64,000 bases of DNA, from assembly GCA_036785375.1 (NCBI GenBank), contig JAWMAR010000506.1, positions 992,001 to 1,056,000 on the forward strand, given 5' to 3'. The notes under the pieces are model-generated. The model saw only the letters and a list, made by a program, of their open reading frames with translations, did not search any database and was not told the origin of the DNA. Shown piece after piece: positions 1 through 64,000 of this stretch (its first letter is position 1; every line of letters begins with the position of its first letter). Origin of the DNA: Leucoraja ocellata (Eukaryota). The position numbers were made by a program, and so were the translations under genes.

Positions 1-224
1 ATATATTATTTAAAAACAAAAATAGAATTAAGCAATGCTCTTTGTTTACTTAACAAGATGGAGTTTCATGTAAATTAAACCATATTTTTAGTTGTAACCT
101 AAAATGCTCTCAGGTCAATAAAAATAAATCACTGTGCTAATCTATGTAAATTGGGATTTTTCAAACTATATTTTTGTTTCCTAACTGTATATTCAGATTG
201 TATGTAATAGCAAGTCCAAGAGAA

Positions 225-505
225 TGTAGACACAAAATGCTGGAGTAACTCAGCAGGTCAGGCAACATCTCTGGAGAAAAGGAATAGGTAATGTTTCGGG
301 TCGGAGCCCTTCTTCAGAATTGCAGAACAGTCGGAGAGATGAGAACTTCTTCAAAGTAGGCATACCTTGACGACCTTTGCAATGGAGCAGACAAAATGTG
401 TAGGAAAGAACAGCAGATGCTGGTTTATATGGAAGATAGACACAACATGCTGGAGTAACTCTGCAGGTCCGGCAGCATCTCTGAATAGGTGGCGTTTTGC
501 GTCCA
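225..505 (-). mobile_element. Two tandem Penelope-terminus-derived short repeats
   Basis: Recurring unit GACACAAAATGCTGGAGTAACTCAGC...CAGCATCTCTGGAG...GTTTCGGGTCG..CCCTTCTTCAG, whose end is the reverse complement of the Penelope 3' end at ~21310-21340. Confidence 0.75.
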
Positions 506-3500
506 GATGAATGTGTTAGAAGGGAGGGCCCAGTAAGATATGAATTTATCCTTGTGATTATTATTTGGTTCCGGGTCTCAGTTGTGTGAGCAGAGGAGGT
601 TAAGAAGCAACGGTGAGAATCTACATGATACCTACATTAAATAATACAAGGTACGTGCATAGGAACAATTGCTCCACCTCCTCTTATGAGTAAGATCGAG
701 ATTTTTATATGTTGACCTACTCCATTGTGACTCATTATAAAGACTCTTACTGAGGTGCACCGTATCCAAAAGTTCTTTGGAGTCATCAAAAATTATTTTT
801 CCATGGGGACATTCTTGCACAAACTTTAATGTTACAGCGCTGCAATTAGCATGTCATTGCAACTATTAAATTTTGATGTCAAAGGGGACCAATGCAAGGA
901 ATATCAGACTGCACATTTTTGAATTTAACATTTGAACTCTTTGCAAATTGCAGCATAAACAGTCCTGTATAGACTGGATTCAAAGATGTACAGTAGATGA
1001 CACTTGGAATTTTGACAGAAACATTTACAGTTTATTCTATATTTTGAAGTGAAATTACTAATCGGGCATTACACTTAGAAATAATGTGAAAATTGCATTA
1101 GGGAAAGGTATGTTTTTCCAACTGGTCACTGCATACACACTCCAATCATCCACATCAACCCTCATACATCATAATTCAACAACAGTCAGTATAAGGTACA
1201 AGCCACAATGACAAATTCACTTTCTGCTTATTAGATTAAATATTAATGCATTCTAAATGTGCAATAATTTGTCTGGCTAGTGAGCATAATGAATGCGTAC
1301 AGTTTAGAGCTTATACGCATTTCCTACAACCTGCAGATGTAATCCCGTGCATACAACTGGAGAAATAGCATTTCTATAAACATGACTTATTGTGGAATGA
1401 AAATGCAGAATACAAGCAGAATAGTATCCTTCCTGTACTTACAATTGTCAATGTATGAATCAATTTTATTGTTCCTCTCGGTTGGAGAGAAATCTTAGGT
1501 TCATACTAGATCATTATCCAAAGCAGAATATTGTGCATTTAATACTCAGAATTTTGTCTCCTTTTATTTCATAGAAATGAACGGAAGTATTGTGCATTGT
1601 TTAACTGTAGATAATGCATACATAGTTTGTCAATTATCAATTGTAATTATATATCTTCATTCATGTCTAAATTATATTTGAAGATTAGAACAACCATGGT
1701 GAATGTGTACAAATAGCAAGAAGAGAAATTCCTACACATTTCTTGGTTAATTGTTTATTGAAATTGGTAATGCTAGAGTCAAATATTCTAACAACCACAC
1801 TCTCTCGCACTTACCTGAGAATATAAATTATTAGATGATTTTATTTCTTGCTTTATTTTCAGGTTGACTTTGACTCTTGCTTGCAGCCAAGGAACATGAA
1901 TGCATATTGTATTTAATGAGCTTAAATAAGTATACAAATGGTGTATTAATCAAAGTGTAATCTTGTAATTTATACAAAAATGTAATGTATTCGTGCAGAA
2001 GTTGATAAAGGATTGTTTACATGTGCTACTTTAAAAAACAGTAGTGTGTTATTAACATTGGATGTATTAGACACAGCTTACATAAATACCTACACGTGTA
2101 TCTCTGTTTATTATATCTTGAATGAAGCTGAACTGCATTTATGATCCACTATATCATTATTACTGAGTGTTTTGCTAATACTTTGTCAATCGTATTCCTA
2201 TAGTAATGAAACACTTGTCTTTTATGTTTTTCAAACATTTATTTTGATTAAGATGAAAACTTTGTGCCATTAGATATAAAGTATTTTGACTTCTGCTGTT
2301 TAAAATAAGTTAAAGCATACCTTGGTTTACTCACCAGATGAGCTGTTTGCTTATATTTAGCACATTCAGCAAACTACTATAATTTTCAAATGAGTATGTA
2401 TTTGTGACGTATTTATGGTTAGAAAGTCCTTCATACCAATCAATGTTTCAGTAAAAGTATCAAGCTAAATAAAATGATGAACGGAATGACAAGTGTTCTA
2501 TTCATTGGCATTTTAATGATACCTATATGTCAGTAGCAACACATTTGCTAGATTAGTTGTGCTATTTATGATTCATTTCTACCATCAAATATTCAGTCCA
2601 ATTTTCCAAATCGCCAAGCAGGTATGTGTCTTATTATGATCTTTCTAGGGGCACAGAGCATATGATAGAAGACCCGTTTAACCATACAACATCAAAGGAA
2701 AGCCTACATACACCCAGGTCTCTGCTCTTTTTTTTCTTTTCAGAGGACTGATAACATCCTACCTATACAAATTGTATTCATTGAAATAAAATTCAGCTAA
2801 CACGATTGTTTTTAATGTCGGTTCCATAAAAACTTCCACATTCTTTTTTTTAACCTTGTAAAGTGACGTGAAACGTGAAATTTCACACAATTCGGAAATC
2901 ACAAAAGCTTGGTTCTGTTCCACGGTTATTAAAGTATCTGTGGGATTTCAGCTTTATCAAACTGGAAAGATGAAAATATGATTTGATAGGTTTGTTTTAG
3001 AATGTTTTTAAACATATAAACTGTGTAGGCCAAATTGTCTGAGGAAGGCAGGATTATCTATGATCTTTACTGCTGAGGTTTGCAAATAATTTTCATTAAT
3101 AATGCCTTTTCTTAGCTATCATTTCCATGTAGTTCCCCCCCCCCCCCCCCCCCCCCCCCAAGTCGGAACTCATTCATATCTTTATACCAGTTTTTATAAA
3201 GGACGTTTTAAAATAATAAAAGACAAGTGAGAAAAAATCCAAGTTAAATGCATTAACTTGGCAGTAGCCTGGCACAGCGTGAAACTCCCATCTCACAACG
3301 ACTGAATCTGGAGCCGTGGGAGAGGACTTGGCGCTCTAATCCCTTCAAAAGCGCCGCTCCATTTAAAACTATGCAAGTCTCAAAAGTCTTTGAGAGGACA
3401 CCGATTGTTGCTACAGGAAAGGATGATAAAGATCTCTGTGTGTTATCGTTTAGGAGGATTTCGTTTGCAATGTGCACACAATTGAAGTTAACGACTGCTG

Positions 3501-4980
3501 TCAGGATCATGTTACCTGAACGAGGACCTCAACCGTGTTTTTTTTTTCCTTTTTTAAGTTAACCCAATAAGTAATCTTTCTAAACGCTAGTTACCATCAA
3601 ATTTAGCTTTGATATTCAGATATCGGTATGTATCGCACGTCTGACGCTACGACTTGTAACAGAAAAACCGTATTGAGTATCACTTTTTAAGTGATACTCA
3701 AGATAAACCCACAAACTATTTACTTGCAGCCAAACATGATGTATGACATGCTCCCTCTGTTTTAAACATACCTTGCTTTCAGGTTCACTGGTCCTGTATG
3801 TCTAAAACTAAAACATAGCGCTGAAATGACCAATTAAATGGGCAAAATTATTTCCACTTATCAAAGTGGCTGTTTATAATCACCATACTTAACATATTTA
3901 AAATATGTATGGGTTGCCATTCTCGCTTTGTCCTAAGCTGTTGATAATTGTGTTTACTTGAAAACCTCTACAGAAGAATACAATTGCTTTCGTAAAGAGA
4001 TGAACTAGTGACCGAATCCGCTGGAAGTGTTGGGACGGAAGGTTTGAAAAACTGCTTAAGGCGGAGATCAGGCGGAGAAGAGAGAAATTGTTTCCACTTT
4101 CCTTGAACCGAGGTGCCCCGCCTCCGCAGCCTCTCACATTGCCACCACTTTAAGGAATGTAACAGAGCTATCATCAGCCTTCAGTGCCCGCCTCTGATCT
4201 CTGCACACTGGTCTCAAACTTAACGGGTACAGAAAGGGATAGTTCTAAAGGGGCTGACAGTTATACAGTTACCACTTCTTAACTGTTTTGATTAATCAGC
4301 TTCAGCAGGTATTGAAACATTTATAAACTAGTAAAAGACCCACCATAGTTTAAAGTTAGCACGGAATATTCGCTCATAAATCATCCATCCAATTGATCTT
4401 AAGGAAGTTGCTTTGATTTGTATCTGTACCATATACTGTGCATAGCGGGAGCTGCATAAACCTCAACGTCAAGGTGTTCGTTGCAAACTTGGTTGAAGAA
4501 ATTAATAAATGTTGGACTATTCCCAACGCTGGACAATGATACCTAGACAACATTGGCGGGGATGGTGGGGGGCGGGGTTGCATTTTTTCTACGTTCTCCT
4601 AACTCGTCTATAAAAGTAATAGTGTACTGAAATGTAACTGTCTCTGGAGTGGAGGCTATTTTCGCAAGTTTAATACATGGCGTGCCTGCAATGTTGCCCC
4701 TGTCTGCAAAGAATTTCATTAAACTTTTTTTCCCGAAGTCAGCAACTCTTTCTCTCCTTTAAACTGCGAGGAGTGGTTTATGCCGTTCTTGATGCCGTGA
4801 TTTATCTCCAATCGCTTTTTTTTTGCGGAAAGTCATCAACACAGTAATGTTGAAGCAGATTTCCGAGAGATAACAAAGACACATTGTCACTTACGGCTGT
4901 GCAACAAATCCTTAATTACAAAAAAAAGAGATCATATGACTTAAACATCCAATGGAACGGTCTCCTGGCGGCAGCAATGC

Positions 4981-5112
4981 NNNNNNNNNNNNNNNNNNNN
5001 NNNNNNNNNNNNNNNNNNNNNNNNNNNNNNNNNNNNNNNNNNNNNNNNNNNNNNNNNNNNNNNNNNNNNNNNNNNNNNNNNNNNNNNNNNNNNNNNNNNN
5101 NNNNNNNNNNNN
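4981..5112. other. Assembly gap (132 N) in the Sp5 upstream region
   Basis: Run of n characters. Confidence 0.99.
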
Positions 5113-5260
5113 ACGCCATAGGAGTTTTGTGTATTCAAAGGATTTGGTTCCCCTTCTGAAAGACCCGCTATTCTTTGATGATTGGGCAGCGGCAAACTTC
5201 AAAGCCATAAATCTTCCCCCTGACTGGCTGGCGGTCTACCAAAGTCTTATCAAATTCTAA
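5113..5260 (+). promoter_or_regulatory. Sp5 proximal promoter with clustered TCF/LEF (Wnt-response) sites
   Basis: TTCAAAG 5134-5140, CTTTGAT 5173-5179, TTCAAAG 5198-5204, reverse CCAAT (ATTGG 5181-5185), TATA-like CATAAA 5206-5211. Sp5 is an established direct Wnt/beta-catenin target with such a cluster. Confidence 0.85.
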
Positions 5261-5392
5261 GAAGTGATCCCTCGACCACAGATATTCCAAGGATATCTCA
5301 GAATAGCAGGAGGAGGAAAGAAAGCACTCCATGCGGCTGATTTCCCTTTAGTGCTGGTTGAAGCATCGAATCGCGCTTCCTTTCAACGGGGA

Positions 5393-5443
5393 ATGGCTGC
5401 GGTAGCTGTTCTACGCAGTGATTCCCTGCAAGCATTTCTCCAG
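5393..5443 (+). CDS. sp5: Transcription factor Sp5, coding exon 1 (MAAVAVLRSDSLQAFLQ)
   Basis: ATG 5393; 17 codons matching the conserved Sp5 N-terminus; donor CAG|GTCAGT at 5444, phase 0. Confidence 0.93.
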
Positions 5444-5636
5444 GTCAGTATTTTTTTTACCAAAAACATTTAACTAGTGGTGTAACGATAGTTTAGCTTG
5501 TTCGTCTTTTGAATCTGATATGAGATAGTTATCGAACTTACATCAAAATGCTTTGAAGAAAGTTTGGACAATTTTACTGCAACCTTCACTTCAATTAGAT
5601 TACTTTTTTCTCTCTCTCTCTCGTTTCCCTGTTAAG

Positions 5637-6701
5637 GACCGGACCCCAAATTCTTCCCCCGAATCGGCCAAGCAGTCCCCGCTGGCTCTCCTGGCCGCAA
5701 CATGTAACCGGATCGGACACGCTGGCTCAGCGCACACTGATTTCTTCCAGATCCCATACGACCCGTGCCTGAGTTCTCCGTCTCGCATCTTCCACCCCTG
5801 GAGTAACGAACTCCCTTCCAACCACGGCGGGATGCCATCCCACTCCAGCCTGGCACTCACCCCTCCGAAAGTTCACCAGCTACCGCCTCATCTCCAGGCG
5901 CCCTATGGGTCGCACGAACTTCCCCTCACTCCACCCGCGGAGCCGTCTTACCCGTTCGAGCTATCTCGCGTCAAGATGCTGCCATCGTCCATGCAGACCT
6001 TGGCTTCCAGCTGCCAACCCACCTATGTGCCCGCCGTCACCTATGGCACATCGAATCCTATCAGCTCAGCTATGTCAGGGTTCGTCCCGACTGGATCCAC
6101 CTTACTTTCACACCAGCACCGGCACATGTCTCCAAACCAAGTGGAGGACATCCCATGGTGGAGCATTCAGCAGAACAGTAGCGTCAGTCACTCCTCGTCC
6201 ATCCCTCCTCATCGCTTCCCTCTGCAACGTTCCTTGGTTTTGGGCCATTCAGACTTCGCCCAGTATCAGACTCAGATCGCTGCTCTCCTTCACACCAAGT
6301 CTCCCCTGGCGACTGCCCGGAGGTGCAGGCGGTGCCGCTGCCCAAACTGCCAGTCGTCGAGTAACAACGACGAACCAGGCAAGAAGAAGCAGCACATCTG
6401 CCACATCCCGGGATGCGGGAAGGTTTACGGCAAGACGTCTCACCTGAAGGCTCACCTGCGGTGGCACACTGGCGAGAGGCCCTTCGTCTGCAACTGGTTG
6501 TTCTGTGGCAAAAGTTTCACTCGGTCGGACGAGCTGCAGAGACACCTGAGGACTCACACTGGGGAGAAACGCTTTGCATGCCCGGAATGTGGCAAAAGGT
6601 TTATGCGAAGCGACCATCTGGCCAAGCACGTTAAAACACATCAAAACAAAAAAACTAAACTGGGAGTCGAAAATGTGAAACGGGAAGACGGAAGTATGTG
6701 A
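5637..6701 (+). CDS. sp5: Transcription factor Sp5, coding exon 2 (spliced protein 371 aa)
   Basis: Polypyrimidine tract + AG (5635-5636) then DRTP; Sp box [10 protein letters not shown], buttonhead box [11 protein letters not shown], three Sp-type C2H2 fingers, TGA at 6699-6701. sp5 versus sp5-like paralog not resolvable without phylogeny. Confidence 0.93.
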
Positions 6702-7111
6702 GGGCGCAAGTGAACAGAGGGGGGAAAAACTGAAACAAAATGAGGGCTATTGATGCAACTAATTGAATTGGTGGTGCAATATCCTTGGAAAATGAGAGGA
6801 CTATTTAAAATGTATAGACGAATTTATCGTAAATACTTTCTGACAAACATGCTTCAATTAATTTCACAGTTGCCATCTATGCTTCAATATGAAGTTGTAT
6901 TTATTTATAGAGATGTTAAATAATACAAGCTGTTTAATTTTGGGATTGAAACCGAGTCCTTGGTGAAAGATCAGATCCGCTGTGCTTAGAGAACTTAATA
7001 GCTTTGATCGAATGAACATGTTTTGTCTTTATTCTAGCTCAATGGAAAGTTTCAGCATGCTTTTTAAACTTCACACTGCTGTATACTGGACCGGCCTTCT
7101 ACTGTGTGAAA

Positions 7112-7117
7112 AATAAA
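7112..7117 (+). terminator. Probable Sp5 polyadenylation signal
   Basis: AATAAA ~410 nt after the stop; AU-rich TATTTATTTAT in the 3' UTR at ~6898-6908. Confidence 0.6.
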
Positions 7118-8899
7118 AGTCCGTTTGGCTTAAATTAAACTGCTCTCCACCGAGTCGGACTGACTTGATCTCTTGTGTTTGCTCTTTAAAAAACTGTTTC
7201 ATGTCTTCATTAATTACTCAAACTACGCTAAACGTTTTAAAACCGCGAAAACCGAAAAATAAACTCAAATTACAATTCAATTCTGTTTGCTTGCATTTTA
7301 CTAACATCTATCCGTCGTTAGTTCACATTTACCATGTTGCTTTATGTGTAGCAGTAGCTCCGGAAACTTTTGTTGTGCTACAATCACAATTTGCAAGATG
7401 GTGTTTTATGGCTATTTTCGAATTCTTATTGTGAATTTTATTAGTTTGAGGAAACATTCGCTTAGATTTTTATAGAAATTATCAATCCATTTACTTGTTG
7501 TTTACATGTCCTTGTTAAATATCCGTGGTTTAAACTTTTTAAGCAAGAAAATCTCCATTGTGTATGCCCGTGTTGGTGTTACGGGTTGGGCAATTGAAAT
7601 TGTACGCCGGACTTCCTCAACAAATAATGTTTAACAGTAAAATGAGAAGCCATTACATTATGTGAGGTGTGTGCACAGTATACCTATTAAAAATAGAAAA
7701 CGATTACTCTAAAATTAAACGATCCTCCAGCAATTTTGCATGGCTGGAATATCTTCTGTTGATCCAAATATGAAATTGTCACCATCCCATACTAGGTGCA
7801 GGTCAGTAGATACATCGGCCTTTGCATGAAGATCACTTTAATGACCCAGCGGTCAAATGATTAATGGGGAGGGGGGGGAGGGAGGGGGGGGTTAATGGCT
7901 GAGATTTTTTTCAGGTACGACACCACGATTATTTTTATGATTGTTCTCTTGGAGTGGATGGGAGGATTCTCTAGATACTATGTTTAACGGATGTGTTCTC
8001 AGCGTATTCGAAAGAAAGTAAGAACTATAGAAGGTAAAGTAATATGGATGTCAATTGTCATTTTTTCAGGCTTGTTTATTTCGTATTTTATCTTTAAAAT
8101 GATTAATTTTCTTCCTTACAGTTAATGCATGCCATTCTAAATGGACCAAGGCGATCTGCAATGTCATTTCATCCTTACTATTTGTATACACCACGAGAGT
8201 CAGATTGAAGACAATGTAAACATTTTACTGACTGCGATGTGTAAATTGTTCATCTCTGTTTACAAAGATGACGGGCAGATATAATGCTTTGTTTCTGGCC
8301 ACACAAGAGAGTAGTCAACAGATTCAAGTACACTTTACAAGGAGACATTGGTTTAATTCTTATGAGAAGCTGGAGTGGAGTTGTATTGGAATGAAATAGT
8401 AACAGGCTAAGAATTTTCTGCCGCTAACTTTCACATTGGTAGTCAAGGTATTAATAGCTAATTATATCACGTTTATGTGAAGCAGAAACCATGTCATTTT
8501 TGTAAATTTATATGGTCTATCGTGAAATATACACGTATAATTTCTACAGCGACAGTAAGTAAGATGTGCATTAATAAATGCTCTGTGCATATAAATAGTA
8601 AGGCATAGTAACATGTTTCTTCATATGGATAGGCTTGTTCCTATTTACGAATGCTGAAGTAAGATTAAGCAGTGAGATCATCCTCAATTCAGAAACATCT
8701 AAAACAATATACGGCTTCGGAAAATGTATATTGCAAAATCGTTCTGGTAAGTTTTGTTTAAATGTTAGGGGCGCTTTCAAGGAAGTTTCATGCAATGTGT
8801 AGGCTTTCTGGATTCACTGCCGTTAATGTCGTAGATTTCTGGATTTTTCAATGTATTTTGGTCGCGATTCTTTTTTTCTTGGTTACCATTAATGTCTCA

Positions 8900-9025
8900 A
8901 GAAGTGTTTCGACCCGAAACGTCACCCATTCCTTCTCTCCAGAGATGCTGCCTGTCCCGCTGAGTTACTCCAGCTTTTTGTGTCTATCTTCGGTTTAAAC
9001 CAGCATCTGCAGTTCCTTCTTACAC
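8900..9025 (+). mobile_element. Penelope-terminus-derived short repeat
   Basis: GACCCGAAACGTCACCCATTCC...GAGTTACTCCAGC...GCATCTGCAGTTCCTTCT. Confidence 0.75.
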
Positions 9026-11224
9026 AAATTATTTTATTGATCTTTCACGGAATTGGCTTTAGATAAATGAACAGGCTTTCCTCTTGGAAGGAGAATGTGA
9101 TAGTTAGATTGTGTCTTTAGACGACTTTATGACTGTTTAGTTTGCTCAATCAAAGCAGAGGAAGTTGTAAATCTGGTTCCTCAGTTAACATTTCAATGTT
9201 AGTGGCAGAGCAGTGGACGAGCGCAGCCTACACAGGATGCGTCCAGCTATCATCGCCAGCAACATCCAATCTCCCGAACTAGCGTCCTTCAGCGAATTTT
9301 ATACGTTTCCAGATCAGTTACTGACTTTGTGAACAGGTTTAGCTGTCTAATAGTCAGATATACAATCTATACATGAAAGCCAATGAGAGCACAAGATGAT
9401 TTGTAAACCAATTTGAGCTCTTTGATCAAATCCAGCCTTGACTGGGTGCTCCGGATAATTATTTGATAGGTTTTCCTTGGTGATTTCCTTCAAACGTTGT
9501 ATGAAGTCTTTCACGCGGCAAATGTGAGCGCAGATCCTAAAACTTCACTAATCTCAGTTGATAAAACCTTCAAGGTTTGCCCTTGTTCACCATCTCGAGA
9601 TCTCTCGCGGCAGCGCTTTCTAATGCAAATGAAAGTTTACATCAAAAAGGTATCCTTAAATGTCAAAGCTTTTGAAGTTTTTTTGGTGTTGACGATTTCA
9701 ACGATCGAGCTGATATATATATTCTGAAGAAGATTCTCACCGCGAAACGTCACCTATTCCTTTTCTCCAAAGATGCTGCCTGACCCAGCTTTGTGTGTGT
9801 GTATCTTCCGTATAAACCAGCATTTTTTTTTAAATGGAAGAAAGGCCAACGAGTGCGAATGAAAATGTAAATAGCAGCTTGGGCGTTAATACCTCTCGCC
9901 TAATACTGCATGGCAATTGTTAATTTCAGCGCAATATCTGCACGGTACAGGGCACGGTACTTTTCATCCACTCATCTCTTCAGGTTGGGCGTAGTATCAT
10001 AAGCATTGGGATCCATTGCCAATGGCAAGTAACTTAACATGCGTGGTCCAAAAGTGAACACCAAATATACTATCCTTTAACTAATTAAATTAAAATAACT
10101 GGATCCTGCGTTCTGAATTGTACAAAACGTCAAATGCCCATTGTTTGAACATTCATTTTCATCTTAGACAGTTCTTTGGGATCAAGGATGAATTATTTCC
10201 ACAGAATCTGTAGCTGAGGTGGCAGCTGAAGCGAACGTAAGCTTGCTCACTCTCCCATCGCCAAGACAAGTGATGACTGACCGGAGGTTGTCGGTGGCTC
10301 CTCCACTTTCCACACGTGTGCTGCTTATGCAGGGCCTGGAGGTTATAAAAAAACACCTGGGGTGCTTTGAGTACAGTACTAGTTGACACGAGATTCATGG
10401 GAATTAGTGGTAAGATGCATTTCTTCAACACCCTTGAAAGAGACCCTTGAAAGAGGCACAATATTCTGGGTTCTGTCAAGAGCAGATTGTAAAGTGAATA
10501 GAGAAAAGTGCATTGTGACAATGATACATTAATTTAGTTGCAATGTTGAGGTTGCTTCACACCAGATACTTCAGTGACCCTCTTTTCATCACAGATGAAG
10601 TTTTCACTTAATTACATTTGTGACTATATTGAAGAGTACTCAGTAAATCCTAAACCAACACAGGTGAATAATATGCAGACAGAAGGAACTGCAGATGCTG
10701 GTTTACAAAAAATAGACACAGTGTGCTGGAGTAACTCAGCAGGTCAGGCATAATCTCTGGAAAATCTGAAGAGGCAATGTTTCGGATTAGGTCCCTTCCT
10801 TAGACTGATTGAACTAGGTGGGAGAAAGCTGGGAGAGGTGGGGGCAGGCAAAAGCCTGACAAATGATGGTTGGACAATAACCAAGTGTCATTAACCAATA
10901 GCTTATTTTATGCTATTTCCTGGCATTTGAAAATAGGATCATAGAGTTTTATAGCAAAATGTTTCAAGTTGTGTATTATTAAATAGTCTAAAGTTGTTCA
11001 ACATATTAACAAAATATTAAGTTGTTTCAAATTCATATTATCACTATGGTCTATTGTGGTATCATCTCCCTCTGGGTTACACAATCCCTCTGGGCCAGGC
11101 ACAATTTGCTTCAGTTTTGTGGGTTGTGAGTTAGATGAACAACCTATTGCAGGACTTGCATATTTTGCTGCTTGGACTAGGTGATGCTTAATTGTGTGAG
11201 CAGATGTTTTGTTTGTGATAAAAA

Positions 11225-11450
11225 GTAACTGCAGATGCTGGTTGATACCAAAGATAGACACAAAACGCTGGAGTAACTCAGCGGGTCAGGCAGCATTTCT
11301 GGAGAAAGTGATAAGTGCTGTCTCGTGTCAGGACTCTTCTTCAGACTGATGCTTTGATCTGTCTGAAGAAGGGTTCTGACCCAAAACATCATCTATTCAT
11401 GGTCTCCAGAGATGCTGCCTGACCCACAGAGTTACGCCAGCATTTTGCAT
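11225..11450. mobile_element. Fold-back (inverted dimer) Penelope-derived short repeat
   Basis: Unit in minus orientation followed by the same unit in plus orientation, joined at CTTCAGAC...GTCTGAAG. Confidence 0.7.
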
Positions 11451-11859
11451 CACACTGTTTTGAGTGGTCATGAGTCAGTGAGGATGTTACTTTTCAGGAA
11501 TTAGTCAGGATGTTACTTTTTTTCTTAGATTGACTTTGTGAGCATCCTTGAACTGTTTTCTCTGTTCCTCTTGCCATGACATAGTTTAGAGTAGTGTGTT
11601 GGTTTTAGGAACTTGGTGAAATGTATGTGCATGGGAACCAGCTGTACATGATCAGAGTCTCAGTGCTGGGATGTGACTTTGGTCAAGACACTGACCATGC
11701 CTTTACCTTTCTGGCCAATGGATATAAAAGGATTTTATGGAGATAGCTTCGATACCACTTCTCTCGTGCCTTGAGGATGAGAGAGAGAATCCAGAGTGAG
11801 TAAAAGAGTGGATCCATCTGAATATCCCACTGTTATGCAGCAGGGACAGGTTAGGGTCA

Positions 11860-13190
11860 TACAGCATGGAAACGGGCCCTTTGGCCTAACTTGCCCATGC
11901 CAACCAAGATGCCTGCTTTTAGGCCACGTCCCTCTAAACCTTTCCTATGGCTGATCAACCAAATTCAGTACCCGTTACAGCTTTTCCCCCATATCCCTTG
12001 ATTCTTTTAGCCCTAAGAGCTAAATCTAACTCTCTCTTGAAAGCATCCAGTGAATTTGCCTCCACTGATGTCTGTGGCAGAGGATTCCACAGAATCAAAA
12101 CTCTCTTGGTGAAAACTTTTTTTTTTCATCTCAGCCCTAACTGGCCTACCCCTTATTCTTAAACCATGACTCCTGGTTCTGGACTGCCCCAACATCGGGA
12201 TAATTTTTCCTGCATTTAGCCTGTCCAATCCTTTAAGAATAATATAAGTTTCCATAAGATTCCCTCTCATCCTTCTAAATTCCAGTGAATACAAGACCAG
12301 CCGACCCATTCCTTCACCATATGTCAGTCCTGCCATCCCGAGAATTATCCTGGTGAACCTATGATGCACTCCCTCAGCGATCAAATAGTGATAAAACTGC
12401 ACATAATACTCCAGGTGTGGTCTCACCAGGATCCTGCACAACTATAGTAGGACTGTCTTGCTCCTAAACTCAAATCCTCTCGCAATGAAGGCCAACATGG
12501 CATGAGATTTCTTCATTGCCTGCTGTACCTGCATGCTTACTTTCAGTGACTGATGTACAAGCACACCCAGGTCTTGTTGCACCTCCCCTTTTCCTAATCT
12601 GATACCATTCAGATAATAATCTGTCTTCTTGCCATCAAAGTGGATAACCTCACATTTATCCACATTATAATGCACCTGCCATGCATCTGCCAACTCATCC
12701 AACCTATCCAAGTCACCCTGCAGCCTCATAGCATCCTCCTCGCAACTCACACTACCACCCAGCTCTGTGTCATCCGCAAACTTGGTGTTACATTTAATTC
12801 CTTTGTCTAAATCGTTAACATATATTGTAAATAACTGGAGTCCCAGCACTGAACCTTGAGGCACCCCATTGGTCACTGCCTGCCATTCTGAAAAGGACCC
12901 GTTAATTCCTACTCTTTGCTTCCTCTCTGCCAACCAGTTCTCTATCCATGTGAATACCCTACCCCCAATACCATGTGTAATTTTGCACACTAATCTCTTG
13001 TGAGACCTTATCAAAGGCTTTTTGAAACTCCAGATATATCACACCCATTGACTCTCCTTTAGCTATTCTACTTGTTACATCCTCAAAAAAATCTAGAAGA
13101 TTAGTCAAGCATGATTTCCCCTTCAGATATCCATGCTGACTTTGGCCGATCCTGTCACTGCTTTCCAAATGTGCTGCTATTACATCTTTA
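11860..13190 (-). mobile_element. CR1-clade LINE, 5'-truncated RT/3' fragment
   Basis: ORF pieces [34 protein letters not shown]; frameshifted. Confidence 0.9.
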
Positions 13191-13309
13191 ATAGATGTTT
13201 TAATAGTTCTGGAGTGGAGATGATGAAAGTTGAACTGCTATCTGGTCATTCTATAGATCATTCCATTGGGAAGTTTATTGGAGGTGCTGTGCCCTATTTG
13301 CAGCAAGGA

Positions 13310-13697
13310 GCATTGAGATAATCAAACCTGCTAACAAGGGAGGTGCCGTGGTAGTCTGGCGCGCTGACCTCAATCTGAGGCCAGGTGACAACTCAGACAC
13401 CTCCTACTACTTATCCTTGGACCATGACCAGGCCTTAATCTCAAGCACCATTACTGATTTCATCACTTCCGGCTCTCTGGCTTCTAAAACCTACAACCTT
13501 ACCGTTCCCCAGCCCCGCACGACCCAAATTTATCTTCTCCCCAAAATCCACAAACAGAACTGTCCTGGCAAACCCATTGTTTCTGCTTGTTCATGTCCCA
13601 ACAAATTAATTTCTACATACCTCAAATCTATCCTATCCCCCCCCACCCCCCCCCCCCCCCCCCCCCCCGGTCCAATCCCTCCCTACCTATGTCCAAG
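13310..13697 (+). mobile_element. Penelope-like element, piece 1 (N-terminal RT)
   Basis: IKPANKGGAVVVWRAD and YLLPKIHK..PGKPIVS motifs typical of PLE RT. Confidence 0.85.
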
Positions 13698-14676
13698 GGG
13701 GGGGGGGTTAAAACCCGGGTTTTTTTCCTACCTTGTCCTGGAATATATTTGGTTGGAGTGCAAGCTTTTGCTGAAGAATCGTTCCGACAGCCGTTCTGTG
13801 TATTTTTTTTTTTTAAATCACCCGAGATGTTCAGCGCTGGAGTAATTTTAAAATCAGCTTCTAAAGCTGTCAACGCCGACAATGGGGACGGATTTCAGGT
13901 ACGCGACAGGTAAAAGAAAGCCATTTATTTTATGTATAAAAGTGCTCCTTAAGATACCTTTAATTATTTTTTTTTCACATTCCTTTAATTCACATTTTAA
14001 GTTGCGAAACGGTGATTTTTTTCCCCCCGAACAAACTGGCAGATTTTTGCTGCCGATATGGGGTATAAATTCACCGCAAACCGCAACTTTCCAAATGATC
14101 GCGTTCCAGAAAAACCCACTCGCAAGATGATTTAAATGGCCATTAATTTATGGGTATTAAACATTAAATTCCTTCCATTTGGCCTATAAACCCATGACAA
14201 TGAGATTTAAAAATTATTTTATATTGTGAATTCTTGTATGAATGTTATTTGGACACTTAGACTATTTAAAAATGTTAATCTATTCTTAAGAAATGGATAG
14301 ATGTTTAGATCTAATAATTGAATTTTGTAATTAGCTACAATTAGGTTAAATAATTATATGCTTTAATTTCAAGTCATCTAAGTAAGATTGTTTCATATTT
14401 GTTTCAGAATGCTTCAATCTATAATAACTGAAAATGTATTTCAGTTCTCTTAATTTTTAAGAAAGTTATGGACTTTCGATCACAGCTTTTGTGTTAAGTC
14501 AATGGAAAAGCAATAGGGAACAAGATACTAATTTCCGAGTATGAAAATGGCCATAACTTTTTAATACTGAAGATATGAAAGTGAATTAGGTGTCAAACTA
14601 AACTTAGTTTTATGCTTTATCTGATGGGATAAATTATAGACTTGATTTTTAAAATCTCAAAATTTTGTAACATGCT
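13698..14676 (-). mobile_element. Unclassified AT-rich interspersed element, copy 1
   Basis: Reverse complement of the elements starting at 30554 and 33811 (shared end ATGTTACAAAATTTTGAGATT); interrupts the Penelope element. Confidence 0.75.
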
Positions 14677-14735
14677 CTTTGTCTCCTCAATGACTTCAGT
14701 TTTCCAGGACCCCACTCCCTCATCATTACTATGGC

Positions 14736-15842
14736 GATGGCGCAGGAAGGGGCGGACCATCCCGCAGAGTGACAGGAGAAGACACTAATCTGCGCGGCGC
14801 AGTCTGACAGGAGAGGTGATCGATCTGCTCATGCGCGGTTTTTACGATTTTTAAACCTCGCTAACTTTTACAACATACTACTGATCAGAACAAAACGGTG
14901 CACTCGCAGCACAGGAGAACGGTGAGTGAGCTGATGAAAAATTGTAGCGTTATCGCCAGGTAAGGGTAGGCAAGGTAGGCACTGCATAACCTGACTAAAA
15001 CTATAAATTTATAATTATTAAATATAAATAGTAAAGGCACGGGAGATTTAAGATAGTTCCTTTCACTGCGTGTTGGGAGTCTGGCCAGGGGTAATGTTGC
15101 GGGGGGAGTGGGGGGGTGCAAGGAGCGTTGAGAAGGAGGGGGTCGGGGATCATGGCAGCAACCAGCTCAAGAGCGGGTCAGCGGGCGATGGATAACAGGA
15201 CAGCGGGCGGTGGAGCTTACTCCATGTGTCAGTGCGAGTAACCTCATTTGGTACCTTGTTCGCGCTGACACATGGAGTAAGCTCCACCGCCCGCTGTCCT
15301 GTTATCCATCGCCCGCTGACCCGCTCTTGAGCTGGTTGCTGCCATGATCCCCGACCCCCTCCTTCTCAACACTCCTGCCGACACCGCAACTTTACCCCTT
15401 AGCCAGACTCCCCACACGCTGTGAAAGGAACTCTCCCCCCCAATTGGTCCCTTGAACTAGTATTGTCATTCAATAAGATCAGACCTGATTCAACTTGTCC
15501 CGGTGTGCTTCCATTTTCCAAACCATCTCTCCACCTGCAGGCACCCTCCACCCCCACCCAATCAGTAATTCAGAAAGCAGGAGATTTGGAAGCCTTGTGC
15601 AAATTGAGTTGTTACTTTCTTTATTTTTATTTTTTATTTTTACGGAATGGAGAACAATCTGTGCATGTGCGGTTTAAGATTTTTAAAAGCTGCCTGACTG
15701 CCTACCCTGAGTAATTACTCACAGCACGTGCCTGGTTATCGCGTACCATTTTTGCGCAAATAGAACAACCGCGCAAACTGGAAGGGCACAAGATCAGAGT
15801 TTTAATTATGCAATATAGAATATAGATAGAAGATAGATAGAT
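14736..15842 (+). mobile_element. Non-autonomous element with long internal palindrome (possibly Helentron/DINE-like)
   Basis: Interrupts Penelope; internal direct repeat (~14820 vs ~15657), fold-back 15055-15432, ends in TATAGATAG repeats; classification is inference. Confidence 0.45.
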
Positions 15843-17128
15843 GTCTGGTCATCTGCACCTCCAAACCCCACCAGGAGGGTCTTCAAGCCCTCCATTTCTT
15901 CCTCGACCGCAGAACCAGCCAATTTCCGTCTACCAATACACTCCTCCGCCCAGCAGAGCTGGTCCTTAACATCAACAAATTCTCCTTCCACTCTTCCCAG
16001 TTCCTCCAAATCCAAGGCGTAGCTATGGGCACACATATGGGCCCTAGGTATGCCTGCCTCTTTGTAGGGTACGTCGAACAATCCTTGTTCCATGCATACG
16101 CTGGCCCTATCCCCAAACTCCACCTCCGCTACATTGATGACTGTATTGGTGCTACCTCCGGCACCCATGCAGAACTCACTGACTTCATCAACTTCACAAC
16201 TGCACTCAAATTCACTTGGACCATTTCCGACATCTCCCTACCATTTCTGGATCTCACCGTCTCCATCACAGGAAACAGGCCGACATCTATTACAGACCTA
16301 TTGACTCCCATAGCTATCTTGACTACACTTCTTCCCACCCTGCTTCCTGTAAAGACTCTATCCCCTACTCACAATTCCTCCGTCTGCAAGGCATCTGCGC
16401 CCTGGATGAGGTGTTCCATACCAGGTCATCGGAGATGTCCTCATTCTTTACGAAACGGGGGGGTTCTCCTCTTCCATTATAGATGAGGCTCTCACTAGGG
16501 TCTCCTCGATATCCCGATGCTCCACTCTTACTCCCCCTCCCCCCATTCGTAACAAGGACAAAGTCTCCATTGTCCTCACCTTCCACCCCATCAGCCATCG
16601 CATGCGGCATATAATCGTCCAACATTTTCGCCACCTCCAAGATCCCACCACTGGCCACATCTTCCCATGTCCACCCCTTTCTGATTTCCGCAGCGATCGT
16701 TCCCTCCAAAACTCCCTGGTCAACTCGTCCCTTCCCTCCCCCTCCCCAGGTACTTTCCCCTGCAACCGCAGGAGATGCAACACCTGTTCCTTTACCTTCC
16801 CCTTCGACTCCATCCAAGGACCCAAACAGTCTTTCCAGGTGTGGCAGAGGTGCGCCTCCTCCAACTTCATCTACTGTTCCAGGTGTCAACTTGCCCACAT
16901 CGGCGAGACCAAGCGCAGGCTCGACGATCATTTCACTGAACACTTCCGTTCACTCTGTCTTAACCTACCTGATCTCCTGGTGGCTCAGCACTTCAACTCC
17001 CCCTCCCCCTCCCATTCCCAATCTGACCTTTCTGTCCTGGGCCTCCTCCATTGTCAGGGTAAGGCCCAGCGCAAATTGGAGGAACAGCACCTCATATTTC
17101 GCTTGGGTAGTTTACACCCCAGCAGTAT
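15843..17128 (+). mobile_element. Penelope-like element, RT core + GIY-YIG endonuclease (frameshifted)
   Basis: QIQGVAMGTHMGPRYACLF, RYIDD, LPFLD, CNRRRCNTC, IYCSRC...HIGETKRRL..HF.EH. Confidence 0.92.
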
Positions 17129-20100
17129 AGAAACATAGAAACATAGAAAATAGGTGCAGGAGTAAGCCATTCGGCCCTTCGAGCCTGCACCACCATTCAA
17201 TATGATCATGGCTGATCATCCAACTCAGTATCCTGTACCTGCCTTCTCTCCATACCCCCTGATCCCTTTAGCCACAAGGGCCACATCTAACTCCCTCTTA
17301 AATATAGCCAATGAACTGGCCTCAACTACCTTCTGTGGCAGAGAGTTCCAGAGATTCAGAGAAAAAAAAATTCCCATCTCGGTCCTAAAGGATTTCCCCT
17401 CTATTCTTAAGCTGTGACCCCTTGTCCTGGACTTCCCCAACATCGGGAACAATCTTCCTGCATCTAGCCTGTCCAACCCCTTAAGAATTTTGTAAGTTTC
17501 TATAAGATCCCCCCTCAATCTCCTAAATTCTAGCAAGAACAAGCCAAGTCTATCTAGTCTTTCTTCATATGAAAGTCCTGACACCCCAGGAACCAGTCTG
17601 GTGAACCTTCTCTGTACTCCCTCTATGGTGAGAATGTCTTTCTTCAGATTAGGAGACCAAAACTGTATGCAATACTCCAGGTGTGGTCTCAACAAGACCC
17701 TGTACAACTGCAGTAGAACCTCCCTACTCCTATACTCAAATCCTTTTGCTATGAATGCTAACATACCATTCGCTTTCTTCACTGCCTGCTGCACCTGCAT
17801 GCCCACTTTCATAAACTGGTGTACCATGACATTCAGGTCTCATTGCATCTCCCCTTTTCCTAATCGGCCACCATTCAGATAATAGTCTACTTTCCTGTTT
17901 TTGCCACCAAAGTGGATAACCTCACATTTATCCACACTATACTGCATCTGCCATGCAATTGCCCACTCACCCAGTCTATCCAAGTCACCTTACAGCCTCC
18001 TAGCATCCTCCTCACAGCTAACACTACCCCCCAGCTTAGTGTCATCCACAAACTTGGAGATGTTGCATTCAATTCCCTCGTCCAAATCATTAATATATAT
18101 TGTAAATAGCTGGGGTCCCAGCACTGAGCCTTGTGGTACCCCACTAGTCACTGCCTGCCATTCTGAAAAGGACCCGTTTACTCCTACTCTTTGCTTCCTG
18201 TTTGCCAGCCAGTTCTCTATCCACATCAATACTGAACCCCCAATACCGTGTGCTTTAAGTTTGTATACTAATCTCTTATATGGGACCATGTCGAAAGCCT
18301 TCCGAAAGTCCAGATATAACACATCCACTGGTTTTCCCCTATCCAATCTACTAGTTACATCCTCGAAAAATTCTATAAGATTCGTCAGACATGATTACCT
18401 TTCGTAAATCCATGCTGACTTTGTCCAATGATTTCACCACTTTTCAAATGTGCTGCTATCCCATCTTTAATAACTGACTCTAGCAGTTTCCCTACTACCG
18501 ATGTTAGACTAACTGGTCTGTAATTCCCTGTTTTCTCTCTCCATCCCTTTTTAAAAAGTGGGGTTACATTAGCTACCCTCCAATCCTCAGGAACTACTCC
18601 CGAATCTAAAGAGTTTTGAAAAATTATCACTAATGGATCCACTCTTTCTGGAGCTACTTCCTTAAGTACTCTGGGATGCAGTCTATCTGGCCCTGGAGAT
18701 TTATCGGCCTTTAATCCATTCAATTTACCTAACACCACTTCCCGGCTAACCTGGATTTCACTCAGTTCCTCCATCTCCTTTGAACCGCGGTCCCCTGCTA
18801 TTTCCGGCAGATTATTTATGTCTTCCTTAGTGAAGACGGAACCAAAGTAGTTATTCAATTGGTCCGCCATGTCCTTGTTCTCCATGATAAATTCACCTGT
18901 TTCTGACTGCAAGGGACCTACATTTGTTTTAATTAATCTCTTTCTCTTCACATATCTATAAAAACTTTTGCAGTCAATTTTAATGTTCCATGCCAGTTTT
19001 CTTTCATAATCTATTTTCCCTTTCCTAATTATGCCCTTTGTCCTCCTCTGCTGGTCTCTGAATTTCTCCCAGTCCTCTGGTCGGCTGCTTTTTCTGGCTA
19101 ATTTGTACCCTTTATCTTTTGCTTTGATACTATCCCTGATTTCCCTTGTTATTCACGGATGCAGTACCTTCCCCGATTTATTATTTTGCCAAACTGGGAT
19201 GAACAATTTCTGGAATTCATCCATGCAGTCTTTAAATGCCTTCCATTGCATATCCACCATCAACCCTTTAAGAATTAATCGCCAGTCAATCTTGGCCAAT
19301 TTACGTCTCACACCCTCAAAGTTACCTTTCTTTAAGTTCAGAACCATTGTTTCTGAATGAACCATGTCACTCTCCATCCTAATGAAGAACTCAACCATAT
19401 TATGGTCAGACTTGCCCATGCACAACAAGACTGCTAACTAACCCTGCTCTCTCGTTGGTTCCTCTACATGTTGGTTTACAAAATCCCACATACATTCCAA
19501 GAAATCCTCTTCCTCAGCACCCCTGCCAATTTGATACACCCAATCTTTATGTAGATTGAAGTCACCCATTGTAACTGTTTTACCTTTGTTGCACTCATTT
19601 CTAATTTCCTGTTTGATGCCATCCCCAACTTCACTACTACTGTTAGGTGGCCTGTACACAACACCCACTAGCGTTTTCTACCCCTTAGTGTTTCGCAGCT
19701 CTCCCCATATCGATTCCACATCCTCCAAGCTAATGTCCTTCCTTTCCATTGTGTTAATCTCCTCTCTAACCAGCAATGCTACCCCACCTCCTTTTCCTTT
19801 CTGTCTATCCCTCCTGAATATTGAATATCCCTGGATGTTAAGCTCCCACCCTTGGTCACCCTGGAGCCATGTCTCTGTGATCCCAACTATATCATAATCA
19901 TTAATAGCTATCTGCACATTCAACTCATCTACCTTATTACGAATGCTCCTTGCATTGAGACACAAAGCATTCAGGCTTGTTTTTACAACACTCTTACCCC
20001 TTATACAATTATGTTGAAAAGTGGCCCTTTTTGATTTTTGCCCTGGATTTGTCTTCCTGCCACTTTTACTTTTCACCTTGCTATCTATTGCTTTTACCCC

Positions 20101-21160
20101 CATTTTACACCCCTCTGTCTCTCTGCTCACACATTTAAGAACCCCACCACCTCTTATTCTCTGTTTATTATTGTTTTCTTCTTTCCCCCCTACATGTTGG
20201 GTCTGAGTGCTTCCCTTCTCTGCCTCCTGCCTCACACACTGTCTACTAGCTTTCTCTATTTGAGTCCCTCCCCCCAACCGTTCTAGTTTAAAGTCTCTGC
20301 AGTAGCCTTTGCAAATCTCCCCGCCAGGATATTGGTCCCCCTCGGGTTCAAGTGCAACCCATCCTTTTTGTACAGGTCGCACCTTCCACAAAAGAGGTCC
20401 CAATGAGCCAGGAACTTGAATCCCTGCCTTCTGCACCAGTCCTTCAGCCACGCATTTATCCTCCACCTCGCTCCATTCCTACTCTCACTGTCGCGTGGTA
20501 CAGGCAGTAATCCTGAGATTGTTACCTTTGCGGTCCTTCTTTTTAACTCTCCTCCTAACTCCCTAAATTTTCCTTTCAGGACCTCTTCTCTTTTTCTACC
20601 TATGTCATTGGTACCTATATGTACCACAGCCTTGGGCTCCTCTCCCTGCCATTTCAGGATATCGTGGACACGTTCAGACACATCCCAGACCCTGGCACCA
20701 GGGAGGCAAACTACCATCCGGGTCTCCCGACTGCGTCCACAGAATCACCTGCCTGACCCCCTAACTATAGAGTCCCCTATTACTAATGCCCTCCTCTTCT
20801 TTTCCTTACCCTTCTGAGCAACAGGACCGGTCTCTGTATCGGAGGCCCAGCCGCTGTTGTTACCCCCAGGTAGGCTGTCCCCCCCAACAGTACTCAAACA
20901 GGAATACTTATTGTCAGGATATACAGCCAAGGGGTACTCTCTAGTCCCTGCCTGTGCCCCTCCTAACCGTAACCCACTTGCCTGCATCCTGTGGTATTGG
21001 AGTGACCACCTCTCTGTAACTCCTCTCAATGACTTCCTCGCTCTCCCTGACCTGACGGAGGTCATCGGGCTGCTGCTCCACGTTCCTAAATACGGTCCCT
21101 TAGGAGCCCCATCTCGACGCACCTGGCGCACATGTGGACGTCTGGAAGGCTATCAGATTC
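17129..21160 (-). mobile_element. Long CR1-clade LINE (ORF1 SGNH esterase, ORF2 APE+RT) nested in Penelope
   Basis: ORF1 ALVIGDSIVRG/VCLPGA/HIGTND/DGLHL; ORF2 LNARSI, ITETW, VVYRPP, GDFN, KSPGPD, QGSVLGP, KFVDD; short-repeat 3' tail (AGAAACAT on +) at ~17129; frameshifts and internal deletions. Confidence 0.93.
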
Positions 21161-21182
21161 CTTGACTTCTCTAACTTCAGAT

Positions 21183-21345
21183 GAACATTGACTTCTCTAA
21201 CTTCAGATAGCCCTTGCTTTCTCTCTCCATCCCCTTCCCCATCCCAGTTCTCCCACTAGTCTTACTGTCTCCAACTACATTCTATCTTTGTCCCGCCCCC
21301 TCCCTTGACATCAGTCTGAAGAAGGGTCTCGACCCGAAATGTTTT
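21183..21345 (+). mobile_element. Penelope-like element 3' end with hammerhead-like core
   Basis: Continues ...CAGCAGTAT|GAACATTGACTTCTC from 17128; ends CAGTCTGAAGAAGGGTCTCGACCCGAAA. Confidence 0.8.
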
Positions 21346-21383
21346 CACGTTTTTTCAACTCACACCAGTTGTTCAAGTAAAAA

Positions 21384-21617
21384 TTCACACAGAGGGTTGT
21401 GAGTGGAATTCTCTGCCTCAGATTGCGGTGGAGACCGGTTCTCTGGATACTTTCAAGAGAGAGTTAGATAGGGCTCTTAAAGATAGCGGCGTCAGGGGAC
21501 ATGGTGAGAAGGCAGGAATGGGGTACTGATTGGCGATGATCAGCCATGATCACATTGAATGGCGGTGCTGGCTCGAAGGGCTGAATGGCCTACTCCTGCA
21601 CCTACTGTCTATTGTCT
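21384..21617 (+). mobile_element. CR1 3' end fragment
   Basis: TGGAATTCTCTGCC...GGCTCGAAGGGCTGAATGGCCTACTCCTGCACC + short tail. Confidence 0.85.
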
Positions 21618-21619
21618 AA

Positions 21620-22826
21620 ATACTAACTGAGCCAGGTTGTTGTGACTACCTGAATCAACAGATGGAATTATTCAATGAGACAAACGACACACCCGGTATT
21701 TCGCCTGCATTATTGTGGGAATCTTTCAAGGCTTTTATCAGAGGCAGCATTATCTTGTATCAAGCTTTTCAAAATATAAAAAACAGGTTGGAACAATTGG
21801 AATTAGAAAAACAGCTTGACTCAGAAAATGCGATTGCTCCATCTACTGTTAAACATAATAAGATAGCAGCATTAAAATTTAAATTAAATTAGATCTTCTT
21901 GGCACGCCAACTGAGAAAAATGGTAAAAGATCACTCTTCAAATAATTAGATCAGAAAAAGGCGAGCTGCTCACACTTCCCAAAGACATTAATGAAAAATT
22001 CCTAAAATTCTATCAAAATCTATATACATCAAAAACATCAGCCGACTCTGCAAAGATCAAAAACTTTCTTGACAATTGCAACCTCCCATCACTTAATGAG
22101 GAGGAACGAGAAGAATTAGGTACTGAGATTACAATAAAAGATATTGAAGAGACTATCAAATCACTGAATAGTAGGAAAACGCCAGGTCCAGGTGGGTTCA
22201 GTAATGAATTCTATATAAAAAAAATCAATGATTTAATTTCCCCACATCTACGAGCCCTTTATATACATGCTTTTAAAGAACAGACCTTACCACAAACCTT
22301 TGCTGAATCAACCATTACATTGATACCTAAAAAAGACAAAAATCTTGAAGAGCCCAGATCATATAGAGCAATAGCTCTTCTAAATACAATCAGAAAATAT
22401 TAGCCAAGACTTTGGCAAGAAGATTAAGTTTGTACATTAGCAAATTAATACATCCATACCAAACAGGATTTATACCTAAGCGACATTCGTTTCATAATTT
22501 TTAAGTGCACACATCCCATCTTCTGAGATGCATAGGTGAGCATGGGAAGACTAATTGGATTTATCTCCATCTTCTCTTTTATTATTTATTTTCTTTCCTA
22601 TTGCACTTCTTTGGTAGCTTAGGGGTCTTTTTCTTGCTTTCTCTTATTTTCTCTTTCTTCATTCTCTTCTTTTTTCTCTCTTTCTTTCCTTTTTTTCTTT
22701 TTTTTGATTTAGGTTTCTATGTTAATAATGAAGCTGTACAATAATTGTAAAACTGTTATGTTGATTGCCTTATCCCTGTACAACTGCTTCTACTAAAATG
22801 AATTAAAAAAAATAATAAAATAAAAA
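21620..22826 (+). mobile_element. L1-clade LINE remnant with large internal deletion
   Basis: LWESFKAFIRG, KTPGPGGF..EFY, ITLIPKKDK..SYRAIALLN, IHPYQTGFIP; then T-rich 3' UTR and A-rich tail ~22800-22826. Confidence 0.8.
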
Positions 22827-22829
22827 TCA

Positions 22830-23790
22830 ATGTGCAGGGTCCATGACAGATCTTTAGAGATATGCACGCTCAGGAACTTGAAGTTTTTGACTCTCTCCAC
22901 CACCGACCAATTGATGAAGACAAGTTGAGGATCCTTTGCCTTCCTCTTCTAAAGTCAACAATCAATTCCTTAGTTAAACTGATGTTGAGAGCAAGGTTGT
23001 TGTTAGAATAGAATAGAATGCCTTTTATTGTCATTCAAACAGACAAGGTTTGAATGAAATTTAATTCCTGCAGTCATGACATTACAATAAAAACCAAGAC
23101 ACACACTTAACACAATTTACACAAACATCCATCACAGTGAATCTCCAACACCTCCTCACTGTGATGGAAGGAAAAAGTCTTATCTTCCCTTTGTTCTTCT
23201 TCCGCGGTCCAGCATTCCAACTGCAGCGTCGAGGTGAATGGGGCTCATGATGTTAAAGCCCCCGGCGGGCGATGGAAAGTCCCACGGCTGTTTAAACTGC
23301 GCTGGGCGATGTTAGGCCCCACTCTGAGTCATTTAAACCCCACGATTCCGGCGGGAGAAGTTGCCGTTGCGGGAGCTCCGAAAAACAGTCTCGCACTAGG
23401 GACCTGCGAGCTCCCAATGTTCCTGTCCACCGGGCCTGCGGCCGGAGCCTCTGAAGTTCCGAAGTTGGGTTACAGCCGCTCGCCACCACAGCTCTCCCCG
23501 CTCCGAAGTCAGCCAGCTCTGCGATGGTGAGTCCGCAGGCTCCGAGACTGGAGCCCTCAGGTTAGTTCCGGTTGGAGGCCGCCGCCGATGTTAGGCCCAA
23601 CGACACTGGAGACCCGACAGGGAAAAAGTCGGGTCCCCGTACAGGGAAGAGATTAAACGGTCCCCCCCCCACCCCCACATATACACAGCTAAAAAATAAT
23701 AAAAATTAGAACCAAAAACATACATCTAAAGGGTCAAAAAAAAATTTAAAAGACGGACTGCAGTCGAGCCGCTGCCGTTAGGCGCAGCCA
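22830..23790 (-). repeat. Rex1/Babar fragment plus a GC-rich repeat with (TAGAA)n tail
   Basis: 22830-23005 resembles Rex1 RT C-terminus (NNLALNIS..KELIVDFRR..VKNFKFL); 23005-23790 has the Rex-type TTTATTGTCA 3' end. Confidence 0.55.
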
Positions 23791-25854
23791 CACTCCAGCA
23801 CTTTTCTGCACTTTGTTACGTTGTATGTTCTATTAAAAATGGTACATAGGTTTCAAACATTTTGGCTACTATTAAGGTGATACAAGAAACTGCAAATGCT
23901 TGTTTATACGAAAAATTCGTAACTCAGGGGGTCAGGCAGCATCTCTGGAGAATATGGATAGGTGACGTTTTGGATCAGGACTTCTTCAGACTGAAGCACT
24001 TTGTGTCCTTTTTTTGGCTTCTATCAAACTTAGTATTTAAATATTTGAGCTGAACCTAAATTATTCTTATTGTGTTCACTATTAATATTGTTTTTGCCCT
24101 TACTGGTTGAAACTCTGGTTTTCTTGCGCTGCTGATAAAATAAGGAGTGAGGATGGAAGGACACACACCAGTCACTGCTCTGATTTCACGGTATGATTTA
24201 CCCTTGTGCTCTGATATGCAGGTGATGATCATTGATAGATCGAATTGAATCTGTTGTAACCATTGTCACTTTAATCCAATACAACATGTTTAAAGAAGAA
24301 TTCTGCTGATTTTGGTCATTTTAATCTGATATCTGAAGAACCCATTCAATTTTGACATTGGAAACTAGTGAGAATTAATGGAACTGCTCCCTATGCAGAG
24401 GGGTTGATGGAGTTGTAGCTCCCTTGAGTTGCAGTTGGAGATGTGATATGAATTGATGCCTGTCAACTGTGCTGAAAATGCAGAAAAAAAATCCAGAAAA
24501 AATACACACTTTTGCGACTTACTGCTGCCAACCTCTATTCTAGGCTCATCACAACTTGTCGATGTGAGTCAACATCCTCAACAATGACTGTAGCTAACCA
24601 TTGCTGTACAAAACACTGAGCATGCATTAAGTTGTGCTATATTTTTGTTCTGAACAATTATAGATGTTTGTGAAATAAATATAAAATTTGAAAGGAGGAA
24701 AGGAGTTTAAAAAAAAAATGTGCAAATGGATAAAGGTTGCATATGCAAAGAACTGCAGATGCTTGTTTTCAAAGAAAAGTGCTGGAGTAACAGCTGGTCT
24801 AGCAACATCTATGGAGACCATGGATGGATTCCAGTACAGTCAGTCTGAAGAAGGTAAATGTTGCCCAACCATGTTCATCAGAAATTCTGTCTAACCCGCT
24901 GAGTTACTCCAGCACTTTGTGTTTTTTATCATTGCCTTAATTATGATTACTTTTCATTAGCACCTTTCAATGTCCAAATTTTAATGTAAATTAACTTATT
25001 TATCTCTAAAGTGTTCTGTAACCAGACGGAGCGGGAGGATGTTTTCTCCCATTCTTCCTCAGGTGGAATTTCTTTTTTTCAATAAACTCTGCTAACTGTT
25101 CAGACAAAATATTTGCAAATGATCTCAGTTTTCTAAAGCTTACTAGCCAGATATGTTAGATTATTGTTGGGTTGGATTTATATTCTATAAACCATTCAGT
25201 ATAATTCGACTTGGGGTACACTGCCAGCTTCACTGGGTATTCTGTTCAGCTCAACGTGACTTTGTTTTCTTAAAAAAGAAAGGACACAAAGTGCTGGACA
25301 CAAAGAGCGGGTCAGGCAGCATCTTTGGAGAACATGGATAGGTGACATTTAAGGTCAGGACCCTTCTTCAGACTGACATGAAACGTCACCTCCATGTTTG
25401 CCAGAGATGCTGCCTGACCTGAGTTACTCCAGTACTTTTTGTTCCTTTTTGTAAACCAGCATCTGCAGTCGCTTGTTTTTGCATGCATCCTCTGTTCAGT
25501 TGTCAGTTAATTTACATATGCACCAGTTGTATCTTTCATTACTCAGGACTGTTTAATTCTCCATAATGCCATGCCTCAGCTCATTTGCACATTCCAAAAT
25601 AATCACTGATACAAATTCCACATCAAAAGAGAAAAATGGATAGGACAGGTTTCGAGGGATGTGGGCCAAATGCAGACAGGAGGGTCTGGTGTAATTGGGA
25701 CATGTTGGTCGGTCTGGGCAAGTTGGGCCGAAGGGCATGTTTCCACGCTCTATGACACTATGACACTGTTGGACACAAAATGACAGCTATATTGCTAATT
25801 CTTGTAAAGTCCTCTTGCAAAATGTAGAACTGACGTTCATAGGTAACAACACGA

Positions 25855-28180
25855 CATACAGTAAACAATTATGAATAAAACATTAAAACATTAAGAATAA
25901 AACATTATAGTTTAAACATGTGAATGAAATAAAATACCAGAGCAAAAGGAGGCTACAGACATTTGGTTATTGAGTAGAGCCACTGTTCGTGGAAAAAAGC
26001 TGTTTTTATGTCTGGCCGTGGAGGCTTTGACAATCCGGAGTCGCCTTCCAGAGGGAAGTGTTTCAAAGAGTTTGTGGCCAGGGTGAGTGGTCAGAGATGA
26101 TCTTACCCGCTCGCTTCTCGGCCCTTGCAGTGTACAGTTTGTATAGAATTGGACCACCATTGCCTGTGGCAGATGGTGCTTCCTCAGGAAGTACATCCTC
26201 TGTTGGGCCTTTTTGACTGTGGAGTCAATGGTGGCTCCTCCCATTGAAGGTCCTTGGAGATGATGGTTCATGGGAAATTAAAAGACTCCACAGATGTGAC
26301 TTTGGTGTTTTCGATGGTGAGTGGGGTGATGTCTCCTAAAGTCTACTATCAATTGCACTGTCTTAAGAGCATTGAACTCCAGGTTGTAACGAAGGCACCA
26401 GGACGGCAGCTGTGTCACTTCCTGTCCGTAGGCAGATTTGTCCCCATCCTGGATCAGTCCAATCAGGGTTGCGTCGTCCGCAAACTTGAGAAGCTTGACA
26501 GAGGAGTTTGTGGAGGTACAGTCGTTGGTGTAGAGAGAGTAAAGGAGAGGGGAGAGTATGCAGCCTTGCGGTGCTCCTATGCTGAGGGTCTGCTGGTCCG
26601 AGATGTGCTTTCCCAGCCTCACATGCTGCTTCCTGTCTGTCAGGAAGTTGGTGGTCCACTGATCTGAGGGGTTCAGGCACAGTCAACTGGGAGAGTTTGG
26701 AGTGTAGTGGATCTGGCACAATGGTGTTGAATGCAGTGCTAAAATCTACAAACAAAATCCTTGCATAGGTCCCCTGGTGGTCTGGAGGATGAAGTACAGG
26801 CCTAGGTTGACTGTCATCCACTGATCTATGCAAACCCGGTATGCAAACTGCAGAGGGTCCAGCTTTGTGATATTTGTGATATTTTTCAGTTGGGCCAGCA
26901 CAAGTCTTTCAAGGGTCTTCATGACTACAGAGGTCAGTGGGACAGGCCTGTATTCATTAAGACCAGTAATCCTTGTCTTTTTGGGTACAGCGACAATAGT
27001 GGAGACTTTGAAGCAGACGGGGACAGTACAGGTTTGCAGGGACTGGTTGAAAATGCACAGAACTTGAGGGGAGAGGGGGAAACATTGCCGGTCCTGGAGA
27101 TTTCAGGCTTTTCTGCCTTCTGAATAGCCTCTCCACCTCCTCAATTTTTTTTGTTGGTGATGGAGAAGTAGCCAGACTGAGCAACAAGGAGGGGGTGAGT
27201 AGTGGGCAAGGGCCCGTCTTTCAGGCGATAAGTAGGTGTGAAATGGTGTTTGGGGAGGAGCGGATGGGGAAGGGTTCAGTCTTTGCAGACTAGAGTCAGA
27301 CAATAAGTAGGTATGAAGTGGTGTTTGGGGAGGGGGTACCAGGGTTATGTTTCTGTTTATCGAACCTGCAGTAGAACTCGTTCAGGTTGTTGGTCTGCTG
27401 ATGATTGTCCAAGAAGCGGGGGCGGGGGGGGGGGTAATTACCTCCTAAAAAAGCTCAAACAAGTTAGTAGATATGACATGCATGGACAAAGCCATGATGA
27501 CTGTCCCTAATTATTCCATTCCCTTCCAAATGCAAGTAAATATTTTCCTAAAGTATCCTCTCCAATAACTTTCCTACCACTGACATGAAGCTCACCAGCC
27601 ACCAATATCTATGATTATCTCCACTTCCTTTCTTCAACAAAGAAACTATACTGGCTACTCTCCAGTCTTCCGACACTTCTCAAGAGTACCTTTCCTTGGC
27701 AGCTCTGATTCCTCTTCTCAGCTTGTACTTGGCCTGCCTGTAGAGGCCTGTATCCCTGCACCTGTAGGCCTCATCTTTACACTGGCAGAGCTGTCTGTTC
27801 TGCTGTAAACCAGGGCTTGTCGTTGTTGTACCAGATCCGTGTCCAAGTGGCAATGCAACTGGCTTCACAAAAGCTGCCATATGATGTCACAGTGTCTGAA
27901 TATTCATCGAGGCTTGTGGTTGCTTCCCTGAACATATTCCAATGCGTGCAGTTAAAGCAAGACTGGAGGTTTCCAATGCCCTCGCTTGTCCATCTTTTCA
28001 TTGTTCTGACCACAGGTTTAGCAGATTTTAATTTCTGCCTGGAGGTCGGAATAAGGTGAATAAACAATGATCAGTGAGACCCAGAGCCACCCGGGGAACA
28101 GAGCGATATGCGTTCTTGATTGAAGAGTAACAGTGATCGAGTGTTCTCTACCCTCTGGTGGGGCAGGTAACATGAAGTCT
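25855..28180 (-). mobile_element. Rex1/Babar-clade LINE, degraded
   Basis: [70 protein letters not shown]. Confidence 0.88.
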
Positions 28181-28659
28181 GTTGGAGCAAATAACTATAA
28201 GTTTGGACAAAGATATAGATTTTAGAAGACTTCATAAAGAAGGAAAGGGAATTATAAGATGTTCAGGAAGCCACACCTTAGGGTCTGGCTTGACAGATGA
28301 TTCAATGATACTTTATTGTCACATGTACCTGGGTACAGTGAAATGCTTTGTTTTGCAAACAACCCGGTAAAATCATATAATAGATAAAATCATATGGTCG
28401 GTGAAAATCACATGAAAGGCAGCCACCGATTGTAGATCTATTAAATTTGAGGATGAGCAAGAGATTAACATTAGAATAGTGTTGTAGTTGCCCTCTGAAC
28501 CTGCAGTAAACTTAATTTTGTAACAAAGTAGGAACCTTCAGTGACGCTTCGGAGGATCTCGACCCGAAACATCACCCATTCCTTCACTCCAGAAATGCTG
28601 CCTGTTCCGCTGAGTTCTTCGGCAGTTCCTTCCTACACAAAGTAGGAACCATCGTGGGC

Positions 28660-29008
28660 AAAGATCCTCTCGGATATTTGATCGTGGGTGTGCAGGCGCC
28701 CCGGGAGTGACGCGCGCGTGCGCGCCTGCCGTGGAACGCCCCCGGCAGCGGTTGCCAGGGGCAACGTTTGTGCGGCTGTGGGCTGGCGGGGGCGCGTGTA
28801 GCAAGCGGACGCTGAGGCTGCGCCCGGACCCGACCCGACCCGCTGCAAATGGCGGCGTGAGGAGCAACAACCCCGGCCACCAGCGTCCCACACTCTCCAC
28901 GGCCTCGGAGGACATGATCAGGCGAGTACCGGCGGACCCGAAGTGATTAATCTCTGTCCTTTCGGGTTAAAGCTATAGCGGAGCCAGCTCCTTCCCACCG
29001 GGGTGAGT
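28660..29008 (+). promoter_or_regulatory. CpG-island promoter and probable non-coding first exon of a second gene
   Basis: CpG-dense, not repeat-like; NRF1-like GCGCGTGCGC ~28714, X-box GTTGCCAGGGGCAAC 28751-28765, GC box, YY1-like AAATGGCGGC 28847-28856, donor GG|GTGAGT at 29003. Confidence 0.7.
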
Positions 29009-30028
29009 GGCTTTACCGAGTGTGCATGTCCCTGTGCAGGAGGTTGCGCCCACTGGTGGATCCCCGCCTGACTCTGGACCCCTGAATCATCTGAGTCATG
29101 GGAAGCTCACCCCGTTCAAACTAGGTCACACCTGCAAACATTAACGGGAGACGGTATGCTTGTTGTGTATCAATTTACAAGAGAAATACTATCGTTCTCC
29201 TTCCTCTACCGAGCAGCACTATTCCTTGCTTCCTTCTATTCTGTCTGTACTGTTCCAAAATGTAGGTAAAGAAATACCGCAGGAAATTATTTTTACCCCT
29301 CTCTGAAGTTGGAGGACCAGGAAACCTTCTTTTGTTTCCCTCTTCAGCCCATTTCTCATGAATGGTCAGCAGTATATTAGATCCAAATTTACTACCCAAC
29401 TTTGGGGGCTTTCTCTAGAAGTGCAATATTTTGCATCACTTATTAAAAATCAGAGCTGGGGTTATTTTCTTTGTGAGTTTTAGTCCCTGGCGTGGTGTAT
29501 ACATGAATTTCCACCCCATTAGTTCTGCTGATTCTAATGTCTTTCTCCCTGTCTATCCTGGGTCAGTGGGAGAGGCAAGAGATGAGATTGCAGTGGGCTT
29601 GACAATGTGTTGTGTATCCTCCCTAGCCACTGGCTTAGTGTCGGAAGACTGGAGAGTAGCCAGTGTAGTTTCTTTGTTGAAGAAAGGAAGTGGAGATAAT
29701 CATAGATATTGGTGGCTGGTGAGCTTCATGTCAGTGGTAGGAAAGTTATTGGAGAGGATACTTTAGGAAAATATTTACTTGCATTTGGAAGGGAATGGAA
29801 TAATTAGGGACAGTCATCATGGCTTTGTCCATGCATGTCATATCTACTAACTTGTTTGAGCTTTTTTAGGAGGTGTTGGATGTAATTTATGAGCGTAGGG
29901 CAGTGGAATTTCTCTATGTGGATTTTAGTAAAGCATTTATTAGCAAGGTCCTTCATGGTAGGCTAACCCAAAAGATTAAGATGCATGGGATTCATGGTGA
30001 CTTGGTGGTTTGGATTCGAAACTGACTT

Positions 30029-30345
30029 AGAAACATAGAAACATAGAAATTAGGTGCAGGAGTAGGCCATTCGGCCCTTCGAGCCTGCACCGCCATTCAA
30101 TATGATCATGGCTGATCATCCAACTCAGTATCCCGTTCCTGCCTTCTCTCCATACCCTCTGATCCCCATAGCCACAAGGGTCACATCTAACTCCCTCTTA
30201 AATATAGCCAATGAACTGGCCTCAACTACCCTCTGTGGCAGAGAGTTCCAGAGATTCACCACTCTCTGTGTGAAAAAAGTTCTTCTCATCTCGGTTTTAA
30301 AGGATTTCCCCCTTATCCTTAAGCTGTGACCCCTTGTCCTGGACT
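30029..30345 (-). mobile_element. Young CR1 3' end
   Basis: AGAAACAT tail; flanked by GACTTAG at 30024-30030 and 30342-30348. Confidence 0.88.
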
Positions 30346-30553
30346 TAGGCATAGAAGACAGAGGGTTGTGGTGGAAGGAGCTTTATTCAGGCTGGGAGTA
30401 TGTGACCAGTGGAATTCTGTAGTTATTTGTGTTTTGACCTCTGTTGTTTGTGATATTAATAACTGATGGGCACAAATATTAATGGGTATTACGTCTGCAG
30501 ATAACACCAATATTGGTGGAGTTGCAGACATTGAAGGGTGTTGAGATATAAAG

Positions 30554-31255
30554 TAGCAATGTTACAAAATTTTGAGATTTTAAAAATCAAGTCTGCAATT
30601 TATCCCATCAGATAAAGCATAACAATAAGTTTAATTTGACACCAAATTCACTTTCATATCTCAAGTATTAAAAAAGTTATGGCCATTTTCATACTCGGAA
30701 ATTAGCATCTTGTTCCCTATTGATTTTCAATGGACATTACAAAAAAGCTGTGATCTTGGATAATCAAAAGCCTATTTCTTAAGGAAAGATTAACATTTTT
30801 AGATAGCCTAAGTGTCCAAAGATTATTCACAAATAATTCACAATATAACATGATTTTTATATCTAATTTACATTAATTTATAGGCCAAATGGAAGGAATT
30901 TAGTGTTCAATTGCTGTAAATAAATGCCCATTTAAATCGGCTTTCTAGTGGGTTTCTGTGAACGCGCTGGTTTAGAACGTTGACAGCGCGCTGGATTAGT
31001 GCCCTCAAATGCCGAGAAAAATGCTGCGGGATATAAAAAGCCCAAAATGAACTACTCGCTATAGATAACTTGATATATAGGGTTATATATATGCCCCATT
31101 TAATGTAAAAATAAGGTACATACCTTTAATTGTTTGCTTTATAAAACCCTGGGGCTGCGAGATGTTGCGGAATCAGAGAGTAATTTTAAACTATTATAAC
31201 TATATTATCGAGGCCTATAAAACTAATAATACCTTTTGCGACCGGGTCTTGTGGT
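30554..31255 (+). mobile_element. Unclassified AT-rich interspersed element, copy 2
   Basis: Begins TAGCAATGTTACAAAATTTTGAGATT as at 33811. Confidence 0.75.
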
Positions 31256-31328
31256 TGAATGTAAAGGAAAAGTATATAATTAATAGCAAGACCCTTAATA
31301 GCATTTCTGTACCAAGGGATCCTAGAGT

Positions 31329-31475
31329 AAGAAAGAACTGCAGACGCTGGTTTAAATAGAAGGTATAAATTAAATTAAAGTCTGAAGAACCCAAGTTTCG
31401 ACCCAAAATGTCACCCATTCCTTCCCTCCAGAGATGCTGCCTCACCCGCTGAGTTCCTCCAGCATTTTGAGGCTA
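31329..31475. mobile_element. Penelope-derived short insertion with 16-bp TSD
   Basis: CAAGGGATCCTAGAGT at 31313-31328 and 31476-31491. Confidence 0.85.
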
Positions 31476-32270
31476 CAAGGGATCCTAGAGTGCAGATCTA
31501 TACCTCCCTGAAAGTGGCAGCACACGGAAATAGAATGGTAAAGGATTGTATTGTATGATTGCCTTCATCGGTCAAGGAATTGAGAGTTAGAAAGTCATGT
31601 TGCAGCTTTATAAAACTTTGATTCAGCCACATTTTTCAGTATTGTCTGCATTTTAGGATGCCCCATTGTAGTAAGGATGTGGGTGCTTTGGAAAGAGTGC
31701 ACAAGTGGTTCACTAGAATATTTCCTGGATTAGGTTATTAGCTGTAAGGAGAGGTTGGACAAATTCAGATTTATTTTTTGGACTGTCGGAGGTTGATGGG
31801 ATACCTGATAGAAGTATACAAGATTATTAGTGGCATAGATAGTGTAGCAGTCAGAAACCTTTTCCTCGGAAGGAAATGTTGGCAACTAGAGGACATTGCT
31901 TTAAGGCCAGAGGGGAAAAGTGTGCGGGTAAAGATTTTTTAATATAGAGTGGTGGGTGCCTGGATTACATTGCAAAGGATGGTGGTGGAAGCAGATTCGA
32001 TAGTGATACTTAAAATACTTTTAGATAGCTACGTGGATATGAATTATGTGCAGGCAAAGGAGATTCATTTATTTGGCGTCATGTTTGGCACAGAGATTGT
32101 GAGTTGATAGCCCTGTTCTTATGTTGTACTCTTTTATATTCTATGTTCAATTTTTTTCCCCTCAAATGTGGCATTTATTTTTTGCCCAATCATGTAGGTC
32201 ATCTTCTGTGGCAAGTATTGGAAACATTGTAGTTCCTTTATATACAATGGAATAAATTCTATTCCGTTTT

Positions 32271-32726
32271 AGACAATAGACAATCGACTATAGGTGCAGG
32301 AGTAGGCCATTCGGCCCTTCGAGCCAGCACCACCATTCAATGTGATCAAGGCTGAATCATCCACAATCAGTAACCCGTTCCTGCCTTCTCCCCATGTCCC
32401 TTGACTCCGCTATCTTTAAGAGCCCTATATACTTCTTGAAAGTATCCATAGAACCGGCCTCCAACGCCCTCTGAGGCAGAGAATTCCACACTCACCACTC
32501 TCTGTGTGAAAAAGTGTTTCCTCATCTCCGTTCTAAATGGCTAACCCCTTATTCTTAAACTATGGCCCCTGGTTCTGGACTACCCCAACATCAGGAACAT
32601 GTTTCCTGCCTCTGCCGTGTCCAAACCCGTAATAATCTTATATGTTTCAATAAGATACCTTCTCATCCTAAATTCCAGAGTATACAAGCCCAGCCTCTCC
32701 ATTCTCTCAGCATATGCCAGTCATGC
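32271..32726 (-). mobile_element. CR1 3' part (host of ERV-A; continues at 38426)
   Basis: ...CATATGCCAGTC joins CTGGCATCCCGAGAATTAACC at 38426, colinear with other CR1 copies (e.g. ~52350). Confidence 0.85.
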
Positions 32727-33202
32727 TGATAAGGTTCACTGCTTTAAAAACAGACAACTCACAATAACGTTAGGTAAATCAACTCGAGGTTTACTGATCA
32801 TCAGCCGGCGGAAGTGACGGGGATACACCAGTCAAGTAAGCAACAGACACTTGATTTCTCCGTGCTACCACTTCAATTAACAAAGATTTGCACGGTGTTT
32901 TATACTGTGTTGTCACTCAGTCAGATTCCAAAGATGTTAGTCATGGTCAAAGATGCAGCCAATACACATCACCACAGGACGAGTCTGAGCTTGTCTCTTA
33001 TCAATTAGTAGACACATTTCAAAGGCATCTTATCAGTTGGTACTTCCAGGACAAGACATTTTGAAGGCATCGGTCATTGTCTCAATATACATCAACCTGA
33101 GACAAGCATGGGCTTGTCTCTCTCTTGGAATACAAGGTACAACCTACAGTCAGGTATTCCACTATGTATCTTTTGTATATTTAAAAGCATTTAACCTTTT
33201 CA
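32727..33202 (-). mobile_element. ERV-A 3' LTR (476 bp)
   Basis: Minus strand TGAAAAGGTT...AACCTTATCA terminal inverted repeat; preceded by polypurine tract AAAGAGGAGGGAA (33203-33215). Confidence 0.85.
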
Positions 33203-33234
33203 TTCCCTCCTCTTTATCATGTTGATGATAACAA

Positions 33235-33810
33235 TTATAGTCCTCGCCGAGTACATAAGATAAGCCAAAAGCATCGCAACAGACAAATTAAGAGTACAAT
33301 TAGTAATATAATCAATCCATAGTGGACAATAATTCCCCAAGTCCTTCCAAACATATTAAATGGCCACCAACAGCCCCCGGAGCTATAATCAAGTAATTCA
33401 GCTCCTACCTTCTTTATTTTAGCCACTTCCATTCTGATATGGACGGCCAAGTCGGTAATGTTGGAGGAAGCATCGTGGATAAAAGTACAACATTCTCAGC
33501 CAATTATGGCCAACATCCCACCTTTTACTGCCAGGATAAAATCTAGGGCCATTCTGTTCTGTAATACTACAGTTCTCATAGCTACTATCTCAGCTGTTAC
33601 CCCTTTTATGTCCTTCTGGGTTGCACTCAAGCAGGCGGCAGTGGCATTAGCAAGCGTCTCCATAGCAGAGGCCATATTAATGAGTTCCCATGATACTACC
33701 ATAGGATGGGAAGAGGATCGCTTGGAAATTCCCGTGTACTGGTGTAACTGGTTCACGCTTCTCATGTGTGGGACCACATATGCAACATAACAACATCCTA
33801 TCCAGTGATG
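33235..33810 (-). pseudogene. env: ERV-A env remnant (SU C-terminus + TM)
   Basis: WIGCCYVAYVVP, cleavage-site-like ISKR, immunosuppressive domain LQNRMALDFILA, *ECC motif, hydrophobic TM YGLIILLIVLLICLL; one in-frame stop. Confidence 0.9.
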
Positions 33811-36800
33811 TAGCAATGTTACAAAATTTTGAGATTTAAAAAATCAAGTCTGCAATTTATCCCATCGGATAAAGCATAAAAAGAAGCTTGATTTGACACC
33901 TAATTCACATTCATATCTTCAGCATTAAAAAAGTTATGGCCATTTTCATACTCGGAAATTAGCATCTTGTTCCCTATTGCTTTTCCATTGACTTAACACA
34001 AAAGCTGTGACCGCGGACAGTCAAAAGCCCATAACTTTCTTAAAAATTAAGAGAACAGAAAGAAATTTCAGTTATTATAGATTGAAGCATTCCAAAACAA
34101 ATATGAAACAATCTTACTTGGATGACCTGAAATTAAAGCATATAATAATAATAATAATAAATTTTATTTATGGGTGCCTTTCAAGAGTCTCAAGGACACC
34201 TTACAAAAATTTAGCAGTAGAGGAAAAAAAAGAAATAAATAGTAGAGACATGACTAGTACACAAAGTAAATACAGAATTCAATACAAAACACAGTATGAG
34301 GCAATTCATGCACAGATGAAAAGGGACGGCACGTGGGGCTAAGGATAGGCAGAGGTGAAGAGATGGGCCTTGAGGCGGGACTGGAAGATGGTGAGGGACA
34401 GGTAATTGCGGATCAGTTGGGGGAGGGAGTTCCAGAGCCTGGGAGCTGCCCTGGAGAAGGCTCTGTCCCCAAAACTGCGGAGGTTGGACTTGTGGATGGA
34501 GAGGAGATCAGCTGATGTGGATCTGAGGGACCGTGAGGTTGGTAGGGGGAGAGGAGGTCAGTGAGATATGGGGGGGCCAGATGGTGGAGGGCTTTGTAGG
34601 TGAGGATCAGGATTTTGTAGGTGATCCGGTGGGAGATGGGAAGCCAGTAAAGTTGTTTGAGGACTGGAGTGATGTGATGCCAGGATTTGGTGTGGGTGAT
34701 GAGTCGGGCGGTTGCGTTCTGGACCAGTTGGAGTCGGTTGATGTAGGTGGAGCTGATGCCAAGGAGAAGTGAGTTGCAATAGTCCAGTCGGGAGGAGATG
34801 AAGGCATGGATGAGTCTTTCAGCAGCGGGCGGTGTGAGAGAGGGTCTGAGTTTGGCGATGTTGCGGAGATGAAAGAAGGAGGTTTTAATGACATGGCGGA
34901 TGTGAGGCTCAAGGGAGAGGGTGGAATCAAAGATCACGCCAAGGTTGCGGGCCTGGGGAGACGGTGGTGCCGCCGATGGTGAGAGTGGGGTTATTGATTT
35001 TATTGAGTGTGGCTTTGGAGCCTATGAGGAGGAATTCTGTCTTATCACAGTTGAGTTTGAGGAAATTATGTTGCACCCAGGTTTTTATAGCTGACAAACA
35101 GGAGTTGATATGGGAGAGGGGGGGGGGGGGGGTTGTGGGGGGATTTCGTGCCAAGGTAGATCTGGGTGTCATCAGCGTAACAGTGGAAGTCCAGATTGAA
35201 GTGGCGGAGTATCTGATCAAGGGGGAGGATGTAGATGATGAAGAGGAGGGGGCCGAGTACGGAGCCTTGAGGAACGCATTGAGTGACTGTGGCTGTAGCA
35301 GAGGTGTGGTTGTGGAGAGAGATGAAGTGGGGTCTGTTGGAAAGGTAGGAACGGAGCCAGCTGAGTGCAGAGCCTTCAATGCCGAGGTCTTTGAGTCTGG
35401 TGAGCAGGATGTTATGGTTCACTGTATCGAAGGCTGTGCTCAGGTCGAGGAGGATGAGGATGTTGAGGGAACCAGTGTCAGCAGAGGTGAGGAGGTCGTT
35501 GAGGACTTTGAGGAGAGCAGTTTCTGTGCTATGGAGGGGGCGAAAGCCAGATTGGAGGGGTTCAAGTAGGTTATACGCAAGGAGGTGGGAATGAAGTTGT
35601 GACGCAACGATACGCTCCAGGGTTTTTGAAAGAAAGGGGAGGTTTGAGATTGGGCGGTAGTTAATGAGAGAGGAGGGATCAAGACCAGGTTTCTTTAAGA
35701 ATGGTGTAACAGCAGTAGTTTTGAAAGCGGAGGGGACAATTCCTTGGGACAATGAGGAGTTGAAGAGATTAGTGAGGTAGGGGCAGAGAACGGGGAGGCA
35801 GGGCTTCAACAGGGGAGTGGGGAGAGGGTCGAGGGAGCAGGTAGTGGGTTTGGAAGAGCTGATGAGTTTGGAGATTTCAATAGGGGTGACCAGGTCAAAC
35901 TGGGAGAGGAAGCAGTGTGGAGGAGGGGTAAGGAGGTCAGTGGAGATGTTGAAAGAAGGGGCCTTGGTAGGTGGTGGAGTAGATGCTGGGGAGTCGGGTA
36001 CAGGGGATAAAGATTGATAGATGGTGCTGATTTTATCAGCGAAAAAGTGGAGGAATGAATTGCAGAGATCCGGAGTAGAGGTAGGGAGAGTGTTGGCTCG
36101 AGGCTTGAGGAAGGTTGCCCACTGTGGAGAAGAGGGTTCTGTGGTTTAGGCTTAGGTTTAGGTTATAATTAGTTAGTTACCTAATTGTAGCTAATTACAA
36201 AATTCAATTACTAGATCTAAACATCTATCCATTTCTTAAGAAAAGATTAAAATTTTTAAATAGCCTAAGTTTCCAAATAACATTCACACAAGAATTCACA
36301 ATATAACATGATTTTAAAATCTCATTGTCATAAATTTATAGGCCAAATGGAAGGAATTTAATGTTTAATTCCCGTAAATTAATGGCCATTTAAATCATCT
36401 TGCGAGTGGGTTTTTGTGGAACGCGATTGATTGGAACGTTGCGGTTGCAGTGAATTTGAACCCCATATCGGCAGGAAAAACACTGCCGGTTCATATGGGG
36501 CCAAAATCAAATTTTCGCCAAGGAAATGTTGTTTAAAGTAATCGTAAGAATCAAGTTTATATGTAAAATACACGACTTACCTTATGTTTTGTCCCCTACG
36601 TGAGATCCGTCCCGTTGACGGCGTTAGAAATCGCGTTTTTACTTTACTCCAGCGATTAAATTGTCCCGCGATTTAAAAAAAAACTTTGGAGAACGGAAGT
36701 CGGAACGATTTTTCAGCATCAGTTAGCAGCCCAAGAAAATATATCTCGGACAGGCAGGAGAAAACGGCATTTTAATCCCCCCCCCCCCTCAAAGGCACCA

Positions 36801-36811
36801 AAGTCGCACAG
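33811..36811 (+). mobile_element. Unclassified AT-rich interspersed element, copy 3 (split by an L2)
   Basis: Shared terminus; 33811-34142 and ~36165-36811 are colinear with copy 1. Confidence 0.75.
34143..36150 (-). mobile_element. L2-clade LINE, 5'-truncated
   Basis: NYRPISNLPFLSKTLE, QSGFRPLHSTETAL, LLDLSTAFDTV, YADDTQIY, HAFISSRLDYCNSLL; (ATT)n tail. Confidence 0.9.
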
Positions 36812-38362
36812 ACGGCCATTGCCTTTGGATATATGGTCCCCAGCACCAGTGTGGGCGGCACATTTAATAATGGCCAGGTGTTTTGGGAGCATCAGCGCCG
36901 TAAGCAGATTACTCACAAAAAGGGCATTCTTAATGGGTGTTCCTGCGGAGGTCAGGAATCTTCTGTGTTGCCAGAGAGCGCTAAAGTCATGAGAAATACC
37001 GAGGGCGTATCAGGAATCAGTATAGCTGTTAATTCGTTTGTCCGTTGCTAATATGCAGGTTCTCATCAAGGCAAACATTTCTGCCTATTGTGCTGATAAC
37101 GGAATCTGAAATCTTCCCTCTTCCAAAATCATCTGTGACTCATTTACTATTGCATAGCTGGAAACTCGCTGACATGTTTCAGGGATAATCATGGAGGCGC
37201 CATCGACGAACCATGGTGGTATGTTGCTATCCAATGGTACGTCGGACAATCCCTCCCGTGTGTTTGTCAATCAGTCATTGACGAACTCACAATTGTTGGG
37301 CGGCTCTGTGCAAGGCTCAGATGGCTGTGTCAAAAAGGCAGACGGGTTTATTGTCGTTAATGCCGAAAGGTCAAATTTGGATTATTTAACAATGTTAGTT
37401 CGTAGCGGCCCAGGCGTGCCTTAGTGAGGTATTTTGTTTGGTCCGCATTCATTAATGCGGCGACACTGAGTCGTAAATACAATCACCGGTTGATGCATAG
37501 TTATGTTTGCAACGGCCGAGACAGCAGCATATATACCAGGCAAAATCTGGGTGCAAGGGGGGTAGCCGCATGCTACCACTGAGAAGTAAGCTACCGGTCG
37601 TTTAACATCCATATGTGTTTGGGTCAGTATGGCTGACGCACAGTCTTGGATTATTGTAACGTACAGCTGAAACGGCCTATCATACAGTGGTCTGCCGAGG
37701 GCTGGGGCAGGGGCTAATGCATTTTTAGGGCTATAAAAGCCTTAGCCTGTTCCTCATCGAGGTAAAAATGTTGAGCGGCATTTGCAGAAGCCAGTGGTGA
37801 TAGATGCTTGGTATAGAGTGCAACATCGGGAATCCATGGGCGGCAAGAGTTCACGCCCCAAAAAGACTCTCATTTGTTTGGGGGTTTCGGGTTTTGGATA
37901 GCAGACAATGGGGTCCACTCTTGCTGGCATGAGTGCACGCTCAGTAGCACTAATCATAACTCCAAGAAATGTAACCTCCTTTTTGCCCTCTGAAACTTTC
38001 CTCTGAGGGATCGCATATCCCCAAGCATAAGGCTTCTAATAGCTTTGTTGTGTCAGTGATGTTGCTAGCCTCATCAGAGCTGGCGAGGAGTAGGTCATCA
38101 ACATACTGAATTACAGCGGAGCCTTGTGGGAGGGTTAATGTCTTTAACTGGTCTGCTACCACTTAGGAAAATATAATGGGCAAATGTATAAAGCCTTGTG
38201 ATAGGCGTGTCCACGTATATTGTTGTCCTTCGTATGTAAAGTATTGGCAATCGGGATGTAGTGGGACAGCGAAGAATGCGTGCTGTAGGTCAATTACTGT
38301 GAAGATGGTTGCAGAGGCGGGAACCTGTCTCAGGATGGTTACAGGGTTTAGTACAATGGCAT
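36812..38362 (-). pseudogene. pol: ERV-A pol remnant (RT, tether, RNase H), gamma/epsilon-type
   Basis: FTVIDLQHAFFAVPLHP, QYTWTRLSQGF, QYVDDLLLAS, RPVAYFS, WFVDGAS, AIIKCAAHT..KGN; multiple stops and frameshifts. Confidence 0.92.
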
Positions 38363-38365
38363 GCA

Positions 38366-38425
38366 TACATGGTCAAGTATGCCACCATGTATCTTTTATA
38401 TATTTAAAAGCATTCAAGCTTTTCA
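38366..38425 (-). mobile_element. ERV-A 5' LTR stub (first ~60 nt of U3)
   Basis: 48/54 identity by eye to 33149-33202, ending at the same TG terminus. Confidence 0.85.
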
Positions 38426-40050
38426 CTGGCATCCCGAGAATTAACCTTGAGAACCTACGCTACACTCCCTCAATAGCAAGAATGTCCTTCCTGGAGACCA
38501 AAACTGCACACAATACTCCTGGTGCGATCTCACCATGGCCTGTACAACTGCAGAAGAACCTCTTTGCTCCCATACTCCTCTTGTTTATGAAGGCCAATAT
38601 GCCATTCGCTTTCTTTACTGCCTGCTGTACCTGCATGCTTACTTTCATTGACTGATGAACAAGGACCCCCAGATCCCATTGTACTTCCCCCTTTCCCAAC
38701 TTGACACCATTTAGATAGTAATCTGCCTTCCTGTTTTTGCTACCAAAGTGGATAACCTCACATTTATCCACATTAAACTGCATCTGCCATGCATCTGCCC
38801 ACTCCCCTAACCTGTCCCAGTCACCCTGCATTCTCATAGCATCCTCCTCACAGTTCACACTGCCACCCAGCTTTGTGTCATCTGCAAATTTGCTAATGTT
38901 ACTTGTAATCCCTTCATCTAAATCATTAATATATATTGTAAATAGCTGCAGTGCCAACACCGAGCCTTGCGGTACTACACTAGTCACTGCCTGCCATTCT
39001 GAAAGGGACCCGTTTATCCCTGCTCTTTGTTTCCTGAATGCCAACCAATTATCTATCCATGTCAGCACTCTACCCCCAATACCATGTGCCTTAATTTTGC
39101 CCACTAATCTCCTATGTGGGACCTTATCAAATGCTTTCTGAAAGTCCAGGTACACTACACATCCACTGGCTCTCCCTTGTCCATTTTCCTAGTTACATCC
39201 TCAAAAAATTCCAGAAGATTAGTCAAGCATGATATTCTCTTCGTAAATCCATGCTGACTTGGACCGATCCTGTTACTGCTATCCAAATGTGCCGCTATTT
39301 CATCTTTTATGATTGACTCCAGCATCTTCCCCACCACCGATGTCAGGCTAACTGGTCTGTAATTCCCTGTTTTCTCTCTCCCGTCTTTCTTAAACAGTGG
39401 GATAAGAAACTATAAAAGATTAGATCCTGAACCTATAGAAGATTGGAAAAGAAGCTTTTACTATCCTCCTTTATATTCTTGGCTAGCTTACCTTCTTACC
39501 TCACCTTTTCTCTCCGTATTGCCCCTTTAGTTATCTTATGTTGCTCTTTAAATGTTACCCAATCCTCTTGCTTCCCGCTCATCTTTGCTATGATGTAGAC
39601 AAAAGTGCTGGAGAAACTCAGCGGGTGCAGCAGCATCTATGGAGCGAAGGAAACAGGCAATGTTTCGGGCCGAAACCCTTTGCTATGTTGTACTTCTTCT
39701 CTTTTATTTTTATACTGTCCATGACTTCCCTTGTCAGCCACGGTCGACCCTTACTCCCCTTGGAATCTTTATTCCTCTTTGGAATGAACTGATCCTGCAC
39801 CTTCTGTATTATTCCCAGAAATACCTGCCATTGTTGTTCTGATGTCATCCCTGCTGGGGTATCTTTCCAGTCAACTTTGGCCAGCTCCTCCCTCATGGGT
39901 CCATAGTCCCTTTTGTTCAACTGTAATACTGACACCTCCAATTTACTCTTCTCCCTCTCAAATTGTAGATTAAATCTTATCATATTATAGTCAATACCTC
40001 CAAATGGCTCCTGACCTCAAGTTCCCTTATCAAGACAATAGTTCCCTTAT
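38426..40050 (-). mobile_element. CR1 ORF2 (5' continuation of the 32271-32726 element)
   Basis: YLDFQKAFDKVPH, VPQGSVL, KFADDTKL; Penelope-derived insert at ~39598-39678. Confidence 0.9.
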
Positions 40051-41559
40051 CAAGTCCAGTGCATTATCAAAGATATTTCTTAAATATCTTCACATAACTT
40101 CTCATTATGGTGCTTTGTACTTTTATGTATTGTTTCATCGTGACCACCCGTTGCTTACAAATCAGTTGTTGGCTTTCTTTTTTATCATGACTAAATAAAA
40201 CATGTGAAATTCATTTTATATTTAGAGTGAAAGTTCTGATACTATACTTACAAAATGGTTGCAATATTTCTGTCTTTGGAATGGGACCGTTTAAGAGGGT
40301 ACACCAAGATTACAATCACAATTGACAGTTTGAAATATAGTTATATTTGTGGTTTATAAAAAAATTGATGTACAAAAAATTGATGTTTTTGTTGAGTGAG
40401 TTGGCAGTTTGAGTTTGGTTGAAGCAGAGTAACAATTTGTTTAAATTACATGTTTGAATTGTTGGACTGATAATCTGAATTAGTGATTTTAAAAAAAATC
40501 AACAGATTTGTGTGTGTGGACATCGGCTTCTTTTACTTTTTTAGGTTTTACTGTAATTTAAGTGATCGCCGTCAGCAGGGCTCGAAATTAGCGGTTGCCC
40601 GGGTGCCATTGACCACTCAAAGTGCAGCCGGGCAACCTAAATGCCGACTCATTTTGCCCGGCTTGGCAATCAAATACTGGTTTATACCGACAGTCACAAA
40701 AAACTGGAGTAACTCCGCGGGTCAGCCAGCATCTCTGGAGAATAGGAACGTGACGTTTCGTGTCAGCGGTGGCGGCGGCTGTATTCATCTAGTATCTTTG
40801 ATTGTGGGGCAAAGACACTAGGTGCGTGGTGACGAAGGGTTGGAGCGAAACACGGGCCCGAATAGCGGCAACAGCGGCGGCAACAGCAGTTCCATCGCCT
40901 CCTCCTCCCGCACCTCGCCCGGCGGAAGGAACCTCCCTCTCTCCCTCCTCCCGGCCTCGGCTTGCGAGAGGGGTTGTGAAAGCGCAGTTGGCGGATTTGC
41001 AAGCAGCGGCCGCTATCGCCCTGATAACGGCCACTGCTTGCAAATCCGCCAACGGCGCTTTCACAACCCCTCCCGGATGCCGAGGCCGGGAGGAGGGAGA
41101 GAGGGAGGGAGAGGGCTCCTTCCGCCGTCTGAAGCAGCTGCACGACTGATCCTTTAGCTATAGGATCTTTGAGCTGCTCGGCTCCGCACCTTCCAGTCGG
41201 CTGGCGGACGAGGGAAGGCGGTGGCTTTGAGGCGGCGGCACTTTGGCGTTGGACAGGGACGGCCAAGGCAGCGATGTCCGAGGAGCGCTGACCTTCCTTC
41301 CTCCCCACCTCCTCTGCACCTTCCATCCTCTCTCTCTCTCTCTCTTTTTTTTTTTCCTGGGACCCCTCCTCTCCATCCCGCACTGATCCCCATTCCCTCC
41401 TCCTCTATTCAGTCCTCACTGACATCCCCTGTGCTCCCCTCCCCATCTACCCCTCCCCCCCCCCAATCTATTCATCACCGTACCCAGCTCGCATTAATTC
41501 TCCTGCCACCCCCCCCCCCCCGATCCATCCTGCACTTCTCCCCCCATTCATACTGCACT

Positions 41560-41935
41560 AAACCACCCATTCATCCTGTACTGACCCACCCTCCATATAC
41601 CCCGCACCAATCCCCCTCCCCCCCCATCCATCCTGTACTGATCTCCCATCCATCCTGTACTGATCTCCCATTCATCTTTTACTGATCCCTCATGCATCCT
41701 GTACTGATCCCCTCATGCATCCTGTACTGATCCCCTCATTCATCCCGTACTGATCCCCCATTCATCCTATACTGATCTCCTCATTCATCCTGTAGTGATC
41801 CCCCATTCATCCTGCACAGACCCTCCGATCCACACAGTCCTGACCCCCCCCCCCCCAATTCATCCTGTACTGATCCCCCCCATTCATCCTGTGATGACCT
41901 CCTCCCCCCATCCATCCTGTACTGACCCCCCCCCC
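41560..41935. repeat. Minisatellite (~21-23 bp unit CATCCTGTACTGATCCCC..ATT)
   Basis: More than 10 imperfect tandem copies. Confidence 0.9.
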
Positions 41936-42606
41936 TCATTCAAGAAGAATGGGACGAACAGTTTGAAGATGGGTCTCGACCCGAAACTTTGTATATACAC
42001 CACTGACATCTCCCCTCACAATTTTACATACTCCAACCAACACGTACTAATTCACCTGCCTCAATCCATCCATTCCGCACCGATTGCCTTCTCAAACCCC
42101 CCATCGCCATCTATCCACCCCGCACTGATTCACACACCTCCTGACCCTATTGTGCTTCATGGTCTTCAGAGCGAACATTGACTATGTTTGATAACGGAAT
42201 GCAATCAAATGTGTTTTAAAGCCCAATGTTATTAATTGTTTTGACCTTTAAACATATTACCAAAAGAACATTTGCTGCAGTTATGTCCTTTGGTCATCTC
42301 TTGTCAGTTAGTGTAATGTTTAACCTGTTAGATTGGTATGGTCGGTTTTAACAGCTATTATCATAAAATGCCTTTAGAAATTTCCTTGCAACGTTTATAT
42401 TTTGTTATGGATAAATTATGTGGGAAGCGAGAGTGTTTCTGTGTCAATATCAATAACGACCCATGCTATGGCCATGTCATGGTAATTTTCGGTCCTTCAC
42501 AGAAAACATGCTTGCATCAATTTCAATATGTAAAAAGAGTTGAGATATTGTATTATAATTTTGCTGCATGTCATTGTGCTATATATAATGTCTTGATTGG
42601 TGAATA

Positions 42607-43040
42607 TAGAAACATAGAAAAATAGGTGCAGGAGTAGGCCATTTGGCCCTTTCGAGCCTGCACCGTCATTCAATATGATCATGGCTGATCATCCAACTCA
42701 GTATCCTGTACCTGCCTTCTCTCCATACCCCCTGATCCCTTAAGCCACAAGGGCCACATCTAACTCTCTCTTAAATATAGCCAATGAACTGGCTTCAACT
42801 ATCTTCTGTGGCAGAGAATTCCAGAGATTCACCACTCTCTGTGTGAAAAATGTTTTTCTCATCTCGGTCCTAAAAGATTTGCCCCTTATCCTTAAACTGT
42901 GACCCCTTGTTCTGGACTTCCCCAACATCGGGAACAATCTTCCTGCATCTAGCCTGTCCAACCCCTTAAAATTTTTGTAAGTTTCTATAAGATCCCCCCC
43001 TCAATCTTCTAAATTCTAGCGAGTACAAGCCGAGTCTAGC
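42607..43040 (-). mobile_element. Young CR1 3' end inside the hAT element
   Basis: Highly similar to ~17130-17550 and 30029-30345. Confidence 0.88.
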
Positions 43041-43087
43041 CAATATGTTTAGTTTGACTTTATTTGAAACAGAAATAATAAGTGAAT

Positions 43088-43305
43088 GTAGACAAAAGTG
43101 CTGGAGGAACTCAGCAGATGTGGCAGCATCGATGGAGCGAAGGAAATGGGCAACGTTTCGGGCCGAAACCCTTCTTCAGACTGATGGGTTTTGGCCTGAA
43201 ACATTGCCTATTTCCTTCGCTCCATAGATGCTGCTGCACCTGCTGAGTTTCTCCAGCACTTTTGTCTACCTTCGATTTTCCAGCATCTGCAGGTCCTTCT
43301 TGAAC
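43088..43305. mobile_element. Fold-back Penelope-derived unit with 14-bp TSD and hammerhead-like core
   Basis: Arms 43088-43171 / 43186-43269; ATAATA(A/T)GTGAATG at 43075-43088 and 43306-43319. Confidence 0.8.
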
Positions 43306-45219
43306 ATAATATGTGAATGCTTCATTGAGCATAATTCCAACTGGTAACTACGCACTTCGTCCAAGCACATTATCGCACGTGTCATGCAAACCGTCTTAAA
43401 TGACCACCTAAACTGTCATTTGGCAACCTAAAAAGCTGTCAAGGTTGCCCGGCTGGCAACAGGGAGAAAAGGTTAAGTGAGAGCCCTGGTCAGGATATCC
43501 TGCCTTCATATCCAGCTTTCTGTTTTTCCATTTCTAAGGCCATGCATCATAGTCATTAAGCTATTAGTAGTTGTATAAACACAAGCAGATAATATGGTAG
43601 AACAGTTTGGCATCATTTGTGGCAAGAGAATAATCTTATGTTATTTCAGAATTCATTTTATAATTGTAGTCTGCTTCCTGTACTTGATCTTTTTCTGGAT
43701 TTTGCTGCAAAGGATGATTGGGTTGGACTATTTAACATCGACAATTGTGTATCGTTTTACTTTGCTAAATTATGATTACCCTCTCTTATTCCTCTAAACC
43801 AATGAACAAGAAAAATAACTGTGTGTTATGTCGATGCTCCAGCATTCTGGAAATTACTGTGCTGTGACATTTATGATTGTCATGGCTTACTTCAAAAACA
43901 ATTCATACTTGGTCTAGATTAATGTGATGTTTGAAGCAGACAACATTGGGTTGATCGAAGGTTAATATACATCGAAGATTTAAAAACAAACAAATTTAGA
44001 ACTGCATTCAATTTTTGGGGGGGCGAAGAACATCTATTGGATATTATTATAAAGAACATATTATTATAAAGAACATATTGGAGGTTCTGGAATGAGTAAA
44101 CATTGGAGCAGGGAGTTTCAAGGTCTTTGAACAAGTATTAAAATCTGTGCATTATAAGGCTAAAACTATTACAGGGCAGATGAGATTGAAAATACTTGAA
44201 ACATTTCTACTCTACTTTATGATACAAATTGGTCTTCTATACCCCAATTTAAAAGTCAAATTAAGCACCATCTTTCCCCACCCACCATAGTTAACTTTAT
44301 TGTGCCATCCCATCTGTACTGATGTGAAAGTTTCATTCAAATAATTAAACTTATAACTAGTAAAGACAATTAAGGCAGATTTTTGTTCAGCTGGAATGGG
44401 ACAGATAGTGTGTTGAAATATCAGTAAGGGGGTTCATATCAGGTTCTCTATGTTACATGTTTATGCCAAATTATTTTTTAATTGCTGGATTTTCTGAAGC
44501 ATCAGCATTAGTTTGTAGGTACACAAAAGTACTGGAGAAACTCAGCGGGTGCAGCAGCTTCTATGGAGCGAAGGAAATAGGCAATGTTTCGGGCCAAAAC
44601 CCTTCTTCAGACGGGTGGGGGTGGCAGGGAGAAGAAAGGAAAAAGGAGGAGGAGGAGCCCGAGGGCTGAGGGAGAGATAGAAAGGGGAGGAGACAGCAAG
44701 GGCTAACAAAATTGGTGGGCATGAACATTGAATTGGACCCCTCAGCAAAGAGTAAACTAGGAAGGGGAAAATCTTCGGTATCCGAGGGAGAGGTTGACAG
44801 CGTGACGTGGCATCGAGATCAAGTGTTCGTGAATTGTGTGCTAGTGCTTTAAATCATTTTGTAAATTGTAAAAAATAGCTTTGCGTATTCTCCAGATTTT
44901 GTAAATATTCTCTGTATGTAACTAAATTTTAGAGTAATTAAAAGTTAAGATTTAGATCATGTTAAGTCCGCGGACCATCATTGTGTTGCTGCTTGTGCTG
45001 GTGTTTACAGATTTAAAGCTTGAAGCGAGAGTGTGTTCAAGTTAGATATTCGTAGTGCTTAATTTAGATATCCATATTTGTTTAAGATTGTTTTGTGAGA
45101 ATCTGAATCGGGGTTGTACTCCTTCGATCACTGCGTTGGGGGAGGAGTCATCCTGCTGATTGATTGTGCCACGAGGAGGATTGGTTAAAGTGGGGTTTAC
45201 TGTATGCTTCTCAGTTACA

Positions 45220-45445
45220 TCAAGTCAAGTCAAGTCAAGTTTATTTGTCACATACACATACGAGATGTGCAGTGAAATGAAAGTGGCAATGCTCGCGGAA
45301 CAACAAAACAACCAAACAAATTATAAACACAATCATAACACACATATTATTTTACATAATAAATAATAGAAGGAGAAACGTTCTGTACAGTTAGTCCCTG
45401 GTGAGAAAGGCGTTTACAGTCCGAATTGCCTCTGGGAAGAAACTT
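45220..45445 (-). mobile_element. Rex1/Babar 3' end inserted in the ERV-B leader
   Basis: (CAAGT)n tail + TTTATTTGTCACAT...CTGGGAAGAAACT. Confidence 0.65.
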
Positions 45446-45904
45446 CCCAGTGTGTGTTTGGGTTATTGATAATCGGGGGTATATTTTCATTCTTAGTTAT
45501 AGTCTTGTTAGTGTGATTTGGGTTTATTTGTTTGTGCCAACTTAAAGTTAATTGAGAGAGAGAGAAACTGCTGCATGAGAGACTGCGAGTGGGAGTTAGA
45601 CCCTTTGTTTGAAAGTTTGGAATTGAATACAGCAATTGTGATTTAACTGATAAGAGAGTTGGTAGAGATTGAATAGGAGCGAGTGGTTTGAATAATTAAA
45701 CAGGAGTGATTGGGAGATAGCAGGAGTGATTGGGAGATAGTTGAAAGGAGGCGATTGCTGAAGTGGGTTTGAATCGGAAAGATCATTACGCGTTGTGTGA
45801 GGTAGATTCCATTGACCTTAGAGTCTGGGAGAAGTAGTGAGAGAAAGTGGTGTTAGTCTCTGGAACTTTTCTTTTGCAATTTGTGTTTTGTCCATTGTTC
45901 CGAG

Positions 45905-47355
45905 ATGGGAAATGTCTCTGAGAAGGATCGATCAAACAGATTGGAAAGCCAGATAAGGATAATTTGTGGGGAGCTTCCAAATGAAGCGGATAGACTGAGG
46001 GGATTATAGGGGAAATTAAACGTGCTTTTGAAAGATCAACTTTGGCGGTTGGGGGGAATAAAGTATTTAATCGGGATAAGCTCTATAGAGACAATCGTTA
46101 GAAATTATGGGAATAGTGAAGAAGCAAACGAGTTAATTCAGATGTGGAAAGCGTTCTGCACTAAAAGAAAAAATAAAGAAATAAATTGTTTTACTGTCCA
46201 CCCTAAGAATGGCGGCTGGTAAATTGGGAATAGGAGAAGATAATATAACTGATCCTTCTCAGGACATTTCAGAGCGGGGACAAGGGAAATTAATAAGCCA
46301 ACAGCAGGAGCAAGAGCAGGAGAGAATGTCGTCTTTTGAATAGGAGACTGCTGAAATGGCTCTTAAAGGGAAGGTGCCAATGGAAATTAAATCGGGTAAA
46401 TTGGGTAAGAATGAGAAAGGGTCTGCACACCTTGAAGGGAATGATATACTGGGCAGAGTTCTTCAGAGTAGATATAGAGCCACAGTGTCTCTCAGAGAAC
46501 TCTCATGTTCCCAAATCAGAGGATCTGTGCGCAGCTTGCGAGCGGGGCGCAAGGGAGGAGTCAATGTTAACTTCGGCTCCTCCCCCTAAATTTGAATCTA
46601 GCATGGAAACATTGGGAAGAGATCTTCTATCTCCTGGGATTGCCCCACGGGTGGAGAATAATAAGGGAAACCCAGAAGCTAGAAAGAAGACTTCATCGAC
46701 ATGGGTGCTGAAATTATTTAGGGATTCTAGTAGTGAAAGAATAAAATAATCCTTCTTGAAGTACCGGGATAAAACAAATAGCCTTTCAGAGGGGGAGATT
46801 AGGGGAGAATATGGATGGATTGGTCTGGACATCAATAATATTATGGTGTCGGAACAAGTCACCACAGAAGAGAATTGAGTAAGAACACCCCGTAGACAAT
46901 GTGTTTGTAGGAAAATGTTTGCATCAGGTATAAATATTCCCCAGACCACAGACAATCAGACATCAAGGCAGCCTGGTTCAACAGCAGCATGGAGATTAGA
47001 GGTCTGAATAAAAGAGATAAGAACAAATGAGAATAAGGAGGAAGAAGACCTTATGGCCTGGATAGACCTCCCATTTACAGAACCAACCTTTCCTTGGTTT
47101 GGCTGGCGAGGTTTTAGAGCAATCCGGCCCGATCAGTGTTTTAATTGTGGAGGACATGGGCACTGGAGTCGGTCGTGTCCCATGAGAGAATATCAGCAGG
47201 AAGGAAGGGGGCAGAGAAGGAGGCCACGGGGTCATGGAAACCGATGGAATCCAAGAGAGCACCGAGGCTCCTGTGACCCTGAAGGTAGAGGACGGGGACA
47301 CTGGCAGGGGGATCAGGGGGAAGAGACATACCGACAGTCCAACCCATTTCAATAG
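45905..47355 (+). pseudogene. gag: ERV-B gag remnant
   Basis: MGNVSE myristoylation-type start, MA-like LWRLGG, single zinc knuckle CFNCGGHGHWSRSC, ends NPFQ-TAG; multiple stops. Confidence 0.8.
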
Positions 47356-48332
47356 CTCTGACTTGCCAGTTAGCAGCAATACCATTTGATGAAAATTAAA
47401 ATGCGTCCTCACCTGGTCTAAGGAACAGTACTGTACATTGAACAGGGACATCACCCCTTCCAAACAGGAAAAGATACATCAAATCTGACTCCCGGAGAAC
47501 TCTCACTAAAGAAGGAAGTACGGCAAGGAAACATAGTAGCTAGCGTTGGAAGTGATAACAAATAAGGAATGAAAATGGGTCCAGGGAGCGAGAAAAAAAA
47601 AGTTACTGTGCAGGAGGAATGGGAGTGGGGAAAAGAAGATATTGAACTAATGTATTGCTGAGTTTTGTGCCTGCAGGATAGTATGTCAACAAGAGGCTAT
47701 CTGGGGAGTGAGGTAAAACAATGCACAGATCCTTAAGAACGTGAAGAAGGCAGCGAAAGATAATGTAGCTGAAAAAAGTGACCAGCAGGAGGAATTGATA
47801 CTGTCCTGCCCCTTTAAGACACTTGAGAAGGCCAGCAGGCAGAGCAAAATGCTCCTCAGTATCTCCACTACCTAGTAACAGACACCATAATCAGAAAGGA
47901 GGAAGAAAGGACCAAATTATGGGGGGTAGAAATAAATTTATAAATTTTGGATTTGGTCTCGAAATTGCGATGATGAAGTGGAGGGACTTTAAAATGTTCA
48001 AGATTTGGAATAGACTTGTGGAATCTGATTTAGGACTAATTGGAGTTTGATTATTAACTGACATTGTTATTATCTCGTCCTCAGAAAGGCGGACAAAGAT
48101 GGAAAGGATTGTTCAAAGGGCATCAAGAAGGATGGAACTTGGGAAGATCTGGTAATATGGAATTATTTAGGGAATATGAGAGTTGAATTAAAATCGGAAT
48201 TAAACTTGGAACTTAAAATGGGAATTGGAATTGGAATTGGAATATAATTGGACATGGTCAAAAGAGGAACTGTGAGCAATAGGACTTCCCTTTGAGAGAC
48301 CGGATTAAGAAATTATTTAGTAGTTGAGAACT

Positions 48333-48572
48333 ACTTCAGTAGTTGAGTAGTGGTGGAGGCAGGTTATTCAGTAGTTGAGTAGTGGTGGAGGCAGGTTCAT
48401 TGGTATCATTTAAAAATAAATTGGATAGGCATATGGATGAGAAGGGAATGGAGGGTTATGGTATGAGTGCAGGCAGGTGGGACTAAAGGGAAAAAAATTT
48501 GTTCGGCACGGACTTGTAGGGCCGAGATGGCCTGTTTCCGTGCTGTAATTGTTATATGGTTATATTGTTATA
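48333..48572 (+). mobile_element. CR1 3' end with 8-bp TSD inside ERV-B
   Basis: TGAGAACT at 48325-48332 and 48573-48580; (GTTATAT)n tail; duplicated 5' segment. Confidence 0.8.
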
Positions 48573-49671
48573 TGAGAACTGTAAAAGCGAGAACCCTAGA
48601 CAACGAACAAAGCCAATAGAATAAAAGCGAGCACCCCTAGACAGACATGGTAAAATCTAATATAGTAATAGCTAATAGAATAGAGAACCAACATAGTGGA
48701 GAATTAGCATAGTAATTAGTTATCATCGTGAAAAGTGCATATATTAATGCGACAAAATGGAGGACAGACTTCGTTAACTAGGGGGAAACTTGGATTATAT
48801 TGGGAATAGCAGAGTAGCAGCCGATGGATATTCGCCCGATGGATTTGAATTGTTTAACCCTTGATGGTAAAGAGGCTTATATTATCAAGGTGGAAATAAA
48901 TTGTTCCTGGATTTGATATTTTTGATTGGACAGGACGAAATTAATAGTAAAGAAATTGATTGTTTAACTTCGAACAGGTGTGAATTCCACAGAAATTGGA
49001 AGGGAATCGTATTATCGGCTACAATGCTATGGAATGAGAAGAGAAAATGGACATTGAAATTCGAATAGTAAATTGAAGGCTGAGACTGAATTTGGTTAAA
49101 TTGGAACATTTATCATGGTTTGCTTCAAATTAAAGTCATGCCTGTAGGGGAACCTGGACTGAACCCAGCTGAAATTTATATGATTACCGGTCACCAGATA
49201 TATGTAGTAACACCGTGTGAGTATGAAGAAGGATATTTAGTGTCGATCCTAGAATAATAAAGAGTATGTTAGGGAACAGATAGGAATAGGGATATAGTAC
49301 AATATAATAGGTTAAATAGCGAATGTGTGGGAAAGCATGAGTGCATAATGGTAACTTGCTTTGTTCCAAGCTTCTTAGGATTTTCTAGGCTTTAGGTTTG
49401 ACTGTGGAAGGTGATGGAAGACTGGGCAGGAACACGGATGGAGGGAATTCGTGCCCACAAAAACTCGGGAGGTGAAGACTCCTCAGACAGGACTTGTGAA
49501 GTCATGCCCATGAAAACTCGGGATGCTTTACAAGATTCTGAGAAGGAACATCGTCTTGTGTTACTGATGGATGGGAAATGTAAAGCACACTTATGTATAT
49601 CTGGTTAGCTGATTATTGAGCCACGTTGGTTATCATTAATGATGGGCTATCATTATGATAAAAGGATGGAA

Positions 49672-50444
49672 TGTTAATCCTGGCTAAATTGGACCAACTC
49701 GGACTTCAAAATAGGGGTTAAGTTTCTAGGTTGCTGGGAAATGTGGTCAAATTGGAATTACTCTCTGCAGAGCTGGGACAGGCTGCGAGAGGTGCCAGAG
49801 TGTCTGGAGCCGAGACAATTTGCAAGCAAAGAATGGGAAGCCTTGCAAACCCTGTCAATCTAGTGCAAAAAATATAGAATGGATTGGATGGCTGCAAACC
49901 AGATATACACCTTGTAAATAGTTGTAAATAATGTTGCAGAGTCTGACTTTGCTAATTGTTGATTGGATAAGGTGTTGAGCCTTGTCTGCGTTTTCTGTTA
50001 ATCAGGGTAAATGTTTCCAAGTTGACTTCATCTCGAAGTCCGTTGTGAATACAATGTATTGAACTGTTGTATCATTGGGTTAGGGAAATGCCAATTATGT
50101 ATGGGGTTAATTGATATCTGTAATTGGGTGATTAAGAGACCACCCCCATGTGGTTCGTCTCCTCGAGGTCTCGGGACATATAAAAGTCTGTGATCACGAG
50201 GCTCAGCGTTGATCTTCTGGGAGAGCTCTCAGGACCATGTACCCTTCCGGAGTGCCTCTGTCTGAGCGAGGCCTAGAGGGCTTGAACAGGCAGACGCAAG
50301 GATCGAACCTTTGGTAGGATAAGTACAGTGTGTGATCTGTAACGCACTTTTGGTAAAATAAAATTTAGTTGATTCAAGTGCTTGATTCAGTGTTTTTACT
50401 GAAACTAGACTGTGGGGAAGCTTAGAAATGAGTAATTATCAACA
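49672..50444 (+). mobile_element. ERV-B 3' LTR (773 bp)
   Basis: PPT AAAAGGATGGAA then TGTTAAT...ATCAACA; TATAAAA 50179-50185; AATAAA 50357-50362. Confidence 0.8.
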
Positions 50445-51919
50445 GTATTAAATAATTGATTTACGTACATAAACTATTCCATCAATAAGGGTCCCGACCT
50501 GAAACGTCACCTATCCATGTTCTCCAGAGATATTGCCTGACCCACTGAGTTATTGAGTTCCTCAACAGTATGTGTCTTTGTTTGGCAGCAATAGATTTTT
50601 TTCAATTTAAAGGAATTTTATTTTTGTCATGTGCATCCCATCTCTGTATGATTTACAGAAACGTGTAAACATTGCATGTCTAAAAGCTCTACATCAACTA
50701 TAATAGATACAAAATAAATTTATAATAGTTAAAATAAATTTATTGGTATCCTTCATCGAGCTTACTTTCTTGTAAGTCTAGCAAAATGTCTCATCTACAA
50801 TACAGTATTAAATAACATGAATTTATTTTTAAGCTAAGCATGTCAACAGACAGGATGAGGGCTGGAGGAGGAGCTGGTGATCATTATGCCCATAAAGGAA
50901 TTTGGAAATTGGTGTTCCAGAAGAATAGGGTTTCAGCTAATCACTGGGCCAAGGGACTTGAGGAATTGAATGGTTGAGGCCTAATGGGGTCACAATCTAG
51001 GAATTGTGAGTATGATTGCTTGACGGGGGAGAAGGGAAATTGCTACTGCACCTTGAATTGCCTGGCAAAATTGCTGAAGTGATGTGGAATGGCCCACAAA
51101 TGGTCATTATCAGATTTCACTCCATCCAAGATAATTTTCAATCACATGGTACAGAAATAAACAGAGCTAAGCAATGTACTTTCTAAAAATGTCAACGTAA
51201 TATTTTTCAATCCTATCCTTTTTAAAAATAAGCTTTTATGCTTGTTTATTTTTAATGGGCCTATTCAGCTGCAATGATTTGTCTTTTATGTTAGTCTACT
51301 CCTTAATGACTTCATTAATTTACTTTCCAAAATGTAATAGCTCACATTTGTGCATGTTAGAATTGTTAGTAAATTATGAGCTTTTCATGCCTTTTAATCT
51401 TGTTGCAAAGCCCTGTCCTCGCCCTGTCAAGTTTTGTGTTGTCTGTACACTTAGGTGGTGGTATTTGGATCCTGAAGAATAAATTAATATTTATAATTGG
51501 TATTTATAAAATGGTAGTCGCATAAATTTTCATCAAAATGGTTCGAGGTCTGATAATGCGGCATCCTAGATTTCACAATTTGCAATTTTGAATGACATTT
51601 TTAATTGCTTTTTATCCTGTAGTTTCTGTCCTACAGTCATTTAACTAGCTATCCTCGTGTCCCCTGATTCTACTTGCACCATACGCAATATCCCTTTATG
51701 TAATACCCTTTTATATGGCCCTCTGACTAAAGGTTCACCATTTGGGTCTTGAACCTAATACTTTTCACATTATTGTGTCTCTAAGCTGTATTTGGATCGC
51801 GCATTACAGTTGATTCCTAGTAATTATATGCATGTATCATTTACTGAATTGTAAAGCTTTTGTTTATCAATCTAACAATATATGCTCACTATTCTTTTAA
51901 ATAATTCTGGTGATCTGGT

Positions 51920-52795
51920 AGAAACATACAAAAATAGGAACAGGAGTTGACCATTTGGCCCTTCGAGTCAATATGATCATGGCTCATCATCTAAAATCAG
52001 TACCCCGTTCCTGCTTTCTCCCCATATCCCTTGATTCCTTTAGCCCCAAGAGATAAATCTAACTCTCTCTTGAAGACATCCAGAGAATTGGCCTCCACTG
52101 CCTTCTGTGGCAGAGAATTCCACAGATTCATAACTCTCTGGGTGAAGAAATGTTTCCTATTCTCAGACGTAAATGGCCTACCCTTTATTATTAAATTGTG
52201 CCCTCTGGTTCTGGACTCCCCCAACATCAGGAACATTTTTCCTACATCTGGCCTGTCCAATCCTTTTAAGAACTTTATATGTTTCTATAAGATCACCTCT
52301 CACCTTATTTCCAGTGAATACAAGCCCAGTCGACCTATTCTTTCATCACATGTCAGTCCCGCCATCCCGGGAATTAACATGGTGAACCTATGCTGCACCC
52401 CCTCAATGGTAATAATGTCCTTCCTCAAATCAGGAGACCAAATTTGCACACAATGCTCCAGGTGTGGTCTCACCAGGGCCCTGTACAACTGTAGTAGGAC
52501 CTCCTTGCTCCTAAACACAAATCTTCTCGCAATGGAGGCTAACATGCCATTAGATTTCTTCACTGCCTGATGTACCTGCATGCTTACTTTCAGTGACTGA
52601 TATACAAGCACACCCAGGTCTTGTTGCACCTCCCCTTTTCCTAATCTGACACCATTCAGATGATAATCTGCCTTCCTGTTCTTGCCACCAAAGTGGATAA
52701 CCTCACATTTATCCACATTATACTGTTTCTGCCATGCATCTGCCCACTTACCCAACCTATCCAAGTCACCCTGCAGCCTCATAGCATCCTCATCT
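51920..52795 (-). mobile_element. CR1 3' fragment, joined to a short + strand Rex1 piece (~52796-52940)
   Basis: LQGDLDRLGKWADAWQ, LVRPHLEHC; then VEKVKNFKFLGVHISEDLSW. Confidence 0.88.
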
Positions 52796-53569
52796 AGGAC
52801 CCACAATCATGTTTATATCAACGGGACAATGGTGGAGAAAGTCAAAAACTTCAAATTCCTGGGTGTGCATATTTCCGAAGATCTTTCCTGGACCCAGCAC
52901 ACTAATGCAATTATAAATAAAGCACACCAACGCCTCTACGTGGATATGAGCGACAAAAATTGAATCTTTTTTCAATTACATTGTGCTGATTATTAAAAGA
53001 ACTTTTAAATCACATAATTGTATTTGTAATGTTATGTTGATTGTTTAAAAGGTCAGTACCGATTTACTTGTAAGATATTATTTTACTTATGAGCGGGATG
53101 AATGAAGAAACAAAAAAGCTGACAACTTTCTTTTACTCAAATTTATTTGAATGCAGTGCCTCAGACAAATAGATGGGAGGAGGTATAAAGAATAGTATAG
53201 ATGGAGTAAGAGAAAATGAAGGAATGAGCTGGATTACTTGTAAGAATTTATGAAGCAATGTTGGAGGGCTCGAAGAAAGCTTTGTTCAGTCAGTACCTTA
53301 ACCAATCCAATGAATCTTAATCATCAGGAATTGTGGTCACTGATAAGTGGCTTGTCAGCGCTGAGGTCTCCATAAGTGGCACCTTTGAAGAAACTCTTGT
53401 TTCTTTTTTCTGCACTCTGATTTGAAAAAAATCCATCAGGATATGAAAGAAATAAGAAGGCTGTGGAATTCTTAGATTCTATTAAAATTTGGATGACACA
53501 GAGATGATGACCCTTGTGCGAGAATAACATGCAATTTCAGGAAGCTTGCCGTAAAATAAAGAGGAAGAA

Positions 53570-53770
53570 AGATACTGCAAGAATCTGAAGGTCCAACATA
53601 AGATTGAAACCAAAAGAACGGGTTGTGGGTGTAAAGAACGAAGGAGGTGCAGCAACCACAACATCAGTGGATTCTTCAGGATTGTCAAGACCATCTACAG
53701 CCTCAATGCCCAACAACCCATTCTACCGAGAGTCAGGAATGGATGAGAGCTCATGGATAATATCAGAACC
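53570..53770 (+). mobile_element. Ancient RTE-clade LINE remnant
   Basis: Conceptual KEVQQ..NISGFFRIVKTIYS..P..RNG resembles the RTE EN-RT linker. Confidence 0.5.
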
Positions 53771-54184
53771 TGTGGGTGGATTTGTCCAGTTGCACCTTCT
53801 TTGCGGAACGTTTAATGGTGTGATGAAATTAGTTGTTTACTCCAAGTAAAACTGGCTGAACATACAGAAAGATTACTGGGAATAATTCATAATAGTTATT
53901 ATGGTAAAAAAAGTGTTTGTAAAGATCCAAGAAGGAATATTGAGAAAGATTTTGTAACCTTCAAACTTTGTTCTTTTAGGCACAATCTGGCAGAAAGGAT
54001 GTCCCCTACTGTAAGGGTAAGAATATGATAACATTTTAAAGGAAAATTCCTAAAATGCTGATTTTTAAATCTATATAAATTATTACTTTTTACAGGCTTC
54101 AGCGGGTATTTTTGAATTGCTTGATCCAAAAAGTATTCTTTTGAGGACTTTTAATAAAATATTTTACTGTTAACTTCAACACAG

Positions 54185-54805
54185 ATTAGGTAATTGCCAC
54201 CGGCAGCTGAGGCGGCCAAATCATTGGGTATTTCTAAAGCGGAAATTGATAGATTCTTGTTTAGTAAGGATGTCACTGGTTAAGAAGGGAAGGCAGGAGA
54301 ATGGGGTTGAGAGGGAAAAATAGATCATACGGTCATGAGTGATAGGAGTAGAATTAGGCCATTTGGCCCATCAAGTCTACTCCACCATTCAATCATGGCT
54401 GATCTATCTCTCCCTCCTAACCCCATTCTCCTGCCTGCTCCCCATAACCACTGACACCTGTACTAATCAATAATCTATCTCTCTGCCTTAAAAATATCCA
54501 CTGACTTGTGTTTAAGAAGGAACTGCAGATGCTGAAAAACCGAAGGTACACAAAAATGCTGGAGAAACTCAGCGGGTGCAGCAGCATCTGTGGAGCGAAG
54601 GAGATAGGCAACGTTTCAGGCCGAAACCCTTCTTCAGACTGACTTCCTCCACAGCCTTCTGTGGCAAAGAATTCCATAGATTCACCAACCTCTTACTAAA
54701 TAAATTTCTCCTCATCTCCTTCTTAATAGATCAGCCGTGATCGAATGACGGCGCAGACGCGATGGGCCGATTGGCCTAATTCTGCTCCTATGTCTTGTGA
54801 TCTTA
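54185..54805. mobile_element. Nest of CR1 3' ends with a Penelope-derived insert (TSD ACTGACTT)
   Basis: + strand CR1 tail split by a minus-strand CR1 tail, itself split at ~54508-54637. Confidence 0.75.
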
Positions 54806-55900
54806 TGCTGATAGAAATATCCACCAGTTGTAAATCTTAAAGAGTTTGAATAAATTCTAACTGTTATAAGTAAGTAACATTTACTGTACCTGGTGCATGT
54901 GACAATAAAGAAACCATTGAACCATTGAATTTTATTCCTTATGTTTAAATTCATAGCAGCTCTATTACAATCTCATGCCCTTCCCTCGGTCATGGTGCCA
55001 AGCTAGGTTTCCTCAGGTTTTATGGGTGTAAATGTGTATGCCCATCATAGTATTTACCTGCTTTTTGATTTGGCAAAGGTATATTTATATTATTATAACT
55101 GTCCATTGGTTAAGAATCAGGGCCAAGTTAAAACCAAACCTTGTTTTTTGTGTAGGTAGGAGCTGCAGATGCTGGTTTATACCAAAGATAGACACAAAGA
55201 ACTGGAGTAACTCAGCGACTCAGGCAGCATCTCTGGAGAAAAGGAACAGGTGGCGACCCGAAACATCACCTGTTCCTCTTCTCCAGAGATGCTGCCTGCC
55301 CCATTGAATTGCTCCAGAGCTTTGTGTCCCTTTTTCTTATTCAGTTTCCCGGTCTCTCGGATGGTTTCTGTAGTTGCTTCATCTTCCATTCTGCCCTCTG
55401 TGCCTCTGAGGCCTCTCTCTCCTCCCTTGATCAAACATCTGCTCAATTTCTAATCACTGAAATTCATTCCTTGCTGACGCTGTCAGTGATTTTCTCCCAT
55501 CTAACACACTGTCTCACTGAGTGGGATTTTAGCCATGTGTCTACTTTGGTGAGTAAGAGATTTAAGTGATGCAAGGACAACAGGATAATATAAAGAACTA
55601 AACAAATGTAATTTTGCCAGGCAGTTTGCAGCTTTAATATGTGGTAGCTGATAGTGACTCATGATGATGATATCTGCTGTTGGTCCATTGCATGAAGAAC
55701 TTTGGCAGAGTCAATGGGCTGAAATCTCATAATGATTCTAAGAGGCACTCACTCTCCCAAGGTTAAATGCTGCAGCATTGGTTAGTGAAGGGAGACCAAA
55801 GAATGTAACTATGAATGAGGCCGATCTGCGGATTCAGAAAGGCAGTATTGGAGAAGCATCAGGCCTTGCACTTGTCCAGTAGGCACAAGATTATTACAGT

Positions 55901-56079
55901 CAGTGGCGGACTGGCCAGGGTGTCAGCTTGCCCGATGGCAAGTGGGCCCCTGATGAAGTGGGCCCCTTATATCAAGTGAGCCCCTGATGAAGTGGGCCCC
56001 CTATATCAAGTGGGCCCCTGATGAAGTGGGCCCCCTTTGTCTCCTGGCAACCAATATTTTTAGACCCAGTCCGCCACTG
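55901..56079. mobile_element. hAT-type MITE with internal ~35-bp tandem repeat
   Basis: 14-bp TIR CAGTGGCGGACTGG/CCAGTCCGCCACTG; flanks ATTACAGT/ATTACAAC (6/8). Confidence 0.85.
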
Positions 56080-56459
56080 ATTACAACCTGTGTGGAACAG
56101 AAACAGCGGGGAGAATGAGCAAAATTAACACATCTTGTGGCCACAGAGAGCCAAGTTGGGAAGTTAAAAGCAATTAGTAGTAATGGCTCAGCAACCATTC
56201 ACTGCAGCTGTATGGGTGTGGAGTTAGGGCATTTCCTCAGGACTGAGAGGAATTTGCAGTGGGAGGGAATCTTGAGTTGTCGTGGTCCATGTAGAAACCA
56301 GTGACGTGGTTAGAACTAAAGAGGTGGTACAGCACCTGTAGGCCAACTTACAAGCAGAGCCGCAAAGATGATGCTTCCTGAGCTATATGTGAATTGTCCA
56401 TTCAGATGGGCTACACTTGAGTCTGGCCAGGACCAATGTCAAAAGCCAAGTGTGTTTTA

Positions 56460-56920
56460 TAGTCATTTGTACGGAAACCGAAAAACGAAAGTCTTACTTG
56501 CAGCAGTTGTACAATTGTAAACTGTAAAGACAGTATCAATAAATAATATCATACAAAAAATAGAAATGCAATAAATAAGCTCAATATAGTGTAAAAAGAA
56601 CACAGTAAAGCCCAAAACCCAGTGCAACCCAGGTAGTTCTGAGTTTAGTTGGAGTTCATAGCATTCAATAGTCTGATTGTTGTTGGGGGGGGGGGGGGAG
56701 CTGTTCCTGAACCTGGACCTCACAGTTTTCAGAATCCTGTACCTTCTTCCCGATGTCATTACTGGAATGAGAGTGTGGCCATGGTGGTGCGGGTCCTTGA
56801 TAATGTTGGCTGCCTTTTTGAGACATCACCTTTTATAGATCTCTTCGATTGTGGGGAGATCAGTACCCATGATGTACTGGACAGTGTTCACCACATTTTG
56901 TCATCTCCTTTTTCCTGGCA
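56460..56920 (-). mobile_element. Rex1/Babar 3' fragment
   Basis: SGRRYRILKT...RFRNS motif. Confidence 0.7.
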
Positions 56921-58298
56921 TTCGAGAGAAGAATTGGAAAGTAAAAGAGAAAAGATGAGTAAAGGGTGTGTAGTGTGGCCAAGTAAAATATGGATAATGT
57001 CAGTCAGTAAAAAGGTGAAGCATACAAACATATACAGTAAGTATAACTGCAATTAGAGGCACTTCAATGGAAAATTGTAAAAATACAAATTTAAAAATTG
57101 CACGGAACATTTCACAACTAGCTGGATAAATAAACTAATAGTTCGAATAGGAAAAAAACCCACAAAGTGCTGGAGTAACTCAGCGAGTCAGGCAGCATCT
57201 CTGGAGAACATGGAGGCGATGTTTCGGGTCGGGACCCTTCTTCATGCTCTGAACACTAGAAAAAAATGAGTATGATCCAATAGCCAGTTCGAAATGACGA
57301 ATGTTGGGAATAAAGTGTAGTTTACTCAACTTTTAGAAGAGATAAGCAAAACGAGAGGAAAATAATGGAATAAAGGAATTGAGAAAAAGTGATTTAGGCT
57401 CAGACGATAGGGAGAATCAGTTAAGATCAACCTAAGAAAAGGACGGAAAATATTATCAAGAAATTAGAAGTGCATGTAACAAGGGCGACGGGGGGTGGAG
57501 GGGCAAGGGGATTTAATCGATGTGTAATCAGGCAGATTAAATTAAATTGTGTAGTGGACAAATTCATGAGGTGTATAGAAGTTGATTTTTCAGATCATTG
57601 TGTGGAGCCAACAACAAAACAAGCTATTTTAGACCTAATATCTTGGGTAAACTAATAATCAGGTGGTTGGGGATGTGTGATCATCATTTGGTAGATTTTG
57701 TTAAATCAGAAATCAGGACCTTAAATATAAGAAAAAAACATTAAAAGCGTAAGGAGTGAAGAGGGAAACTACATTGAAAGATGTGGCAGTCGGGTTTTTT
57801 ACCGGGTGCTCCGGTTAGCTCCCACATTCTAAAGACATTTGTAAATTAATTGGCTTCTGTAAACTGTCACTAGTGTGTAGAATAGAAATCCCTACTATGT
57901 AGGATGGCTCGATCAATACTACGGGTGCAGAATGGCTATAGCGGATACACCGGATCACATCTTCCAAAATTATATAGAATCTAGAAACCAAGAAATTTAT
58001 TGCCACTATTTAAGAGAAAAGGTTCGATGTTCTGAAGTCATTGTCTCATCCAACACTCCAATCTATTAAATAGCTCTTCTAGATATCACCAGCACGGTTT
58101 CCACGTTTACATATATATATTGGAAGCATATCTGCAGTAGTGGCTTGTTTCTTCTCTCTACCATATCTTATCCTTCACCATATGTTTTTATTCATCCAAT
58201 TGGTGTCTTTTTACCATCCAGAGTCTCAAACATTTGTTTGACAAGTCATCAACATTCACTGATTCTTCTATTACCTCTCAACTTCAATATATCATAAG

Positions 58299-60331
58299 TA
58301 GAGCCAGGATTTTGCCATTAATGCCATGTGCCTTTTCATGTCTTTTTTGATGATTTCACAAAGATAACTACTTTTTCATGATCGAGTGACTAAATCAGCC
58401 TTTTTTGGCCATTTTGCTAAAAGGTCGTGCTATTTTCTCTAATTGTACGTGATTTCAATGGAGTTTTTTATGTTAACACGTTAATATTTATGTTATTATT
58501 AACGTGTTAACATAGTATAACTTACAAGAAAATTTCCAACACCGGGGCAAAACCAGGGGCGCCATCGTTCATTCGTTCGTGCCGCTGCCCACTGGTTCAG
58601 ATTCTCCAAGATCTATTTAAGAAAGAACTGCAGATGCTGGAAAAATCAAAGGTAGACAAAAAATGCTGGAGAAACTCAGCGGGTGAGGCAGTATCTATGG
58701 AGAGAAGGAATAGGCGATGTTTCGGGTCAAGACCCTTTAGGCTGTGGGGGGGGGGGGGAGCGGGAAAAAGCAAGGAAGAGGCGGAGACAGTAGAACTAGA
58801 AGGAGAGCTGGGAATGGTGAGGGGGAGAAGACAATGGATATCTAAAATTAGAGAAGTCAATGTTGATACCGGAGGGGTGTAGACTACCCAAGCCAAATAC
58901 CCAAGCTTGTCTCCTCACTACATTTACTGCTGGCTCCAGACGCAAATCTGAGTTTGAGTGATCTGTGCAAGGCATTCATTGATGCTGGAATTCCACTGTA
59001 GAAATTGGAAAACCAATCTCTCAGTGGTTTTTTAGAGAAATACACAGAGGAACATATACAAAGTGAATCATCGTTACGGAAAAATTATGTTGACAGCAAC
59101 TTCAACATTGTTGTGCAGAAAATTAGAGATGAAGTTGCATGCAACAAAATATGGATCTCGGTAGACGAGCCAACCGATGCTGCGGGGAGATATGTTGCTA
59201 ATGTGGTCATCGGTACACTGGAGGCAGGTCAACCATCAAAGGAGTATTTGTTGACATCTGAAGTATTGGAGAAGTCAAACAGCTCAACTATAATGCTCAG
59301 CTGTTTACATCTTCACTTACTGTACTTTGGCCAGAAGGTATAAAACACGAGAATGTTCTTCTGTTTGTGACTGATGCAGCTCCATACATGAAAAAGCTGC
59401 TCGTGCTCTTAAAGTTTTATTCCCCAAAATGTTGCATTTGACATGCTTAGCTCAAGGACTTCATGGAATTGTCAAGCACATAAGTAACTTGTTTCCAAAT
59501 GTCGACCACCTAGTTTCTAATGTCAAGAAAATCTTCCTCAAAGCACCGTCACGTGTGCAGTTGTGCAAGGAAATGGCACCCAAAATTCCGCAACCTCCTC
59601 AGCCCGTTTTGACTAGGTGGGGTACATGGCTCCCTGTTGTACTCTACTATGCAACAAATTTTGAAAAGATAAAAGAATTTGTCAACTGTTTTGAAGAAGA
59701 AGAATCTGCTGCAGTCATGATCGTCATTGAAATCCTGCAGAAAATGTCCCGCCACCGGGATCTTGTGTTTATTGCTTCCAATTTTGCAAACTTCCCACAA
59801 GTTATCACTTCCCTTGAGAAACGTAGCAAAACATTAGCGAATAACTTGCAGATTTTCAACAAAGTGTAACTGACAATATTCGTAAAATTCCTGGCGATGT
59901 AGGTAAAGAGAATGTGAGAGAGTGAATTTAGCTAACAAAGATCTTGAAGAAATACAAAACATAGCGAAAGTTCTCAAAGGTAGTTGTAATGCACAAGATA
60001 TTGACATGAATATAGCGTCGGTAGCTTGTTTCTGGTATGCACCAGTGACCTCAGCTGAGGTAGAAAGAAGTTTCTCACAAATGAAGCATATTCTGTCTGA
60101 CAGACAGCATAGTTTTACACTAGATAATTTGCTAAAAATGCTACCAGGCAATTTTGGTCATTTAATGTAGAATACCATTATATTATCATTTGTAACCATA
60201 TTTTGGTGGTGGAAATGCATGCCTTTTTATGCCTTTTTTGTCAATAAATGCCTTTTTGTCAATAAATGCCTTTTTTGTAATTTTATTATGCCTTTTTCAG
60301 AGTTTTTTAGCGCCTAAACATCCTGCCTCTA
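58299..60331 (+). mobile_element. Decayed hAT-superfamily DNA transposon (TAGAG termini) with transposase pseudogene
   Basis: TIR TAGAGCCAGGAT / ATCCTGCCTCTA (11/12); TGCCTTTT subterminal repeats; IWISVDE.TD, FVTDAAPYM, HLTCLAQGLH, TRWGTW, APVTSAEVERSFS; frameshifted; Penelope-derived insert 58615-58900. Confidence 0.88.
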
Positions 60332-62777
60332 GTCATGTGATAGGTGCTGAATTAGGCTATTCGGCCCATCAAGTCTATTCCACCATTCAATCATGACTGA
60401 TCTATTTCTCCCACCTAATCCCATTCTCCTGCCTTCTCCCTGTAACCCCTGACACCCGTACTGATTCAGTGGCCTCTATGCTGTCTGAAGTAGCTTTTAT
60501 GACATTCTTGGATGATTCGTGTGGGTTCTCCAATTCAATATTTGGAAAATCAATGCCATAACTTTTGTCACTCAAAGAACACTTATGCCAATTATGTCTT
60601 CTCTACTGTTTCTCTTTGAATCCTCTGCATCAGAAGATATGAGTACAAAAACAAGGATATCTCATGACATGTTTAGGGCCTTGATGAGATCCCCTCTGGA
60701 CATTGTTTGTAGTTTGGTTTTCTCGTCTTACTTTTGTAGACTCAAAGTAGGTATTTTATTTGTTACTTTAACTTCCTTCCCTTCCTAACTTAATGCAGCG
60801 TCAAAAAACGTATCTCCCTCAGCTGCCCCAAAGAATAAAAGAGAGAGAGCGAAAGAGAGAGAGATGTGTCTAGAAAATCAATCATGCTGGAAAACTTGGT
60901 CTGGAGCCATGATGTGCCTGTGTCAAATTGATCAAGTGGCAGTCACAACAGAAGTACACACAGGCATTTTATCAACGTCAAGCTAACTGCGCTATTTACA
61001 GCATATTTATGGGATGTTATTTTATGTCCTCTTATCAACTGCTGAACCTAACAGACAGATTTGAAGACATGACTACGTTGCTGATAAGGGGGAAGTGTTT
61101 CCAAACAATGCAATTACTCCACTTCATGGGGAGAACTTGCATCAAGCTGTGGCAGACTATTGAAGGCACAGCTTATCCCACTTTTCTGGTGTTATTTGAA
61201 GAGGTTAGACACAATTTGTATCTCCAGAGGCTGTGCAAGATGGCAAGCATGACTGGCATTGTTGGACAGCTGGAGTAATATTCACCAGCCCTAAGCAACG
61301 TTTCTGTCTAAAATGAGGGATTACGTACATAAGTGTAAAACATGGGACTCTGACTCAAGGTACTCGTGACATATCCACAGCTTGGGCATATAGCAACATT
61401 TGGTCAAGATTGCTGTTTGTGCATTTGCTGCTGTGACAAACTTTTTAAAGTTGCAGCATCATGCTCAACATTAGATCACCTCAATAGTCTTCAGGGCTGC
61501 TGAATGGTATTTGGCAAACTGATCTTTATCCTGCAGATTGACAGGTCAATGGCACTTCTTATTACCTCCCCCTGTCCATTAACTCACCACAGAACTACAT
61601 TGTATAATAACGAAGGCCAGTATGGGTCCATGTTACTTTGTAGAATACGTGGAATATTTATTGTTTCAATGCTACCTCATTCTGATTCCGTCACCTTTCT
61701 TTAATTGATGACTGTAGTGGCGCTGCTTCTTGCACTCGTGCAGAACTCAAGTTTTATCACCTTTGCTGTTATTTTCCACCTTTTGGCAACCCTCTGTGTC
61801 CATTTCTGACGATAGGTTAGCGATCAGTATCCATTATAAATCAATAGATTAACTACAGTTTATCCTACCACGCATGTAATGAGTCTATTTTTGAAGATGG
61901 ACCAGTTTTCCATCTTCATCTTCACCTTGTTTTTTATAGCATATTCGGGGGTGAATAGAGGAGATGCAATGCCTACCCTTTTATTTTCACCTTTCCAAAT
62001 GTCCTCGTCTCTAAGCACTCTGCAATGAAACAACAATTTATTTGCAATGCTCGCAAAACATTAGACTATGTTCAGTTCACACAATGTGATCATTCCTTCA
62101 TTGAGGAAACTAAATGCGGATTGTGTGACTACGTTATCGGCAAGGGTGATCCTGAATTTTCAGATATCTGTCAATTTAATTTTCCATGCCACTCCCTTCG
62201 ACCTAGAGTATTACAATGAAGGCACAAAGTGTTTGAGTAACTCAGTGGGTTAGTTCTACTTATTACAAAGATGCTCAAGGAACAAGCCATCAATTTCTGA
62301 ATTAACACATTGCACTTTTAAGCTGCACATATTAGTTGTGTTTCTCATATTACCAGTATTCCGTATTTTTTTATCTCCTCTGGTATTTCAGGCTTCATTT
62401 GTTTCCATTTACACCTGCTCTAGAAATCTCTTCATTATCCTCTTTTTAACCGACACCATTGCTACATGTTATCATATCTCTCCTCATCTTCACATATCAT
62501 CTCTTTTATTTTGTTCACAATTCCTCCATCCTCTTTTTATCTATTTTCTTTCCAGATTATAGTTAATTTCCTCAATGTTAAATCTGTCTTGTGTAGGAAG
62601 GAACTGCAGATGTTGGTTTAAACCATAGACACAAAAAGCTGAAAATCTGTCTTTCTTTCCACAGATGCTGGCTAACCTTTAGAGAATTCTGTCTTTCTAC
62701 AGGAGGATATTTCGTACATTTTGAATGACTTGTATTCTATTTTGTTTTCGGTAACCCTCCTGTCATGAAGTGATGAA

Positions 62778-62865
62778 ATGAAGAAGTTAAAAGGATCAAA
62801 AAGGTTTTCTAGGAAAGAACAAAAAAAGGATGTTAAGAAGCAGCCTGCTAAATCCATGATGAACG
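62778..62865 (+). CDS. Candidate first coding exon of the CpG-island gene (MKKLKGSKRFSRKEQKKDVKKQPAKSMMN-G)
   Basis: Acceptor TCTGTCTTTCTACAG (AG 62701-62702), ATG with G at -3, donor ACG|GTAATC at 62866; not repeat-like. Confidence 0.35.
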
Positions 62866-64000
62866 GTAATCTATCAGCACTAGGTTATTTCACACGATAT
62901 CAGTTTCACTTGCGCAGACCGATTTCAACCATTTTATTTTTTGCTGTACTGAAGCCTGAGTATTGCTCTGTAATGCAATATTTTATGCAGTTCAGTTCTC
63001 TTTCGAGGGATAATGAAACTCCATTATACCTGAAAATGAATTGGCACTGAAGAATACGATTTCACTTGGGGCCATGCAGGAAAGCAGATTGAGAGAGCTT
63101 TCACCTAAGGGTCTGATTTGATTTGAATCTTAATGTCAATGGAGAGCAACCTGTTTCTCCTGATCTTCAGCATGAATCTTTTCAGTTCTTTCTTTCAACT
63201 GCCTAATACAGAAGTTTTGTTTTGTTTTTCAGTTTACCACTCATGACATGGCTTTGCAAAATGAATCAAATTTCCAGCTTAAACCTGGGATTCCAGTTCT
63301 TATTTTAATTCATTATTTAATCTTCTCAAGCTTTGATTTTATTTCATATTTAAATTTAAATTTAATATTGACTCTCGCAGTTACATTTTGGACATTTACT
63401 TGGGTCTGTTGCTGTATCAGATGACCGCAAGTTCTTTATTTTGATTTCTAAATTCCCTTTTCTGAATTGTACAACATGATTCCAATTAAAATCAGATTTT
63501 CTTGAGCAAATAATAATTAGTATTGTCACATTTGCTTGAGAAATCGAAAATGGATATGGTGATCTGTGAACCTAATTCCTACAAGTTAAGAGATAGTCAG
63601 CATTTGGAAATCCATGTCTGAAGTTAAGCTGTATAATGTCTGATTTTTATTTTTTGGGTGCCAATAAACTTCCCACTATAATTACAGATTGTGAGTTTAC
63701 AAATATGCCATAATTTGATTTATGCTGCAAGTTGAAAAGCATGTGTTTATGAAATCATGACTCCGTCTATATGTAACTTTAAATTGACAGCATATTATGT
63801 GCTAACCATGCATGGGTAAACTAGAATTTTCACAGCAGGAAGAACTGTTTAATATATACTACTTGAAAGCAAACTTGTGTCTTCAAGTTTTTGAATTGTG
63901 ACACAGGGCATTTTTGGAAAAGGTAAACACATGTGCGAGTTGTTTGTTGCACCCCCTTATGGAGAAATAGCTGAACTGGCCCTCAACATGATAAAAGAGG

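Follow-up and report, generated by a model that had tools for sequence, protein, structure and literature searches.

Several described systems come close to the sequence analysed here. Inverted-pLTR insertions of EN+ Penelope-like elements (PLEs), known from Pen2a_Av, combine a 5'-truncated inverted copy with a direct copy, carry a 30-40-nt tail at one end, have palindromic joints, and are bounded as a whole unit by a target duplication (PMC3846280; scheme in PMC8557442). How the inverted pLTRs and the one-sided tail arise is described as an open question (PMC8557442), and self-priming fold-back has been proposed (PMC3846280). The pLTRs of PLEs contain minimal hammerheads, which share two catalytic boxes, an extra base, a G10.1-C11.1 pair and a palindrome, and which are widely dispersed as single truncated copies and as close pairs on opposite strands (PMC4209133). 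In PAc, an Anolis element of the Poseidon and not the Neptune type, the tail is bounded by two internal start sites, nicking and extension take place on both strands, and the RNA that serves as template is uncut; cleavage depends on protein and is dispensable for insertion (PMC11167929). Metazoan non-LTR retrozymes are small (150-400 nt), non-coding, tied to PLE pLTRs and equipped with a type I hammerhead in each unit of a head-to-tail repeat, and they form circular RNA (PMC7229834; bioRxiv 10.64898/2026.07.22.740005). Finally, hAT5 transposons have short inverted ends and are named for their 5-bp duplications; elements of the CMCT group also have CA..TG ends, with 2-5-bp duplications (PMC12730594).

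Anatomy of a head-to-head Penelope stub

The window analysed here is a stretch of 64,000 nt from Leucoraja ocellata (contig JAWMAR010000506.1, 992,001-1,056,000; assembly of 3.44 Gb). A sequence-only reading of it had proposed a retrozyme-like family of short Penelope-derived units with a hammerhead core. The core is present as described, with its range one base shorter: the minus strand of 43149-43183 consists of CAGU, CUGAAGA, A, GGGU, UUCG, GCCC, GAAA, CG, UU and GCC, in this order. The motif comprises a 2-bp helix I, the CUGAAGA box, an extra A, a 4-bp stem II with a UUCG loop, the GAAA box, an ACGU palindrome and a GUU triplet, and its cut site is predicted between 43152 and 43151. Helix I, already flagged as weak, measures 2 bp and is followed by a 2x2 mismatch. 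The extra A had been listed as a caveat; it is instead a described trait of PLE minimal hammerheads (PMC4209133), all of whose traits occur here: CUGANGA and GAAA boxes, NUH triplet, extra base 9/10.1, G10.1-C11.1 pair and palindrome 15.2-16.2. A hammerhead search, which had been suggested as a check, does not recover the motif. The Rfam scan of the window returned no hammerhead match at E<=10, only hairpin-driven miRNA matches below the cut-off.

The core was also said to end a Penelope element and to recur in more than 20 short copies. A related core of another subfamily, with the stem GGGUCUCGACCC, does lie at 21316-21343, and a profile search finds 29 module matches in the window, including every position that had been named. 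Both catalytic boxes are kept in only 6 of these 29 modules. Of these six, the 43149-43183 copy is by inspection alone in having stem II, the G10.1-C11.1 pair and the ACGU palindrome as well. The four target duplications reported earlier all hold, at 28523/28637 (14/14), 31313/31476 (16/16), 43075/43306 (13/14) and 54500/54638 (8/8, with 5 of the 8 letters overlapping the element's own 5' end). Penelope origin, a minimal type I hammerhead motif and very high copy number are borne out.

What had gone unseen is that 43088-43305 is a two-armed palindrome inside a larger mobile element. It consists of two head-to-head terminal modules of a Neptune-type Penelope, one with a 36-nt tail and one without (Table 1). 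The stub is 218 nt long and non-coding, with no overlapping ORF of 120 aa, and as a hairpin it has a fold energy of -142.6/-158.3 kcal/mol. Its arms are identical at 75 of 84 positions and overlap by 3 nt at 43186-43188; in the module numbering, which counts from the C of CUGA, the untailed arm begins at about -9. The tail corresponds to the interval of ~36 nt between two 3' end classes, seen both in ORF-linked copies and in a 1-Mb sample of the genome. A 5'-truncated inverted copy adjoining a direct copy, a tail on one arm and a duplication around the whole unit are all present.

Table 1. Coordinates of the stub, its host transposon and related Penelope sequence in the window
Feature	Position	Strand	Basis
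Head-to-head Penelope stub, two modules, 3' ends outward	43088..43305	.	self-match, fold, alignment of 16 copies
Untailed arm, only intact hammerhead motif	43088..43188	-	from ~9 nt before core to short 3' end
Tailed arm, begins at stem II, without CUGAAGA box	43186..43305	+	sequence, alignment
Penelope tail, 36 nt between two fixed 3' ends	43270..43305	+	two 3' end classes
Minimal type I hammerhead motif	43150..43181	-	sequence; features as in PMC4209133
Left target duplication of stub, 13-14 nt	43075..43088	+	13/14 match
Right target duplication of stub	43306..43319	+	alignment with left copy
Host non-coding DNA transposon, hAT5-like; 8-bp inverted ends 40576-40583 and 43481-43488	40576..43488	.	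both ends found in other copies
Left host target duplication GTCAG, 5 bp	40571..40575	+	
Right host target duplication GTCAG, 5 bp	43489..43493	+	
3' piece of LINE, later insertion into the window's host copy, AATAT flanks	42608..43041	-	missing from other host copies except C35 duplicate
Single Penelope stub within host, older and decayed; shared with empty host copy L189	40668..40764	-	
Broken Penelope ORF, sister subfamily (RT part, zinc-finger linker, endonuclease)	15830..17127	+	related ORFs match domains
3' end of sister-subfamily Penelope with hammerhead core 21316-21343, ends abruptly after core	21172..21346	+	

The window's own Penelope copy (15830-17127 and 21172-21346) is split by a LINE. 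This LINE, which we take to be CR1-like, is near-full (17128-21160, minus strand), with esterase, endonuclease and RT domain matches; a 21-nt direct duplication lies within 21161-21200. Among ORFs of relatives, RVT_1 matches 4 of 4 (3 over the cut-off) and GIY-YIG matches 2 of 4, below the cut-off. The parent ORF (L105) has a CX4CX2C linker motif, a type that marks Neptune and Nematis (PMC8557442). The parent is therefore probably an EN+ PLE of Neptune type, judging from this motif, which Nematis has as well; an earlier assignment to the Poseidon clade was dropped on the same ground. The module stands at the 3' ends of ORF-bearing copies and at the front of three long copies (L222, L231, L232), and in full elements the front module is followed by the first in-frame ATG, after the tail. 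The long insertions L102 and L103 have the same head-to-head layout as the stub. In L232, the first ATG, ~35 nt past the tail, overlaps a splice-donor-like AAG/GTATG, and an acceptor-like pyrimidine tract with CAG lies ahead of the module; a matching joint is absent among the listed RNA joints.

Other features of the window include a near-perfect GC-rich palindrome of ~270 nt (15113-15387) unrelated to the module, a U6-like sequence (53465-53558) below the Rfam cut-off that is probably a pseudogene, and an open frame with C2H2 zinc fingers (5529-6701).

In 108 copies anchored outside the core, the non-CpG positions of the boxes are 88-97% conserved. Differences between subfamilies preserve the pairs of stem II and helix I one-sidedly (U-A to U-G), with no two-sided change, so that selection on the fold is not demonstrated. 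The predicted cost of adopting the hammerhead fold is 7 kcal/mol in a lone arm and 32.5 kcal/mol in the full hairpin. In a model of folding energy alone, an ACGU/ACGU dimer reaches -13.3 kcal/mol against a dimer minimum of -28.1 kcal/mol. Cleavage of PLE hammerheads as dimers was reportedly described in a 2017 paper. We read the hammerhead as a real feature of the parent that is probably inert in the 43088-43305 copy.

The host DNA transposon and its probable passenger

A genome search with the stub gave 1545 candidates, of which 40 were scored; all 40 are full-length, at 94-100% identity. Flanks were compared in 30, a set that includes the window itself and a near-identical duplicate on C35, and every one of these 30 best matches has the same host flank and the same target word, 28 of them on both sides (in L008 and L020 the host flank is interrupted on one side). 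In most of the 30 loci the common sequence stops sharply at 43488, and a matching inverted end lies at 40576. The target word of the stub's duplication is single-copy in empty host elements. By exact matching, which gives lower bounds, the genome holds at least 900 empty sites and at least 107 filled junctions, against 0 for the controls; these counts may be inflated because the C35 region is a duplicate or second haplotype. That region (~10.69-10.72 Mb; L002, L031) is a second copy of the window region, with 96% identity over 3.2 kb and an identical Penelope protein piece.

Among 20 stretches, 18 host copies have both ends; 8 of these are flanked by perfect 5-bp duplications (two of them with the same flanks), 4 match at 4/5, 2 look like 6 bp and 4 are without a duplication, with an 8/8 duplication in none. 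Additional 5-bp duplications occur around host copies outside this set. No hAT transposase partner with the host's ends was found in the 30 loci examined, of 150 scored from 2657 hAT candidates, and we therefore infer the hAT5 label. The long ORFs of the longest host copy look like an inserted retroelement, with no transposase seen. One filled host copy (L342:2422-6795) contains inserted ORFs resembling RT/RNase H and a tyrosine recombinase, presumably DIRS-like. A C-rich minisatellite (41500-41950 in the window) varies in length among host copies. Nine host copies were chosen only by likeness to the left end of the window copy, and 6 of them are filled, so the filled hosts look like one sub-lineage.

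These common flanks bear directly on how the unit moves. A discrete mobile palindrome, which was our first reading of the genome matches, is ruled out by them. A MITE, that is, a hairpin whose own inverted arms let a transposase move it, would fit the long inverted arms, the lack of an ORF and the near-identity of the copies (94-98%). Against this, the arms are asymmetric, the copies lie at the same host site, and the long, variable duplications are retroelement-like; the common flanks refute a MITE for 43088-43305, and we give it practically no credence. The stub is likely a passenger of the host DNA transposon, which probably carried it to more than 100 sites after a single landing. With a probability of about 0.8, then, we read the unit as a tailed and an untailed Neptune-type module that likely arose in one two-ended insertion into a hAT5-like transposon and were likely taken to those other sites by it.

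Stub formation across the genome

Stubs of this kind abound in the skate genome. A profile search of a 1-Mb sample (100 stretches, each of 10 kb, taken from large contigs at round positions) finds 469 modules and, in the reversed control, 0; should the sample be representative, the genome total would be of the order of a million modules. Of these modules, 182 form 91 head-to-head pairs (within 45 nt), compared with 12 direct and 8 tail-to-tail close neighbours, and no head-to-tail arrays occur in the sample. The 91 pairs show 85 joint types, the joint positions being profile-alignment ends that are fuzzy in old copies; the perfect palindrome is one recurring type (6/91). Both ends could be classified in 67 of the 91 pairs, the other 24 being dropped as decayed, and 51 of the 67 (76%) combine a tailed with an untailed arm, against 33.5 expected (p=1e-5), the remaining 16 being tail+tail or short+short. 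Because of the variety of joints and this excess of mixed pairs, the hairpins are likely built anew at each landing. A duplication of at least 11 nt flanks 24 of the 67 pairs and 1 of 67 controls (43 pairs are without one); among solo copies, 16 of 61 are bounded by 12-19-nt duplications, compared with 0 of 61 controls. Together with the two fixed Penelope 3' ends, the 12-19-nt duplications support insertion of the units by the Penelope machinery. Older head-to-head stubs lie elsewhere in the window (11220-11446, 24747-24923, 25270-25475, 55152-55344). Many short partial tandems (L281-L304) join a front piece ending at about +200 to +270 straight to a second module, their ends bunching near +215 and +260, possibly because a template jump occurs there or a short RNA ends there.

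The two arms of a pair are closely related: at subfamily-diagnostic sites they agree in 83% of cases, versus 54% between pairs. Of the 51 mixed pairs, 18 have the longer 5' reach in the untailed arm and 11 in the tailed arm; the other 22 are about even. Since either arm may reach further, neither is simply a copy of the other. This matters for fold-back synthesis, in which one cDNA or antisense template would snap back at TCAG-N-CTGA or at stem II and copy itself into the second arm. Such a process would explain the untailed arm, the origin of both arms from one subfamily and the clustering of joints at the two palindromic spots. In the 18 of 51 mixed pairs, as in L102 and in 43088-43305, however, the untailed arm has 5' sequence that is missing from the tailed arm, which in turn has the tail. 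Fold-back accounts for the palindromic joints but leaves such arms, neither of which contains the other, unexplained; as a general origin of the stubs we find it improbable.

In the two-ended insertion that we favour, the Penelope protein would nick both strands 12-19 nt apart, and each nick would prime a cDNA, the two cDNAs beginning at different internal start sites. Both cDNAs would halt no further than the 5' edge of the module and would then be joined by microhomology. The hammerhead would be inherited from the parent, uncut in the copied RNA and, by prediction, blocked in the hairpin. One such product would have landed in the DNA transposon and been spread by that host lineage, the LINE piece entering the window copy later. 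Start-site choice in the Anolis work is alike on both strands and alone would give 50% mixed pairs, not 76% (PMC11167929).

In the 1-Mb sample, 5' ends do not accumulate where the ribozyme would cut (0.57% per nt at +26..+30 vs 0.63% at +29..+44); the density is 2.4% per nt at +2..+11 and 0.2-0.8% elsewhere in +12..+80. Among 168 core-bearing copies, 116 end within ~6 nt upstream of the core (61 into unique flank, 55 into the inverted arm) and 52 run on, a heuristic split in which a few rows are misclassed either way. In the whole genome, one young core is preceded by exactly 1, 2 and 3 native letters in 2604, 5782 and 3509 copies. Once chance matches are allowed for, the main stop lies at G-2, with ~7400 copies; this figure is too high, since one subfamily variant natively has another letter at -3. 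In most of the 16 solo copies the duplication directly adjoins the 5' end. Of 30 loci that extend beyond the tail, the core is kept in 9 that are independent; 6 of these begin no more than 9 nt before it and 3 are partial tandems. The sequence-only reading had named, as the outcome that would speak against it, copies that are all random 5' truncations of full Penelope insertions without independent subfamily structure. No such structure was found, so this part goes against the reading; the 5' ends, though, are not random and peak just before the core.

The sharp stop likely marks the start of the parent RNA, at about even odds against an RT stall. In the latter case, RT would stall at the splice-acceptor-like site before the core (pyrimidine tract and CAG), with the same anatomy otherwise. 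In Drosophila virilis, helix I is where the Penelope intron ends (PMC4209133), and the transcription start lies 46 nt upstream of this intron (PMC2377424); both fit a stall. The spread of the stop over -1 to -5 and the 52 of 168 core-bearing copies that run on upstream fit it too, as does the weak cap signal: an extra G before GT occurs in 38 of 100 copies (33 C, 29 T; chi-square p=0.10), and before AGT there is no signal (26 G/100). A cap G had been suggested by 9 G among 14 copies in a small sample, which fell to 26 among 100 listed young copies. An origin of the 5' G from spliced host exons is disfavoured, the upstream letters being like random flank and the duplications of most solo copies reaching right up to the 5' end. 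Against a stall, long copies have their front ends at this same stop, no common first exon precedes the truncated copies, and the native TCAGTC presumably fits the initiator consensus. A stall is a plausible explanation that we nonetheless lean against; it concerns only the sub-step of the 5' stop, and the passenger reading is unaffected. In raw RNA runs (poly(A) or single-cell, blind to cut ends), 4 searched with the full-element front and 2 with the stub, thousands of reads map on both strands and 91-98% continue into unlike sequence, with no site where many molecules begin or end. Loose RNA ends do peak at L232:2413, where a change private to the L232 copy confounds the signal.

Taken together, the ~300,000 head-to-head stubs extrapolated for the genome may record Penelope integration itself: a protein dimer would prime both nicked strands, using the distal start site on one and the proximal on the other, on an RNA whose 5' end would lie 2-3 bases before the hammerhead core, with the ribozyme at the very start of the mRNA and uncut in the copied RNA. 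We offer this extended account tentatively and would not quite bet on it.

A retrozyme-like unit would instead be a non-autonomous family whose RNA is freed by hammerhead cleavage, circularised and re-inserted by Penelope RT. The motif intact in 43088-43305, the density of ~470 modules per Mb and the solo copies with their own duplications would fit it, and vertebrate retrozymes derive from pLTRs (bioRxiv 10.64898/2026.07.22.740005). The nearest thing to a retrozyme dimer that we saw is in L293 and L294, where two same-strand cores lie 220-270 nt apart. Yet each unit has one intact core, head-to-tail arrays are lacking in the sample, the ends ignore the cut site, the joints vary from pair to pair, and the fold is costly both in the hairpin and in the lone arm. 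The one multi-copy version examined, 43088-43305, owes its copies to the host DNA transposon. The proposal of a retrozyme-like family spreading as a unit does not survive these observations well, and we consider it very improbable.

Comparison with known systems

The lessons for annotation are twofold: a multi-copy "ribozyme element" can owe its copies to another transposon that carries it, and many minimal hammerheads do not make a retrozyme family. What deserves specialist attention is the stub statistics, 43088-43305 itself being an ordinary leftover. The existing in vitro system (PMC11167929) could serve to test both the 76% share of tailed+untailed pairs and the sharp 5' stop. In the literature searched, with most subscription journals and Repbase Reports outside it, we did not find a two-ended insertion model for PLEs stated.

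Compared with retrozymes, the stub is likewise small and non-coding and has a type I hammerhead with a PLE pLTR tie. It is head-to-head instead of head-to-tail, has one intact motif instead of a hammerhead per unit, and has ends unrelated to the cut; its helix I is 2 bp, compared with 6 bp in the canonical type I hammerhead of retrozymes. None of the four retrozyme features tested (head-to-tail repeats, a canonical hammerhead, ends set by the cut, spread as its own unit) was found. The pLTR hammerheads described in PMC4209133 are closer. In the skate motif, stem II is 4-5 bp and helix I is 2 bp, compared with 7-8 and 4-5 bp in the Schistosoma families, and helix I is also 2 bp in D. virilis; the cut triplet of this skate subfamily would be GUU, unlike the hammerheads described there. 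The supplements of that paper and of bioRxiv 10.64898/2026.07.22.740005, which sampled one cartilaginous fish, may already list the motif.

Like PAc, the skate parent would have the module at the RNA front and two start sites bounding the tail, with uncut RNA as the proposed template. It differs in its CX4CX2C linker and in the first in-frame ATG, which follows the tail and is not at stem II (PMC11167929). The host resembles hAT5 transposons in its short inverted ends and 5-bp duplication, and differs in that no transposase was seen in it (PMC12730594). The closest match in layout is the Pen2a_Av type of insertion. In contrast to these, 43088-43305 is without any ORF, has arms of only ~100-120 nt and is nested in a DNA transposon, and such pairs number ~90 per Mb (PMC3846280; PMC8557442). 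The layout of the stub is thus already published for EN+ PLE insertions, and the addition made here is the passenger status of 43088-43305.
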